Below, piece after piece: positions 1-64,000 of a stretch of 64,000 nucleotides of DNA. The notes below the pieces were generated by a model. It did no database searches, was not told where the DNA came from, and saw only the letters and a program-made list of their open reading frames with translations. Source of the DNA: Gemmatimonadota bacterium (lineage in GTDB: Bacteria > Gemmatimonadota > Gemmatimonadetes > Gemmatimonadales > GWC2-71-9); the NCBI GenBank assembly GCA_036679605.1, contig JAZDCZ010000427.1:20653-84652 (forward strand), given 5' to 3'. Numbering within the stretch: position 1 is the first letter of the stretch; every line of letters begins with the position of its first letter. The position numbers and the translations under genes are program-made.

Positions 1-2126
1 CCGAGACGTTGGAAACCGAACGCCGCATCGGGCACCGTCCCGGGGTCGGGATAGACAGCCAACCGGAACCCGTTCCTGGCAGAACGATCCATGGGTCGCG
101 CCTGCCGACGAGTGCCAAACTCGTAGGCATTGTCGTTCCAGGCGCCGCCTCGGATGACCCTTCCTACCGGGGTCTCGTTCCAGCACCACTCCCTCACGTT
201 CCCCGCCAGGTCGTAGGCCCCATAAGCCGTGATGCCCAGGAGGCTTCCCACCGGAACCGGAGCTTGGCCCCCGAAGTTGGTGAATGGAGCCAGAAGGCCG
301 AAGCCTCCGAGTTGGGGGTACTGAATCATAGGGGTGAAGGCTCCTCGTGCCACGTTCCAATGGACGGCTGAGGGAAGGGTCATCCCGGCGTACTCGGCAT
401 ACGCCGCCGCTTCGTACCAGCTCACTCCGGAAACCGGATGCTCGTCCTGTCCCTGTGGATAGTCTCCTCCCATCCAAGTGGAGGGACCTGGTTGGTCAGA
501 CGGATCCACAAATTCCTTCATCGCAGCGTCCCAGGAGATCTCCCGTCCGTCCCTCACGAACGGATGCTTCCAGTACTCCCTGGTCCTGTACCCGCCGGCG
601 TCTACGAACTCCTTATACTCCCGGTTATTGACCTCGTACCGGCCGATGAAGAAGTCACCCAGGGTCCCGACGGCGGTTTCCGTGGCCTGCACCCGCACCA
701 TCCCCGGCGGAGCGCTCCCCTCTTCGTCCAGCGTTCGGACGAGATCGTAGGAGGACACACTGTCTGGCTTGCCCGCCGCATTTCCCATGTCCCAGCTGGA
801 TGCGGCGGCCAGGACGGTCTCGTACCCTTCCTTCTCGAGCTTCCACCGGAAGATCCCAATTGGCACCCGGACTTTTTCGAGGGGTGAGGTCCCCATGTAG
901 GTCCACTCCGCTTCGGGATGTTCGTACTCCTTCACATAAACACTGGCTCCGGGGGGGTCTGTTATTACGTCTATCTTCAGGGCGACTTGGGAAAACAGAT
1001 CTGCCAACTCCGGGTCGTCGCCGAGGATCGCTTCGGCCCGCTCGGCGAGACGATACGGCGCGACGAGGTTTCGCCACACGTCGTTCTCGCCGATGAGCCG
1101 CTCGATCTCGGGAATGGCTACTTCCCTGGCCCAGCGCACCTCCGCCTGGCGATTGAAGAACCAAACGGAAAACCAGGCCAAAGCGATAAACGCCAACACC
1201 GTGGGCAGTGCCACGACCGGGCGACGAAGCTGTCGCCATAACGCACCAAGATTGAAAACGCCGGAGACCTCTGCGGCAGGGTGCCGAATGCCGTCGATCT
1301 CGGCGAGCAACTCAGTGGCGGTCTGGTATCTCTCGGCCGGTTGCTTCGCTAAACATCGCAGAATCAACTGAGCAAGGTCCTCGGAAATGTCCTCGTTGAC
1401 CTCCCGCGGATTCTGTGGTGCATCAACCTGATGCTGCATAGCGACTGCAAGAGGAGTGGGACCTTCAAACGGTGGCCGACCCGTAGTCATCTCAAACAGG
1501 AGGCAGCCCAACGCATAGATGTCCGACCGCCCATCGATGGCACCACCCTCAATCTGTTCCGGGCTCATGTACGTCGGCGTGCCTAATGACAGTCCAGCTT
1601 CGGTGAGTCGATCACCATGTGCTGCCGTTACAGCCAGCGCGATACCGAAATCAGCCACCACCGCATGACCTTCGCGCAATAAGATGTTCTCGGGTTTGAT
1701 ATCCCTATGGATCAAGTCATGCCGATGTGCCGAGCCGAGCGCGTCGGCTACCTCGCTCGCGAGGTCGAGGGCGTCATCGATGGGTAGGCGCGTTTCGCGG
1801 TTCAGGCGGCCTCTAAGTGATTCACCCTCCACATAGGGCATGACATAGTAGAGGATGGCGGTAGTTTGTTCTTCCACGCAGCCCGAGTCCAGAAGTGGCA
1901 GGATGTGCGCGTGATTGAGGTTGGCGGTGATTCTTATCTCGCGGAGGAAACGCTCGGCGCCAATCGCGGCAGCGAGTTCGGGCCGCAATACTTTGACCGC
2001 GACCTCGCGATCGTGCTTTACGTCATGGGCAAGGTAAACGGTAGCCATGCCACCTTCACCCAAGTGGCGTTCGATCCGATAGCGGTCGGCTATGGCGGTC
2101 TTAAGGCGCTCCAACAGGTCAGCCAT
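1..2126 (-). CDS. Ser/Thr protein kinase with transmembrane segment and C-terminal FGE-sulfatase (SUMF1)-like domain; 3' end runs off the window
   Basis: Not in the ORF track. Manual translation from ATG at 2126 gives MADLLERLKTAIADRYRIERHLGEGGMATVYLA...VAVK...HRDIKPENILL...DFGIA...GTPTYMSPEQ, then a TM segment and HPVSGVSWYEAAAYAEYAG...YDLAGNVREW...RGGAW...NGFRLA. The frame stays open to the window edge. Confidence 0.9.
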   Translation of the reverse strand, partial: MADLLERLKTAIADRYRIERHLGEGGMATVYLAHDVKHDREVAVKVLRPELAAAIGAERFLREIRITANLNHAHILPLLDSGCVEEQTTAILYYVMPYVEGESLRGRLNRETRLPIDDALDLASEVADALGSAHRHDLIHRDIKPENILLREGHAVVADFGIALAVTAAHGDRLTEAGLSLGTPTYMSPEQIEGGAIDGRSDIYALGCLLFEMTTGRPPFEGPTPLAVAMQHQVDAPQNPREVNEDISEDLAQLILRCLAKQPAERYQTATELLAEIDGIRHPAAEVSGVFNLGALWRQLRRPVVALPTVLAFIALAWFSVWFFNRQAEVRWAREVAIPEIERLIGENDVWRNLVAPYRLAERAEAILGDDPELADLFSQVALKIDVITDPPGASVYVKEYEHPEAEWTYMGTSPLEKVRVPIGIFRWKLEKEGYETVLAAASSWDMGNAAGKPDSVSSYDLVRTLDEEGSAPPGMVRVQATETAVGTLGDFFIGRYEVNNREYKEFVDAGGYRTREYWKHPFVRDGREISWDAAMKEFVDPSDQPGPSTWMGGDYPQGQDEHPVSGVSWYEAAAYAEYAGMTLPSAVHWNVARGAFTPMIQYPQLGGFGLLAPFTNFGGQAPVPVGSLLGITAYGAYDLAGNVREWCWNETPVGRVIRGGAWNDNAYEFGTRRQARPMDRSARNGFRLAVYPDPGTVPDAAFGFQRL

Positions 2127-2284
2127 GCGACAAGCTCCCCCGTGGTCCCTAGACTAAGCTACGCTTCGCTGGAGGGGCTGTCGAGTGCCCGGTTGATGTG
2201 AGAGAGATGGAGATTCGCCGTGGTCGTGATCTCGGTCATCACTCCGTGAACCGGACCGTCACCGATGTCCTGATTGCTATTTTT

Positions 2285-2324
2285 TTGACTTGATTCGTCA
2301 GAAATATATTATATATTTACTGAC
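2285..2324 (+). promoter_or_regulatory. sigma70-like promoter overlapped by an imperfect inverted repeat (putative autoregulatory operator)
   Basis: TTGACT (2285-2290), 16 nt spacer, TATTAT (2307-2312); palindrome GTCAGAAATATAT-T-ATATATTTACTGAC (2297-2324); AGGAG RBS at 2330-2334. Confidence 0.6.
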
Positions 2325-2344
2325 ATAAAAGGAGCCATCTAACC

Positions 2345-2950
2345 ATGTATTCTATTCCAAATAAGGTACTTAGCAGAATTCGCAGAAACGGCCGTGGTTG
2401 GGTTTTCTCTGCCAAGGATTTCCTCGATCTAGGAAGTAGGGCAGCAGTCGACCAGGCTTTGTCACGGCTATCAAGGGTTGGTAGCGTCCGCAGGTTGCGG
2501 CGGGGGCTGTACGATTTCCCCCGTCAGAGCCGGCGTCTGGGAGTACTTTTGCCCGCGTCAGACGCAGTAGCTAGAGCAATCGCCGTCAAGACGAACAGTA
2601 AAATCCAACCTTCTGGTGCTTTGGCTGCCAACTTGCTTGGTGTCTCTACACAAGTTCCAGCAAGGCCGGTTTTCCTAACCGACGGTCCGAGCAAGAAAGT
2701 GAAGATTGGAAGTCGAACATTCGTGTTGCGACATCGCGACCCCCGCTACCTAAAGGTCGACGGTGCTGCTGGTTTGGCACTCCGGACCATTAAGTATCTA
2801 GGTAAGAACGGTGTAGACGATGGAGTCATTCAAAAGCTGCGTAGTACTCTCTCCCGTCAGGACAGAGCCAAGTTGCAACAGAGTGTTATTCACTTCCCTA
2901 GCTGGATGGCGCCGGTAGTTGGAAGAATCACACAACACGCACCAGCTTAA
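2345..2950 (+). CDS. AbiEi-like/DUF6088 family antitoxin (type IV TA, N-terminal wHTH)
   Basis: VFSAKDFLDLGSRAAVDQALSRL...RRLRRGLYD and GALAANLLGVSTQVPA motifs; directly upstream of an AbiEii-type nucleotidyltransferase. Confidence 0.85.
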   Translation: MYSIPNKVLSRIRRNGRGWVFSAKDFLDLGSRAAVDQALSRLSRVGSVRRLRRGLYDFPRQSRRLGVLLPASDAVARAIAVKTNSKIQPSGALAANLLGVSTQVPARPVFLTDGPSKKVKIGSRTFVLRHRDPRYLKVDGAAGLALRTIKYLGKNGVDDGVIQKLRSTLSRQDRAKLQQSVIHFPSWMAPVVGRITQHAPA

Positions 2951-2961
2951 CGAAGAAATTC

Positions 2962-3981
2962 GTGGATCAACTAGCGCAAGCTAAATCGGGGGAGCGGGCG
3001 GAGCTATTCCAAGAAACCGCCGCGCGGATGGGAATCTCTTCTCTTCTCGTGGAGAAGGACTTTTGGATCTGTTGGATCCTGAAAGCAGTCTTCGAGTTGG
3101 AAAACCAACCTGGCTTGATATTCAAAGGCGGTACATCACTTTCAAAGGTCTTTGGGTTGATTGACCGCCTTTCTGAGGACGTTGACCTCGCCTTCGACCG
3201 CGCGGACTTGGGTTTTGGAGGGGACAAAGATCCAGAACAAGCGCCGAGTAGGAAAAAAGCCAACAGGCTGATAGACGAGCTGAAAGCCGCCTGTACCCAT
3301 CACATCACAGACAAGTTCCTCCCAGCCCTGAGAAAGCGGCTTCAAGATTCTCTTTCCCCCGGATGGGAACTCCGACAGGACCATTCCGAGCCACAGACTC
3401 TGAACTTCGCTTATCCCCAGGATCTTGAGCTTCAAGAGACATCCTACATCGCCCGGGAAGTGCGTCTGGAACTTGGAGCAAGATCAGACCACTGGCCTTC
3501 ATGTGCAGGATCGGTACGGCCGTATGTGGCCGAGCATTTCCCAGGGGCGCTCAGAGTGTCAACAACTACAGTCAACACACTTGAGGCGCGGAGAACATTC
3601 TGGGAGAAAGCGACGCTACTGCACGCGATGTACCACCGTCCAGAACCAGAGAAGTACGTGTCTCGACAGTCCCGCCACTACTACGACCTGGCACGCCTAG
3701 CAGCATCCCGTACCCGGAACGAGGCCTTGGGCGATCTGTCTTTGTTGGAGCGAGTGATCCTGCACAAGACCAAGTACTTCCCAAGTGGGTGGTCAAACTA
3801 CGACTCAGCCAGGCCCGGGTCACTACGGCTCGTTCCAGGTGATCCACTCGCGAGGCTGCTTCGACGTGACTACGAATCGATGGAAGAGATGTTCATGAAT
3901 CCTCCCCCATCGTTCGCAGAGCTAATCACAACGCTTAGGGTATTAGAGGACGAGATCAACCAATCGGTAGCGCCTGATTAG
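2962..3981 (+). CDS. abiEii: AbiEii/AbiGii family nucleotidyltransferase toxin
   Basis: VEKDFW, FKGGTSLSK, RLSEDVDL, RTFWEK and SRHYYDL motifs. Confidence 0.9.
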   Translation: MDQLAQAKSGERAELFQETAARMGISSLLVEKDFWICWILKAVFELENQPGLIFKGGTSLSKVFGLIDRLSEDVDLAFDRADLGFGGDKDPEQAPSRKKANRLIDELKAACTHHITDKFLPALRKRLQDSLSPGWELRQDHSEPQTLNFAYPQDLELQETSYIAREVRLELGARSDHWPSCAGSVRPYVAEHFPGALRVSTTTVNTLEARRTFWEKATLLHAMYHRPEPEKYVSRQSRHYYDLARLAASRTRNEALGDLSLLERVILHKTKYFPSGWSNYDSARPGSLRLVPGDPLARLLRRDYESMEEMFMNPPPSFAELITTLRVLEDEINQSVAPD

Positions 3982-3989
3982 TCGATTGC

Positions 3990-4233
3990 CGATCACAGGT
4001 GGCCACGTGAACATGCCCCGTGAGGGCGCTTCTGATCTTTTCCTCGGCTCGCTTGACTTTGCCGTCGACGCCGAGGAAGATCGCCTGCATGCTCGTTAGA
4101 TCGGGCCCCTCCGAGTGACGCGCGTCAACCCGCGCCAGGCCTTCATCGTTCCTTCCCAGACACAGGAGAGTTCGCGCTCAATCGTATACTCTTCGGCCAG
4201 GGCGTCCCGCAAACGCGTCAGTTCATCGCTCAC
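3990..4233 (-). pseudogene. Remnant of a Ser/Thr kinase gene
   Basis: GTG at 4233 gives MSDELTRLRDALAEEYTIEREL, matching the N-termini of such kinases. The GxGGMA loop is absent and a stop occurs at 4096-4098. Confidence 0.5.
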
Positions 4234-4369
4234 ATCGCCCCAAAATATCAGTCGGCGCCATTTTCGCGAGCCGTTACACTCACTGGATCATCAGCTCAGT
4301 CTCAAGTGGGCCCGCCTTCTTCCTTCTCGCGATAGGGCTGGAGGTACCACCCCGCACTTCAGAAAACGG

Positions 4370-4412
4370 TTGACCCTCCAATATATAGTCATTATGATCT
4401 ATATGACTATAT
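4370..4412 (+). promoter_or_regulatory. sigma70 promoter with perfect 10-bp inverted repeat operator for the Phd/VapC operon
   Basis: TTGACC (4370-4375), 17 nt spacer, TATGAT (4393-4398); ATATAGTCAT (4383-4392) and ATGACTATAT (4403-4412) flank the -10 box. Confidence 0.75.
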
Positions 4413-4426
4413 TGGGAGTCCGCGTG

Positions 4427-4708
4427 ATGTCTAAAAAGAGCATGTCGGTCGCTGAGGCGAAAGCAACCTTCTCCGCATGTGTGCGGCGCGCCGAGGTCGG
4501 TCGGTCGCTACTCATCACTCGGCACGGCAAGGCCGTCGCTGCTCTGGTTAGACCCGAGGACTTAGAGCAGATCGAAAGGATGCGGGCCGCTGGTCCGGAG
4601 GGTGGGCTTGCAAATCTGGTGGGCGGTTGGGAGGGATCAGACGAGCTGGTCGACGTGCTCAATGACTCGCGTCGATCCGCTGCTAGAGATGTCCCTGACC
4701 TGGGCTAA
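4427..4708 (+). CDS. Phd/YefM family antitoxin
   Basis: MSVAEAKATFSACVRRAEVGRSLLITRHGKAVAALV; start reassigned to ATG 4427, downstream of a GGGAG RBS and the promoter. Confidence 0.9.
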   Translation: MSKKSMSVAEAKATFSACVRRAEVGRSLLITRHGKAVAALVRPEDLEQIERMRAAGPEGGLANLVGGWEGSDELVDVLNDSRRSAARDVPDLG

Positions 4709-4714
4709 CCGGCG

Positions 4715-5140
4715 GTGGCCTACCTCTTTGACACCGACGCAGTTTCAGAAGTATTGCGGTCCCAACCAAGTTTTCACTACGTGGAGTGGCTACGGACCAT
4801 TCCACGCGACGAGCAATTCACTAGCGCTGTCGTTGTCGGCGAACTGTATAAGGGAGCGTTCCGTTCGATAGACAGTGAGCGCCATCTCGCCAACATTGAG
4901 CAGCGAGTTCTCCCTGCTGTAATCGTTCTTCCCTACCACGTGGCCACGGCGCGCGTCTTCGGAGAAATTCGGGCCCGGCTCAAAGAATCCGGCAACATTC
5001 TTCCGGACGCCGATCTCCAGATCGCGGCCACGGCACTATGTCACAACCTGGAGTTGGTGACGGGGAATGTCAGACACTTCAAACGGATTTCGGAGCTGAA
5101 GATCAATCCTATTCTCGAGCGGTCCCGCCGGTCGCGCTAA
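4715..5140 (+). CDS. vapC: PIN-domain ribonuclease toxin (VapC family)
   Basis: YLFDTDAVSE, GEL, DADLQIAATA and LVTGNVRHF motifs. Confidence 0.92.
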   Translation: MAYLFDTDAVSEVLRSQPSFHYVEWLRTIPRDEQFTSAVVVGELYKGAFRSIDSERHLANIEQRVLPAVIVLPYHVATARVFGEIRARLKESGNILPDADLQIAATALCHNLELVTGNVRHFKRISELKINPILERSRRSR

Positions 5141-5166
5141 TTCGCTGGTCGGAAATTCGGTCACGC

Positions 5167-6414
5167 TCAGTGGATCATCAACTCCAGTCTTGAGTGCGCC
5201 TCCCTGACAGCCAGCTCAACTTCTTCCGGTGTCTCGCCACGAGCAAAGATGAAACCCGGATAGCGCGATTCCTCGGGCAGCGGCACGAGCCGCTGTCCCC
5301 GGTGGGCGGTGATGATCACGTCGGTTACGAGCGACACGCCGAGTGCTTCCTCCACGCCGCGGACTTCCTGGAGCACCCCGGCCCTAGGAACAGGGATCAT
5401 CATGACCGCCGCGGCCTGCTCCTCGCGCACATCAACTTCGCGGCAGACTCCCAGCGCACGTGCCAACAGCAGCTGCTCCAGCGAAACCGACCCGTCCGGA
5501 CCGAATCGCAATATCTGACCACACTTCCCGCCGATCGGCCGCGCCGCCAGTTCGATCAGCCACGCTCCGGCATCGTTGTGCCTCAGCTCCACATGAACCG
5601 GACCTCGCTCCAGACCCACCGCGCGTGCGGCGTTCGCCGCGCAATTTACGAGATCCCGCTGAATGTCACTGTCGAACCGCGATGGCGTTACGTATATGGT
5701 CTCCTCGAAAAACGGTCCTTCCAACGGATCGGGCTTGTCGAACAACGCGAGCACTTGCAGTTCACCGTCTTTCAACGAGCCTTCCAGAGCAAACTCCGAA
5801 CCCGGCACGTAGTCTTCAACCAGCACAGTGCCGGCCGTTGCGTTTGCGACATCCGGCTGACGCAAGATCGCACGCAGCCGCGCGAAGGCTCGAGTGAACT
5901 CCCCCGGCCCGTTGGCCCGCATCACTCCCCTACTGGCGGACAATGCTACGGGTTTGATGACACAGGGATATTTGACATGCTTTGATAGCACGCGTTCGTC
6001 GTCGTCCACGCTGTGAGCGGCAAAATTCGGAACTGGAACACCCGCAGTAGATAACACCGACCGCTGACGGTACTTGTCGCCGGCGGCTTCCACCGCTTCC
6101 ACAGGGTTGTGCTCCAGCTTCAATGCCTGGCTTGCGTGCGCCGCCAGAACCGCCGTCAGGTCATCCACGCCGAAGATCGCCGTAACGGGATGCTCGTCGG
6201 CGAACTTCACTACCTGACAGGTCGCACGTTCCGGGTCGCCGAAGTCGAGCGTGAGTAGCCGGTCGGGCTGTGAGCTGGAGAAGGTGCTGTCGTGCTCGGA
6301 TGCGACGGTCAAATCAACGTCGAGCCTACGTGCAGCCTCGACGAACGCCTCTGCCCTGTAGGTGGTTGTGGGAAGGATGAGGAGAAGACGGGGTCTACCG
6401 CCACCTGGCGGCAT
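5167..6414 (-). CDS. ATP-grasp domain protein (carboxylate-amine ligase-like)
   Basis: DKYRQR, YPCVIKPVALSASRGV, LVEDYVPGSE, HVELR and IELAARPIGG motifs. Confidence 0.85.
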   Translation of the reverse strand: MPPGGGRPRLLLILPTTTYRAEAFVEAARRLDVDLTVASEHDSTFSSSQPDRLLTLDFGDPERATCQVVKFADEHPVTAIFGVDDLTAVLAAHASQALKLEHNPVEAVEAAGDKYRQRSVLSTAGVPVPNFAAHSVDDDERVLSKHVKYPCVIKPVALSASRGVMRANGPGEFTRAFARLRAILRQPDVANATAGTVLVEDYVPGSEFALEGSLKDGELQVLALFDKPDPLEGPFFEETIYVTPSRFDSDIQRDLVNCAANAARAVGLERGPVHVELRHNDAGAWLIELAARPIGGKCGQILRFGPDGSVSLEQLLLARALGVCREVDVREEQAAAVMMIPVPRAGVLQEVRGVEEALGVSLVTDVIITAHRGQRLVPLPEESRYPGFIFARGETPEEVELAVREAHSRLELMIH

Positions 6415-6418
6415 CGAG

Positions 6419-6727
6419 CTACTTGGTTCCCGCTGCTATGTAGGGGTTGGTGCCCGCAGAGTGATCGGTTATGTCCTCTATGCCCTTTACAGCCGGAACG
6501 AGCCGCTTGAGCGACTCTTCGATACCCTGCCGCAATGTGACCGTCGCCATGCCGCAACCCTGACAGCCGCCCATCATTCGCACGATGATGGTGGCGTCCT
6601 GAACGTCAATAAGCTCGATCTTGCCGCCGTGCTGGGCAACGGCCGGATTGATCTCCGACTCGAACAGTGCGTCTACTTGCTCGAAGATCGTGTCGTCGTC
6701 TGGAGCGGCTTGCTTCAGATCCGTCAT
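6419..6727 (-). CDS. NifU/NfuA-type Fe-S cluster carrier domain protein
   Basis: INPAVAQHGG...MMGGCQGCGMATVTLRQGIE...DITDH...NPY. Confidence 0.9.
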   Translation of the reverse strand: MTDLKQAAPDDDTIFEQVDALFESEINPAVAQHGGKIELIDVQDATIIVRMMGGCQGCGMATVTLRQGIEESLKRLVPAVKGIEDITDHSAGTNPYIAAGTK

Positions 6728-6736
6728 AGTCGAAAT

Positions 6737-7960
6737 CTAACCGGTCGCGGCTCGCGCCCCCACCCCAAGCACTTCCGCGGTCTTCTCCAACACCATCTTC
6801 AGAGCGTCCCGCTCCACAACCAGTGGCGGCGCAAACCGGATGACTTGCTCATGCGTCTCTTTCGCCAGGATACCCCGCTCCTGCAAGCCCTCACAGAATG
6901 GCCGTGCCGGACCGCTGGAATCTTTGATCACTACTCCGATCATGAGCCCTTTGCCACGCACTTCGGCTACGTGAGGCGAGTCGATGTTTCTGAGTTCGTC
7001 CATGAACCACTCACCGAGTTCACACGCCCGCTGAGGAAGGTGCTCATCGATCAAGACCTTCAAGGCCGCCCGCGCGATCGCCGCACCGAGTGGATTTCCG
7101 CCGAACGTGGATCCGTGATCTCCGGGGGCAAAAACGTCCATCACTTCTTCGTCCGCCAGCATCGCCGAGACGGGATAGACACCGCCGGCCAGGGCCTTGC
7201 CGACGATTAGGACGTCGGGACGCACATCCTCCCACTCGCAGCAAAACATCTTGCCGGTGCGACCCAACCCCGTCTGAATCTCATCGGCCACAAGTAACAC
7301 ACAGTTCGACTTGCAGACTTCAGCCGCGTCGCGAAGATAGCCGTCCGGCGGTACGACCACACCGCCTTCTCCCTGCAGCGGCTCGACCAAGAACGCAGCG
7401 GTGTTTGGAGTTATGGCCGAGGCCAGTGCATCGACGTCACCGTAGGGGATCAGCACAAACCCTGGAGTGAGCGGCCCGAAGCCTTCACGGTATGCCTCTT
7501 CGCTCGAGAACGAGATAACGGTCGTGGTGCGCCCGTGGAAATTGTTGTTGCACACGATGATCTCGGCCTGATTGTCGGGGATTCCCTTGACCCGGTAACC
7601 CCAACGGCGAACCGCTTTGATTGCGGTCTCGACCGCCTCGGCACCGGTGTTCATCGGCAGTGCCTTCTGATAGCCGGCCAGCTCGCACAATTCCCGCAGG
7701 AACGCACCCATCTGATCGTTGTGGAATGCCCGCGAAGTCAGCGTGAGTCGATCGAGCTGTTGCTTGGCTGCCTTGACGATGGCGGGGTGCCTGTGACCCT
7801 GGTTGACCGCGGAGTACGCCGCCAGGCAATCGAGATAGCGGTTTCCTTCCACATCCCAAACCCATGCCCCCTGCCCTCGCTCCAGCACGACGGAGAGGGG
7901 ATGGTAGTTGTTGGCGCCGTACTTCTCAGCTTCGGACAGGTAATCGGCTGCCTCTGACAT
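6737..7960 (-). CDS. rocD: Ornithine aminotransferase
   Basis: GANNYHPL, YSAVNQGH, PMNTGAEAVETA, FHGRT, EPLQGEGG, DEIQTGLGRTG, GKAL and HGSTFGGNP motifs. Confidence 0.95.
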   Translation of the reverse strand: MSEAADYLSEAEKYGANNYHPLSVVLERGQGAWVWDVEGNRYLDCLAAYSAVNQGHRHPAIVKAAKQQLDRLTLTSRAFHNDQMGAFLRELCELAGYQKALPMNTGAEAVETAIKAVRRWGYRVKGIPDNQAEIIVCNNNFHGRTTTVISFSSEEAYREGFGPLTPGFVLIPYGDVDALASAITPNTAAFLVEPLQGEGGVVVPPDGYLRDAAEVCKSNCVLLVADEIQTGLGRTGKMFCCEWEDVRPDVLIVGKALAGGVYPVSAMLADEEVMDVFAPGDHGSTFGGNPLGAAIARAALKVLIDEHLPQRACELGEWFMDELRNIDSPHVAEVRGKGLMIGVVIKDSSGPARPFCEGLQERGILAKETHEQVIRFAPPLVVERDALKMVLEKTAEVLGVGARAATG

Positions 7961-8157
7961 GTCTTCACGCTCGCAGAAAATGAATGATGTTATTCGGCTG
8001 CGGACCCGGACGGCCGGCGGAACTTACCCCAAGACTTGCGCCGCCCCGTCATGTGGTTTGGTTTCAGGTCTGGTAGGCACAGCCCCTCACTCAACGTACC
8101 AGTACGACGGCTCTTAGTAAACTACGCTCACACTTTTCTCTTCAGGGAGATACGAAA

Positions 8158-11100
8158 ATGACGGGCTTCTCTTTCGCGTCCAAGATCGGCGCAATCACGG
8201 CGCTATCGCTGCTGGGCTGGAGTAGTGCGATGGCACAGGTCGAGGTTTCACAGCTCAGCGCGATGAAGGCCCGCAGCATCGGCCCGGCCGGCATGAGCGG
8301 ACGGATCAGCGCTATCGAGGGTGTGGCCAACAATCCGAACATCATCTACGTGGGGGCCGCTACCGGAGGTCTCTGGAAATCGACCACTGGCGGCGTCAAG
8401 TGGGAGCCGATCATGGACGATCTACGGACGGCCAGCATCGGTGCAATCGCGGTGTTTCAGTCTGCTCCGGATATCGTTTGGGTCGGGACCGGCGAGCGCA
8501 ACAGACGGAACAGCGCAGGCGTTGGCACAGGTATCTACAAGAGCATGGACGGCGGGCACACCTGGACACATGCCGGGCTCGATGGAACCGAGGCCGTCGA
8601 TGCCATCATCCTCCACCCCACCGACCCCAACGTGGCGTACGTGGGAGCACTGGGCCCCTCGTGGGGCGACGGGACCGAACGTGGAGTTTTCAAGACCACC
8701 GACGGCGGCAAGACGTGGAACAAGATCCTCTACGTCAACGAGTCTACCGGTGCCGGCGACCTCGTGATGGACCCCTCCAATCCCAACAAGCTCATTGCAG
8801 GCATGTGGCAGTTCCGTCGTTGGCCTTGGTTTTTCAAATCCGGCGGTCCGGGCAGCGGACTCTACATCACACACGATGCCGGCGAGACCTGGAAGCAACT
8901 GACACACGAAGACGGACTGCCCGAAGGAGAACTCGGTAGAACCGGCCTCGCCTTCGCGAGAAACAACTCAGACGTGGTTTACGCTCTGGTCGAGGCTAAG
9001 AAGAGCGTGCTGTTACGCTCATCCGACGGCGGCCGTTCTTGGAAGACCGTGAACAAAACCGACGGTATCGCGCCGCGGCCATTCTACTATGGACAGCTCA
9101 GAGTCGATCCGGAAAACGAGAATCGAGTCTACAATGTCGAGTCGGTAATCCGTCTGAGTGAAGACGGCGGCAAGACGTTTGAGACTCTGCTTCCGTTCGC
9201 CCGCGTTCACGTCGATCACCACGCTTTCTGGATCAATCCCAACGACGGACAAACGCTCATTACGGGCAACGACGGCGGCGTCTATATCTCGCGGGATCGC
9301 GGACAAGGCTGGCGATTCGTCGAGAACCTACCGCTGGCCCAGTTCTATCACATCAACGTAGACATGGATACACCGTTCAACGTCTACGGCGGACTGCAGG
9401 ACAACGGGTCATGGATGGGGCCGAGTTCGGTGTGGGAGAATGGCGGGATCCGCTTCTATCATTGGCGCGAGGTGGCATTCGGTGATGGGTTTGCTACACT
9501 GAGCGCGCCGGAGAACCCGCGCTATGCATACGCAATGTCGCAGGGCGGGAATCTTTCCCGCTACGACAAGAACACCGGCGAGAACAAATCGATCAAGCCC
9601 GTGCACCCGGACGGAGTTGCGTTGCGGTTCAACTGGAACGCGGGAATCGCGATCGATCCGTTCGACAACTCGATCTACTACGGCAGCCAATTCCTCCATA
9701 AGTCACCTGATATGGGCGATTCGTGGACAATCATCAGCCCGGACTTGACGACCAACGATCCCGAGAAGCAGAAACAGCAGGAGAGCGGAGGTCTCACCTT
9801 CGACGTGACCGCGGCAGAGAACTTCACGACCATAATTGCGATCGCGCCCAGCCCAGTGGAGCGAGGAGTCGTTTGGGTTGGAACCGACGATGGCAATGTG
9901 CAGCTGACCCGGGACGGCGGCGGCAATTGGGAGAACGTAGTCGGTCGAATCAAGGGTGCGCCCCGGGGAATGTGGGTGCCGCACATCGAAGCATCGAAGT
10001 ACGAGGGTGGCACCGCGTTTGTGGTCTTCGACGACCACCGTAGGAGCAACCGTGAGCCATATGTCTTCAAGACGACCGACTATGGACGCTCGTGGAAGAA
10101 TCTCGCAACCAGTGCAGTAGAGGGATTCATTCATACCGTCGAACAAGATCCGGTGAATCCGAATCTGCTCTATCTGGGTACGGAGTTCGGCATGTACGTC
10201 TCGCTGAATGCGGGTGAGGACTGGATGCTCTGGACCCACGGCGTACCGCGCGTACCGGTCCGCGGTCTCATGGTGCACCCACGCGACCACGATCTGGTTA
10301 TCGGAACTCACGGACGGGCAGCCTACGTGCTGGACGACGTGAGACCACTGCGTGCGTTGGCCTCGAATCCCGAGATTACTCAAGCACCGGTGCATCTGTT
10401 TGCGATTCCAAGCGCCATTCAGTATCAGGTCGCGCAGGTGGACGGTATGCGATTCCTGGGCGATTCAAAATTCGTGGGTCCGAACAGGCCCTACGGTGCA
10501 CTGCTTTCCTACTATGTGAATACCGACAAGGACAGCGTCGAGGTCGAGGTCGAAGTTTCGAATGTGGGCGGCGAAGAGATCAGAACGTTCAAGCGCTGGG
10601 CCAAGACCGGACTCAATCGCACCAGTTGGAATCTCCGAGCTGACGCCATTCAGAGCAGCGAACCGCCGAGCGGTGGCGGCGGCCCGTTCGGATTCGGCGC
10701 AGTAGGACCGTGGGTCTTGGCGGGAACTTACAACGTCACCGTCGCGATAGGCGACGACGAATCGTCGCAGCCTGTTGAGGTGAAATTCGACCCCCGCTAC
10801 AACATCTCGCTGGCCGATCGGCAGGCCAAGATCAGCGCGACAGTGCGGGCCGGCCAACGAAGGGCCGTCGCAGCCGAGGCAATGACTCGATTGAGAAATG
10901 CAAAAAAATCAGTCTCGGATGTGCTGTCGCGACTCGACAAAAAGGACAGCACTCAGAACCCTCTGCGAGAGTCCGGCGACGAACTGACCAAGAAGCTCGA
11001 TGAGTTGCTGGAGGAGTTCACAGGACCGCAGAACATCCAGGGAATCGTTTTCCGGCAGGACATGGTCATGGCAATGATCGGCATCGCGGCCGGGAGTCTC

Positions 11101-11313
11101 GGATCGTCCTGGGACGCGCCAACCGAGGGCCAGATGCTTCAGTTGGAACAGGCTGAGTCAAGACTCAGCGAAGCACTCGACCAAGTAAACCAGGTATTCC
11201 AGCAAGACCTAGCCGATTTCCGCACCGCCGCGGCGGCGATGAACATCGACCTCATCAAGGGCCAGGAAGCGTTGTCGATCGATTGGAGGGCCGAGAAGGG
11301 TGGCCCTACTTAG
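8158..11313 (+). CDS. Secreted VPS10/BNR-repeat (sialidase-like beta-propeller) protein
   Basis: Signal peptide, RSIGPAGMSGRI, many SxDGGxTW Asp-box repeats, GGLQDNG. Confidence 0.88.
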   Translation: MTGFSFASKIGAITALSLLGWSSAMAQVEVSQLSAMKARSIGPAGMSGRISAIEGVANNPNIIYVGAATGGLWKSTTGGVKWEPIMDDLRTASIGAIAVFQSAPDIVWVGTGERNRRNSAGVGTGIYKSMDGGHTWTHAGLDGTEAVDAIILHPTDPNVAYVGALGPSWGDGTERGVFKTTDGGKTWNKILYVNESTGAGDLVMDPSNPNKLIAGMWQFRRWPWFFKSGGPGSGLYITHDAGETWKQLTHEDGLPEGELGRTGLAFARNNSDVVYALVEAKKSVLLRSSDGGRSWKTVNKTDGIAPRPFYYGQLRVDPENENRVYNVESVIRLSEDGGKTFETLLPFARVHVDHHAFWINPNDGQTLITGNDGGVYISRDRGQGWRFVENLPLAQFYHINVDMDTPFNVYGGLQDNGSWMGPSSVWENGGIRFYHWREVAFGDGFATLSAPENPRYAYAMSQGGNLSRYDKNTGENKSIKPVHPDGVALRFNWNAGIAIDPFDNSIYYGSQFLHKSPDMGDSWTIISPDLTTNDPEKQKQQESGGLTFDVTAAENFTTIIAIAPSPVERGVVWVGTDDGNVQLTRDGGGNWENVVGRIKGAPRGMWVPHIEASKYEGGTAFVVFDDHRRSNREPYVFKTTDYGRSWKNLATSAVEGFIHTVEQDPVNPNLLYLGTEFGMYVSLNAGEDWMLWTHGVPRVPVRGLMVHPRDHDLVIGTHGRAAYVLDDVRPLRALASNPEITQAPVHLFAIPSAIQYQVAQVDGMRFLGDSKFVGPNRPYGALLSYYVNTDKDSVEVEVEVSNVGGEEIRTFKRWAKTGLNRTSWNLRADAIQSSEPPSGGGGPFGFGAVGPWVLAGTYNVTVAIGDDESSQPVEVKFDPRYNISLADRQAKISATVRAGQRRAVAAEAMTRLRNAKKSVSDVLSRLDKKDSTQNPLRESGDELTKKLDELLEEFTGPQNIQGIVFRQDMVMAMIGIAAGSLGSSWDAPTEGQMLQLEQAESRLSEALDQVNQVFQQDLADFRTAAAAMNIDLIKGQEALSIDWRAEKGGPT

Positions 11314-12562
11314 CTAACCTGACTCCCGCAAACTGCCAGCGCGCATATGGCGGGAAGAAGTTGCGATAGGTCGACCGGATGTGGGAGCGGGGCGTAGCGC
11401 ATGAACCGCCGCGCAGCACCATCTGACCCGACGCGAACTTGGCGTTGTACTCGCCCAGTGCGCCCTCCGGCTGTCGGTATCCCGGGTAGCATGAATAGGC
11501 GCTCGAAGTCCACTCCCACACATCACCGAACATCTGTGACGAAGTAGCACTGGGAGCCGGATGGAAACGTTCCGACTCCACGAAGTTCCCCGTGATCTCG
11601 CAATCCTCGGCCACGACTTCCCACTCTGCCTCGGTGGGTAGTCGCGCGCCGGCCCAGCGAGCGTAAGCATCTGCCTCGTAGTAACTGATGTGGCACATGG
11701 GTTCGGTGGCATCCACTGCTTGCAGACCGCTCAATGTATACGTCACCCACTCTCTGTCCTGTTCGGTCCAGTAGATCGGTGCTCGCCACCCGTGCTCTCT
11801 GACGGTGCTCCACCCGTCGGACAGCCAGAACTCCGGCCGCGTGTACCCGCCGGCATCGATAAATTCCAAATATTCACCACAGGTGATCGGACGCGAAGCC
11901 ATCTCGAACGGTTCCAGATATACACGGTGGCGGGGTTGCTCGTTGTCGTAGGCAAACGTGTCACCTTCGAATCCGATCTCTACGAGTCCGCCCTCATGTT
12001 TCAACCAGCTAATGGGCGGGATCGTCGACTCGGGTAGCTGCTTCGCCTCCCTGTACACAGGGTGCAGTGGGTTGTGAGACAGCAGGTGCTTAAGATCCGT
12101 AAGAATGAGTTCTTGGTGTTGTTGCTCGTGATTCAGTCCCATCATGATCGTCGTAATCGAAAGAGATCGACGCGATTCTTCGTCCTCCAGCAATGCCAGC
12201 ATGTGGCGATCCACGTGCTCGCGGTAGCGCATTACCTCCTCGACCGTCGGACGGGTCAACATCCCTCGCTGGGGCCGAGGAAACTGGTCACCCAACGTGT
12301 GGTAGTAGGAGTTGAACAGATATTGGAACGTGTCATCGACCGACTTGTAGTCGCTGACCAGCCGACGCAACACGAGCGTTTCAAAAAACCAACTCGTGTG
12401 CGCAAGGTGCCACCGAGTCGGGCTGGCGTCGGTCATCGATTGCACTACGTAGTCCTCGATCGCCAGCGGCTCACAAAGCCGTTCCGTCGCGCTTCGTATC
12501 TGTCGGTATTTTTCCGCTAGTTGGGCAACACTGACGTCGGCTACTGTCTCGGTGCTAGTCAT
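11306..12562 (-). CDS. egtB: Ergothioneine biosynthesis sulfoxide synthase
   Basis: QSMTDASPTRWHLAHTSWFFE, FNSYY, HEQQHQEL and a C-terminal FGE-like domain; adjacent to egtD. Confidence 0.95.
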   Translation of the reverse strand: MTSTETVADVSVAQLAEKYRQIRSATERLCEPLAIEDYVVQSMTDASPTRWHLAHTSWFFETLVLRRLVSDYKSVDDTFQYLFNSYYHTLGDQFPRPQRGMLTRPTVEEVMRYREHVDRHMLALLEDEESRRSLSITTIMMGLNHEQQHQELILTDLKHLLSHNPLHPVYREAKQLPESTIPPISWLKHEGGLVEIGFEGDTFAYDNEQPRHRVYLEPFEMASRPITCGEYLEFIDAGGYTRPEFWLSDGWSTVREHGWRAPIYWTEQDREWVTYTLSGLQAVDATEPMCHISYYEADAYARWAGARLPTEAEWEVVAEDCEITGNFVESERFHPAPSATSSQMFGDVWEWTSSAYSCYPGYRQPEGALGEYNAKFASGQMVLRGGSCATPRSHIRSTYRNFFPPYARWQFAGVRLAK

Positions 12563-13551
12563 TCTGCTTCCCGTTGCAAGAGCAACACTGCAAACATCTC
12601 GTTCTCATCAGTATACACCCGCTTAGTGCTGAGTCCGAAGTGCGAGAGATACTCGGTCATGTTACTCAGTACGAACTTCCGGCTGATCTCGGTCATCACG
12701 GTCTCACCTGCGGGTATGGTAATCGTGTGATCTACGGGAGCTATAAGAACATCCTGCCGGGTCAGGAACCGAATGGAAATCTCAATACGTTGCCACTCAG
12801 CGTTGTATGTCGCCACATGTTCGATCTGGCCCAGGTCCACATCGGCACCAAGCTCGCGGTTGACTCGACGAAACATGTTCCTGGTAAATTCCGCCGTCAC
12901 TCCGGCGGCATCGTTGTAGGCCGCTTCCAGGACGCTCGGGTCCTTCACCAAATCAATTCCTAATAGAAAGAAATCACCTTCGGCAAGGTTTTCCGACACG
13001 CGCGTCCAGAAATCGAGTGACTCATCGCGATTTAAATTGCCAATCGTGCTCCCCAGGAAAACCACCATCGTGGGTGAGTAGTCCCTAAATTTGGGGAAAG
13101 CAGACGCGTAAGTCCCCACGATCCCCGAAACCTCAACCTCAGGATGAGCCTTATCGATCCGCTCCACCGCGTCGCCGAGCGCCGCATGGCTAACATCCAC
13201 TGGCACGTAGCGGATCGTACCGGCCGCTGCGGTGTACGCTGCAAACAAGTGTCCGGTCTTCACCGAGCTGCCCGACCCCAGCTCGATCAGCGTCACCGGT
13301 CCCGTAACCGACCTTATGTCATGGGCGCAACGATCCAGAATGGAGGCCTCCGTACGAGTCAGATAGTACTCCGGCTGTTCGCAGATCAGATCGAAGAGGT
13401 CGCTGCCCTTGGCATCGTACAGGTAACGGCAGGGGAGCCAGCGCGGCGTGTCACTCAGTCCGGTGGCAACAGCTCGTGCAAACTCCAGCAGCTCGTCGGA
13501 AGGCTCCTCGTAAGCCGTCAATCTCGAGGGGGAAGGATCTGGGGGAAGCAT
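12559..13551 (-). CDS. egtD: L-histidine N-alpha-methyltransferase
   Basis: YLYDAKGSDLF, PEYYLTRTE, ELGSGSSVKT, FLGSTIGN, AYNDAAGVTAEF and TEISRKF motifs. Confidence 0.95.
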   Translation of the reverse strand: MLPPDPSPSRLTAYEEPSDELLEFARAVATGLSDTPRWLPCRYLYDAKGSDLFDLICEQPEYYLTRTEASILDRCAHDIRSVTGPVTLIELGSGSSVKTGHLFAAYTAAAGTIRYVPVDVSHAALGDAVERIDKAHPEVEVSGIVGTYASAFPKFRDYSPTMVVFLGSTIGNLNRDESLDFWTRVSENLAEGDFFLLGIDLVKDPSVLEAAYNDAAGVTAEFTRNMFRRVNRELGADVDLGQIEHVATYNAEWQRIEISIRFLTRQDVLIAPVDHTITIPAGETVMTEISRKFVLSNMTEYLSHFGLSTKRVYTDENEMFAVLLLQREAE

Positions 13552-13740
13552 GCTATCGCGTAGTCAGTTTGGACGATAATGAGGAATGGTTCCCCTGAAA
13601 CTAGGAAGTGGTACCAAGGGCTGCAAGTTTGCAACCTTTATAGCTAAGTATCGCAACTATTTGTTGGTGGGAGGCATCTAAGCTGATGGAGATTGCGAAT
13701 TCTGCCTCCCCTTGCCGTCTCAGACTGACTTGAGAATTAA

Positions 13741-15024
13741 ATGAACCGAACCACTGTAGCACAGTGCATAGCGATAGCAGCCCTGAGCCCTATGTTTTCC
13801 CCTGGGGTGGAAGCTCAGGCCGAGCCCAGTGACTCATCTCGTACCGAGACGTTGAAGGTTTTCCTGGACTGCCAGACCAGGTGCGATTTCGATCACTTCC
13901 GGCGCGAGATCACCTTCGTCGACTATATGCGAGACCGCCAGGACGCGCAGGTACATGTGCTTGTCACGGACCAGGACACCGGCGCCGGCGGACGAGAATT
14001 CACCTTCAATTTCATCGGGCTGGGTGAGTTCGAGGACCTGCAGGACACCCTAAAGTACGCATCCAGTCCCGTCGATACCGACGAGGAAGAGCGCGAAGGC
14101 CAGACGCAGACGCTCAAGATCGGCCTCATGCGTTACGTGGTGGGTACACCGATCGCCGACCGGCTTTCGATCAGCTATCAGGCGCCGGCCGGCACGCGGG
14201 AGCAACAGACAAGCCCGACAGACGATCCGTGGAACCTCTGGGTGTTCCGCGCGGGTGTGGGAGGCAATATCAATGGTGAGGAAACCAGCAGGTCTTTCAG
14301 AGTTAATGGCTCGTTTCGGGCCAGCCGCGTCACTGAAGACTGGAAATTCTTGTTTCGCTCCAATGGGAGCTTCAGGGAGAATCGGTTCGATCTCGAGGAC
14401 GGCAGTGAATTCGTCAGTACGTCGCGCAACTTCAGCTTCTCGCAAACTCTGGTGCGGAGCCTGGGGGATCATTGGTCAGCCGGCGGCCGTGCCGCCGCCA
14501 GCGCGTCGACCTTCGTCAATCAGGATCTGGCAGTTCGGGTGGCGCCGGCAATCGAGTACGATCTGTATCCCTACAGCGAGTCGACCCGGAGGCAGCTCAC
14601 GGCTCTATATACTGTGGGCGTGGTCGCATTCGACTTTGAAGAGATAACTCTCTTTAACAAGACATCCGAATTTAGACTCGAGCAGCGATTGGAGCTTGCT
14701 GCAGAGGTAGTCCAGCCCTGGGGCAGCATAGATGGTTCCCTGATCGGCACCAACTTTCTGGACGACTTCGCGCTTCACCGCATCGATTTCTTCACGGGAC
14801 TCGAAATTCGGATTACGAGAGGTCTCAACTTCAATATTTTCGGCCAGATATCACGAATCAAGAACCAAATTTTCCTGTCCGGGGCCGATATCTCAGATCA
14901 GGACCGACTGATTCGCCGCCGGCAACTGGGGACCGAGTTTAGATATTTCCTGAACGTCAACTTCAGCTATACATTTGGGTCGATCTTCAACAACATAGTG
15001 AATCCTAGATTCGATAATTTCTAA
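13741..15024 (+). CDS. Hypothetical outer-membrane beta-barrel protein
   Basis: Signal peptide, alternating beta-strand pattern, conserved-looking C-terminus YTFGSIFNNIVNPRF. Confidence 0.7.
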   Translation: MNRTTVAQCIAIAALSPMFSPGVEAQAEPSDSSRTETLKVFLDCQTRCDFDHFRREITFVDYMRDRQDAQVHVLVTDQDTGAGGREFTFNFIGLGEFEDLQDTLKYASSPVDTDEEEREGQTQTLKIGLMRYVVGTPIADRLSISYQAPAGTREQQTSPTDDPWNLWVFRAGVGGNINGEETSRSFRVNGSFRASRVTEDWKFLFRSNGSFRENRFDLEDGSEFVSTSRNFSFSQTLVRSLGDHWSAGGRAAASASTFVNQDLAVRVAPAIEYDLYPYSESTRRQLTALYTVGVVAFDFEEITLFNKTSEFRLEQRLELAAEVVQPWGSIDGSLIGTNFLDDFALHRIDFFTGLEIRITRGLNFNIFGQISRIKNQIFLSGADISDQDRLIRRRQLGTEFRYFLNVNFSYTFGSIFNNIVNPRFDNF

Positions 15025-15038
15025 ACAGAGAGAGATAC

Positions 15039-16856
15039 ATGCATTTGGCCGGCGTACTTACCATCCTAGCGGTCACGGGCACACCGCAGCAGGACGTCCT
15101 CGAGTACGAGATATCTTTCGCCAACGCCGTGCACCATGAGGCTGAAATATCGGTCACGTTCCACGACGTAGCGCCCGGGCCACTGGAAACCCGCATGAGC
15201 CGGTCATCGCCCGGACGCTACGCTCTGCACGAGTTTGCCAAGAATGTGTACGGGTTCGAAGCCTTTGACGGAAAAGGCCAGCCACTGGAGGTTACACGAC
15301 CCGATCCACACCAGTGGGATGTCGCCGGCCACGACGGAACAGTTCGCATCACCTATACGCTATTCGCCGACAGATCTGACGGCACGTATTCGGGAATCGA
15401 CCAAACACACGCTCATCTCAATATGCCGGCGACGTTTCTCTGGGCCCGCGGCATGGACCATCGACCGATAGCTATCAACTTCACCGTTCCGGACGGCTCA
15501 GCTTGGAAGATTGCAACCCAACTACCGCCAACCAACAACCCCAGCGAGTTCACCGCGCCCGACCTGCAATATTTCATGGACAGCCCCACGGAACTGAGTG
15601 ATTTCACGCTCCGAACATGGCCCGTCGAGTCAAACGGCCAGCGATACACCATACGGATGGCCGTGCACCACGATGGCTCAGAGGCAGACGTTGACAGTTA
15701 TGTAGAGATGGTGAAGAAGGTCGTGAGGCAGGAGGCTGCGGTTTTCGGCGAGTACCCGCACTACGACCACGGTACGTACACGTTTATCGCCGACTACCTC
15801 CCGTATGTTTCCGGTGACGGCATGGAGCACAGGAACTCAACCATCCTAGCGAGCACCAGTTCACTCCGTACCAACGCGCGCGGGCTGCTCGGCACTGTCT
15901 CGCACGAGTATTTCCATGCCTGGAATATGGAGCGCATTCGGTCCAAAGGCGTCGAGCCGTTCGACTTCGAACGCGCCAACATGTCGGACGGTCTCTGGTT
16001 CGGAGAGGGGTTCACCAGCTACTACACGAGTCTGTTAATACGCCGCGCCGGCCTCATGTCCGACGCCGACTACGCCCGCAGCATATCGCGCGGTCTAACG
16101 ACGGTGATCAACTCGCCCGCCCGCAACTTCTTTGGGCCCGCCGAAATGAGCATGCAAGCACCGTTCGTGGACGCCGCAAGGTCTAACGAACCAACGAATC
16201 GGACAAACACCTTCATCTCCTATTACACGTGGGGGTCGGTAGTGGGATTGGGATTGGATCTCACACTACGACAGAGATTCGACGTGACGCTCGACGACTA
16301 TATGAGAGCGGTGTGGCAGAAGCACGGCAAGCCGGGGATCCCGTACACGTTAGACAATTTGCAGAAGGTCTTGGCCGAAGTAAGCAGGGACTCTGGTTTT
16401 GCCCAGAGTTTTTTCGATCGATATGTTGACCGATCGGACGTCCTCCCGTACGAGGAACTGCTAGCTCAGGCCGGTTTCCTACTTCGCCAGGTGAACCCGG
16501 GCAAGCCGGTTATCGGGTACGCACGACTGCGCGCCGGCGACCATGGGGTCACAATTGGATCAGGTACCATCATCGGAAGCCCACTTTATGTCGCCGGTCT
16601 CGAGCGTGGCGACCGCATCACATCGGTCGACGGTAAGGCCTTGTCGAGAGTCAAGGATCTTTCTGACATTCTTTCTGGTCACAAGCCGGGAGACAGCGTG
16701 GATATCGAGTTCGAGTCCCGCGGCGGCCGTATGCACGAGGCGCTGGTCTTGCAAGAAGACAACCGCCTCGATGTCGTGACCTATGAAGGGGCTGGATTGG
16801 ATCTCACCGATGTCATGAGACGGTTTCGGCAAGACTGGTTGGGGCCCAAGCCGTAG
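15039..16856 (+). CDS. M61 family glycyl aminopeptidase with PDZ domain
   Basis: SPGRY, GMEHRNS, HEYFHAWN and LWFGEGFTSYY motifs; C-terminal GLERGDRITSVDG PDZ. Confidence 0.92.
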   Translation: MHLAGVLTILAVTGTPQQDVLEYEISFANAVHHEAEISVTFHDVAPGPLETRMSRSSPGRYALHEFAKNVYGFEAFDGKGQPLEVTRPDPHQWDVAGHDGTVRITYTLFADRSDGTYSGIDQTHAHLNMPATFLWARGMDHRPIAINFTVPDGSAWKIATQLPPTNNPSEFTAPDLQYFMDSPTELSDFTLRTWPVESNGQRYTIRMAVHHDGSEADVDSYVEMVKKVVRQEAAVFGEYPHYDHGTYTFIADYLPYVSGDGMEHRNSTILASTSSLRTNARGLLGTVSHEYFHAWNMERIRSKGVEPFDFERANMSDGLWFGEGFTSYYTSLLIRRAGLMSDADYARSISRGLTTVINSPARNFFGPAEMSMQAPFVDAARSNEPTNRTNTFISYYTWGSVVGLGLDLTLRQRFDVTLDDYMRAVWQKHGKPGIPYTLDNLQKVLAEVSRDSGFAQSFFDRYVDRSDVLPYEELLAQAGFLLRQVNPGKPVIGYARLRAGDHGVTIGSGTIIGSPLYVAGLERGDRITSVDGKALSRVKDLSDILSGHKPGDSVDIEFESRGGRMHEALVLQEDNRLDVVTYEGAGLDLTDVMRRFRQDWLGPKP

Positions 16857-16940
16857 GGAGCAGCAGAGGTAGGGCGACGGTCGTGCCAAACGAACCACCA
16901 GTGTATATCTTGATGGCCCCCACGAATAACGGAGGATCTC

Positions 16941-17549
16941 ATGCGAAGGCTTGCATTCGCGGCAATGGTGTCGGCTCTCTTGACCACCACACTATCCACC
17001 TTGGAAGCACAACACCGATCGGCCGCCGAAGTTATTGCAGCGGCCGTCAGCCCGCTTCCCAAACCCCTCAGGGATGGGGCAACAGTAATGCAGTTTCACG
17101 CGGACGGCACGCTCACTCAGATCCGGAACGGCACTGGCCAGATGATCTGCCTGAGTGATGATCCGAGGGCAGAAGGATTTCACCCTGCGTGTTACCACCG
17201 CGATCTCGAACCGTTCATGGCCCGGGGTCGAGAACTCAGGGCAGAGGGCAAGAACGGGGACGAATCCCGCGCTATTCGATTCGAGGAGATCAAGGCCGGG
17301 AAGCTAGCCATGCCCGAGCGAGCCATGGCCCTCTATTCCCTCACAGGTCCGGCGGGAAGTTTCAACAGCGAAACAGGCGAGGCGCCAGGGGCACGTGGTC
17401 TCCATGTAGTCTACGTTCCCTACTCCACGGAAGAGACGCTTGGTATATCGACGGCCCCGGCGCGTTACAGACCGTGGCTCATGCACCCCGGGACGCCTGG
17501 CGCGCACATCATGATCTCCATTCCTCCTGCGGCATCTCGGAATAGATAG
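16941..17549 (+). CDS. Hypothetical secreted protein
   Basis: GGAG RBS, signal peptide, coherent 202-aa ORF. Confidence 0.7.
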   Translation: MRRLAFAAMVSALLTTTLSTLEAQHRSAAEVIAAAVSPLPKPLRDGATVMQFHADGTLTQIRNGTGQMICLSDDPRAEGFHPACYHRDLEPFMARGRELRAEGKNGDESRAIRFEEIKAGKLAMPERAMALYSLTGPAGSFNSETGEAPGARGLHVVYVPYSTEETLGISTAPARYRPWLMHPGTPGAHIMISIPPAASRNR

Positions 17550-17678
17550 GAAAGGCAGTTGCACGGTAACGACGGTGGGCCTGGTGAGCCGCGACTCGGC
17601 GTAGGAACCATAGTATTTGCCGTCCCAACGCACCGGCTATATACTCTGTCCTCACACCGTCAATCGGGAGCCTAACCA

Positions 17679-18974
17679 ATGCTGCGCGTCGTCACGCTGT
17701 ACACCCTTGGTTTGTTAATCGCATCCCCTCTAGCGGCACAGAGTAGTACGAAACTGCGCGAGAGGGTATCCGACCTCTTTAGGTTCGGCAACTGCGATGG
17801 CCTGCTATGCCTGGACGGCTCGATAAACGCCGGCACGGGCCATGGCGACCACTACCTTCCCGCTTTCGCGTCCGGCAATGCGGCAATCATCTCGTTCATT
17901 ACGGGTGCTATCGGAAAGAGCGTTTCGAACACGCCGCTGGGTGCTACCAGCAGCGGCGCCACATTCAGCTTCGTGGGCGGTCTGCCGGTCCGCACATCGA
18001 CGTCGGCCGGACCGATCTTCGCGGAACGGGCACAAACGCTGGGTCGTGGCAAGTTCTTCGTGGGAGCCAACGTGTCCGGAGCGCACTTCACGACTCTCAA
18101 CGGAGTTCCCGCCGACAACCTGTCACTCAACTTTGTGCATGAAGACGTCGATAACGCCGGCACGCTCGGCGATCCGGAATTCGAGAACGACGTTGTCGAA
18201 GTTACGATGGGCCTCGACATAGATGTTCTGGTGAGTTCCCTCTTCATGACCTACGGTCTAACCGATTTCATCGACATCGGTGTCGCAGTACCGTTCGTCA
18301 GGACCTCGCTCAAGGGAAGCAGCGAAGCGCAGATCTTGCCGTTTGGCTCTACCGCACTGCATTTTTTTGGGGGGTCGATCGCCAATCCGGTTCTTCGGGC
18401 CGCCTCATCGATCGATGCCTCGGCAACCGGGATCGGTGATGTGGCGGGGCGTATCAAGATCAATCTGGGACAGTCGCCGAAATTTGGCGCTGCGCTGCTG
18501 GGTGACATCAGGCTGCCTACCGGCGACGAGGATGACCTACTGGGTGCTGGAGACGCATCCGGCAGAGCGCTGGCGGTCGTATCGGCTCAGTTCGGCACGT
18601 TCTCGCCTCATCTAAATGCAGGATACTTGGTCCGAGCCGCGGACGAGGAAAACGACGCTGCATTGGCCACGGTGGGGTTTGACAACCTCCTGACGCCCTG
18701 GGCAACACTCGCGTTTGACGTTCTCACCGAGTGGCAGATAGGCGACGACAAGATCACTTTGCCCGGGCCGATAACGTTTGACACTCCTTTCCCCAGGAAA
18801 ATACAGTCGACTCCCATCGTGGCGCGGCGTGCGAACGTAGTCAACGCCTCGGTCGGCATGAAGTTCACGGTCCGCGGAGGAACCGTGTTGGTCACCAACG
18901 CGATCTTTCCGCTAACCGAAACCGGCCTTCAGCCGGACGTGGTGTGGACGGCAGGGTTGGAATACAACTTTTAG
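17679..18974 (+). CDS. Hypothetical outer-membrane beta-barrel (MetA-pathway/transporter-like)
   Basis: Signal peptide, GIGDV...LPTGDE motifs, terminal GLEYNF barrel signature. Confidence 0.7.
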   Translation: MLRVVTLYTLGLLIASPLAAQSSTKLRERVSDLFRFGNCDGLLCLDGSINAGTGHGDHYLPAFASGNAAIISFITGAIGKSVSNTPLGATSSGATFSFVGGLPVRTSTSAGPIFAERAQTLGRGKFFVGANVSGAHFTTLNGVPADNLSLNFVHEDVDNAGTLGDPEFENDVVEVTMGLDIDVLVSSLFMTYGLTDFIDIGVAVPFVRTSLKGSSEAQILPFGSTALHFFGGSIANPVLRAASSIDASATGIGDVAGRIKINLGQSPKFGAALLGDIRLPTGDEDDLLGAGDASGRALAVVSAQFGTFSPHLNAGYLVRAADEENDAALATVGFDNLLTPWATLAFDVLTEWQIGDDKITLPGPITFDTPFPRKIQSTPIVARRANVVNASVGMKFTVRGGTVLVTNAIFPLTETGLQPDVVWTAGLEYNF

Positions 18975-18978
18975 CGCA

Positions 18979-19170
18979 CTGTCCCAGAGGTTGGTTGCAT
19001 ATCGGCACGCACCCGTGGTTCCCTCCGGGCGCTCCCGGACCGCGGACTCGACGCCCGCACCGACCGGGTGATCGGCGCTAGGGCGGTGGGCGGCGCCGAG
19101 ACCGCCGGCCCTAACGCGCCCTTCGTGATCCCGGATGCGTGCCGTCTATTTACAGGAACTTCGGGGACGG
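18979..19170 (-). ncRNA. Candidate structured non-coding RNA (long closing stems, internal bubble, multibranch with four hairpins)
   Basis: Pairings seen: 18981-18992/19157-19168, 19003-19015/19132-19144, 19024-19029/19034-19039, 19042-19047/19053-19058, 19060-19065/19070-19075 and 19076-19084/19108-19116. Most non-canonical pairs are G-U on the minus strand. Confidence 0.55.
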
Positions 19171-19193
19171 AACAGTACCGACTAGGGTCAGTA

Positions 19194-20507
19194 TTAGTTG
19201 CTGCTCGCCCCCTGGTTGATCCAGTTGCGCACGATGTCGCGCAGGAGCGTGGACAGCGTGCCCGTGAGTGGCATAACGATCCCACATCCGGCCGGCTGAG
19301 TGTTGTCCATCTTCTGCATCAGGAAACTGCCGTTCGCGTTCGAGGCCACCACCAGCGTACCACAGCTGGCCGCATTGAGAGACGGTGGCTGACCCACCAG
19401 GCCCGCCGTGGTGTTGAACGTGCTGTGGCACTGCAGACAGGTCGCCCCGAAGGTCAAACCGAACAAGAACTGCACGTTGTAGGAAAACGACGTTGCGACA
19501 TCGACCGCTTGGGATGTGGCCGAGGTGAGATCTGGTGCACTGAATTGGAGTCGGTGACTTCCCGTGCCTAGCGTATCACCAGCGGCCTGGGGACCGCGAA
19601 TCAATAGATCGGTGAACGTCGCCTGGCCGTTTACCGGTAGCACAGTCGTCGTTCCAATCAGGACACCGTTGCCGCTAAAGACACTTGCCGTTACGGGATC
19701 CGTCGCGGCAAACACGCGGGTCCCGGCAGTGTCACGGATCTCTACCACAGGCTGTGTCGAAAGGGCCACGTTGGCCGTTGCACCCGCGGGTTGAGTAACG
19801 ACCACCAGTTGGCCGGGGTTGCCGGTCGGCGGCGCGCTCACGGCGAAGGTCACGGCAACCGGCTGGGGGCTGTTGCCGGCCGCCGCAGATCGCACCGAGA
19901 CGGTGGCGCCGTACGATCCGGGTAGCAGAGTACCGGTCGAGACCTGGATGACCAGATCCGTAGGAGCACTGTCGGAAGCCAAAGCGGCCTGGAGCCAACC
20001 CTGAGCGGGTCCGCCGTATGCAATGGGGTCGACCGTAAGACCGTTCAGAACTCCGGGGCCTGAGTTGCTTACGGTCACCGTCTGAGACGGTGGATCGGCA
20101 CCACCTGCGAAAGCGCTGATCAGTACAGTATCGGGAGTGAGCGCGATGGCGGGGGGAGCCACCACCACGGTGGCTGACCCGCTTGCTCCCTCTATCACGG
20201 CCGTCACCTTGGCGGTTCCCAAGCTCAACGCCTGTACCACTCCCCCGCTACTAATGGTGGCCACCTGCAGTGGGTCAGTAGTCCAGGAAGGGGGCCCACC
20301 GGCGACCGCGGCCACGCTCACATCTAGAGCGACCGCACTGAACGAACCGGTCTCACCAACTGCAATCAATATCGTGTCCGGAAAGACCCGAACGGCAACT
20401 ATCTCTCCCGGTCCGATCGTGGGACTGTCGCCGAAGCAAGACAGCATCGAGGTCGTGGTGACACCATACAGCAAGAGCAACCACGGACGGCTTCGCAGTG
20501 CATGCAT
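19194..20507 (-). CDS. Putative lipoprotein with Ig-like (Big_2/BACON-like) domains and a C-terminal c-type cytochrome domain
   Basis: MLSC lipobox-like motif, Ig-like repeats, CLQCH heme motif followed by MP...WINQGA. Confidence 0.75.
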   Translation of the reverse strand: MHALRSRPWLLLLYGVTTTSMLSCFGDSPTIGPGEIVAVRVFPDTILIAVGETGSFSAVALDVSVAAVAGGPPSWTTDPLQVATISSGGVVQALSLGTAKVTAVIEGASGSATVVVAPPAIALTPDTVLISAFAGGADPPSQTVTVSNSGPGVLNGLTVDPIAYGGPAQGWLQAALASDSAPTDLVIQVSTGTLLPGSYGATVSVRSAAAGNSPQPVAVTFAVSAPPTGNPGQLVVVTQPAGATANVALSTQPVVEIRDTAGTRVFAATDPVTASVFSGNGVLIGTTTVLPVNGQATFTDLLIRGPQAAGDTLGTGSHRLQFSAPDLTSATSQAVDVATSFSYNVQFLFGLTFGATCLQCHSTFNTTAGLVGQPPSLNAASCGTLVVASNANGSFLMQKMDNTQPAGCGIVMPLTGTLSTLLRDIVRNWINQGASSN

Positions 20508-20526
20508 TATCTAGCGGTCCCCAACT

Positions 20527-23025
20527 TCAGTTGCGGGTTTCGGTGATGCGCCAGCCGCTCGGGCCGCGCCGCAGAGTCATGTGAAATGTGACGGGAGCAG
20601 TCTCGTTCCTACCGGACGCGGTGTTACGGAACCTGTAGGTCCCACTCAAGCCCACCTGCGCCTCATCTCCGTTAATCGCAAGGTCGCTGATTTCCAGCGC
20701 CACTCTTAGATCTTTCATGATTTCAAAAGAGTTCCTGAGGTCGCTCTCCTGCTTCGATGTGATGCCCGGGTGGATTCGCTTCACCCGCTCCATGTCATGC
20801 AACTCCAATGCACGCCCGTACAGTTGTATCACGTCCGAAATCGCTTGGCGATCGTTCACCGGGTCGGGTGTCGCCACGGTCTCCGCATTAACCATGACGG
20901 TCGCAGAGGCGATCTTCCCATCGATTTCAGCCGTAATGCTGGTCGTGCCGGCGGCGTGTGCTATCACGAGTCCGTCGGTCACGGTCGCGACATGGGCGTT
21001 GCTACTGGCCCATTTCACACTTCGTCCCGAAATCTGCGTATTGCGCGCGCTAAGGCCACTCGCCGACAACCGCACGGTTTGGCCGACCGGCATCGGGGCC
21101 GGATTCGACGGCACAATAGATACGAAAACCACCGGCTCGGGGAGTATCTCCACATTCCACGTGGCCGACTTTCCCTCGCTGGTGGCCGTGACTCTCACGG
21201 TGCCGGCCGAAACACCTGTCAATATTCCGGTTCCTGCGTCTATTCGCCCCACATTGGGATCGCTGGATCTCCACACCACACGCCTGTCCGGAAGCGGATT
21301 TCTCCCGTTATCTCTGGTTACGGCACGCAGCTGCGCCGTCGCTCCCACCACCACCGAAGGAGGAGGATTGAAGACATTGATGGACGCCACCGCAGCCCTG
21401 GTGGTAGTTGGCTCGGACGGCCTGCTCACCACCGCGGGCCGAGCCACCACCACCTCGGTGGTTGCCGACCGACCACCGCTGCTTGCTGTTATGATGCTGG
21501 TACCAGGTGCACGGGCGAATAACAACCCGGCGGTCGAGACCGTTGCCACAGAGGTATCGCTCGAGGTCCACAGCAGACTCACTCCGGTGACTGCAGCGTT
21601 CGCCCCATCCAACGCCGTCGCACTCAGCTGCGCAGAGGATCCGACGCTGAGTGCACCCCGGACGGGCGACAGTTGTAAGCGCACGACGCCGGTAGGCGCG
21701 GCGACTTGAGTCGGCGACGAGTTGGCCGGAACGGGATCCGGCTTATTCTGCCACGGCGCGAGCCAAACAACCGATGCGGCAGCGGCAGCCACGACCACTC
21801 CACCTACAATCAATCCCGTTCGCCGCTTTTGCGGCGGGACCGCACCTTCTACGGAAGTGCGCGGAGCCGACGCCATCTTCACCGTCGCTGCCTCAGCGTG
21901 CGATATCGATCTCCCACCTACATCAGCGGGCCCTCCCACCGGTATCGGGCTGCGAGGCGTACTGATCCGCTTCAAGATCTCCTCGTTCGTACCCGCCTTT
22001 GCGAGGTCGATCATCTGGGTCCTCACCGGATGATCGAAGGACAGCGAGGCTTCCCCACCCAAGTTGGCTACGGCCTCTTCCATGGAGGGCCATCTATCTT
22101 CTGGTTTCTTCGCCAGCATTCGCAGTACCGTGGCGGGGAAAGGCTCTGGACAGTCGCCCCTTATCTCCGTCACTTCCGGCGGCGGCTCATTACAATGCAG
22201 GTACATGATTGTCATCACCGTTTCGGCATCGAACAGCGGCTTCCCCGTCAACATCTCGTACGCCACCACGCCGAGTGAGTACTGGTCCGACGCACCCGTG
22301 ATTTTCCCCGCCATACACTGCTCGGGGCTCATGTAAGTCGGCGTTCCGATTGTCGCACCGGTCATCGTCAAGCCCTGCTGGTCGGCAACCTTGGCGATGC
22401 CGAAGTCGGTCAACACCGGCATTCCCTCGACATCGATCATGATATTGGCCGGCTTTATATCACGATGCACGACCCCGTTCCTGTGGCCGTACCCGAGGGC
22501 TTCACCCATCTTGCCGAGAATCGTTTGTACCATTGGTATGGGAAGAGGCCCAACTTCTTTGATAATCGAATCCAGCGGCCGCCCTTCGACGAACTTCATA
22601 ACAAAGAACAGGAGTCCTTTGGTCTCCCGCACCGCATAGATGGGAATGATGTGGGGATGGCTGAGCGAGGCAGCCGTACGCGCCTCCAATTTGAACCGTT
22701 CGATCATTCCCTCGCCCTCCAACAGCGCCGGGGACATGACCTTGATAGCCACTTTGCGATCCAGTTGGATATCGTGTGCGAGGAAAACCGTGGCCATGCC
22801 ACCCTGGCCCAGCTCGGCGAGGATCTCGTAGTCGCCGAGCGTCGCATCTCGCAAAGCGTCCATGACGGTACGCTGGAACACGGCGGTGGCATCTCCGCCC
22901 GCCTGCATCTGCTCGGTCCCCAACGGGGTTTGCGGACCTGATACGTCATTCCCACATTGCTTGCAAAACCGCGAGTCGGGTTCGATCGCCGCCCCACAAC
23001 GCGTGCAGGTTACGCCAGTAGCCAT
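20527..23025 (-). CDS. Ser/Thr protein kinase with N-terminal zinc ribbon, TM segment and extracellular Big_2 Ig-like repeats
   Basis: CTRC/CKQC, LGQGGMATV, HRDIKPAN, DFGIA, GTPTYMSPEQ and repeated WxSSxxxVAxV. Confidence 0.92.
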   Translation of the reverse strand: MATGVTCTRCGAAIEPDSRFCKQCGNDVSGPQTPLGTEQMQAGGDATAVFQRTVMDALRDATLGDYEILAELGQGGMATVFLAHDIQLDRKVAIKVMSPALLEGEGMIERFKLEARTAASLSHPHIIPIYAVRETKGLLFFVMKFVEGRPLDSIIKEVGPLPIPMVQTILGKMGEALGYGHRNGVVHRDIKPANIMIDVEGMPVLTDFGIAKVADQQGLTMTGATIGTPTYMSPEQCMAGKITGASDQYSLGVVAYEMLTGKPLFDAETVMTIMYLHCNEPPPEVTEIRGDCPEPFPATVLRMLAKKPEDRWPSMEEAVANLGGEASLSFDHPVRTQMIDLAKAGTNEEILKRISTPRSPIPVGGPADVGGRSISHAEAATVKMASAPRTSVEGAVPPQKRRTGLIVGGVVVAAAAASVVWLAPWQNKPDPVPANSSPTQVAAPTGVVRLQLSPVRGALSVGSSAQLSATALDGANAAVTGVSLLWTSSDTSVATVSTAGLLFARAPGTSIITASSGGRSATTEVVVARPAVVSRPSEPTTTRAAVASINVFNPPPSVVVGATAQLRAVTRDNGRNPLPDRRVVWRSSDPNVGRIDAGTGILTGVSAGTVRVTATSEGKSATWNVEILPEPVVFVSIVPSNPAPMPVGQTVRLSASGLSARNTQISGRSVKWASSNAHVATVTDGLVIAHAAGTTSITAEIDGKIASATVMVNAETVATPDPVNDRQAISDVIQLYGRALELHDMERVKRIHPGITSKQESDLRNSFEIMKDLRVALEISDLAINGDEAQVGLSGTYRFRNTASGRNETAPVTFHMTLRRGPSGWRITETRN

Positions 23026-23317
23026 TACCGGGAGAGACTCAAAAGTGACAATTCAATACTCAACGGCCAAGGAAAACTGCGATATTGGCTTCTCACCACT
23101 ACGCTAAGATAATCGCTGAACGTCGACTCGGCCAATATCCCGAAGCTGCGCGCGTCGGAGCGCCGCGCCTCGTGCACTGGTCGCGGCTCTAAGAGATACA
23201 CAATACCTTGAGGTACAAAGTCAACAGTTCGAGTCAGCTCTGCGTAGTTCACATTGACTCCCGTTTTGAGCGATCTTGCAACTCAAGCCACGCAAGCCCC
23301 TGAACAATGAGCGGAAC

Positions 23318-26092
23318 ATGAAGAACCCACTCCTGTCCGGCAGTTCTCCAATGCTGGTCGCGGTGTGCGCTGCTGCCGCGGCACTCGGCGCACCTTCGAG
23401 CGCCCTGGCACAACAAGACACATGGGCACTGACCAACGTCAGAGTCATCACCGTTTCTGGCAACCCGATTGCAAACGGGACCGTGATCGTGCGCAACGGC
23501 CTCATAGTCGAGGTTGGAGCGTCGGTGACGATTCCACCCGATGCCCGAGTGTTGGATCTCGAAGGCAAGACAGTTTACCCGGGCCTAATAGATGCTGCCT
23601 CAGGCGCTGCTCTGCGGCGGCCACAGCAGCGCCGTCAGACGGGCGGATTCGGCGGCGGGTTTGGCGGACAGCGCGATACTTCACGGTACCAGGGGCTGGA
23701 CCCCGATCGCGTGATAGGGGATGAACTGCGCCCCGACGATCCATCGGTCGCGGCCTGGCGTAAGGTGGGGGTTACCACGGCACTCGTAGCACCCAACCGC
23801 GGCGCCTACCGCGGTCAGAGCGCGCTGATAAATCTCCGGGGCGACGCGCCGGGCGAGATGGTCATACGCTCGCCGGTTGCACTTCACATGGGATTCGAAG
23901 GTGTGCGCGGCCGGTACCCGTCCACGTTGATGGGTGTCCTGTCTTACCAGCGCCAGACAATGCTGGACGCTCAGAATTTGGCCAAGAACCTCGCCCGCTA
24001 CGAGCGGAACCCCAATGGCATCGAGCGGCCCGACCTCGATCCCAAAAGCGAGGCGCTCGTTCCCTACGCTACGGGCCGGGCCTTGGTGGTGATCGACGCA
24101 GGCCAGAACAGATACATCCGTCGTGCAGTCAAGCTGGCCCACGAATTCGGCCTCAACTACATGCTTTCAGGAGTCGGTGAGGGCTGGCAGACCCTTGATC
24201 TTCTCAAGGCGGAGCGACGCGCCGTCATGGTTTCGGTGGACTTTGAAGAAGCTTCTACGATGACCGGCCGGTCGTTTTTCTACACCCGGCAGGGCGAGCC
24301 ACCATCCGACGATGACCTACAGTGGCTGGTGCAGCACAATCCCGCTGCACTCGATTCGGCGGGCATCAACTTCGCCCTTACCTCCGGTAGCGGAGCGGTG
24401 GCGGCATCAGGTTTTGCGGAGGCAGTCCGCAAGGCCATCGCGGCCGGCCTCGCTCAGGACGCGGCCGTACGGGCCGTGACCCTGGCGCCCGCAGAGATAC
24501 TCGGAGTATCCGACAGGCTGGGCTCGGTAGAAGAAGGAAAGATCGCCAATCTGTTGATCGCGTCGGGCGATCTTTTCGCGGATTCCACCAACATCGAAGC
24601 TGTGTTCGTCGATGGCGAGCGCTTTGTCGTCGATCGAAGCCCGGCAGATTCGGGTAGCGGCCGTTCGGTTGCCCGTGGTCGTGGCCGCTTCGGCGCCGGG
24701 GCACGCGGGGCAGGAAGAGGTCGCGGACGCTTCGGTGGACGAGCAGAAGAGGCTCAAGATTCGACGGAGGAGGACTCGGCCCCTGCCGTGCATCCGTCAT
24801 TGCCGACTGCACCGTCGGAGGTCCCTAGGGCGCGCCTAGTGGCAATAGCCAACGCCACGGTGGTGACCGCATCTCACGGTACTCTTGAGAACGCCACGAT
24901 CGTGGTGCGCGACGGCAAGATCGCGGAGATCGGCACAGACGTGGCGGTACCCAGAGGTGCAGATGTAATCGACGCGTCCGGCAAATACGTTATCCCCGGA
25001 ATAATCGACTCGCATTCCCACATGGCGATCGAGGGCGGCATCAACGAGGGCACCGACAATCTGACGCCCCAGGTCCGAGTGGATGACGAGGTCAGGCATG
25101 ACGACATGCAGATCTGGCGAGCGTTGGCCGGTGGTGTTACGACGGCGCATCTGCTACACGGCTCGGCCAACTCCATCGGTGGGCAGGACGCGGTCATCAA
25201 GTTGCGCTGGGGAATGAATCCCGATCAGATGCTGGTCGATGGCGCGCCACGAGGAATCAAGTTTGCGTTGGGCGAGAACCCCAAGCGCTCCAGAGCCGCT
25301 GGAGTCCGTGGTGCTACCCGCCGGTTCCCCGCCACACGAATGGGTGTCGAGTACAGCATTGCTGAGGCGTTCCAACGGGCCATAGCCTATCAAAAGGAGT
25401 GGACTAGCTACGAAGCGGACGCTAAGCGCGCGAAGAGGGGGCAAGCGCCGCTGGAGCCGCGCCGCGATCTGTTCCTCGAGACGCTGGTCGGCATATTGGA
25501 CGGCACCATCCGCGTGCACAGCCACAGCTACAGATCCGACGAGATCCTGATGTTGATGCACTTGGCTGATTCCCTTGGTTTCCAGATCGGCACTTTCCAG
25601 CACGTGCTGGAGGGATACAAGGTGGCCGACGAGATCGCGGCTCACGGGGCAGGTGCCAGCACGTTCGCCGACAATTGGGCTTACAAGCTCGAGGCATATG
25701 ATGCGATTGCTTACAATGCCGCCCTCATGACGCAGCGTGGCGTGAGGGTTTCGATCAACTCGGACAGCGGAGAGCGGATCCGAAGATTGCTGCAGGAGGC
25801 CGCCAAGGCGATGAAGTACGGCGGCGTCTCAGAAGAGGAAGCCATTCGGATGGTGACGCTCAACCCAGCCATGGACATCGCCATGGGGGACAGGCTCGGT
25901 AGCATAGACGTCGGCAAAGATGCCGACATCGTGATCATGTCGGGCCATCCGTTTCATCCACAGAGTAAGGTCGAGAAGACGCTGATAGACGGTATCGTCT
26001 ACTTCGACATTGACACGGCACCGCGACTGGAAGACCTCATACGGCGCCAGAAGAGCAAGAACGAGCGGGTAACGAGCGGAGGTGGACGATGA
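23318..26092 (+). CDS. Secreted two-domain amidohydrolase family protein
   Basis: Two amidohydrolase domains; only the second has an HxH motif (IDSHSH). Start reassigned to ATG 23318. Confidence 0.88.
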   Translation: MKNPLLSGSSPMLVAVCAAAAALGAPSSALAQQDTWALTNVRVITVSGNPIANGTVIVRNGLIVEVGASVTIPPDARVLDLEGKTVYPGLIDAASGAALRRPQQRRQTGGFGGGFGGQRDTSRYQGLDPDRVIGDELRPDDPSVAAWRKVGVTTALVAPNRGAYRGQSALINLRGDAPGEMVIRSPVALHMGFEGVRGRYPSTLMGVLSYQRQTMLDAQNLAKNLARYERNPNGIERPDLDPKSEALVPYATGRALVVIDAGQNRYIRRAVKLAHEFGLNYMLSGVGEGWQTLDLLKAERRAVMVSVDFEEASTMTGRSFFYTRQGEPPSDDDLQWLVQHNPAALDSAGINFALTSGSGAVAASGFAEAVRKAIAAGLAQDAAVRAVTLAPAEILGVSDRLGSVEEGKIANLLIASGDLFADSTNIEAVFVDGERFVVDRSPADSGSGRSVARGRGRFGAGARGAGRGRGRFGGRAEEAQDSTEEDSAPAVHPSLPTAPSEVPRARLVAIANATVVTASHGTLENATIVVRDGKIAEIGTDVAVPRGADVIDASGKYVIPGIIDSHSHMAIEGGINEGTDNLTPQVRVDDEVRHDDMQIWRALAGGVTTAHLLHGSANSIGGQDAVIKLRWGMNPDQMLVDGAPRGIKFALGENPKRSRAAGVRGATRRFPATRMGVEYSIAEAFQRAIAYQKEWTSYEADAKRAKRGQAPLEPRRDLFLETLVGILDGTIRVHSHSYRSDEILMLMHLADSLGFQIGTFQHVLEGYKVADEIAAHGAGASTFADNWAYKLEAYDAIAYNAALMTQRGVRVSINSDSGERIRRLLQEAAKAMKYGGVSEEEAIRMVTLNPAMDIAMGDRLGSIDVGKDADIVIMSGHPFHPQSKVEKTLIDGIVYFDIDTAPRLEDLIRRQKSKNERVTSGGGR

Positions 26093-27369
26093 AAAACGGA
26101 ACGAGACTCACAGTGTTGGCAGCCGCGTTGCTGCTTGGAGGTACATGGACTAGCGCGACGGCCCAAACTGTTGCGATCCGTGGCGCGACGATCGTTCCGG
26201 TCACGGGGCCGCAGGTCGAAAACGGGACTATCGTAATGCAAGATGAAAAGATCATCGCTATGGGATCGAACGTCACGATCCCGGCCGGTGCCCGAGTAAT
26301 AGAGGCGAGTGGCAAGTATGTCTACCCCGGAATGATCAACGCATGGACCCAGATCGGGCTGAACGAGATAGGCTCGGTAGCGGGAGGCAACGACGTACGG
26401 GAAATAGGTGACTACAATCCCGCCGTGGCCACGGTCGTGGCGATCAACCCTCATTCAGAAATGGTGCCGGTGGCTCGGGCTAACGGGATCACCAGTGTGC
26501 TGAGCGGACCCTCCGGTGGCAGGATCTCTGGTGTCGCGACGATGATCGACCTGGATGGCTGGACTCCTCAGGAGATGGCGGTCGAGCCGCTGGCGGCTTT
26601 GGTCGTCAACTATCCGCGGTTCGGCACCGGCGGTCGCGGAGGGTTTGGCGGGTTCCGCCGACCACAGGGCTCGGAGGAGGAGCGGCGCCGCACGGCCGAG
26701 CGGCAGGTGAAGGAGCTAAAAGATTACTTCGAGCAGGCCAAGAGTTATGCAGAGCGCAAAGGTCGCAACGCGTTGCCCCAGATGGATCGGCAGATGGAGG
26801 CGATGGTGGCAGCGGTCCGTGGCGAGATGCCTGTCATGATTGCGGCCAACTCCGACGAGGAAATACTCGGCGCGATCGAGCTGGCCGAGGAGTTCGACCT
26901 CGACTACGTGATATCGGGTGGAAGAGAGGCCTGGAAAGTTGTCGACTCGCTCGCCGCCAAGAACGTTCGCCTCGTGTTCTCACAGGTCCTATCGAGCCCC
27001 CGCGGTGATGATCCGTTTGACGCCGTATACGCGCAACCAGGCGTGCTGGCGGATAGGGGAGTCAAGTTCGCGTTTTCGACCGGTGACTATGCCAACTCGC
27101 GGAACCTGCCGTACAACGCCGCAAAGGCGACGGCCTATGGTCTGGATCCCGAGACCGCGCTAAAGGCCCTTACCATCTGGCCCGCCGAGTTCTTCGGAGT
27201 CGATGATAGGTTGGGGAGCTTGGAGGTCGGTAAACAGGCCGATCTGTTCATTTCGGACGGCGACCCCCTGGACGTTAGGACCAACATCGAGGCAGTGTTC
27301 ATTCGCGGACACGAGGTCGACATCGCGACCAGGCATACGCGGTTGTACGACAAGTTCAGGGCTCGGTAA
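26089..27369 (+). CDS. Amidohydrolase family protein (imidazolonepropionase-like, probably lacking metal ligands)
   Basis: YVYPGMIN and GSLEVGKQADL motifs; ATGA overlap with the previous gene. Confidence 0.88.
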   Translation: MKNGTRLTVLAAALLLGGTWTSATAQTVAIRGATIVPVTGPQVENGTIVMQDEKIIAMGSNVTIPAGARVIEASGKYVYPGMINAWTQIGLNEIGSVAGGNDVREIGDYNPAVATVVAINPHSEMVPVARANGITSVLSGPSGGRISGVATMIDLDGWTPQEMAVEPLAALVVNYPRFGTGGRGGFGGFRRPQGSEEERRRTAERQVKELKDYFEQAKSYAERKGRNALPQMDRQMEAMVAAVRGEMPVMIAANSDEEILGAIELAEEFDLDYVISGGREAWKVVDSLAAKNVRLVFSQVLSSPRGDDPFDAVYAQPGVLADRGVKFAFSTGDYANSRNLPYNAAKATAYGLDPETALKALTIWPAEFFGVDDRLGSLEVGKQADLFISDGDPLDVRTNIEAVFIRGHEVDIATRHTRLYDKFRAR

Positions 27370-27559
27370 TATCGGAGGCCTCGGCCACGCACTTTAGGGC
27401 GTAGCGCATCGCCTGACCCAGGAGCGCCGGCGGGTGCCCTTCGAGGAACGGTTCAGGGGGATCTACGTAGAGCCAGAAGATCTCCATGCACTGTTCGTCG
27501 CTGAGTTCGTCGATCCAGGCGGTACCTGATTGGTTGTCCGATGTTCCAGTTTTGGCCAT
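27356..27559 (-). CDS. Small hypothetical protein
   Basis: GGAGGG/GAGG upstream of ATG 27559; no recognisable motif. Confidence 0.35.
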   Translation of the reverse strand: MAKTGTSDNQSGTAWIDELSDEQCMEIFWLYVDPPEPFLEGHPPALLGQAMRYALKCVAEASDITEP

Positions 27560-27756
27560 CCTCTGCCCTCCCAACCCCTAGTTCGAGCCAACATTACACT
27601 GTCGCCTGGTCAAAGACGCTCCTCTAATCTTCCACCCGACAAGCGAAGCCCGCAATGCTCCGTTCCGTCGGCGCACATTGACCATGTGAACCAGAGAGAG
27701 CATTATCTGCGATTGACGCATCATACCCTCTTCTTCAGGGACCACACGATAGACGC

Positions 27757-29058
27757 ATGAAAGTAGCTATCCTCGGCGCTGGCACTGCAGGATTCATGGC
27801 TGCCACGCATCTTTCACGGCACTTTCCGGAAATCGAGTTGATCCATATCTTCGACCCGAAGATAGGAACTATCGGCGTCGGGGAAGGAACGACGCCGGGT
27901 TTCCGATCCTGGTTGGCCCAGATAGCCCCCGTGGAATTCAAAACACTGAAGGGGGAATGTTACGCGACCGAGAAGCGTGGCATTCGATTTGAAAACTGGG
28001 GCAAAACGAATGAATTATTTTACAACGATTTTTTCCCTCGTGACCGTAGCGGATTACATATCTCTGCAGCACACCTTGTCACCTTCCTATCGACGTATGT
28101 CAACGTCGACCCGACCGCGGGACATGTCACAAGGTTGGAAGACCTAGGGGATTCGGTAGTAGTAGAAGTAGCTGGAGCGCCCAGCCTCACGGTGGATCTG
28201 GTTATCGACGCCCGCGGATTTCCCCGAGTCTTAGACCCGACCCAGCATCTTCGGCTCAATTGGATTCCAACCAACGCCGCGCTAGTGACTGCGGGACCGC
28301 CGGTCGATAGCACCGAACGCACTCGTGCCGTAGCCCGGTCGCATGGCTGGGTTTTCGTCATTCCCCTCACCCAGCATACGTCCTACGGTTATGTATGCAG
28401 CGAAGACTGTGTTGAGATCCAAGAGGTTGAGAACGATTTCTCGCTCTTTCTCAAGTCGGAGAGCGTGGCGCGGCACGACAGGCCCCGGTGCATTCGATTT
28501 CCCAATTTCGTGTGCCGAGAGCCGTTCCAAGGACGGGTTTGCAAGATCGGCAATGCAGCCTCGTTCATTGAGCCGCTCGAGGCAACCTCGATCGCCGTGG
28601 TGAAGGCCCAGTTGGAACTTCTTACTCCGTGGCTTAGGTTGTCCAGGCTTGGCTACAAAGGTCCAGTGGACGGGAAACTGGTGGCCCACATCAGCGGCGA
28701 GATGCGCGAACTCGTGCTCGAGTTGTCGTTGTTCGTAGCCTGGCATTATGGAATGGGATCCACATTCGAGACCCGGTTCTGGGAGCTTGCAAGATCACGA
28801 TTCCAGCAGGGGCTGCTCGAAACCGCATCAGACGAGTGTCGGCGGAAGTTCGATACTCACATGAAGCACGCGTCGCAGGTCCCCGTAGAGAAACTCGATC
28901 TCATACAAACCAGCAACGACCTCGACCACGTCATACCAGAGCACGTATCGTTTCCGAAACCCTTCGGCGGTATGTCGCCGATCGGATTTGCCCAACTCTC
29001 ACGCGGCATCGGCGATGTAGATAGGCTCTCCATAAAGGATTCGCTCGCACCGGCTTAG
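27757..29058 (+). CDS. Flavin-dependent halogenase (tryptophan halogenase family), short form
   Basis: GAGTAG, IGVGEGT, ATEKRGIRFENW (catalytic Lys position), GWVFVIPL and GNAASFIEPLEAT motifs. Confidence 0.88.
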   Translation: MKVAILGAGTAGFMAATHLSRHFPEIELIHIFDPKIGTIGVGEGTTPGFRSWLAQIAPVEFKTLKGECYATEKRGIRFENWGKTNELFYNDFFPRDRSGLHISAAHLVTFLSTYVNVDPTAGHVTRLEDLGDSVVVEVAGAPSLTVDLVIDARGFPRVLDPTQHLRLNWIPTNAALVTAGPPVDSTERTRAVARSHGWVFVIPLTQHTSYGYVCSEDCVEIQEVENDFSLFLKSESVARHDRPRCIRFPNFVCREPFQGRVCKIGNAASFIEPLEATSIAVVKAQLELLTPWLRLSRLGYKGPVDGKLVAHISGEMRELVLELSLFVAWHYGMGSTFETRFWELARSRFQQGLLETASDECRRKFDTHMKHASQVPVEKLDLIQTSNDLDHVIPEHVSFPKPFGGMSPIGFAQLSRGIGDVDRLSIKDSLAPA

Positions 29059-29108
29059 GTCGATTCGCGATCACGGAGGCTCACCCCAAGACAGTGGACT
29101 CAAGATAG

Positions 29109-31076
29109 ATGTGCGGAATAGTGGGATACCTGGGAAACAACGAGTCAACAGAACTCCTGATGCACGTCAGACGAGCCCTCCGAACGCTCGATCACAGAGG
29201 CCCAGACGACAGTGGCTTCGTAGTCTATGCGCCACGCGAGCGACGCGCGTATCTGATCGACAGGGACGACAACCGCAGTGCCATGAAGGAACCGTCAGAC
29301 GACGGGTTGCCGGCTCGCAATGTCGTGATAGGCCATAACCGCCTTGCCATAATGGACCCGACATCTGCCGGTCATCAGCCCATGCTCACACCCGATGGCC
29401 GTTATGTCCTACTCTACAACGGCGAGATCTACAACTACATCGAGTTGGGTAAGGAACTCGAGAACGCCGGATCTGTTTTTCGTTCCCGATGCGACACCGA
29501 AGTCCTGCTGCATGCATATGCGCGCTGGGGGAGCGGGTGTCTAACACGACTGGTGGGCATGTTTGCGTTCGCGGTCGTGGACACTAAGAAACAAAAGCTC
29601 TTCTTGGCGAGAGACTTCTTCGGAATGAAACCGCTGTACTACTCCACCCTGGAGGGGGACTTCGCGTTCGCGTCGGAAATCTCGGCACTGTTGGAATTGC
29701 CCAAGATCTCTCGCCGAGCCGATCCACAGGCCCTACTCGATTACATGGTTCGGGGAATGACCGATTTGGGTGCCAGTACAATGTTTGCCGACGTCAAGGC
29801 GCTTCCGGCCGCCCACTACGCGGAAGTCTCGCTCGCCGATCAAGAGACCATCAATCCTATTCGCTACTGGCAACCGAATCTCCACGACGAGCTGGAGATT
29901 TCCTTCGACGCCGCTGCTGCAAGACTGCGGGACATGTTTCTTGAAAGCGTGAGGCTTCACTTACGCAGTGATGCCCGAGTAGGGACTCTGTTGTCCGGGG
30001 GCATAGACTCGTCGGCGATCGTCATGGCCATGCGCGAGGTCGGGGGCGCCAACCTCGATATCGATACATTCAGCTACATAGGCGGCATCGGTGCAGTCAG
30101 CGAGGAACGCTGGATCGATTCCGTAAACGCCGCTGCGCGGGCCCGACCCCATAAGGTGTATCTCAAGCCAGACGACTGGTGGAATGACATCGGAGATCTA
30201 GTCGGGCTACAAGATGAACCCGTCGGCAGCGTCGCGATATACGTGCAAAACAGGGTGTTTCGCGCCGCCGCCGAGTCAGGGATTCGCGTAACGCTGGACG
30301 GACAGGGCGGTGACGAGCTACTGGCGGGATATCGACCGTTCTGGTCGGCACGGTTGGCGACACTTCTCAGAACGTTCAACTGGGGCTCCGCCAGGCAGTT
30401 CCTGAACAACCTATCACGATTCCGACAGCCCGGCGATCCACGAGCCAGCAGGATTACGGCGAGTGCGATTGCCTTGTTGGCGCCTGACAAGGCCACCGCG
30501 GCGATCAAGCAGTTGTTAGTGAAGCGCCGACATCCATGGTTGAATCATGAAGGAGTAAGTCTAGATGGGTTGATGGATCGCGCACACCGTCCCCCAGGCG
30601 TGGGCATTATGCGGCACGCGCTGTGGCGCTCGATTACTGAGGGAAGCCTGCCGCGATTGCTGCACTGGGAAGACCGCAATGCTATGGCGTACTCGGTAGA
30701 GGCTCGTCTGCCGTTTCTCACACGGCAGATCGCAGAGTTCTTGCTCGCGTTGCCGGAAAACTATCTCGTATCTCAAGACGGGATCAGCAAGGCCGTTTTC
30801 CGCGCCGCGATGAAGGATATCGTACCCGATGACGTTCTCGGACGTCGCGACAAGGTCGGGTTTTCGGTTCCGAACGCCTACTGGCTCACTCAACTCCCTG
30901 ACCTCGGAGCCCGCCTCGCTCTAGCTAGGGACATGGAGCTAGTTCAATCTTCCTGGCTGGATGCCACCCTGGAAACCTGCAAGGACGGAAAACTCGACTC
31001 TCGGAGAACATTCGTGCTGTGGCGTTTGCTGGGCCTGTCCGAGTGGACAAGGAAATTTGATGTAACGTTTGATTAG
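29109..31076 (+). CDS. asnB: Asparagine synthase (glutamine-hydrolysing)-like amidotransferase
   Basis: MCGIVG (Ntn Cys), HRGPD, NGEIYN, LSGGIDSS, DGQGGDE and EARLPF motifs. Confidence 0.9.
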   Translation: MCGIVGYLGNNESTELLMHVRRALRTLDHRGPDDSGFVVYAPRERRAYLIDRDDNRSAMKEPSDDGLPARNVVIGHNRLAIMDPTSAGHQPMLTPDGRYVLLYNGEIYNYIELGKELENAGSVFRSRCDTEVLLHAYARWGSGCLTRLVGMFAFAVVDTKKQKLFLARDFFGMKPLYYSTLEGDFAFASEISALLELPKISRRADPQALLDYMVRGMTDLGASTMFADVKALPAAHYAEVSLADQETINPIRYWQPNLHDELEISFDAAAARLRDMFLESVRLHLRSDARVGTLLSGGIDSSAIVMAMREVGGANLDIDTFSYIGGIGAVSEERWIDSVNAAARARPHKVYLKPDDWWNDIGDLVGLQDEPVGSVAIYVQNRVFRAAAESGIRVTLDGQGGDELLAGYRPFWSARLATLLRTFNWGSARQFLNNLSRFRQPGDPRASRITASAIALLAPDKATAAIKQLLVKRRHPWLNHEGVSLDGLMDRAHRPPGVGIMRHALWRSITEGSLPRLLHWEDRNAMAYSVEARLPFLTRQIAEFLLALPENYLVSQDGISKAVFRAAMKDIVPDDVLGRRDKVGFSVPNAYWLTQLPDLGARLALARDMELVQSSWLDATLETCKDGKLDSRRTFVLWRLLGLSEWTRKFDVTFD

Positions 31077-32008
31077 GCGGGGGCAACTGCGGGTTGGGCA
31101 CCGGAAGCTTGCCGACCGATGCCCAGCCTTGTGAGAAGCCAGTCCCAGTTGACGAAGACGAGGACCAACCATGTCTCGCCGACATGGACGTTCATCCCTA
31201 CGATTACCGCAATGTGAAACATGAGAGCCATTGGGATGAGAATCCAGCGGGCCTTTCGGCTGAACAAGACAAAGATGAAAGACCATTCAAACAATACGGT
31301 ACCAACACCTATCGCCAGGCACAAGAAGGGATGTTCCACAATCCAAAGTCCCAGGGCATGAAACCGTCCTTGGGTTGGGTCAACGTTGAACAGAAGAAAC
31401 CAGCGCCTGATATTCTCGGCTGAACTCCAGCTCAATCCTGTGGTTACGAGCTTGCCGTATGCTGAGAACAGATAGATCTGGGCCACGAAGAGTTGGATCA
31501 CTCGGAGAGGCCAACCGTATTGCCATGACGATAGGACGCCGCTTTGAGTGCGTTGCGACCTAGCCACCACTAGAGCGTCCCCACAGCGTGAGAAAGCCAA
31601 TACCAGCAGGCCAATCGGAGCCAAGGTCAGACCGCGCCCATAGGGCACAGCGCCCCACATTATTGTTTCGAGAGGTGCAAGGTGATAGATCAAGATACCA
31701 GCCAAAAAACACGACAGGCGAGGTAGAATCCCGAACAGGGCCGCGGAGAGCACGACAATCAAGATCGTCTGCAGGACCTCTTCAATAGCTGCATGTCCGG
31801 GGAATAGTAGGAATCTCCACTGCCGGCTCAGGGGCACGGTAGCCCAAAAATCCTGCAGCCCCGATACCGCGGCATAGTCACGTGACAAGATGATCCAGAG
31901 CGAGTGTGCCGCCAGCAGTATGCGCGCGGCAGCAAGGTTGCGAGCTACGTCCGGTGTGAACCATAGACTGTTCCAAATGCCCCTGATACCTTCTAACACT
32001 TGTATCAT
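31073..32008 (-). CDS. HTTM-domain (vitamin K-dependent carboxylase/SdpB-like) membrane protein
   Basis: LAAARI, multiple TM helices, QIYLFSAYGKL...W, FE...MFH motifs. Start reassigned to ATG 32008 (ATGA overlap). Confidence 0.75.
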   Translation of the reverse strand: MIQVLEGIRGIWNSLWFTPDVARNLAAARILLAAHSLWIILSRDYAAVSGLQDFWATVPLSRQWRFLLFPGHAAIEEVLQTILIVVLSAALFGILPRLSCFLAGILIYHLAPLETIMWGAVPYGRGLTLAPIGLLVLAFSRCGDALVVARSQRTQSGVLSSWQYGWPLRVIQLFVAQIYLFSAYGKLVTTGLSWSSAENIRRWFLLFNVDPTQGRFHALGLWIVEHPFLCLAIGVGTVLFEWSFIFVLFSRKARWILIPMALMFHIAVIVGMNVHVGETWLVLVFVNWDWLLTRLGIGRQASGAQPAVAPA

Positions 32009-32649
32009 TGAGGTTTCGAGTATTCGTAAAGTGGCACCAGTCGCATTGTGGACATGTCTTGGTACATTGCCTCCAGATCCCAAATACTTCGATACCACCT
32101 GACTGCAACAAAGCGATCTGCCGGCACATCATCTGGATTCAGCCACCCTGGCGGGTATATCATGTGCGCTGGTGCTACGAGCGGCCCAAGAAACCGACCT
32201 AGGTAGCCGGGTTCTTTTCCTTTCCGAACATTCTGGCGGGCCCGATTCATCTGTCTGAGGAAATACTCTCCGACCTTGCCTTGCTGTTCACGAGTAAGGC
32301 CCACAAAGTCTTGTAGCATCCATGTGCCGAGTTCGTGGGCGTTCAACGGCTCGAAGGCTCTGTAGTCTACCGGATACTCTTTGCCATCAGCCGTTACTCC
32401 GAAGGTACGCCAATCGGGCCAGCCTCCACCCGACTGGGTACGAGTAACGAGATCCCAGGATGAGAAGGGCCAGAGATTGATCCGAAGTACGGCGTTCCCA
32501 AAACTGATGACGACTACGTACACGAGAAGCAGCGTTATGAGTGCGCGCTGTCGGCGTTCGGACTTCACCTTACCAAGCAGGAACACAAGGGACCAACCCG
32601 CCACGATGAAGCCTCCAAACTCCACCGCAGCTACGATGTCAGTCATCAC
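32005..32649 (-). CDS. Membrane-anchored hypothetical protein, probable HTTM partner
   Basis: Two TM helices then LWPFSSW; translationally coupled to the HTTM gene. Confidence 0.65.
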   Translation of the reverse strand: MMTDIVAAVEFGGFIVAGWSLVFLLGKVKSERRQRALITLLLVYVVVISFGNAVLRINLWPFSSWDLVTRTQSGGGWPDWRTFGVTADGKEYPVDYRAFEPLNAHELGTWMLQDFVGLTREQQGKVGEYFLRQMNRARQNVRKGKEPGYLGRFLGPLVAPAHMIYPPGWLNPDDVPADRFVAVRWYRSIWDLEAMYQDMSTMRLVPLYEYSKPQ

Positions 32650-33556
32650 TCGGCAGCCTCACTTGGGCCTCCTTGCTGTTCGCCAGTCGGACGAAGCCGT
32701 CATGGCAACAGAGCTGCCACCCGTAACCGGTAGCATGAGCAATCCCGGGACGATCGTGAACAGAAGTTCGTTCGAACCCCATGACGGCTTTGTACCTGAT
32801 TCTCGACCCCCTCGAATCGACCAACGGTTCAGTGTAGCGAGGAAACAACCCCTTCATGAAGTGCCATACGCGTTCAACGTCCCAATGTGTAAAGTCGACC
32901 ATCGGCACGTTGGTTCCTACGCTCGGGGCGCAAGTCGCTAGAGTATCGTCCTGCACCCGCGCTTCGTTCATCAGACTATCCAGGTTTGCCACCACCCTTC
33001 TGACCAGGTCTCCACCGAGACGCGACAACTTCGCATACATCTCCTCTATCGGCTCTCCGCGACGAAGCTCCGTGCCCGCTTGGGCAAGGATCGGCCCGGC
33101 GTCGACACGCTCCGTGACCACGTGAACGGTGACCCCGGTAGTTCGATCATTGTGATAGTAGGTCCAGAAATATGGGTTCGGCCCACGGTGTCTGGGCAAC
33201 AGTGACGGATGCATGTTAATCACCCCTCGCCCAGACAGGGCGAGTAAGTTCGCCCCAAGAATCCAAGGGAATGTGGCGATACAGACCAAGTCCGGGCATT
33301 CGGATCGCATCATGCCGGCAACATGGGGATCGTTTCCAGATGAAGTTGTCACCGTTGGAACACGCGCTCGCTTGACCCATTCAGTGACGGGATCCTTCTT
33401 CAATAGACCGATTGTCCTAGCCGTACGCCCGACCGCCCGTCTCCAGAATGGACTCCGAGACCGTGGGCGTACCACAATCACATCATGCTCGGCCGCCACC
33501 GCCGTAAGCGGCAAAAGCCCCATCAATCCTCCCGACACGAAGAACACGACTTTCAT
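32639..33556 (-). CDS. Formyltransferase family protein (Fmt N-terminal domain-like)
   Basis: INMHPSLLPRHRGPNP and GVTVHVVTERVDAGPI motifs. Confidence 0.88.
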   Translation of the reverse strand: MKVVFFVSGGLMGLLPLTAVAAEHDVIVVRPRSRSPFWRRAVGRTARTIGLLKKDPVTEWVKRARVPTVTTSSGNDPHVAGMMRSECPDLVCIATFPWILGANLLALSGRGVINMHPSLLPRHRGPNPYFWTYYHNDRTTGVTVHVVTERVDAGPILAQAGTELRRGEPIEEMYAKLSRLGGDLVRRVVANLDSLMNEARVQDDTLATCAPSVGTNVPMVDFTHWDVERVWHFMKGLFPRYTEPLVDSRGSRIRYKAVMGFERTSVHDRPGIAHATGYGWQLCCHDGFVRLANSKEAQVRLPSDD

Positions 33557-33610
33557 CCTGTCCGTCTCGGGCCTTGACTACTCGGGGACCTTCGATGCAT
33601 TCGTAGGGTC

Positions 33611-34159
33611 ATGAAAGATCGGACGAAAGCACAGATAATTCCTCCGCCCCTACTGGAGAGCTTCGCAGATTTGTTACGAAATTCAGGTCGCACTGTCGAA
33701 TCTATCATGGTCGGCAGCAGCATGTCTCCCTCGATACCAAATGGCTCGCCCATCCGCATCAAATGTGGCCGCCCCCAGCAACTTAACATCGGCGGTGTAG
33801 TGGTCTACTTCAGGAATAGTCACCCCGTGACCGGTCATCGCGTTGTAGGCTGGGGGCGACGGAACCACGTTAAGGATCTCGTTGTGACCCGTGGTGACGG
33901 CAACCTGGTGTGCGATGTACCTACGCCCCGGAGTACGGTCCTAGGAGTGGTAACGGAGTTCTGTCTCGCCGGAGAATGGCATCCGGTGCCGACTTACCGA
34001 CGGGCGGGTCCAGTGCATAGGGCCATAGCAACCACACTCAAGGCTACGACTCTACTGGCTCTAGACGTCCATCCAAATCTTGGTAACTGGTTCGCCCTCA
34101 CAATGGTGCGGCTTGCCCACATCGCACGCCTATCACTCCAAAAGGTCGGCATCCGGTAG
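33611..34159 (+). CDS. S24/S26 family peptidase (Ser-His, SipW/ER-type-like)
   Basis: GSSMSPSI, GHRVV and TRGDGN motifs. Confidence 0.8.
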   Translation: MKDRTKAQIIPPPLLESFADLLRNSGRTVESIMVGSSMSPSIPNGSPIRIKCGRPQQLNIGGVVVYFRNSHPVTGHRVVGWGRRNHVKDLVVTRGDGNLVCDVPTPRSTVLGVVTEFCLAGEWHPVPTYRRAGPVHRAIATTLKATTLLALDVHPNLGNWFALTMVRLAHIARLSLQKVGIR

Positions 34160-34924
34160 TGACGCGGCTCGCCCCGCCGCCCTCGACCGCAACTCTTCTG
34201 ACATTCTCGCAGCGACTGCGATCTCCGCTCGATCAAATCCAGCCTCTCGTCTTTCGTCTTCGGCCACTGGGTACCGATTCATGTGGGCCCCCTTCTCGAA
34301 CACATACTCGAACGCGCTCACGGCCTCAGTGAGAGCACTGGCCATAGCAAGCACGTTCTTCGGATCCTTCCGAACCTGGGCCCGCACCCAGTGGTTGGCG
34401 AAGCCTACATGCAGTATTTCGTCGGCCTGTTGGGAGTCCATCATCTCTGCGAGCGCTTCGTCACCTTCTGCACGCGCCTCTGCGACCGCAAACGTGGCCG
34501 CATCCAACCCGTCGGCCTCGAAGGTCCTGTTCTCCACCGCCAACCGACCGATCAGCGTGTCTATCTTCTGCAAGATTCTGTACTGGAAGTTCAACACAGG
34601 ATAGTCGCCGACCTCCACACCGCGCTGCCGCATGATACGCAAGTACGCCAATACGTGCCGTGCCTCGTCCGAACATTGGCGCGCCAGGCTCTTTCGAACA
34701 TCCCAGTCGGCATCTGGAAAATCAACGATGCTCTTGGCGGCATTCTCCATCACATTTGCTTCTTCGTTCATTTGTCGATGAAAGAATTCCAAGCGGTATT
34801 CGTTACTACCAACCCGAAAACTTACCAATTCCTTCCAACGGTCCTTGACCTCGAACCTGGAATCGCGAGCTGGGTCGTCGGCAAGTATCGACTCCAAGAC
34901 CTGAGATCTGGGAGCGTCGGTCAT
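34133..34924 (-). CDS. Ferritin-like diiron protein (DUF455-like)
   Basis: HRQMNEE, DEARH, RTFEA and DEILH: two ExxH motifs in a four-helix bundle spacing. Confidence 0.82.
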   Translation of the reverse strand: MTDAPRSQVLESILADDPARDSRFEVKDRWKELVSFRVGSNEYRLEFFHRQMNEEANVMENAAKSIVDFPDADWDVRKSLARQCSDEARHVLAYLRIMRQRGVEVGDYPVLNFQYRILQKIDTLIGRLAVENRTFEADGLDAATFAVAEARAEGDEALAEMMDSQQADEILHVGFANHWVRAQVRKDPKNVLAMASALTEAVSAFEYVFEKGAHMNRYPVAEDERREAGFDRAEIAVAARMSEELRSRAAGRAASLPDADLLE

Positions 34925-35925
34925 TGTGATTCCTCGCTGTCTTGGTGTCCTCGTTCACCCTCGATCGCGGAAACCAGCGATTCATCCTCCTCCATCAACC
35001 GCTCCAATTGAGCGACGGCGGCCTCCGGGCTGCGCGAATCCAGATAATGGCACGGCACACTGGCAACCAAAGAAAGAATTGACATCAATTGTGGTCCCCG
35101 CCCGGCGCCCCACAGGCAACAAGCCAAGGGGGAAAACAAACGGACGTTCCGACGGATAGGACCTACGCTCTCCAACTTAGTCTGGTGCCCAAAGCGCCGT
35201 AAGCAAACGACTCGTCGCAGTGGCACTGGACGGGCACGCGCAGCGGGAAATAAGTCCGAAACACTTGCCCGTCGCCGCACACTACCGTCCGGAAACCGCT
35301 CAGTCCGGACCTCACAGCTCTCTAACGCCCGGCGAACCTCTGGTGCGGATGGGCCCGACCGCAGGGACACAGAGAGACGCATCGGCAGCAAAGTACTAGT
35401 GTCACCCCGAACGGCAGCCACCTCGTCCCCAAGAAAATCATGTCCGCGAGCCGCCAGTCCAAGAGACAAAGTCGTCTTGCCCGATCCCTTCGGTCCCGTG
35501 ATGAGGAGACCCTTGCCATGCACGCCCACCGACGCGGCATGGAGAAACAGCACATTGCGCTGGAGCGTCAGAACATGACTTACGGCAAGGTTCCGAACCA
35601 AGTCGCACCATTGTTGGCGACCGTCCGCAAGGACCTGGTTGCGGCAAAATCCGTAGCGCTCCGCCGTTCCACGCGCCAGGATTTGCCAGTCTCGGAGTCC
35701 AGAGCTTACCCACTCGTACCCTCTCCCCGAGAACAGGAACCCGGTGAGTGAAGCTAGATCCACTGGCTTGCCACTTTGGGAGGAAACAAGAATCAAATCG
35801 CCTTGCTCCGACGAACACAGAGTGTAGCTAACGATCGTTCCCTGTTTTCCTACGTGCGGACTGACCCGGCATTCCCTGTATAGTTGATCAAACTGCCTTC
35901 GGAATTCAATTTGACGAGCCCGCAA
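34921..35925 (-). CDS. HPr kinase-like P-loop kinase; start uncertain
   Basis: LFLHAASV, GPKGSGKTT (Walker A) and FLGDE motifs. The frame is open upstream of 35925 up to the precursor stop. Confidence 0.82.
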   Translation of the reverse strand: MRARQIEFRRQFDQLYRECRVSPHVGKQGTIVSYTLCSSEQGDLILVSSQSGKPVDLASLTGFLFSGRGYEWVSSGLRDWQILARGTAERYGFCRNQVLADGRQQWCDLVRNLAVSHVLTLQRNVLFLHAASVGVHGKGLLITGPKGSGKTTLSLGLAARGHDFLGDEVAAVRGDTSTLLPMRLSVSLRSGPSAPEVRRALESCEVRTERFPDGSVRRRASVSDLFPAARARPVPLRRVVCLRRFGHQTKLESVGPIRRNVRLFSPLACCLWGAGRGPQLMSILSLVASVPCHYLDSRSPEAAVAQLERLMEEDESLVSAIEGERGHQDSEESQ

Positions 35926-36102
35926 ACTTAGGAAGCCGTCACCGAGCCGATACCAGTGGGTATCGCCCGAAGGCGAGGACTCTAAGAGAGGAATGCGGGC
36001 AATGCTTGTGGCCAGCCAGTTACGATCGCTAGGTGACGCTGCAGGATCTCTAGCTGGTTCGTCGTGGCTCGACCTAGCTTCGCATCGGTGTAGGCTCGAA
36101 GC

Positions 36103-36225
36103 TCAGCCCGTCCACCAGGTCGCTGCGGCCACATGCACCTGGAATGCCGCCAGAATCTCCGACTCGTCCATCACCTGCAGTTTGGGGGGCTCATACTTGG
36201 GTTTGGGATTGTTCGTGGATTCCAT
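36103..36225 (-). CDS. Putative RiPP precursor peptide, 40 aa: MESTNNPKPKYEPPKLQVMDESEILAAFQVHVAAATWWTG
   Basis: Manual translation; GAGGT RBS upstream; YxxPxL RRE-binding leader motif; lies directly downstream of the PqqD/RRE gene. Confidence 0.85.
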   Translation of the reverse strand: MESTNNPKPKYEPPKLQVMDESEILAAFQVHVAAATWWTG

Positions 36226-36267
36226 ATAGTGACCTCACGGCTAGATGGTTACGGGTAACAAACAGTA

Positions 36268-36555
36268 TCACTGTGCCACGGCCGGCGCAACCATGCTCAG
36301 TTCGGTAAACTGCTGCATAGCAGCTTGCACATCGTGCTCGACCTTTTCTTCATCCGCACCCTCAAACCCGGTACAGATCTCCGTTACTATCTCGCTCTCC
36401 GTGCGGGGACTCTCCAACAAGTCCCACATGAAGGCGGCTGTAGGATTGAGTACACAAAACTTGTTGGTAGCGGAGTCGTAGAGCACTGTTTCGCCACGCA
36501 TCGGCGCCGCCTCTACAGTCGGGTTTCTCACGTATTGCGTCACTGCGTGCTCCAT
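36268..36555 (-). CDS. PqqD family RiPP recognition element (RRE)
   Basis: 95 aa; GETVLYD...FCVLNPTAAFMWDLL...EIVTEIC...VEHDVQAAMQQF. Confidence 0.92.
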   Translation of the reverse strand: MEHAVTQYVRNPTVEAAPMRGETVLYDSATNKFCVLNPTAAFMWDLLESPRTESEIVTEICTGFEGADEEKVEHDVQAAMQQFTELSMVAPAVAQ

Positions 36556-36621
36556 CCTCGAAAAAACGGTCTTCTCAGATAGCGCAGAAGCACGTCCATT
36601 GTCAAGCGCCTAGGAACTGGA

Positions 36622-37464
36622 TCACTCAGCTCGTCGCCACCTCCGCAACAGCCGAAACGGCGCCACTAACTGTCCCGCTAGCGACTCCGCCATCGTCACA
36701 TCCGATATGCCATAGGAATCCGGCCGTTCCCGCTCCTCCGCAGCTGTTCCGAACAGGAAATCCCAGACGCTGAACATCAAACCGAGGTTCTTGTTGTAGT
36801 ACCTGGCGTCCGGCGAGTGATGGATCGAGTGGAAGACCGGACTCACAACGACCCTGTAGAATGGTCCCAACCGCCAATCCAGCTCGGCGTGCTGCAATGC
36901 CTGGAGACCGGTCATAACAATCCATAGGGGCAGCCAGGTGGCCGTGGGAATCCCCAAGACCAGCACGAATATTATGAACGACACCAGATCCGTATACAGA
37001 AACTCCAATGGGTGACGGCGGTACTGAGTCAGTGTTGTGAGCCGCTCCTGAGAGTGGTGGATCGTGTGGAACGCCCAGAACCACTGATTCGCATGCTGTA
37101 GGCGGTGAATCCAATAGAGGATAAAGTCGAAACCGACTAAGTAGATGGCAAGTTGAACCGCAAGCGGCAACCCAGGGAGCAATTCGAGTTTCAGGAACTC
37201 CAAGTGGGGTTGCAGAGCGTTGGCAGTGGCAGCATAGACCAATTGAGTGTAAAGACCGCTGCGATAGAAGAGCGCGTATGCTGCATCCACAAGGAAGCCC
37301 CGAGTCGCATATCGCGCCGTTACTGTACCCTTCCGTCGTTCAAATAGGTAGACAATAAGAACGATGAGGCAAACCAGAACCGCACCACGCACAACCGACC
37401 GCCCCAACACACCGAGCTGAGTGGCTGCGACTAGTTGTTCTACGATTTCGATGATGTGCTCCAT
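36622..37464 (-). CDS. Sterol desaturase/fatty acid hydroxylase family membrane diiron enzyme
   Basis: His boxes YWIHRLQH, FHTIHHS, QHAE and FHSIHHS; N-x-G...WDFLFGT. Confidence 0.9.
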   Translation of the reverse strand: MEHIIEIVEQLVAATQLGVLGRSVVRGAVLVCLIVLIVYLFERRKGTVTARYATRGFLVDAAYALFYRSGLYTQLVYAATANALQPHLEFLKLELLPGLPLAVQLAIYLVGFDFILYWIHRLQHANQWFWAFHTIHHSQERLTTLTQYRRHPLEFLYTDLVSFIIFVLVLGIPTATWLPLWIVMTGLQALQHAELDWRLGPFYRVVVSPVFHSIHHSPDARYYNKNLGLMFSVWDFLFGTAAEERERPDSYGISDVTMAESLAGQLVAPFRLLRRWRRAE

Positions 37465-37679
37465 TTATGAAGATCAATCCCTAGTTGCCATCATACACAT
37501 TCTTCACAGTTGCCGCGAGAGAAGGCCCTATCTTACTTCTTCAAGATCAGTCTAGTAAACTTGAGTCTGGTCGAGCCGCGATGCCGTTCTCGCAAGCCAT
37601 TTATGGAAGATCACTAGCGGCTCGACTCGGTGGTTCCATCTGCGGCACCACCGATCATCCGAGCACTCCGGGAGGCCCA

Positions 37680-38243
37680 ATGGGATTATCCGTCCGTGAA
37701 CGCGCCGACGTGGTTGCCACGTTTCGGTTCATCTCGGTCTACTTGATGGAAACACTGGCGCGGTGGGTACCCACCACACCAGAACTCGAGGTCAAGGTGT
37801 TGTTTGGCCGACACCTGTGGGATCTGGCTCAACACGCAGACGCGTTCGGCAAGCGAACCGCCGAATTGCGCCTAGCAGTACAGGCTTCGCGGGAACCGAC
37901 AACTCAATTTATGAAGGTTCTCAAGGAATTCGCGCAGGTTGGCGATACGGCCGAGCGGGTCGATGGGTTCTACGCCGGAGTCATGCCGGGACTGGAAGTG
38001 GTGTACCGCAACTTCCTGGATACGACTGACCCGATCATGGACGAGCCGACTGTCCGGATTGTCGAGCGGGTTCTTATAGACTTTACACGAATGCGAGACG
38101 ACCGCGAGAAGCTGCGAACCGAGCAACCGGAGATCGCGCTGACTGAAAACCAATGGGTGAGCAAACTCTCAGAGGCTGGCGGCAGCTTTCGCGACATCGT
38201 CGATTTTCGGCCGGCACCGCAGACACCCGCCACAGTCTCATGA
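37680..38243 (+). CDS. Degenerate ferritin-like protein
   Basis: GGAGG RBS before ATG 37680; helical, HLWDLAQHAD in place of DExxH; ATGA overlap with the next gene. Confidence 0.65.
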   Translation: MGLSVRERADVVATFRFISVYLMETLARWVPTTPELEVKVLFGRHLWDLAQHADAFGKRTAELRLAVQASREPTTQFMKVLKEFAQVGDTAERVDGFYAGVMPGLEVVYRNFLDTTDPIMDEPTVRIVERVLIDFTRMRDDREKLRTEQPEIALTENQWVSKLSEAGGSFRDIVDFRPAPQTPATVS

Positions 38244-39046
38244 ATAACGGAGACTTCGACACCAGGGTCGTACGCGGCGTCACCCTGATCGAAGATCCGG
38301 CACGGGAAAACTGTTTCACCTGCGCCGATACCGCCGCAGATATGCAACAATGGCCCGACATGTCGGACATCTCTCGGCGTGAGCGCCTCCACCGTCACAT
38401 GAACAATGAGTGCGGTGCCTTGGAGATCGCCGCCCAGTGTATCGCTGACTTTCCCGATGCGCCCTGGGAACTGAGGATGAGTCTTGCCAATCAGGCCGCC
38501 GATGAGGCCCGACACGCTGCGATGCTACTCCGCAGAGTCAAGGAGTTGGGAGGACATAAAGGCGAATTTCCGGTCAACAACCTGGAATGGGGCCTTTCCC
38601 TGATGCTCGATAATCTTCCAGGGCGGCTCGCCGTTCAGAACCGTACCTTCGAGGCAGGTCTCATTGACCTTCTGGGGTCCCTTCGCAACGTCTGGCGTGA
38701 AGCTGGAGATGAAACTACAGCAGAACTTCTCGACGGCATCCTCGCCGACGAAATCGTTCACGTTCGCTTCGGCAATCGTTGGATCAAACGCATGACGGAG
38801 AAAGACCCAACCGTTCTTCTCAAGGTGGCCAACTCGATCCGCGTGCTAGGGGAAGCTCTTGCCGGATTGGAAGTGGACGGTGAGGTCAACGCATCGGGTT
38901 TCATCATCTCTCCGAAGTTGCCACCGGCAGTCTATGTCCAGGGGCGGCTGGAAGCAGACTTTACCGAAGAAGAGGTCAAGGAAGTACTTCGACAGGCGGG
39001 CTTCCGCTCGATCATTCCTCACGAGCTGACCTTAGAAACTTCTTGA
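38240..39046 (+). CDS. Ferritin-like diiron protein (DUF455-like), paralog of 34133-34924
   Basis: HRHMNNE, DFPDAPW, DEARH, RLAVQNRTFEA and DEIVH motifs. Start reassigned to ATG 38240. Confidence 0.85.
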   Translation: MNNGDFDTRVVRGVTLIEDPARENCFTCADTAADMQQWPDMSDISRRERLHRHMNNECGALEIAAQCIADFPDAPWELRMSLANQAADEARHAAMLLRRVKELGGHKGEFPVNNLEWGLSLMLDNLPGRLAVQNRTFEAGLIDLLGSLRNVWREAGDETTAELLDGILADEIVHVRFGNRWIKRMTEKDPTVLLKVANSIRVLGEALAGLEVDGEVNASGFIISPKLPPAVYVQGRLEADFTEEEVKEVLRQAGFRSIIPHELTLETS

Positions 39047-39081
39047 TGACTTGACGGCGACGGCCAAGTGAATCCCAAGCG

Positions 39082-40362
39082 ATGCTGACCCCGCAACAAG
39101 AGTTAGTCCTGTTGCTGGCGGGCCACTTTGAATCGTCCACCAAAAAGCTGGACAAACTTGCCGAATCGGTAGACTGGCAGGCATTCCTCCACGCCACACC
39201 CGCCAATCCACACCCCTACCTGGCCTACCGCATCGAACAGACTATCGGGCCGAGCCGCCTGACCGACAACGCCTGGAACGTCTTAGCCGACGCCCGGCGC
39301 GCCAACTCCATGGGCCAACTCCAACGTCAGGCTACACTGCGAAAAATGTTCGCCGCGTTGGACGCCGCCGGTATTCCCACTATGGTGGTCAAGGGCATGG
39401 CCCTGGCATATCTGGTATACGCGGATCCTGGACTGCGGCCTATGAGCGACATCGACCTCTGGGTCCAGCCTTCCAATCTGGACCGCGCAACAGCCGCGCT
39501 CTTGGATGCCGGACTGCAACATCCCACTCGTTTCTACGAAGGTAAAGGAGACCCTCGCAGGCCGACCCTGATGCTGGAACAGCCGGGCACGCGAGGACTG
39601 GTTGAGCTTCATGGAGAATTGTATTCGCTCAACGCCCTGCCCGCATCATGGGTCGAGCAGGCATGGAATAGCAAGATCAAGGTTCTCCTAGGCGGAATCG
39701 AATCCTGGGTTCTCGACCCGCGCCACACGCTCGTTCACCTCTCTCTGCACTACGCTCGTGTACACCTGTTCAGTACTGGACTGGTGGGGCTGATCGACAT
39801 CTTTCTTACCGTGGAACGCTGGGAAGACGATTGGGACTGGCCCAAAATGGCAGCATCATATCGAGAACTGGGGATCGAAAATTGGATGTACCTAACCCTT
39901 CACCTCGCTCGTAAGATGCTCGGGGCTCCTGTGCCGGACTCTTTCTTTGAGGCGCTCGGCCAACCCGACCGAATAGACGAAATGGAGACCCTCGCGACCA
40001 GACAAGTCTGGGAAGGGCATGAGAACACACTTTTCCCGGCGCTCCGAGGTGTGCTCGCGACAACCTCACTACGCGATAGATTGAACTACCTATGGCAACG
40101 CATGAGCACATTTTACCTGCCGAAGAAAGACAAATCCCGCAACCCCTTCACGAACGCCGTAAGATTCGGCCGCAGCGCAATCTTCGACCTTTCTGTCAAG
40201 CTCCCGCGGTATATGGCTGCCTGGAAGAGAGGTGATCTCCGCGGATCTGAACGACGGCGAAGAATCCAACTCGCGAAACAACGCGGGCACCTTGCCCAGT
40301 TGGTGGAACAGTCAGCACCTGCCGCAGGCGTGCAGGCCAAGAACACCGCCGGCACAACTTGA
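39082..40362 (+). CDS. Nucleotidyltransferase family protein (NTP_transf_5-like)
   Basis: VVKGMALAYLVY...RPMSDIDLWV, VELH and HLSLH motifs. Confidence 0.85.
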   Translation: MLTPQQELVLLLAGHFESSTKKLDKLAESVDWQAFLHATPANPHPYLAYRIEQTIGPSRLTDNAWNVLADARRANSMGQLQRQATLRKMFAALDAAGIPTMVVKGMALAYLVYADPGLRPMSDIDLWVQPSNLDRATAALLDAGLQHPTRFYEGKGDPRRPTLMLEQPGTRGLVELHGELYSLNALPASWVEQAWNSKIKVLLGGIESWVLDPRHTLVHLSLHYARVHLFSTGLVGLIDIFLTVERWEDDWDWPKMAASYRELGIENWMYLTLHLARKMLGAPVPDSFFEALGQPDRIDEMETLATRQVWEGHENTLFPALRGVLATTSLRDRLNYLWQRMSTFYLPKKDKSRNPFTNAVRFGRSAIFDLSVKLPRYMAAWKRGDLRGSERRRRIQLAKQRGHLAQLVEQSAPAAGVQAKNTAGTT

Positions 40363-40418
40363 AGCTTCCCCCCCACCACGATACATTCGCCCATCCACCC
40401 TAACCCCAGGTAAACCCT

Positions 40419-43400
40419 GTGCGAAACAACCACAAGAGAGCCCTGAGCCGCTTCCTCCCTATTCTGGGACTCTTTGCCATCACTTCCACCGCCGGCGCCC
40501 AGTCGGCCGCGCTCAGCTCTGAGCTGTTGAGTGACCTCCACTTCCGCTCCATCGGCCCGGCGGTCATGGGTGGTCGCATCCACGACATCGAAGCCCTGCC
40601 CAACGATCCCTCGACGATCTACGTGGCCAGCGCCTCGGGCGGAATCTGGAAATCAACCAACAAGGGCACGACCTGGAAAGCGATCTTCGACCACGAGGCG
40701 GTGAGCACATTCGGAGACATCGCGATCGCGCCGTCGGATCACAACGTGATCTGGGCGGGTACGGGCGGCCAAAACAACCGCCAGAGCACGTCCTGGGGCG
40801 ATGGCGTCTACCGCTCGACGGACGGTGGCGAATCGTGGGAGCATCTCGGGTTGGAAGAAACACGGCACATCGGAGAAGTGGTCGTAGATCCCAACGATGC
40901 CGACGTGGCCTACGTTGCTGCACTGGGAAATCTCTGGGCGCCGAGCGAGGAGCGAGGAGTCTACAAGACAACCAACGGCGGACGGAGTTGGAAAAAGGTT
41001 CTCTTCGTCGACACTCTTACCGGTGTCGTAGACCTCGTGATGGACCCGAGCGACCCCAACACACTTTACGCCGCCGCCTACCAACGCATGCGCCGCACTT
41101 GGGGCTTCAACGGCGGCGGACCCGGCAGCGGCATCTACAAGACGACCGACGGCGGACGCCACTGGGACGAACTGACCAACGGCATCCCGCAAGGCGACAA
41201 GGGAAGGATCGCGTTGGCGATCGCCCAGACCAACCCCAATGTCCTGAACGCGATGATTCAACATGAGTCGGATACAGGCACCTACCGAACGACCGACGGT
41301 GGTGAGACATGGGAGAAGGTGAGCGATCTAAACCCCCGCCCGATGTACTACAGCCACATCTACATCGATCCGACCAACGAAAACCGCGTCTACGTGCTTG
41401 CAACTAGCTTCTACAAGTCAGAAGACGGCGGCCGCACTTTCGACACCCTCGCCACTAGACCAACGTACGACGTAGGCGTACACAGCGACTACCACACCCT
41501 ATGGATCGATCCAAACAACCCGTCGCACTTCTATCTCGCGGGCGACGGTGGGCTGCACGAGTCGTGGGACATGGGTCAGACGTACATGCGTATAAACAAC
41601 ATCCCAATCGGTCAGTTCTACGCGATCGGTGTCGATATGCGCACACCCTACCGTATCTACGGAGGGATGCAGGACAATCATTCGTGGATGGGTCCCTCGG
41701 CAACACGACGGTGGACCGGAATAATCAATGACGACTGGCAGCAGATCGGTTTCGGCGACGGAATGTACCAGCAAGCCGACCCGACCAATCACCGTTTCGT
41801 GTACGTGCTCGCGCAGAACGGTAATCTATCGCGCTTCGATGCCGAGACGGGAGACGCACTCGGCATAAAGCCTGTACCGCCCGCTGGCGAGTCGCCGTAT
41901 CGCTTTGATTGGGTGACGCCGAGCTTGCTGTCGCGACACGATCCTAGCACCATCTACCTGGGGGGAAATCGACTTTTCATCTCGCACGACCGCGGCGAGA
42001 CATGGGAACGCACTCCCGATCTCTCCCGCCAAATCAACCGCGACACATTGCGCTTGATGGATGTGCTCGGATCAGACTTGAAGATCTCCAAGAACGACGG
42101 CACCAGTTCGTTCGGCGAGATTACAACCATCTCAGAATCACCGCTCACGGCGGACATCCTTTGGGTTGGAACGGACGACGGCAACCTTCAGTTGTCACGC
42201 GACGGTGGTGTAACTTGGACTGAACTATCCGGCAATGTGCCCGATGTCCCAAGCGGTACGTACGTGAGCCGAGTGGCGGGATCAGTAACCGACCGGGGCA
42301 CTGTGTATGTCACGTTCGACGCCCATCGAGACGGCGATTTCCAACCTTACGTGTTTCGATCGGTCGACTTCGGCCGAAGTTGGAGTAACCTCGGCAAAAA
42401 ACTACCCACGGGCTCGGTGAACGTGATCGTCGAGTATACGGGGAGTCCCAACCTGCTATTCCTTGGAACTGAACACGCGCTGTTCGTCTCCACCGATGCG
42501 GGTGCGAATTGGGCGAAGTTTGCGGCGAACCTGCCAACAACACTGTACGACGACATGGTCATACACCCGCGCGACAAAGATCTCATTGTTGCAACTCATG
42601 GACGCAGCATATGGATTCTGGACGATGTGACACCACTGGCCGAATGGGCAAGCGTGTCACGCGGCGAGCCGGCCCACCTCTTCTCGATCGGGCGGGCAAC
42701 GATCTTTCAGCATTGGAAGGACACGTCGTACCGTGGCCAAGGCGCCTACGCCGGTGAAAACCCTCCCGTTGGAGCGATCATCACATATTATCTCGCAAGT
42801 CAAGCAGCGAGTGCCACCATCGAGGTGACGAACCAGGCGGGTGAACTCACGCGTACTATCGATGTGCCTAGCGAACGCGGGATCCACCGCATCACCTGGG
42901 ACCTCAGACACGAACCACCACCGAACCCGACGAATCGATCGCAACCATCCGCCCGACTGGCACAACCGACTGGCGCACGCGGTCCATTCGTGTCACCGGG
43001 CTCATACACCATCACCTTGGATGCAGACGGTACCAGAGCAACGCAAAGAGTGTCGGTTGTGGGTGACCCATTGATGGCGATCACGGACGATCAGTGGAAC
43101 GAGCGCGAAGTTTTTCTCGTGGACTTGCAAGAAACACAAGAACAAGTCCGCGAGACATCGCAAGCTATCGCTGCTTTGGTGAGAAACCTCTCCCAGGAAA
43201 CTGATTCCGAGAGTGCCACACTCGACTCGGCGCGTGCACTACAACGGACTCTGCGACAACTGAGGCGTTCTCTGAATGGACTGGCGAGCGAATTCAACGG
43301 TCAAGGCGTCCGCCAGGGTAGCTTGCACCCTCCGACTGAAACGCACAGACAACGCAAGAGCCAACTCGAGGCATCCCTGCGCAAAACGATGGACTCCCTT

Positions 43401-43427
43401 AATGAACTCCAGCAGAATAGCAGATAG
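40419..43427 (+). CDS. Secreted VPS10/BNR-repeat protein (paralog of 8158-11313)
   Basis: RSIGPAVMGGRI, Asp-box repeats, GGMQDN. Confidence 0.88.
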   Translation: MRNNHKRALSRFLPILGLFAITSTAGAQSAALSSELLSDLHFRSIGPAVMGGRIHDIEALPNDPSTIYVASASGGIWKSTNKGTTWKAIFDHEAVSTFGDIAIAPSDHNVIWAGTGGQNNRQSTSWGDGVYRSTDGGESWEHLGLEETRHIGEVVVDPNDADVAYVAALGNLWAPSEERGVYKTTNGGRSWKKVLFVDTLTGVVDLVMDPSDPNTLYAAAYQRMRRTWGFNGGGPGSGIYKTTDGGRHWDELTNGIPQGDKGRIALAIAQTNPNVLNAMIQHESDTGTYRTTDGGETWEKVSDLNPRPMYYSHIYIDPTNENRVYVLATSFYKSEDGGRTFDTLATRPTYDVGVHSDYHTLWIDPNNPSHFYLAGDGGLHESWDMGQTYMRINNIPIGQFYAIGVDMRTPYRIYGGMQDNHSWMGPSATRRWTGIINDDWQQIGFGDGMYQQADPTNHRFVYVLAQNGNLSRFDAETGDALGIKPVPPAGESPYRFDWVTPSLLSRHDPSTIYLGGNRLFISHDRGETWERTPDLSRQINRDTLRLMDVLGSDLKISKNDGTSSFGEITTISESPLTADILWVGTDDGNLQLSRDGGVTWTELSGNVPDVPSGTYVSRVAGSVTDRGTVYVTFDAHRDGDFQPYVFRSVDFGRSWSNLGKKLPTGSVNVIVEYTGSPNLLFLGTEHALFVSTDAGANWAKFAANLPTTLYDDMVIHPRDKDLIVATHGRSIWILDDVTPLAEWASVSRGEPAHLFSIGRATIFQHWKDTSYRGQGAYAGENPPVGAIITYYLASQAASATIEVTNQAGELTRTIDVPSERGIHRITWDLRHEPPPNPTNRSQPSARLAQPTGARGPFVSPGSYTITLDADGTRATQRVSVVGDPLMAITDDQWNEREVFLVDLQETQEQVRETSQAIAALVRNLSQETDSESATLDSARALQRTLRQLRRSLNGLASEFNGQGVRQGSLHPPTETHRQRKSQLEASLRKTMDSLNELQQNSR

Positions 43428-43477
43428 CTCACCATGCCAGACACTCCCAACTCCCCACTCCCTACCACCTATTCGTC

Positions 43478-45208
43478 ATGAAAACATTGAGACTGACAGC
43501 CATCTGCTTTGCGTTCAGTGCCGCCGCCGTGAGTGTGGCCAATGCACAGCAACGATTCGACGTTTTGATCACAGGAGGTCACGTGATCGATGGCACCGGC
43601 AACCCATGGTTCAGTGCCGATGTCGGAATTCGCAATGGACGGATCGTGGCCGTGGGACGGCTAGAAGGCGACGCCGGACGCATCATTGACGCCCGAGGTA
43701 AGGTCATTGTCCCCGGTTTCATCGATGTTCACTCCCACGCCGACGGGCCCGACGGCGATAAGACGGGCCTGCGATCTCCCGATCCAAAGCGCCGCGCGGC
43801 TCTCAATTTGGTGAGCCAGGGAATCACTACCGTGGTAGTAAACCAGGACGGCAGCGGTCCCAGTTCGATCGCCGACCAGCGCGCGACACTGGAAAGATTG
43901 GGCTTCGGCCCGAACGTCGTCCTGATGGTAGGTCACAACACCATACGACGTGACGCCATGGGCGAGGATTTTCGCCGACTTGCAACTCCCGCCGAAATCG
44001 AGCGCATGAAACAAGCGGTACGGCGGGGAATGGAAGCGGGGGCGTACGGTCTCTCTGCGGGATTGGAATACGTTCCGGGACGATGGAGCGACACGGATGA
44101 AGTGATTGCGCTCGTACGAGAAGTGAAACCGTTCGGCGGAGTCTACATAGTGCACGAACGCGCGTCGGGCAAGGATCCGATGTGGTACGTCCCCAGCCAC
44201 GACGAGCCCGGTCCTCCCACCATGCTCGACAACATCCGCGAGGTCATCGAGGTTGCGCGGCAAACCGGCGTCCCTAGCGACGCCACGCACGTCAAGGTTA
44301 GGGGTGCGGACTATTGGGGATCGGGCCGCGCCATCGTCCAGCTCATGAATCGCGCACGAGCGCGCGGCATCGAGGTTTGGGCCGATCAGTATCCTTACAA
44401 CACAACGGGCAGCGACGGCAACACCATGTTGATCCCCGATTGGGCACTTAGTGCAGATCGCTGGGCCCAAACACCCGGTGGTGCCGACAACACCGAGTCA
44501 ACGAAAAATTATGCGGCTGCGCTGCGCAAGATACTGGACGATCCCAAGGCCGTGGTCGACCTACGGAAGGACGTTGCGCGCGCAATAACACGGCGCGGCG
44601 ATCCGGAAAACATTGTCGTCTTCGACTATCCTGATTCATCGTGGATAGGAAAGTCGCTCGCCCAAGTGGCGGCCGAGTTAGACATTTCGGCCGTTGACCT
44701 CGCCATAAGGATGCAGTTGGAAGGCTTTCGAGACCGGCCGGGTGGTGCGCGGCTGCGCGGATTTTCCCTGTCTGAAATCGACGTCGAGTTGCTAGGGGCA
44801 CAGCCATGGACTCTCACCGTTACAGACGCCGGCGTGGCATTGCCGACTGACGGACCGGTGCACGCACGGTTCTATGGCACGTTCCCCAGGAAGATCCGCG
44901 AATACGCCCAAGACCGTGGCGTGATCAGCGTCGAGAACGCAGTTCGATCCGCAACGTCACTGCCCGCTCAGTTCATGGGCTTTCGTGACCGTGGTATGAT
45001 TCGCGAAAACTTCCACGCGGACATAACCATCATCGACCTGGCAACGCTACAGGACCGCGCGACATTTTTCGAGCCGCACCAATACGCCACGGGCGTCGAC
45101 TATGTCATGATCGGCGGCAACTTCGTGGTCGATAACGGCCGGCTTACTGAGGCACTCGTAGGCCAGATCATCACACCGAAGCAAGGGCGCAGATCGGGAA
45201 CATTGTAG
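43478..45208 (+). CDS. N-acyl-D-amino-acid deacylase family amidohydrolase
   Basis: PGFIDVHSH, GLEYVPG, DQYPY, HARFYGTFPR motifs. Confidence 0.9.
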   Translation: MKTLRLTAICFAFSAAAVSVANAQQRFDVLITGGHVIDGTGNPWFSADVGIRNGRIVAVGRLEGDAGRIIDARGKVIVPGFIDVHSHADGPDGDKTGLRSPDPKRRAALNLVSQGITTVVVNQDGSGPSSIADQRATLERLGFGPNVVLMVGHNTIRRDAMGEDFRRLATPAEIERMKQAVRRGMEAGAYGLSAGLEYVPGRWSDTDEVIALVREVKPFGGVYIVHERASGKDPMWYVPSHDEPGPPTMLDNIREVIEVARQTGVPSDATHVKVRGADYWGSGRAIVQLMNRARARGIEVWADQYPYNTTGSDGNTMLIPDWALSADRWAQTPGGADNTESTKNYAAALRKILDDPKAVVDLRKDVARAITRRGDPENIVVFDYPDSSWIGKSLAQVAAELDISAVDLAIRMQLEGFRDRPGGARLRGFSLSEIDVELLGAQPWTLTVTDAGVALPTDGPVHARFYGTFPRKIREYAQDRGVISVENAVRSATSLPAQFMGFRDRGMIRENFHADITIIDLATLQDRATFFEPHQYATGVDYVMIGGNFVVDNGRLTEALVGQIITPKQGRRSGTL

Positions 45209-45233
45209 TGCCTTAGTCGGTTATCTGACTGCC

Positions 45234-45803
45234 ATGAACAGCATAATGACGACGAACGATAATACGACCGCAACGAGCAAGCTCGATCCACAAGATCACC
45301 CCAGCAAATCTGTGGCCGAATCCATGATCGAGATGTCGCAACTCATGCGGCCTCAACACGGAAATTTTGCGGGCAACGTGCATGGCGGTACGATCCTCTC
45401 TCTTATGGACGAGGTTGCTTACACCTGCGCGTCGCGTTTCGCAGAGTCCTACTGCGTAACTGTCAGCGTTGACAGCGTGGAGTTCCTGTCCCCGGTCCGT
45501 GTGGGAGACGTGGTACGACTCAAGGCATCGGTCATCATGACGGGCAACACTTCTATGGGAGTCGGGATCAGCATGATCGCAGAGGATCCGCGCCATCCTG
45601 GTTCGGGCCGACGCACCAACCGCTGCTTCTTTTCCATGGTGGCCATAGATGACGACGGTCGTCCGACGCGGGTTCCCAAACTTCGCCTGGAAACCGCCGA
45701 GGACCACACGTGGAATTGTGAGGCGCAGCTGAGAGTGAAGCTCCGTAAACGTTACAAGGACGACCTCGCAGCGGGTGCTTGTGACCTTGGATCGATAGAC
45801 TAG
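45234..45803 (+). CDS. Acyl-CoA thioesterase (hotdog fold)
   Basis: NFAGNVHGGTILSLMDE and VTVSVDSVEFLSPVRVG motifs. Confidence 0.92.
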   Translation: MNSIMTTNDNTTATSKLDPQDHPSKSVAESMIEMSQLMRPQHGNFAGNVHGGTILSLMDEVAYTCASRFAESYCVTVSVDSVEFLSPVRVGDVVRLKASVIMTGNTSMGVGISMIAEDPRHPGSGRRTNRCFFSMVAIDDDGRPTRVPKLRLETAEDHTWNCEAQLRVKLRKRYKDDLAAGACDLGSID

Positions 45804-45919
45804 CAACCCAACGAAGCGTCTCGACCAGAACAAAGAACAGCAGTTCCATTTGACTCAGCCCATACGCTCAGCTACTCTAGAGCCTCCACCAGCTCCACTC
45901 TACAAAGCGAGATACGGCT

Positions 45920-46684
45920 ATGTCGGTGGCAGCCACCTTGAGCAGCGTTCCATTATTCTCACAACTCCGTGAGAGTGATTTGGAACGTCTCGGCCACGCA
46001 GTAAGAAGGCGGAGTTTCCCCAAAAACAGCGTCATCCTCTTCCCAGACGACCCAGGGGCGGGGGCGGCACTCTATGTCGTAGAGACTGGTCAGGTAAAGA
46101 TCGTCCTGACAGCCGAGGATGGACGAGAGGTGATACTGTCCATCAGAAGCCAGGGGGATTTCTTCGGAGAGATGTCCCTGATCGACGATGAGCCCCGTTC
46201 CGCTCACGTCATCGCGGTAGAGGACTCCGAAGTCATGGTGCTGAGGCGTGAGGATTTCCAGAGGTGTGTGCAGGAGATACCGCAGATCACCACCGGACTG
46301 CTAAGAGCGTTATGCAAGCGGCTGAGACAGGCAGACAACAAGATCAGCAGCTTGGTGCTCATGGACGTGCCCAGCAGGGTTGCCGGTCTCTTGTTGGAGT
46401 TGGCCGATGAAACCGACGGCGAGAACATCCCTCAAAAACTCACGCATCATATGATCGCCCAGATGATCGGCTCGAGCAGAGAGACCGTGTCACGCACAAT
46501 GCGGGACCTCACGACCAAGGGAGTGATCCAGACGGGCCGCAAGACAGTCAAGATCAGCAATCGGCGCGACTCTCAAGCAACCGCCAGCTCGGTCAGCCCG
46601 GAGACGGAGGTGGTTGCGGTCTCGCGCAGAGTCATCACTATTCTCGATCGCGAAGCACTCGAAGACGCCGCCGGTAAGATATGA
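45920..46684 (+). CDS. Crp/Fnr family transcriptional regulator
   Basis: FFGEMSLIDDEPRSA cNMP pocket; HTH IGSSRETVSR. Confidence 0.93.
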   Translation: MSVAATLSSVPLFSQLRESDLERLGHAVRRRSFPKNSVILFPDDPGAGAALYVVETGQVKIVLTAEDGREVILSIRSQGDFFGEMSLIDDEPRSAHVIAVEDSEVMVLRREDFQRCVQEIPQITTGLLRALCKRLRQADNKISSLVLMDVPSRVAGLLLELADETDGENIPQKLTHHMIAQMIGSSRETVSRTMRDLTTKGVIQTGRKTVKISNRRDSQATASSVSPETEVVAVSRRVITILDREALEDAAGKI

Positions 46685-47847
46685 AAGGATCCTCGATCTC
46701 GATGAAAGCAATCGTTCTTTCCCTAGTCCTTCTCCCTGTAACGGCCCTCCCTGCGTCGGGACAAACTGCCGACCAACATATGGAACGGGCACGCAGGATC
46801 TTGGCGGAGACACCCCTAATCGACGGCCACAACGATCTACCGTGGGCCATCCGGGAATTCGAAGGTGCGCCGCACAGCGTCACGGAGTACGACATTGAGC
46901 ACTCGCCGCCGGGACACACCGATATCGCGCGATTACGGAGTGGTATGCTCGGCGGCCAGTTTTGGTCGGTCTACATACCGTCAGATTATGCCGACTCGGG
47001 ATTCGCGCGTGTGCAGCTCGAGCAGATCGACATCGCGCGTCAGGTGATCGAGAAGTACAGCGGTACTTTCACGTTCGCGGCGGATGCGTCCGATGTGGAG
47101 CGCATATTTGCCGACGGGAGAATCGCCTCGATGCTAGGAGTCGAGGGTGGGCACGCTATCGAAAATTCGCTCGGCGTGCTTCGAGCATATTACGATCTCG
47201 GCGTTCGTTACATGACACTGACCCACGGCCTCACAATCGATTGGGCGGATTCGGCAACGGACAGTGTGCGGCACGGTGGGCTCACAAGGTTCGGCGAGGA
47301 GGTAGTGCGGGAGATGAACCGGCTCGGCATGTTGGTTGACCTGTCACATGTCTCACCGGGTACGATGAGCGACGCACTCAACGTGGCCGAGGCGCCCGTG
47401 ATCTTCTCACATTCATCTGCTAGGGAACTCACCGATGTGCCCCGCAACGTACCAGACTCAATCCTCGCAAGGTTGCCGCAAAACGGCGGTGTCGTGATGG
47501 TTACGTTCGTACCCCGCTTCGTGACGGACAACGAGACCGCTACAATTTCGGACGTTGCCAATCACATCGAGCACGTGCGTGACGTTGCCGGCATAGACCA
47601 TGTCGGGATCGGCAGCGACTTCGACGGCATAAGCTCGACTCCGGTAGGTTTGGAAGATGTATCGACATTCCCATCGCTATTCGCCGAGCTGTCGTGCCGT
47701 GGCTGGAGCGATCAGGACATGCGCAAACTAGCCGGTGAAAACGTACTTCGTGTAATGCGGCAAGCCGAGCGAGTTGCGCGGATACTGCGGCGGGACCGCC
47801 CACCCTCGACCAAGACGATCGAGGAACTGGACGGCCCCATCATGTGA
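46681..47847 (+). CDS. Membrane dipeptidase (peptidase M19)
   Basis: IDGHNDLP, EGGH, VDLSH, FSHS and GIGSDFDG motifs. Confidence 0.93.
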   Translation: MKGSSISMKAIVLSLVLLPVTALPASGQTADQHMERARRILAETPLIDGHNDLPWAIREFEGAPHSVTEYDIEHSPPGHTDIARLRSGMLGGQFWSVYIPSDYADSGFARVQLEQIDIARQVIEKYSGTFTFAADASDVERIFADGRIASMLGVEGGHAIENSLGVLRAYYDLGVRYMTLTHGLTIDWADSATDSVRHGGLTRFGEEVVREMNRLGMLVDLSHVSPGTMSDALNVAEAPVIFSHSSARELTDVPRNVPDSILARLPQNGGVVMVTFVPRFVTDNETATISDVANHIEHVRDVAGIDHVGIGSDFDGISSTPVGLEDVSTFPSLFAELSCRGWSDQDMRKLAGENVLRVMRQAERVARILRRDRPPSTKTIEELDGPIM

Positions 47848-47853
47848 CTCTGC

Positions 47854-49047
47854 CTAGGTTTCGGTCCTGTAGTAGCGCTCAAAAGTCTGTAAATCGAATT
47901 CGTCTACAAGAATCAGGTAGACGGCACCCTTCGCACCGAATCCAGCCAGCCGCCTGCCCTCGGGCAATACGATCTGCTTTTTGATTTTTGCATCCGCTCC
48001 GAACACATCAAAGGTGCGTGGTGTGCCGGCCGGTACGTGGCGCTCGACCCACATTTCACCGTTGGGTGCCACCCAGACCCCGTTTGTCGTGAACGGCGGT
48101 TTTGTCTCTGGCCACTCGTAGTCGCTCACGCTAGGCGTTCCTCTGCCACCCCCACCTCGACCAAATGACATATTGACTTGGCCGTTGTTGATGTCGACCC
48201 CCATGCTAAGACCATTACCCTGGCTGCCGATCCATTCTTCCTTTTCGGCCCGGCGGATCTTGACGGGCTTGTACGGGACCGGCGGGCCTCTGACAATCGT
48301 ACCGTTGGGCTGAACCCACTCCACGTGGTAGTCGCCCGATCGAGCCACGGCGATCCGGCCGTCGGGCGCCACCGCCCACGCGTCCACTGGACTCAGCGGT
48401 ATAGGTCGGATCATGACCCTGCGTTCGTTGGTACCACCGGATGTCGTGGTCTTTCGTCTCTCCAGACCGACCCGTCCTAGCGTATCGATAGCTCCACTTG
48501 CCCTGTCCCACCTGGCTACCGGTGCAGAGTCCGGCGGCTGTGCCCTGTTCAGTCCCACACCGATCGGTTGGAAGTAGACTCTGCCCTGGGAGTCTACCCC
48601 TCTGGGAATGATCACCCGCATCCCGCCCCTTCCGGGCATGGGTGACCCAGTCGCGATCGGAGTCGTCTCACCAAACTTCTGGTTCGGGCCCAAGAATGTC
48701 AGTCGCCCGTTCCCCAAGTCCACCAATAGAATCGAGTCGCCCGGCAGGACGAACACTCCGTCGGGTTGCTTGTACTCCTCCGGCCCCGCACCTACGCCAC
48801 CGATAGTGTCTGCTGTCTGTGCCTTCATATCCAATGCGAGCAACACCTGCTCCAGAGGATCGGCAATCAAGACGCGACCGTCGGGCAGTTCAATGATACT
48901 TCGTATGAGACTGAAAGACTCAGGGAAAGTGGCGTCCAGTTTAGTGAGCTTTTCCTGGGCTGCCTGTGCCTGCAATGAACTACCGGCAATCATCAACCCA
49001 GCGGCGGCGATCAATAATCTGGGGCTGTTCCAAGTTGAACGAACCAT
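47854..49047 (-). CDS. Secreted beta-propeller hypothetical protein
   Basis: Signal peptide; GAGPEEYKQP and propeller-type repeats. Confidence 0.7.
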   Translation of the reverse strand: MVRSTWNSPRLLIAAAGLMIAGSSLQAQAAQEKLTKLDATFPESFSLIRSIIELPDGRVLIADPLEQVLLALDMKAQTADTIGGVGAGPEEYKQPDGVFVLPGDSILLVDLGNGRLTFLGPNQKFGETTPIATGSPMPGRGGMRVIIPRGVDSQGRVYFQPIGVGLNRAQPPDSAPVARWDRASGAIDTLGRVGLERRKTTTSGGTNERRVMIRPIPLSPVDAWAVAPDGRIAVARSGDYHVEWVQPNGTIVRGPPVPYKPVKIRRAEKEEWIGSQGNGLSMGVDINNGQVNMSFGRGGGGRGTPSVSDYEWPETKPPFTTNGVWVAPNGEMWVERHVPAGTPRTFDVFGADAKIKKQIVLPEGRRLAGFGAKGAVYLILVDEFDLQTFERYYRTET

Positions 49048-49229
49048 TGCTTACATCCTCAAGTATCGTGTGCGTTAGATATTGGGGGTGACGGCTTTTC
49101 TGCTCCGGCACCCGACGGCTTGTTGTAGTCTAATGATGCCTAAGGTGTTCCAGGAGTCGCACTGGTATAGTGTGTCAGAAGTCCGTTTGCCCACCGAGTG
49201 GCGTCGGCCGGGATGCGATGCAGGAAAAC

Positions 49230-49946
49230 TCAGAGAATCTGCTTCAGAATGACCACTGCACCGGCCAGCACCGATACGGTGAGCACCGTGACGCGAGTAT
49301 ACCCCCCATCGAGGAACCGTGCTACCGGGCGCGATACGAGAACACCTAGCAGGACCCCCGGAAGGAGCGACATCGCCACCACTACGTCGGCCCACCCGAA
49401 CCGCCCAACGAAGTGCAGTGCTACGAGTGACAGTGCCGCACCCACGACGAAGTAGGCGGACAACGTCCCTCGAACACGCGACCCCGACTCGTGTTGATAA
49501 AGCAAAGCTATTGGCGGACCGCCTATCGAGACGGTGGTCGCAGTAAAACCGGAGACAAGACCAGCCGACAGCAGTGTGCCCCGCTTGAGCTTGATCTTCC
49601 ATCCGGAAGCGGTGATCCCTGCCGAGAGAATCACGAGCAGGCCGAACGCGATCGCCATTCGCCGCTCCGAGATGGCCAAGAGTGCGGCCGCCCCCGCAGC
49701 CACCCCGACAACTCTCCCACTCAAAGCCCATCCAAGATCCGAAAACACAATTCCGTGACGTTCGCGGTGGGTGAGGAGCAGCGTTAGAACAAGCGACGAG
49801 AAAAGCAACGGACCTGGCACAAGCTTTGGATCGATCAGCAACAGGAATGGCGACGCCACCAAGCCGAGCCCAAAGCCCACTGCTCCCTGAAGTGTTGTAC
49901 CCGCTGCAACCACGGCAGCGGCCAGGACGAAGTCGAGAAGGCTCAA
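49230..49946 (-). CDS. Sulfite exporter TauE/SafE family permease
   Basis: QGAVGFGLGLV and SIGGPP motifs; about 8 TM helices. Confidence 0.88.
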   Translation of the reverse strand: MSLLDFVLAAAVVAAGTTLQGAVGFGLGLVASPFLLLIDPKLVPGPLLFSSLVLTLLLTHRERHGIVFSDLGWALSGRVVGVAAGAAALLAISERRMAIAFGLLVILSAGITASGWKIKLKRGTLLSAGLVSGFTATTVSIGGPPIALLYQHESGSRVRGTLSAYFVVGAALSLVALHFVGRFGWADVVVAMSLLPGVLLGVLVSRPVARFLDGGYTRVTVLTVSVLAGAVVILKQIL

Positions 49947-50926
49947 GAGGTGGGGTCGGGGTCGGGGTCGGGGTCGCCGATGTCCAGTAGCACCTTGAGG
50001 ACTCCCGGTTTCGTCGCGTGATCGAGTGCTGCGACACCATCTATCAGGGGGTAGCGAGCGTGGACGAGAGATTCAACATCGACCTTCTGCTGCGCCAGGA
50101 GATCGAGTGCCGGCGCAAACGGTCCGCAGCGGGAACCCACGATCGTCACTTCATTGACCACAACACGTGATGCGTCGACTGTGAGATTCCCGGCATAGGT
50201 GCTCTTCATGACCAGCGTCCCCCTGGGGCGTAGAGCCGAGAGAGCCAAGCCGAATCCACTCTCGCTGCCGGTGCACTCGACCGCCAAGTCGAAACGGCCG
50301 AAATCCACTGCGTCCTCTCTGCACGTTCGAATTCCCCGCACCTCGAGAAGTTCGAGTTTGTCTGGATGTCGTCCTACTACCGTCAGGTCACAACCGATTA
50401 GAGCAAACGTCTGGCCTATCAATTGCCCCAACTTGCCATCCCCCACGACCAGCACACGATCGTCTGGTCGAATCTCTATCTGCTCCTGGATCTCGAGCGC
50501 TGCTGCCAACGGCTCTGTGAATGTCGCAGCGTCGGTAGACACACTATCGGGCACCGCGTGCAGATTCTCCAAAGGTAGGGTCAGATACTCCGCAAAGGCT
50601 CCGTTTCGACCCACGATTCCGAGCACCGTACGCCTCTCGCAGTGCTCTCGCATCCCGGCAATACATGGGGAACAGTTTCCACATGCAACGTTTATCTCGC
50701 CAACGACGCGCCTACCCATAAGGCTATCCGGGCCTTGCTCCACCACACCAACGAACTCGTGACCGAGGATTCCGTTGAACGGATAGTAGCCGCGGGTGAG
50801 TTCCAGGTCGGTATTGCAGATACCGGCCCTAACGGTCCGCACTAGCACCTCGCCTTCGGGTACCTCGGGCATTGGTACGTCGACTCTCAATTCGAGCTGG
50901 CCGTCGGCCAGCCAAAGCGACTTCAT
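49943..50926 (-). CDS. Zinc-binding MDR alcohol dehydrogenase family protein
   Basis: GICNTD, GHEFVG, CxxCxxCx7C and GDGKLG motifs. Start reassigned to ATG 50926. Confidence 0.9.
   Translation of the reverse strand: MKSLWLADGQLELRVDVPMPEVPEGEVLVRTVRAGICNTDLELTRGYYPFNGILGHEFVGVVEQGPDSLMGRRVVGEINVACGNCSPCIAGMREHCERRTVLGIVGRNGAFAEYLTLPLENLHAVPDSVSTDAATFTEPLAAALEIQEQIEIRPDDRVLVVGDGKLGQLIGQTFALIGCDLTVVGRHPDKLELLEVRGIRTCREDAVDFGRFDLAVECTGSESGFGLALSALRPRGTLVMKSTYAGNLTVDASRVVVNEVTIVGSRCGPFAPALDLLAQQKVDVESLVHARYPLIDGVAALDHATKPGVLKVLLDIGDPDPDPDPTS
49952..49975 (+). repeat. (GGGGTC)x4 microsatellite encoding a DPDPDPDP tail of the dehydrogenase
   Basis: Read directly from the sequence. Confidence 0.8.
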
Positions 50927-51087
50927 TTGTACAAATCTCCGTTCAATCGTGGAACGCGAAGGCACTGAAGGTACATCGCATACCGAGAGCAAGGAAACTT
51001 TTTCAAACCAGTGGCGTTAAACCTATAGTGTGGTGGACGGGAACAACTGGGAAAACATTACTGCTTCATCTAACGGAGGGACAACAG

Positions 51088-51534
51088 ATGATCTTCAAGA
51101 AGGCTCACTTCGCAATCGTCGCCGCCTTTGCGGCCGCGACCCTGGTAGCAACGAGCGCGAGCGCCGATGTGCCTAACGACGGAGCGGCTGTCATCGTGAA
51201 TAACGAGGACAACGCCAACACAACCAAGCTCTACGTCGACAACAGGAACCCGTTGGACGTCAGTCTGTACGTGGTGACTACCGAAGGAAGACGTGAGAGT
51301 CTGGGAATCGTCAATGGAATGGCTCAAGCCACCTTCGCGCTGCCAAGTTGGCTCGACGATGGCACAAAGTTTCGGATCAAGGCTTACTCGTTGGGCCCCA
51401 TCAGTCCTTCGACACACGTGCGACGCACACTCAAGGGTGTGAAGACCAACGTACTCGCGGCGTCGGCGGACAGGACGATCACGCTCCGCATTGCGAGCGA
51501 TATCGAAAAGTCAAACATTCCCGCAGGGTACTAA
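51088..51534 (+). CDS. Hypothetical secreted protein
   Basis: GGAGGG RBS, signal peptide ending ASA, beta-rich body. Confidence 0.7.
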   Translation: MIFKKAHFAIVAAFAAATLVATSASADVPNDGAAVIVNNEDNANTTKLYVDNRNPLDVSLYVVTTEGRRESLGIVNGMAQATFALPSWLDDGTKFRIKAYSLGPISPSTHVRRTLKGVKTNVLAASADRTITLRIASDIEKSNIPAGY

Positions 51535-51552
51535 GCTTCCTAGGAAATGAGT

Positions 51553-51576
51553 CCGGGCTGTCCCTCCACAGCCCGG
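51553..51576 (+). terminator. GC-rich hairpin after the secreted protein gene (possible terminator; no U-tract)
   Basis: CCGGGCTGT (51553-51561) pairs with ACAGCCCGG (51568-51576). Confidence 0.4.
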
Positions 51577-51684
51577 GCTGATCTCCCCCTCCCAAAAACT
51601 CCAAACATTCTAAGGATCTTGCAGGATCGGGTAATTGGGTGCATATACCTCGGCGTCCCAAACTATCCAACGCCAGAGACAATC

Positions 51685-53292
51685 ATGAGACCAACAGCAT
51701 TACTCCTAAGTCTTCTACTCGTACCACCCGTTGTCGCATCCGCGCAGGGACCTTCCTCCAATAGCCAGTTCCGTCCGCCGCGAAGCGCTCTGATGGAGGA
51801 CGTCGTATCGGAAGTGCAGGAGATGGCAAAGCTAACCCAAGTCATGGTCGACAAGATATTCAGCTTCTCCGAGTTGGGCTTTCAAGAGTTCGAGACTTCG
51901 CGGTACATAACCACGATCCTGGAAGAAAACGGATTCGACATAGAGCAGGGAATCGCCGGGATACCCACCGCATGGGTTGCCAAATGGGGGTCCGGAAGAC
52001 CGGTCATCGCATTCGGCAGCGATATCGACGGCATACCAAAGGCTAACCAGAGGCCCGGCGTGGCCTACCACGACCCTCTAGTTGAGGGAGCACCTGGGCA
52101 CGGTGAAGGGCATAACTCGGGCCAGGCAGTAAACGTCACGGCCGCACTGGCTCTCAAGAAAATCATGGAGCGCGAAGGCTTGTCGGGAACGCTGATGCTC
52201 TGGCCGGGCGTGGCCGAAGAATTAGTTGCAACCAAAGCCTATTTCGTGCGTGACGGCTATTTCGCGGGCGTGGACGCCGTATTGTTTACCCACGTGGGAA
52301 ACAATCTCGGTGTGTCCTACGGACAGGCCAACGGCACAGGACTCGTTTCCGCTCTATTCGAGTTCGAAGGAGAAGCCGCCCACGGAGCCGGCGCTCCCTG
52401 GCGAGGTCGAAGTGCACTCGACGCAGTCGAATTAATGGACATCGGCTGGAACTTCCGGCGCGAGCACCTAAGACCACTCCAGCGCTCACATTATGTGATC
52501 CCGGATGGTGGAGACCAGCCTAACGTGGTGCCGCAGGCAGCATCGGTCTGGTACTACTTCCGAGAGATGGACTATCCGAACATCAAGAAAAATTTCGAAA
52601 TCGGAATAAAGATGGCGCAAGCCGCCGCAATGATGACCGATACGGAAATGAGCTATCGCATACTTGGCTCCGCATGGCCACGACATTTCAACAAAGTGAT
52701 TGCGGAGACCATGTACAAGAACATCGAAAAGGTGGGCCTACCCGAGTGGACGGAAGACGATCAGGCGCTGGCAAAGGCCGTGCAAGGTGTAATGGGAAGT
52801 GAAGAAAAAGGACTGGCGACCGAGCTGGACGAAATCGGGAAACCTTCCGAGCACCGCACGAGCGGTGGTTCCGACGATATCGGTGACATTTCCTGGACGG
52901 TACCCACAGTGACTCTACGGTTTCCGTCGAATATCCCGGGCCTGCCCGGTCATCACTGGTCGAACGCGATCGCCATGGCAACACCGATTGCACACAAGGG
53001 CGCCACCGCCGGAGCGAAGGTGCTCGCCATGACAGCACTCGACTTCATCAAGAACCCCAAGCTAGTGGAACAGTCCTGGACCTACTTCCGGGAAGTGCAA
53101 ACCAAGGAGACGACATACACACCGTTCATATCCGCTGACGATGAGCCCGCCATACACCTAAACAAAGAGATCATGGAGCGATTCAAGCCCGAGCTGAAGA
53201 AGTATTACTACGATCCTGACAAATACGATACATACCTGGAGCAGCTGGGCGTTACTTATCCGACGTTGAAGCCAAGTTCGGGAGGTAGCTAA
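51685..53292 (+). CDS. M20 family amidohydrolase (AbgB-like)
   Basis: ELGFQE, GHGEGHN, AEE, GRSALDAVELM and GSDDIGD motifs. Start reassigned to ATG 51685 (signal peptide). Confidence 0.88.
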   Translation: MRPTALLLSLLLVPPVVASAQGPSSNSQFRPPRSALMEDVVSEVQEMAKLTQVMVDKIFSFSELGFQEFETSRYITTILEENGFDIEQGIAGIPTAWVAKWGSGRPVIAFGSDIDGIPKANQRPGVAYHDPLVEGAPGHGEGHNSGQAVNVTAALALKKIMEREGLSGTLMLWPGVAEELVATKAYFVRDGYFAGVDAVLFTHVGNNLGVSYGQANGTGLVSALFEFEGEAAHGAGAPWRGRSALDAVELMDIGWNFRREHLRPLQRSHYVIPDGGDQPNVVPQAASVWYYFREMDYPNIKKNFEIGIKMAQAAAMMTDTEMSYRILGSAWPRHFNKVIAETMYKNIEKVGLPEWTEDDQALAKAVQGVMGSEEKGLATELDEIGKPSEHRTSGGSDDIGDISWTVPTVTLRFPSNIPGLPGHHWSNAIAMATPIAHKGATAGAKVLAMTALDFIKNPKLVEQSWTYFREVQTKETTYTPFISADDEPAIHLNKEIMERFKPELKKYYYDPDKYDTYLEQLGVTYPTLKPSSGGS

Positions 53293-53301
53293 CCGGCCCT
53301 G

Positions 53302-54996
53302 TCAGGCCGTCTCCTGTTCCTGTAGCCCCAACTCGTCGATCATCTTTTTCCGCATGATGAACTTCTGGACTTTGCCGGTAACCGTCATGGGAAACGTATC
53401 AACGAACTTGACGTAGTATGGGACCTTGTAATGGGCGATTTGTCCCTTGCAGAAGTCTCGAATGTCGTCCTCAGTAGCCGACTCACCGTCACGAAGTTTG
53501 ACCCAGGCACACAATTGCTCTCCGTACTTGGCATCGGGCACACCCACTACGTGGACAGCCTCCACCTTCGAGTTGGTATAGATGAAATCTTCGACCTCCT
53601 TGGGATACACGTTCTCACCCCCACGAACTATCATGTCCTTGATGCGCCCCACGATGTTGCAAAACCCTTCCCCGTCGATCGTGGCCAGATCGCCTGTGTG
53701 CATCCAACCGGTGGCGTCGACGGCCGCCTTTGTCTGATCCGTATCACCCCAATAGCCGAGCATGACCATGTAACCCCGCGTGCATAGCTCGCCCGGAACC
53801 CCCCTGGGTACGATACGGCCTGCGTCATCTATTACCTTGGCCTCTACGTGCGGATGTATCCGACCCACTGTGCTGACGCGCCGGTCAAGCGGATCGGTTG
53901 GCAGAGTCTGGAAGCTCGCCGGACTCGTCTCTGTCATGCCATATGCAATACCAACCTCCGCCATATGCATCTCATCGACGACACGCTTCATTACTTCGAT
54001 CGGACAAGGCGACCCCGCCATGATACCGGTGCGTAATGACGTCAAGTCGAACGAACTAAACTCAGGGTGCTCCAGCTCGGCAATAAACATAGTGGGCACC
54101 CCATAAAGCACGGTGCATCGCTCGGCCTCTATTGCTTGGAGCACCGCTGCGGCATCGAAACCGTCTGACGCATACACCATGGTCGAGCCGTGCGTGAGAC
54201 TGGCGAGATTACCCACGACCATTCCGAAACAATGGTATAGCGGCACCGGGATGCAGACCCGATCTCGTTCCGTGAGCCCCAGCAGTTCGCCAACGAAGAA
54301 GCCGTTGTTCAAGATGTTGTGATGGGTCAGCGTCGCGCCTTTGGGAGCCCCCGTAGTTCCGCTGGTGAATTGGATGTTGATCGGATTGTCGAATTGAAGC
54401 AACGGAGCAAGACGCTCGAGAGCTTGCACTCCGGTCTCCTCACCCATCTGCAGCAACTGGTCGAACGAATACAGGCCGGGAATCGCGTCATTGCCCAAGT
54501 GCACAACTGTCGTGAGCGACGGTATTGTTGACGCTTCGAGTTTGCCCGGCACACTACCACCGATCTCTGGGGCAAGCAAGCGCAACATTTCCAGGTAGTC
54601 GCTTGACTTGAACTCCGTCGCAGTGATCAGGGCACGGCATTCCACCTTGTTTAGAGCGTACTCCAACTCAGTCACTCGGTAGGCAGGATTGATGTTGACC
54701 AAAATCAAGCCCGCCTTTGCCGTAGCAAATTGCGTAACGACCCATTCCGATCTATTGGGAGACCAAATACCAACCCGGTCGCCCGGCTCCAACCCCAACG
54801 AGAGCAACCCGGCTGCGCAGGCGTCCACTCGCTCCTTCAGTTCGGAATAGTTCCAGTGGATTCCCTGCTGTCGCACCACCAGCGCGTCGCGATCCGGCCA
54901 GCGATCCACTGCCCGATCAAAGTGCGCTCCGATCGTCTCGCTTATGAAGGGAGTGTCACTTGCACCGTGGACGTAGCTGCTCGCAATAGCTGTCAT
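53302..54996 (-). CDS. Acyl-CoA synthetase (AMP-binding)
   Basis: [28 protein letters not shown] and TGKVQK motifs. Confidence 0.93.
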
Positions 54997-55029
54997 AGCG
55001 TTTCTATCGAAACACGTGTTAAGGCGCCA

Positions 55030-56943
55030 CTAGATCTCGACTTGCATCCCCAGTTCTACTACGCGATTGGCGGGCAGACAGAAGTAGCGCGTTACGCCTT
55101 CCGCGTTGCGCGACATAGCCGCAAACAGATGCTCACGCCACATTGCCATCCCCGGCCTATCGGTGGCGATCACCCGCTCGCGCCCTAGAAAATAGCTCGT
55201 CTTCATGGGGGCGAAGGCAACGCCTTCGATAGTACAACCCTTTAGCAACGCCGGCACGTCAACCTCTTCCATGAACCCGAGCCGTGCGCGAACGCGGTGC
55301 ATCCCTGCACCCAGACTGATGACTTCATACCGCTCATCGTCCGCAACGAAGGGCGTCTCCTGCGGAAGAATGGTCAGGAACACGACCGTCTCATGCAGCA
55401 CGGCATTGTGTTTGAGATTGTGCAATAACGCGGGCGGCGTTCCGTCCGGCGTCGAATCCATAAACACAGCAGTTCCCGGAACACGAATAGGCGGCTTGGC
55501 TGTAACCTCCTTGACGAACAGCTCGATCGGGAACATTCGGCCTTGTTGTCTGGCCGCCAGAATCTCTCTACCTCGCTTCCACGTGGTCATGAGCGTGAAC
55601 ATTGCACCTGCAACCAACAGCGGGAACCATCCACCGTGTGGGACCTTCGGCAGGTTGGCACCCCAAAACGCAAGATCCACGACGAGAAGTCCAGCAACCA
55701 TTGAGCCTACGATCCACGGACTCCAGCGCCAGGCTCGCCACGCCACGACAGCGAACAGGATCGTGGTGAACACCATGTCCGTGGTTACAGCCACTCCGTA
55801 GGCCGCAGCCAAACTACTACTGCTGCCAAATCCCAACACTAACCCCACACAGGCGATAAGGAGAACCCAGTTAACGGCCGGCAGATATATCTGCCCCATC
55901 GAGTGAGCCGACGTGTGGGTAACATTGAGGCGCGGTAAGTATCCCATCTGCACCGCCTGTCGCGTGAGCGAAAACGCCCCCGAAATAACGGCCTGCGACG
56001 CGATCACCGTGGCGACTGCCGTGAGCCCCACCAGCGGGTACAGAGCCCAGCGCGGAGCAAGTAGATAAAACGGCTGAAAACCCGGCTCTGTAACCATGTC
56101 GGGCGAACCGATGATCAGGGCTCCCTGTCCAAAATAGTTGAGGAGCAAGGCCGGCAACACGAAAGCAAACCAAGTCACACGAATCGGACGCCGCCCGAAA
56201 TGACCCATGTCGGCATAGAGCGCCTCGCCGCCTGTGACCACGAGGAACACCGTGCCCAGCACCATGAAACCTCCCATGCCGTTAGCCAGGAAGAACCGCA
56301 CCGCGTAGTGTGGACTCACTGCTGTCAGCACGCTCGGGTGTTCCGCGATCGCGGTGATTCCCAAAACTCCGAGCGTTGCGAACCAGACCATCATGACGGG
56401 ACCGAACAAGGCTCCGACGCGCGCAGTACCGTGCCGTTGGACGCTGAATAGGACGACTAAGATGGCAATCGTTATTGGAACGACGAATGGTCGAAACGCA
56501 GGCGTTACAACCTCAAGTCCCTCGATAGCACTCAACACTGAGATCGCCGGTGTGATCATACTGTCGCCGTACAACAGTGCCGCACCGAACAAGCCCGCCA
56601 CCACCAGCAGGTAGGTGACACCCTTTGGCGCGCGGGTGCGCGGCATTACGAGGGCGGTCAGGGCAATGATTCCACCCTCTCCACGGTTATCCGCACGCAG
56701 GACGAGAAACAGATACTTGATCGAGATGACGATGATCAACGACCAAACAATGAGCGACAGCAGGCCCAGTACGTTTTCGATCGAAGCGCTCACCCCATGC
56801 GCCGGGTTGAGAGACTCGCGGATGGCATAGATAGGACTCGTCCCGATATCGCCGTACACCACGCCGAGCGCTGCCAGCGATAAGGCCGTAAGCCGGCGGC
56901 CGCTCGGTTGCGTTGCAGATGGATCAGTTTGTGTGTCAGCCAC
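55030..56943 (-). CDS. kup: Potassium uptake protein Kup
   Basis: GVVYGDIGTSP, TPAISVLSA, GGEALYADMGHFG and AAYGVAVT motifs. Confidence 0.96.
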   Translation of the reverse strand: MADTQTDPSATQPSGRRLTALSLAALGVVYGDIGTSPIYAIRESLNPAHGVSASIENVLGLLSLIVWSLIIVISIKYLFLVLRADNRGEGGIIALTALVMPRTRAPKGVTYLLVVAGLFGAALLYGDSMITPAISVLSAIEGLEVVTPAFRPFVVPITIAILVVLFSVQRHGTARVGALFGPVMMVWFATLGVLGITAIAEHPSVLTAVSPHYAVRFFLANGMGGFMVLGTVFLVVTGGEALYADMGHFGRRPIRVTWFAFVLPALLLNYFGQGALIIGSPDMVTEPGFQPFYLLAPRWALYPLVGLTAVATVIASQAVISGAFSLTRQAVQMGYLPRLNVTHTSAHSMGQIYLPAVNWVLLIACVGLVLGFGSSSSLAAAYGVAVTTDMVFTTILFAVVAWRAWRWSPWIVGSMVAGLLVVDLAFWGANLPKVPHGGWFPLLVAGAMFTLMTTWKRGREILAARQQGRMFPIELFVKEVTAKPPIRVPGTAVFMDSTPDGTPPALLHNLKHNAVLHETVVFLTILPQETPFVADDERYEVISLGAGMHRVRARLGFMEEVDVPALLKGCTIEGVAFAPMKTSYFLGRERVIATDRPGMAMWREHLFAAMSRNAEGVTRYFCLPANRVVELGMQVEI

Positions 56944-57065
56944 TCACGCACTCCCCGTGGGTGAAGCGAGAGGCAAGGTAGTGGTCCGGGGCTGGGATTA
57001 GAAGGGTGCGAGCAGTGAAACGTCCTAAATGGAGGACATCCGGCGCCGTGACCAAATACCGAGGT

Positions 57066-57191
57066 TTGACGCCGGGCCTGAGATCAGCTAACGTTCCATA
57101 AGGTAAAAATGGCCTTGCCGTGGCAGTAGTCAGGAACGCAAACAGGGATCCGGGTACCGATTGGATGCCCTTTTTTGTTCGACGCTACTGC
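57066..57191 (+). promoter_or_regulatory. Promoter and structured 5' leader of rpsU
   Basis: TTGACG (57066-57071), 17 nt spacer, TAACGT (57089-57094); nested stems 57123-57129/57185-57191, 57134-57137/57177-57180 and 57144-57151/57163-57171, with a T6 run. Confidence 0.5.
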
Positions 57192-57219
57192 TCAAGAGAT
57201 CAATACGACAGGAGAGTAT

Positions 57220-57426
57220 GTGAGCGAGATTATTCTAGACGACGGAGACCGAGTCGATTGGGCGCTCAAGGTGTTCCGCAGAAAAGTCCAGCGCTCCGGC
57301 ATCCTCAAGGACCTCCGGAAAAGACGCTACTTCGTAAAGCCTAGCTTAGCGCGGCGGTTGAAGGCGACTGCAGCGAAACGGCGTCGCAAGACGGAGAAGA
57401 GGCGCAGGGCCAGCCGAGCGAGCTAA
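57220..57426 (+). CDS. rpsU: 30S ribosomal protein S21
   Basis: ALKVFRRKVQRSGILKDLRKRRYFVKPS...K...A; GTG start after a GGAG RBS. Confidence 0.92.
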   Translation: MSEIILDDGDRVDWALKVFRRKVQRSGILKDLRKRRYFVKPSLARRLKATAAKRRRKTEKRRRASRAS

Positions 57427-57484
57427 CACAACTCAACTCCACCTAGCGTTGGCCGATCGGTCTCGGTGAACCTCAGACGACTAC

Positions 57485-58549
57485 TCAGTACTCTGGGCAC
57501 CCCCGACGAAGAAACACGCGGCGTGCATCCTTTGGATCGTTGATCCGCTTGTAGAATCGATCAAAATAGACGTGCGTGCGTTTCACCTGCTTCTGATCCA
57601 AGCCCTCCTGGTCGGTGTACAGCGTATAAATCGCATCCTTCCGATCATTGAACAATCCGAAAACACGATTCAAATCGTATGTCGTCCGACAAGGCGATAT
57701 GAACACCCGCTCACGCACACTTTGAATATCCAACTCCTCGGGCGGGTTGGCATACTTTGCGTCAACCGCTCCCGCAAAATCGAAATCAAACGGAACCATG
57801 ATCGGCAATGACGAACCTGCTTGCAGCAGTTTGATATTGTGAAGTGCCGAAACTTTCCAATCTGCCTGTCCGATGAAATACTGGAATAGCGCTACGAGAG
57901 TACCGTACTCGTCGTCCGTGTCCGCTTGGTGCACGCCCACCGAGTCGAGTACGCTGGCACCGTTACGAGCTGCCATCCGATCATCGTCCTCGATCAGGAA
58001 GGAATAGGTCGTCAGGGAATCTCGCTTTCCTTCCGTATCGACATATGTGGTTCGTGCCAATCGCACGCGAAAGCCTTTGTCAGTAAGCAGCATGTAACTT
58101 CGGTAGACGAGGTATTCCAACAAGACGTACTGCTCGTACTCGTCCTTATTATCCCGGCAATGCGTCACCAGTTTCAGTTTGTGTTGGCTCTCGAAAACTG
58201 TCTCGCCAGATTGCTCGGGTTTGAAATGGAGCCGCAGCGGGGGGAAATTGCAGTTTTTCGGATGACGGCGAAAATGTCCGCGTGTGCTCACCTCTATGTC
58301 AAGCGAAACCGGATTCCCCTCGGCATCCGAGTACGACAGCGTCGCGGGATGCAGGCCCTCTCCCTCGAACTCGAAGTCGTTATGGTCTTTGCCGATATCT
58401 TTGAGGGTCGTCTTGAGGTCGGTGGCCAGCCGGAGGTTCAGAATCTCGTGCGATTCAAACACCGGCTGAGCGGGCGATAGAGAGTCTGGAACTCCCTGTG
58501 CGCCTAGGCCGGCAGTGAGAACTAGAAAGAGGTTTGCGACGGACAGCAT
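57485..58549 (-). CDS. Secreted hypothetical protein, CotH-kinase-like
   Basis: RGHFRR, KLKLVTHC, EYLVY, IGQADW, HNIKL and PFDFDFAG motifs. Confidence 0.65.
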   Translation of the reverse strand: MLSVANLFLVLTAGLGAQGVPDSLSPAQPVFESHEILNLRLATDLKTTLKDIGKDHNDFEFEGEGLHPATLSYSDAEGNPVSLDIEVSTRGHFRRHPKNCNFPPLRLHFKPEQSGETVFESQHKLKLVTHCRDNKDEYEQYVLLEYLVYRSYMLLTDKGFRVRLARTTYVDTEGKRDSLTTYSFLIEDDDRMAARNGASVLDSVGVHQADTDDEYGTLVALFQYFIGQADWKVSALHNIKLLQAGSSLPIMVPFDFDFAGAVDAKYANPPEELDIQSVRERVFISPCRTTYDLNRVFGLFNDRKDAIYTLYTDQEGLDQKQVKRTHVYFDRFYKRINDPKDARRVFLRRGCPEY

Positions 58550-58601
58550 TGGTGGTCTAACATAACGGACTGGCTACTCAGCGCTAGGGGCTCCAGAGAG
58601 C

Positions 58602-60953
58602 TTATGGCACCTCGCCAAACCTGATATTCAGCACCGGATACTCGGCCCAGTCCCGATAGTCGAAGTGCCACCACTCGAATCGATACACCTGAAACCCCTC
58701 GCCCTCCATCACGCGACGTAGCAGATCGCGATACCAACGCTGGCGCGAGGTTCCACCCATGTAATTGGGATAGGAGCGCTCGGTCATCTCGTCGTAGGTA
58801 CCGACCATCTCTATCGGGCCATCGGTTCGGAGATCGTAGAGCGTAAGATCGACCGCCGCGCCACGATTGTGGCGCGATCCGTTGGCCGGGTTGGCGACGA
58901 AGATCTTCTTGTCATCGGGCGTCGCATCCCAGAACATCTTTGTCACATACCATGGCCGGTAGGCGTCGTGTATCAAGAGCCCCAATCCATAGGGGCTCAG
59001 CGCCCTGTTGACCCGAACGAGAGCTTCCGCCGCGGGCCGCTGCATGAACGCCCGCGGCGCCTCGTAGAAAATGGTGCTCATGAAGTTGTTGGTGGTAGCA
59101 TAGCGGATGTCGAGTTGGATCGTTGAATCGAGCACCGTGATCTCGACAAGTTCGGGATCACGTAAGCTGTCTGGCTGGTCGGGCGTTCGGGCAGCCAACG
59201 CCTCCTCCCTCAATTCTGCGACAGGACGGAGAGGCGTGATGCGGAAGGTGCCTCCACCCTCCGGCTCGATGTCTCGCCGCTTGAAAACAACGCTCGCTGC
59301 CACAACCTGACTTCCCCTCCCACCGTTCCCTCGGGTAAAGACAAGCTGCTCGCCGTGATACAGTCCGAAGCTCGGGAAGTCGAAAACGTTTCGGCTAACT
59401 TCCTCTAGGGGATAGTCGAATACCCACTCGATGAGCGCGTGCAGCCGGCCATCCTTTTCGAAAATGAATAGCGTGTTGTGGTCCCAGCCATACTCACCGA
59501 TGAGACCTCGCCAGCGATCGGTCGGATTGGGCGGTTGGCTGCGGCGAACTTGGCGGATCACGGTATCCTGGCCAACGAGGAGCGAATCCGGCCCGATCGG
59601 GAAGATCCAGCCGTCCTGATCGGTCAGTCCATCGAGGATGAGGGTATCGTTGCGCTCCTTGAGTTCGAACGGGGAACCGCCACGCGTCAGCAACCCGAAC
59701 AATCGGCCATCCCAATCGTAAAGATCGATTCCGCCATCGCCGACCGTATAGCGACCCGCGATCCGGCGAACAATCTCGGCGTCGATTGGCTTCGTTGCCG
59801 GTGGCAGCTCGATTGTTTGCCCCGCCTTGATCGCTAGCATGGCTCGCAGCGCCTGGTTGGCGATTAGATCGGTCACTGCATTGGCAACATCTCGACTCGT
59901 CACAACGATCGCGCCGAGTTTCTCGTCGGGGAGCATCGCCAACTCGGTGGCAAAACCGTAGATCGCGCCACCGTGACCGATGCGGCGATGGTCGTCGAGC
60001 GTTCCGATCGAAAAGCCCAGGCCATATCCAAAGCTTGCGCCCTCCTCTGCAAACTGCGGCTTCCACATCGAGTCCAATGTCGCAGATTCGATAATGCGGC
60101 CACCCTCGTACTCGCCGGCTGCGAACATGACCGTCATGAAAGTCCCTAGATCCAGAACCGTGGAGTACATACTTCCTGCCGGTGCCATGCCAAGCTGGAA
60201 CTTCGGTGCCTCGTAGTTTCGTCCGTCGAACGCCCACATGTAAGCAGTCGCAAGATCGTCGACGATTTCAGGCTCAGGCGCAAATGCGCTGTGCTTCATG
60301 CCGAGCGGTTCGAGCACTGCACCTTTTACGTAGTCCGCGAACGGCTTGCCCCGTGTGTACTCGAGCACGTAGCCGACGGTCCCGATAGCGGCGTTCGAGT
60401 ACTTGATCCGCGTCTCCGGTTCGTACACCAGCTCCGTTTGATTTAGGCTCGCGACCGTCTGCGCCAGCGTCGGGCCGGTATCGTCGAAGTAGTTACCTAC
60501 GGGCGGCTCGCGGACGAGCCCCGAGCGGTGCGACATGAGTTGTCGCAGCGTGATCGGTTTGTCGAACGGATTTCTCGGATCGAATTCTGGCAAGTAGGTC
60601 TGGACCGGCAAGTCGAGATCGATCGCGCCTTGCTCCACGAGCTGCATGATCGCGATGTCGGTGAAGAGTTTGGACACGGAACCAACACGGTAGACGGTGT
60701 TGGCAGTGGCCGGGATTTTGTTTTCAGGATCCTCGTAGCCAAAGCCGCCGGCCCAAACGACCTCCTGGTCGTCAACTAGGGCAATCGAGAGCGCCGGAAG
60801 ATTCTTGGTCTTCATTTGCCATTCGATGAATGGCGTCAAGGCTTCCGCGACGGCGGTGTAATCGGCGCGGGGAGGAATGACATCGCCTGCACCGGTGCAG
60901 GCACTGACCCAAAGACCGACAACGACTGATCTGGAGCAGGACGGTAGCCTCAC
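58602..60953 (-). CDS. Beta-lactamase-family serine hydrolase fused to a VanX/DdpX-type D-Ala-D-Ala dipeptidase (M15D); probable lipoprotein
   Basis: SVSK, YSN and HGG motifs; C-terminal DAYRPW, SRHNRGAAVDLTL and EWWHFD. GTG 60953 overlaps the upstream stop; VSAC lipobox-like. Confidence 0.9.
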   Translation of the reverse strand: MRLPSCSRSVVVGLWVSACTGAGDVIPPRADYTAVAEALTPFIEWQMKTKNLPALSIALVDDQEVVWAGGFGYEDPENKIPATANTVYRVGSVSKLFTDIAIMQLVEQGAIDLDLPVQTYLPEFDPRNPFDKPITLRQLMSHRSGLVREPPVGNYFDDTGPTLAQTVASLNQTELVYEPETRIKYSNAAIGTVGYVLEYTRGKPFADYVKGAVLEPLGMKHSAFAPEPEIVDDLATAYMWAFDGRNYEAPKFQLGMAPAGSMYSTVLDLGTFMTVMFAAGEYEGGRIIESATLDSMWKPQFAEEGASFGYGLGFSIGTLDDHRRIGHGGAIYGFATELAMLPDEKLGAIVVTSRDVANAVTDLIANQALRAMLAIKAGQTIELPPATKPIDAEIVRRIAGRYTVGDGGIDLYDWDGRLFGLLTRGGSPFELKERNDTLILDGLTDQDGWIFPIGPDSLLVGQDTVIRQVRRSQPPNPTDRWRGLIGEYGWDHNTLFIFEKDGRLHALIEWVFDYPLEEVSRNVFDFPSFGLYHGEQLVFTRGNGGRGSQVVAASVVFKRRDIEPEGGGTFRITPLRPVAELREEALAARTPDQPDSLRDPELVEITVLDSTIQLDIRYATTNNFMSTIFYEAPRAFMQRPAAEALVRVNRALSPYGLGLLIHDAYRPWYVTKMFWDATPDDKKIFVANPANGSRHNRGAAVDLTLYDLRTDGPIEMVGTYDEMTERSYPNYMGGTSRQRWYRDLLRRVMEGEGFQVYRFEWWHFDYRDWAEYPVLNIRFGEVP

Positions 60954-62020
60954 CTGGATCGCGTGCGCTCCACCTCTGTCTCCTGAACCGACGCCCCCTC
61001 GAACAAGAGTTGCACACCGCCGACGACCGTTTTCTCTCCTTCGTCGAGGCCACTCAGCACTTCGACCCATCCCGGGGTACGCACGCCCAGCTGTACGTTC
61101 CGACGACTCGCCCGGTCGTCAGCGATAACCCACACATAGGTCGATCCCTCTACCGTTAGAACAGCGTCTTCCGGAATCACGATCGCCTGCGGTCGGATCT
61201 CGGTTGCGATGCTGGCCTCGATGAACATGCCGGGCTTCAGCCGGCGGTCTGGATTAGGCACCCTTGCCTTGACAGTGATCGTACGGCTCGGCAGTTGGAC
61301 AACCGGATTGACAAAGTCGACAATGCCTGTGAACTCCTGATCCACTGCCGCGACCTTGAACACCACGACTTGGCCATTCCCTATCCGACCGGAGTAGCGC
61401 TCCGGTACTTGAAAAGATGCTCGTTGCGGATCTACGGTCTGCAGCGTTGTGAGAGATGTCGATGTCGTTACGTAGTCACCCAAGCTCACCAAACGCTCCC
61501 CCACAATGCCTGAGAACGGTGCCCTTACGAGGGTGCGCCGAAGTCTGACCTGCTGCAGCAAAAGTCGCGCTTCCGCGCTACGTGCGGCTGCCTCCGCTGC
61601 ATCGAGTTCCGCAGGTGAGGACGCGTCCTTCGCCGCCAGGTCCTCGGCACGCTTGAGAGACTGGTTGGCGAGATCCCGCTCGGCTTCGAGTTGCGCGACC
61701 AGTGCCTTCAACTCCGCATCGTCCACCTTGAACAGAGCCTTACCGCGCTTCACCTCGGTGCCTTCGCGAACCAGGATCCTCGTCAGACGACCCTGGACCT
61801 CCGGTATCAGCTCGATATACTGAAGTGCCTCAATAGCCCCGGTCGCAAGAATGGCATCGACCACCGTGTCTCTGGAAACAATCACGACTTCGACGGCCTG
61901 AGCCGGCCGGCGGCGAGCGGCATTGTTAGCCGTGGCTTGCGGTTCAGCGTTGGTGCACGACACCGCTATCAAGAGAACGCCTGGCGCCCCCAGCAAGCAT
62001 CTCAGTCGGCCAACCGTCAT
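60950..62020 (-). CDS. RND efflux periplasmic adaptor (MFP) subunit
   Basis: Lipoyl half-motifs PEVQGR...VREG and VRAPFSGIV; LKPGMF. Start ATG 62020 (ATGA overlap). Confidence 0.93.
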   Translation of the reverse strand: MTVGRLRCLLGAPGVLLIAVSCTNAEPQATANNAARRRPAQAVEVVIVSRDTVVDAILATGAIEALQYIELIPEVQGRLTRILVREGTEVKRGKALFKVDDAELKALVAQLEAERDLANQSLKRAEDLAAKDASSPAELDAAEAAARSAEARLLLQQVRLRRTLVRAPFSGIVGERLVSLGDYVTTSTSLTTLQTVDPQRASFQVPERYSGRIGNGQVVVFKVAAVDQEFTGIVDFVNPVVQLPSRTITVKARVPNPDRRLKPGMFIEASIATEIRPQAIVIPEDAVLTVEGSTYVWVIADDRASRRNVQLGVRTPGWVEVLSGLDEGEKTVVGGVQLLFEGASVQETEVERTRSR

Positions 62021-64000
62021 CGCGCCTCCACCGGCTCTAGCACCGCAGGTTTGCGCCACCGCTTCAACCGTGTCACTGCCAAGTCCAGTTCCACGTACAC
62101 CACCGGGACCAAATACAGTGTTAGTACTGTTGAGAACGCTAGCCCACCTACTATGGCGTAACCCAAGGGTCGCCTGCTAGCCGAGCCCGCTCCCAACCCC
62201 AAGGCGATGGGCGTCGCTCCTACGATTGTCGCTACCGACGTCATCAAGATCGGTCTCAAACGAATCTTACCGGACTCCACCATAGCTTCCACCGTCTGCA
62301 TTCCTTTGAGCTTCAACTGATTCGCGTACTCGACTAAGAGTATCGAGTTCTTAGTGACCAACCCGATCAACAAGATCATCCCGATCTGGCTGTAGAGATT
62401 GAGAGTCGACCCGGTAACGAGGAGTGTGGCTAGCGCCCCAGTCACGGCAAGGGGGATCGCGAGAATAATCGTAAACGGATGGACTAGCGACTCAAACTGC
62501 GCTGCAAGTACCATGAACACAACGACCACAGCCAAGATGAATGCAAAATACAGGGCGCCCCCACTTTCCTCCAATTCACGTAATTCACCGCTCAGAGCAG
62601 TGCTACTGCCGACTGGAAGGACTTCGGCCGCAAGCGCGTTGAGCGAGTCCAGTGCCTCCCCCAGCGTGAACCCGGGAGCTAAACTCGCGGTGAGCGTGGC
62701 CGATCGCACGCGATCAAAATGGCTAAGCTGCCGTGGACCGGCACCCTCGTCGATTCGGGTGACGGCATCGAGTTGGATCAGCGACCCGTCTCGTCCGCGT
62801 ACATATAGGCCCGACATGTCCGATGGCGTGGCCCGCTTTCCAGGCTCTAGCTGTACGATGACGTCATACAGCTTGTTGTCCCTCGTGAAGGTACTGATGC
62901 GCTGTCCACCCAACATCGCTTGGAGCGTGTTCGATACGTCACGGACCGGGACCGCAAGGTCTTCGGCACGGTCTCGGTCGAAGTTCACAGTCAGCTCGGG
63001 TTTGTTCACCCGCAGATCGGTGTCAACATTAATCAGTCCGTTAATCTGTCGCGCGCGAGTAATCAGCGTGTCCATTCCCGCAGTGAGTTCATCGAAGTCT
63101 GGGTGCTGTATCACGAATTGCACCGCGGTTCCGAACCCACCTCCGATCGCCGGAGGGTTTACGCCAAACGCCATGATCCCCGGTATGGCAAAATATTGCG
63201 GCTGTATTTCAGCGAGAATGTCCTGAACGGTGCGGTCGCGTTCATCCCAATCGATCAGCGGTGTAAACATGATCCCACTGTTCACCCGACCGCCGAAACC
63301 GATGACGCTAATGTTTGCGTCGACGCCCTCAGTCGATTCGACTATCTCCTCGACCCTCCGTTGGTAACCATCGGTGTATGCGAGAGAAGCACCTTCGGGA
63401 GCAACGGTGAGCGTCAGGACGTACCCCCGGTCTTCCGGTGGCACGAATTCTCTCTTCAACGAACCGAAAATGACGACGGCCGCCCCAACCACAGCCACAC
63501 CTCCCAACAAGACCGCCCACCGGGCTCGCATCGCCCATCCCAGCGAACGCGTGTAACCAGTCGCTACCGCATCAAATCCACGTTCGAACAGATTAAAAAT
63601 TAGTCCATGTTTCTTAGGAACTCGTAGAATTTTCGCGGACAGCATCGGCGTCAAGGTAAGTGCGATGAAACTGGAAATGATCACAGCACCTGCCATCGCA
63701 ACGGCAAATTCGTTGAACAGGCGCCCCGTCGTCCCTGGCATAAATGCCAGCGGTGAAAACACCGCCACCAGTGCCACTGTCGTCGCTATCACGGCAAAGG
63801 CTATTTCGCTGGTGCCCTTCATAGCAGCTGCCTCAGGAGTTTCGCCCAACTTCTCTTGGTGCCGATAGGCGTTCTCCATAACGATGATGGCATCGTCGAC
63901 CACGATGCCGATCGACAGAATGAGCGCTAACAGAGTGAGATTGTTGATGGTGAAACCGATAAAATACAGCAGACCGAAGGCGGCCACTATGGATGTGGGA
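62017..64000 (-). CDS. RND efflux permease (AcrB/AcrD/AcrF family), 5' part outside the window
   Basis: GIVVDDAIIVMEN, LTLTPML, GLVTKNSILLVE and RLRPILMT motifs. Confidence 0.95.
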   Translation of the reverse strand, partial: PTSIVAAFGLLYFIGFTINNLTLLALILSIGIVVDDAIIVMENAYRHQEKLGETPEAAAMKGTSEIAFAVIATTVALVAVFSPLAFMPGTTGRLFNEFAVAMAGAVIISSFIALTLTPMLSAKILRVPKKHGLIFNLFERGFDAVATGYTRSLGWAMRARWAVLLGGVAVVGAAVVIFGSLKREFVPPEDRGYVLTLTVAPEGASLAYTDGYQRRVEEIVESTEGVDANISVIGFGGRVNSGIMFTPLIDWDERDRTVQDILAEIQPQYFAIPGIMAFGVNPPAIGGGFGTAVQFVIQHPDFDELTAGMDTLITRARQINGLINVDTDLRVNKPELTVNFDRDRAEDLAVPVRDVSNTLQAMLGGQRISTFTRDNKLYDVIVQLEPGKRATPSDMSGLYVRGRDGSLIQLDAVTRIDEGAGPRQLSHFDRVRSATLTASLAPGFTLGEALDSLNALAAEVLPVGSSTALSGELRELEESGGALYFAFILAVVVVFMVLAAQFESLVHPFTIILAIPLAVTGALATLLVTGSTLNLYSQIGMILLIGLVTKNSILLVEYANQLKLKGMQTVEAMVESGKIRLRPILMTSVATIVGATPIALGLGAGSASRRPLGYAIVGGLAFSTVLTLYLVPVVYVELDLAVTRLKRWRKPAVLEPVEAR

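Follow-up and report, generated by a model that had tools for sequence, protein, structure and literature searches.

A ferritin-like DUF455 pair and its probable ligand-less partner in a conserved RiPP cassette with an invariant Trp-Trp precursor

Introduction

The pathways for PQQ and mycofactocin start from a tiny core with two aromatic residues and employ an RRE, a peptidase, oxidases and a radical-SAM maturase, and they are not known to have an exporter. Free brominated tryptophan is oxidised by AetD and SktA, which are described as heme-oxygenase-like di-iron enzymes (PMC13108848). Literature searches identified no ferritin-like di-iron enzyme among the oxidative families of RiPPs, no function assigned to the DUF455 family, and no paper on the cassette of FerABC and a Trp-Trp precursor presented here.

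The window, a 64,000-nucleotide stretch of DNA from a Gemmatimonadota genome, contains two genes for DUF455 proteins, FerA and FerB, and a gene for a third protein, FerC, in the vicinity of a short precursor peptide. The lasso peptide clusters of paeninodin and pseudomycoidin, as portrayed in PMC6993621, share with this locus a YxxP-type leader, a stand-alone RRE, an HPr-kinase-like kinase and an uncharacterised nucleotidyltransferase. By contrast, no lasso cyclase, B2 protease or ABC exporter is seen in the locus described here, an S26 peptidase is present instead of the protease, the core lacks Asp, Glu and a conserved C-terminal Ser, and the DUF455 trio stands in the place of the cyclase. 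A reading as a lasso peptide was rejected: the amidotransferase gene reaches 291 bits with NF033535 against a cut-off of 525 and scores as TIGR01536 (Table 1), and Asp or Glu follows the FQ motif in 0 of 79 cores. The FerABC cassette is not a lasso system.

Results and discussion

Composition and distribution of the cassette

Table 1 Genes of the cassette and its surroundings, with coordinates in the window. Counts out of 33 refer to the well-covered loci.
Feature	Position	Strand	Description	Support and occurrence
Flavoprotein	27757..29058	+	Tryptophan-halogenase-like; cluster edge, membership uncertain	PF04820 152 bits
Amidotransferase	29109..31076	+	Glutamine-dependent, asparagine-synthase-type	TIGR01536 396 bits, cut-off 267; 27/33
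HTTM-like protein	31073..32098	-	Membrane protein	PF05090 E 0.005 here, above cut-off in one relative; 21/33
Unnamed protein	32005..32649	-	214 aa, paired with HTTM gene	No Pfam/NCBIfam match; 21/33
Formyltransferase	32639..33556	-		PF00551 96 bits; 29/33
S26 peptidase	33611..34159	+	Signal-peptidase-I-like Ser/His peptidase	TIGR02228 E 8e-11, below cut-off; 74/75 loci with room
FerA	34133..34924	-	DUF455 ferritin-like protein, 263 aa	Pfam 92 bits
HPr-kinase-like protein	34921..35925	-	P-loop protein	PF07475 E 1e-6, below cut-off; 74/74 loci with room
Precursor peptide	36103..36225	-	40 aa; YxxP leader, ExxL, FQ, small-residue linker, Trp-Trp tail (WWTG here)	
RRE	36268..36555	-	PqqD family, 95 aa	PF05402 52.7 bits, cut-off 23.4; 72/74 loci with room
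Membrane His-box enzyme	36622..37464	-	Fatty-acid hydroxylase/sterol desaturase family	PF04116 99 bits
FerC	37680..38243	+	Ferritin-fold, ligand-less, likely partner subunit, 187 aa	ATGA-coupled to FerB
FerB	38240..39046	+	DUF455 ferritin-like protein, 268 aa	Pfam 99.2 bits
Nucleotidyltransferase	39082..40362	+	NTP_transf_5	PF14907 141 bits; at least 27/33 (own profile)

On the evidence of sequence and gene linkage, FerABC belong to a conserved RiPP cassette, which combines a short conserved precursor carrying a leader motif with an RRE and a peptidase, as is characteristic of RRE-dependent RiPPs. The genes for FerC, FerA, the kinase, the Trp-Trp precursor, the RRE and the S26 peptidase are present in all 33 related loci (31 distinct) that are well covered, with at least 8 kb on each side. 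The gene order RRE-precursor-kinase-FerC-FerB is kept in 64 of 74 loci, and the split, duplicated form occurs with a precursor in 73 of the 74 loci where the sequence allowed it to be seen; the precursor is missed only on a rearranged contig of 8.8 kb, the start of which lies inside the kinase gene. In a family-based sample of 401 Gemmatimonadota genomes, 16 pass the DUF455 cut-off, each with two genes. The 15 besides that of the window all encode the RRE, precursor, kinase and FerC, and 14 encode the S26 peptidase, the lone gap being a contig that ends earlier. The preliminary description had named homologues that mostly lack an RRE or precursor as an outcome that would speak against it; the pair is instead almost always found with both.

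In the window, FerA lies 3.3 kb away from FerB on the opposite strand and overlaps the HPr-kinase-like gene by ATGA (34921-34924), whereas in relatives the FerA, FerB and FerC genes are contiguous in 100 of 100 loci with room. A plasmid search returned no cassette-like match; a Geobacillus DUF455 gene among its records sits among insertion elements. Solo DUF455 genes without the cassette occur in three of the seven genomes above the cut-off in a sample of 301 Acidobacteriota genomes, and the FerC profile found the seed genome only among 401 Pseudomonadota genomes.

The precursor has 79 distinct homologues (codon-position entropy 0.91/0.68/1.46), in which the Tyr and Pro of the leader are invariant and WW is always present. 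Trp is the sole residue common to all 79 cores, and Cys, Asp, Glu, Lys, Arg and Tyr occur in none. Within the core, Trp-Trp alone is both invariant and readily oxidisable. Position 9 is Ser or Thr in 71 of 79 homologues, and the tail beyond WW varies from one to eight residues.

The kinase-like protein retains conserved His, GxxGxGKT and DE motifs, and the S26 protein, likely the leader peptidase, conserved GxSM and HR motifs. All 33 well-covered loci encode either the PF04116 enzyme or a His-rich membrane protein whose matches are unnamed clusters only. A membrane His-box enzyme is as constant as FerABC, and could share oxidative work. The flavoprotein at the cluster edge matches solved Trp halogenases (E 1e-21), and no homologue of it was detected in 192 scanned loci or in a further set of loci. 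The kinase and PqqD score under the cut-offs of the HPr-rel-A system (TIGR04352/TIGR04353; 49.3 versus 200 and 28.6 versus 35). Neither the 14 window genes nor any of the scanned recurrent neighbours encodes a radical-SAM maturase, and no ferredoxin or reductase recurs among the cluster genes, with loose motif matches in 9 of 56 loci. A scan for promoters and terminators gave results at or below chance, and Rfam gave no match.

FerA and FerB have complete di-iron ligand sets

The preliminary description had presented FerA and FerB as DUF455-like paralogues with shared motifs, and this holds in all parts. Both proteins score far above the gathering cut-off of 34.3 bits for DUF455 (PF04305) and are 41% identical over 196 residues (BLASTP E 3e-48). 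The translation of FerA contains HRQMNEE, DFPDADW, DEARH, RLAVENRTFEA and DEILH, and that of FerB contains HRHMNNE, DFPDAPW, DEARH, RLAVQNRTFEA and DEIVH. The predicted di-iron ligands, which form a complete E, ExxH, E, ExxH set of four Glu and two His in each protein, are E55, E87, H90, E136, E169 and H172 of FerA and E57, E89, H92, E138, E171 and H174 of FerB. The register in FerA agrees with that of bacterioferritin. All six ligands are kept in 120 of 120 FerB homologues; among 119 FerA homologues, the first four and H172 are kept in all and E169 in 118, with one gap.

In a quick tree, in which the long branches of FerC-DUF455 fusions are unreliable, FerA and FerB form separate supported sister clades (SH-aLRT 99, 99 and 97) that span three phyla and stand apart from solo DUF455 proteins. 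Both copies have therefore been retained. One seeming FerB-FerA fusion (P0305) was set aside because it looks like two genes joined by a frameshift.

FerC is a predicted ferritin-fold protein without ligands

FerC starts at an ATG at 37680 with GGAGG upstream, and the features previously ascribed to it, a helical product (in the predicted model) with a DLAQH motif and an ATGA overlap with the start of FerB (38240-38243), were all recovered. It matches no Pfam family at E up to 0.1 and no NCBIfam family, and does not reach the DUF455 cut-off. The predicted model (pLDDT 92.5) is helical and ferritin-like, and its top matches among solved structures are ferritin-superfamily chains (Z 12-15, maximum 15.2). 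These include 1t0q_B (Z 14.7, rmsd 3.0, 172 residues aligned), 2inn_C and 1mhy_B, all three of them non-catalytic chains. Read in a weak profile register, the positions that correspond to the ligands hold mostly Ser, Leu/Phe, His/Gln, Phe/Leu and Met/Leu.

Compared directly, FerC and FerB show no significant similarity (BLAST E 0.3, hhalign E 0.08), nor do FerC and FerA in sequence or profile comparison; the kinship of FerC to DUF455 is visible only through its fold and distant fused relatives. FerC aligns with the N-terminal domain of DUF455 fusions at an hhalign probability of 99.7%, and weak DUF455 matches of FerC-like domains are confined to distant relatives. Among the best 150 matches to the FerC profile are 35 long proteins, of which 23 join a FerC-type domain to DUF455 and carry both ExxH motifs; ExxH is kept in the FerC-like domain of 10 of the 35. 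These fusions support a partnership of FerC with DUF455 proteins. The earlier proposal that a catalytic subunit is paired with a metal-free one gains backing, at the level of genes and fold only, from the FerC fold and the natural fusions. The pairwise identities of FerC correlate with those of FerB (0.67) and FerA (0.64) too similarly to resolve closer tracking of either, and because kin share history, such correlations do not show co-evolution.

The fold is compatible with several reactions

The predicted model of FerB (pLDDT 87) is ferritin-like and matches ferritin-superfamily chains with Z up to 16.0. Foldseek ranks aldehyde-deformylating oxygenase and the azoxy synthase VlmB highest (best E 0.002), and none of the matches is a close relative that has been characterised. 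However, the fold alone does not name the reaction, because oxygenases score no better than Dps and bacterioferritin, all at Z 15-16. Searches of PDB sequences with FerB and a FerA profile gave weak matches to bacterioferritin and aldehyde decarbonylase and a spurious one to a repeat protein; in the ESM Atlas, every non-DUF455 match of FerB scored below 0.9 and counts as a lead only. The profile of PaaAC and multicomponent monooxygenases (PF02332) reaches 18 bits against a cut-off of 24.4.

Proposed mechanism and alternatives

From the genes, ligand sets, predicted fold, linkage and fusions, which are known directly, we infer each chemical step that follows. With moderate confidence, we propose that FerABC form a heteromeric O2-activating di-iron enzyme that oxygenates, and perhaps links, both indoles of Trp-Trp, after which the peptidase frees a product of three to five residues. 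The preliminary description, which had envisaged a heteromeric oxidase that hydroxylates, cross-links or cleaves the rings of Trp-Trp, is supported in part. Binding of the YxxP leader is likely the task of the RRE, by analogy to lasso-type RREs. The operon resembles a split form of the one-chain FerC-DUF455 fusion with its catalytic half duplicated, and FerC is likely a structural partner of both catalytic proteins, in C-B and C-A pairs or in one larger complex. The two di-iron sites likely perform different steps; each would serve one of the Trp residues, or a hydroxylation would precede the coupling of the two rings. Since no reductase gene recurs in the cluster, electrons would come from housekeeping carriers. 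The kinase may phosphorylate either a newly formed indole hydroxyl or the Ser/Thr that directly precedes WW, and this phosphate may then be extended by the nucleotidyltransferase. Judging by the residue pattern alone, the S26 peptidase would cut after a small-x-Ser/Thr site, and the formyltransferase and amidotransferase may cap the freed residues.

It is unlikely, although it is the strongest competitor, that FerABC act as a radical-type oxidase whose sole reaction is to join the indoles by a C-C or C-N bond (-2 Da), with no insertion of oxygen, into a strained bis-indole mini-cycle. The two invariant Trp residues are side by side, the cluster has no recurrent reductase, and all 119 close FerA homologues have a Tyr four residues past the first His, a spacing equal to that of H118 and the radical-bearing Y122 of ribonucleotide reductase R2, as described in PMC4686667. 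In the 56 complete loci, however, this position is Tyr in 39, Phe in 16 (from Acidobacteriota and Proteobacteria) and unread in one, and the equivalent FerB position is Leu in 139 of 144. Because of the Phe in FerA and the Leu in FerB, a tyrosyl radical of the R2 type is not a property of the whole family, and it was rejected for FerA. Moreover, one coupling is not obviously in need of two retained catalytic paralogues.

An improbable alternative, which follows the logic of PQQ and mycofactocin, is that heavy oxidation and excision of Trp-Trp yield a small cofactor or pigment of the quinone type. This product would stay in the cell or membrane, and the kinase and nucleotidyltransferase would equip it with a phosphate or nucleotide handle. 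The core, very short and with two aromatic residues that never vary, would fit, as would the RRE, the peptidase, the universal kinase, the frequent nucleotidyltransferase, the occurrence of an ABC-signature ORF in just 1 of 56 loci, and several redox-type proteins of the membrane as potential users of the product. By contrast, no dehydrogenase partner recurs in the loci, the tail beyond WW varies, and the phospho-hexose tailoring of lasso peptides (PMC6993621) already accounts for a kinase with a nucleotidyltransferase. In its fullest form, to which we give a small chance, the split, duplicated ferritin-like oxygenase would make a cross-linked indole quinone, and the excised product with its handle would serve the membrane enzymes of uncultured members of the Gemmatimonadota and Acidobacteriota as a redox cofactor or pigment of a new, peptide-derived kind.

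It is decidedly improbable that FerABC act on a non-peptide substrate such as a lipid, sugar or building block of an envelope polymer, with the peptide serving only as a carrier, signal or substrate of other enzymes. The fused relatives that could be placed have neither RRE nor precursor by our own profiles (seven wide Gemmatimonadota regions, two wide and two short Acidobacteriota ones), and a GH38 mannosidase adjoins five of the FerC-DUF455 fusion loci. Several cassette loci adjoin polysaccharide genes (glycosyltransferases, Wzz, WecG, epimerases), and the formyltransferase, amidotransferase and hydroxylase families include members that act on sugars and lipids. However, these sugar genes are variable, whereas the order of the cassette genes and the company of the split, duplicated form with a precursor are nearly constant. 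That FerABC are ferroxidase, iron-storage or electron-supply helpers of the membrane His-box enzymes is very improbable: Dps and bacterioferritin are among the top fold matches, and the sequence profile of FerA matches bacterioferritin best (E 0.3), but FerA and FerB extend past the bundle with additional helices and aromatic residues that are conserved, their aligned extent is nearer to oxygenases (178-194 residues versus about 140), and their linkage to the precursor and RRE is tighter than to either membrane enzyme.

Comparison with known systems

The proposed peptide oxygenation by FerABC provides the function-less DUF455 family with a concrete, cheaply testable candidate substrate. If it is correct, ferritin-like di-iron enzymes would join the families of oxidative enzymes by which RiPP classes are defined and offer a new route to peptide natural products, and poorly cultured soil and sediment phyla would be the source of this natural product. 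The FerC-DUF455 fusions hint at a wider, unrecognised family of two-domain di-iron enzymes.

By score and retained di-iron motifs, FerA and FerB are members of DUF455; they differ from solo DUF455 proteins in forming their own sister clades tied to a precursor peptide. MNIO oxidases such as MbnBC, as described in PMC9060507, resemble the predicted FerABC system in that a non-haem multi-iron enzyme with a non-catalytic partner oxidises a precursor with O2. However, MbnB is a TIM-barrel DUF692 protein that acts on Cys, whereas FerABC are predicted to combine a ferritin-like bundle with a same-fold partner and to act on a Cys-free core. Di-iron oxidation of Trp, predicted here, is common to AetD and SktA, which, according to PMC13108848, have the HDO fold instead of a ferritin-like one and act on free amino acids, not on a peptide. 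The cassette has in common with PQQ and mycofactocin a tiny two-aromatic core, an RRE, a peptidase, oxidases (here predicted) and the lack of an exporter; unlike them, it has no radical-SAM enzyme, and its residues are Trp-Trp. The PaaA/PaaC-type hydroxylases differ from the FerABC cluster in that the latter has no recurrent reductase, ferredoxin or effector gene. Like PaaA/PaaC and the toluene, phenol and methane hydroxylases, whose chains the FerC fold matches, FerABC combine catalytic subunits with a ligand-less one of the same fold, as far as genes and fold tell; they differ in having two catalytic paralogues of about 265 residues and, likely, a peptide as their substrate.

Identity and predicted ligands of FerA and FerB

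Coordinates of the ferritin-like proteins and of the precursor in the window.
Feature	Coordinates	Strand	Description
FerA	34133-34924	minus	DUF455 member by Pfam cut-off
Precursor ORF	36103-36225		40 aa
FerC	37680-38243	plus	no family match; predicted ferritin-like bundle
FerB	38240-39046	plus	DUF455 member by Pfam cut-off

The three open reading frames of the ferritin-like proteins and all the motifs quoted for them in the preliminary description are present in the window sequence. The paralogy of FerA and FerB claimed there is borne out by the Pfam assignment, in which both exceed the DUF455 cut-off, and by their 41% identity across 196 residues. The register of the six ligands in FerA and FerB was placed by alignment to bacterioferritin, which is a weak match. 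The six predicted ligand positions are retained in 120 of 120 FerB homologues (the best 120 of 1713 matches) and in 118–119 of 119 FerA homologues (from the best 120 of 1546 matches). A quick tree with 78 rows gives the separate FerA and FerB clades a support of 99 each and their sister grouping a support of 97. The start of FerA is overlapped by the kinase gene as ATGA, and that of FerB is overlapped in the same manner by FerC.

A further ferritin-like di-iron protein of 385 residues, which is under the DUF455 cut-off, is encoded after an acyltransferase-like gene on another contig of the same genome (C206:3026-4180, locus L200). A separate family from Acidobacteriota (loci L233-L237 and L240) consists of ferritin-like proteins of ~220 residues, several of which end with a conserved IPGC/LPGC tail.

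FerC is related to the N-terminal domain of DUF455 fusions

Searches of Pfam and NCBIfam with FerC returned no match, and its direct sequence comparison with FerB revealed no significant similarity. The predicted model of FerC (pLDDT 92.5) is a four-helix bundle, and its top structural matches are chains from the ferritin superfamily (8w1d, Z 15.2); the comparison with 1t0q_B covers 172 residues with an rmsd of 3.0 and a Z of 14.7. Because helical bundles reach such Z values easily, the fold alone is moderate evidence for kinship. Stronger evidence that FerC is a degenerate relative comes from a family of fusion proteins. Eight weak DUF455 matches in the phylum of the window have a FerC-like domain in front, and seven of them, seen in wider regions, are ~460-residue proteins in which this domain is N-terminal. 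The N-terminal domain of the ~460-residue fusions matches FerC (hhalign 99.7%, E 7e-26) and aligns to FerB (E 2e-4) in the DLAQH/DEARH register, and their C-terminal domain resembles FerA (97.9%) and FerB (97.2%). The predicted fold and this kinship agree with the earlier view of FerC as a degenerate third subunit.

A profile search of the whole library identified 966 relatives of FerC. Among the best 150 of these are 35 proteins of at least 290 residues; 23 of the 35 are FerC-DUF455 fusions in which both ExxH motifs are present, and ten of the 35 have retained an ExxH within their FerC-like domain. We infer from these sequences that FerC-FerB represents a split fusion with a duplicated catalytic half.

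The fusion family, which combines a degenerate FerC-like domain with an intact DUF455-like di-iron domain, has members of 390–550 residues (loci L193-L199, L212, L216, L238 and L239; proteins P0392, P0417 and 21 more). Five of the fusion genes are directly followed by a GH38 mannosidase gene, and no precursor was found near the fusions placed in genome context. Proteins P0390, P0396, P0400-P0403 and P0418 have a FerC-like domain that keeps one ExxH, joined to a different, unnamed C-terminal domain.

Conservation of the cassette

The genes that separate FerA from FerC in the window encode the HPr-kinase-like protein, the 40-residue precursor, the PqqD-family RRE, and a membrane hydroxylase. The flanking genes encode the S26 peptidase, a formyltransferase, an amidotransferase, a nucleotidyltransferase, and a tryptophan-halogenase-like protein, together with an HTTM protein and its unnamed partner. 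Related loci selected by FerB patterns comprise 64 from genomes and the best 80 of the 217 found in metagenomes; they belong to Gemmatimonadota, Acidobacteriota, and, in a few cases, Proteobacteria. When each gene is counted only over loci with enough sequence, FerC is present in 122/122, FerA in 116/116, the kinase in 74/74, the precursor in 73/74, the RRE in 72/74, and S26 in 74/75. All of these genes, together with a membrane His-box protein, occur in each of the 33 loci (31 distinct) that are flanked by 8 kb or more on either side; the formyltransferase is present in 29 of the 33, the amidotransferase and nucleotidyltransferase in 27 each, and the HTTM pair in 21. In 100/100 loci long enough to hold all three, FerC, FerB, and FerA lie next to one another. 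The window locus is a rearranged copy of the cassette; one contig of a public run, which may be the source of the window DNA, covers the window without differences. FerB is separated and FerC precedes FerA in locus L229, and FerC follows the kinase, downstream of FerB-FerA, in L118. Therefore, the link of FerC is not exclusively with FerB.

An unnamed His-rich membrane protein of ~360 residues is encoded in L058 (3444-4523) and 28 other loci, usually directly after FerA, where other loci carry a fatty-acid hydroxylase; it matches no family in Pfam or NCBIfam and was not found in the window. Four loci (L020, L046, L049 and L075) have a gene of the aspartyl/asparaginyl beta-hydroxylase family inserted directly upstream of the RRE. 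A second pair of HPr-kinase-like and RRE-containing genes in the window's own genome (C89:33559-34931) has no Trp-Trp precursor. The tryptophan-halogenase-like gene of the window (27757-29058) is short (433 aa), lies 51 bases before the amidotransferase, and has no counterpart in the related loci scanned; it could encode a tailoring enzyme, private to this cluster, for the Trp-Trp product. The G+C content of the cluster (27757-40362) is 0.567, compared with 0.606 and 0.586 in the flanks, which weakly hints at transfer.

Since the loci had been chosen by similarity to FerB, a separate search was performed by Pfam family. Sixteen of 401 genomes from the phylum of the window are above the DUF455 cut-off, each with two such genes. 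Homologues mostly lacking an RRE or precursor had been named as grounds against a role in peptide modification; the pair is accompanied by both, and by the kinase and FerC, in all 15 genomes besides the window's own, which belong to the same collection as the genome loci of the FerB-pattern search, so that overlap is possible and kin are not independent. Seven of 301 Acidobacteriota genomes are above the cut-off. In four of these, one of which is the seed genome, the pair occurs with the cassette; the other three have a single gene and no cassette. Therefore, it is the split pair that is linked to the peptide, not the DUF455 family in general.

The precursor and its proposed modification

The 79 distinct precursors share a common plan, in which YxxP is followed by ExxL, FQ, and a stretch of at least seven small residues, and Trp-Trp precedes a short tail; the third position is the most variable one in their codons. 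A search with a leader-only profile identified 109 open reading frames, 104 of which were positive in an automatic check for Trp-Trp; the remaining five were missed through parsing, and their peptides contain the motif or match one that contains it. The cores after FQ lack C, D, E, K, R, and Y in 79/79, and W is the only residue common to all of them. Core position 7 is Gly, Ala, or Ser in 78 of the 79, position 9 is Ser or Thr in 71, and Ser or Thr occupies position 8 or 9 in 78. Signal peptidase I follows a small-x-small cleavage rule, which core positions 7 and 9 fit. The clusters of loci L052 and L053 each contain the precursor twice, with the same core in both copies, and the RRE is moved next to the second copy.

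It is moderately probable that the two di-iron sites, supported by FerC, oxygenate the indoles of Trp-Trp. The oxygenation, possibly succeeded by coupling of the indoles, would be followed by phosphorylation, leader removal, and, as the last step, end-capping. Elimination points to the trio, because the only plausible oxidising enzymes always present are the trio and the variable membrane protein, and Trp-Trp is the putative substrate site because it is the sole invariant target in the precursor. Pure cross-linking of Trp-Trp is unlikely, as the R2-like Tyr of FerA is replaced by Phe in 16 of 56 loci. Conversion of Trp-Trp into a cofactor-like product would suit so small a core and the scarcity of exporters (1/56 loci); however, the loci have no recurring partner dehydrogenase, and this outcome is quite improbable. 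Action of the trio on a non-peptide substrate, to which the precursor-free fusions and the polysaccharide genes adjoining the loci might point, is also quite improbable.

Comparison with known systems

The RiPP cassette is real, conserved, and apparently undescribed, and supplementary tables of RRE mining could already list such clusters. A literature search, with most subscription journals outside its scope, found among the papers listed none on DUF455 function by title or start of abstract; PMC4520260 and PMC9988556 each mention DUF455 once. The FerABC trio, with its predicted chemistry, is a candidate class-defining RiPP enzyme from a family that has no assigned function. Lasso clusters of the pseudomycoidin type have a leader, RRE, kinase, and nucleotidyltransferase in common with the cassette; in them, according to PMC6993621, PsmK phosphorylates a C-terminal Ser and PsmN is required for hexose addition. 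The cassette fails the tests for lasso peptides, and that identity was rejected. FerABC is a member of neither the PaaA/PaaC-type heteromers nor MbnBC; its layout, known here from genes and predicted fold, is like that of the former, and its role, proposed here from genes, is like that of MbnBC as portrayed in PMC9060507.
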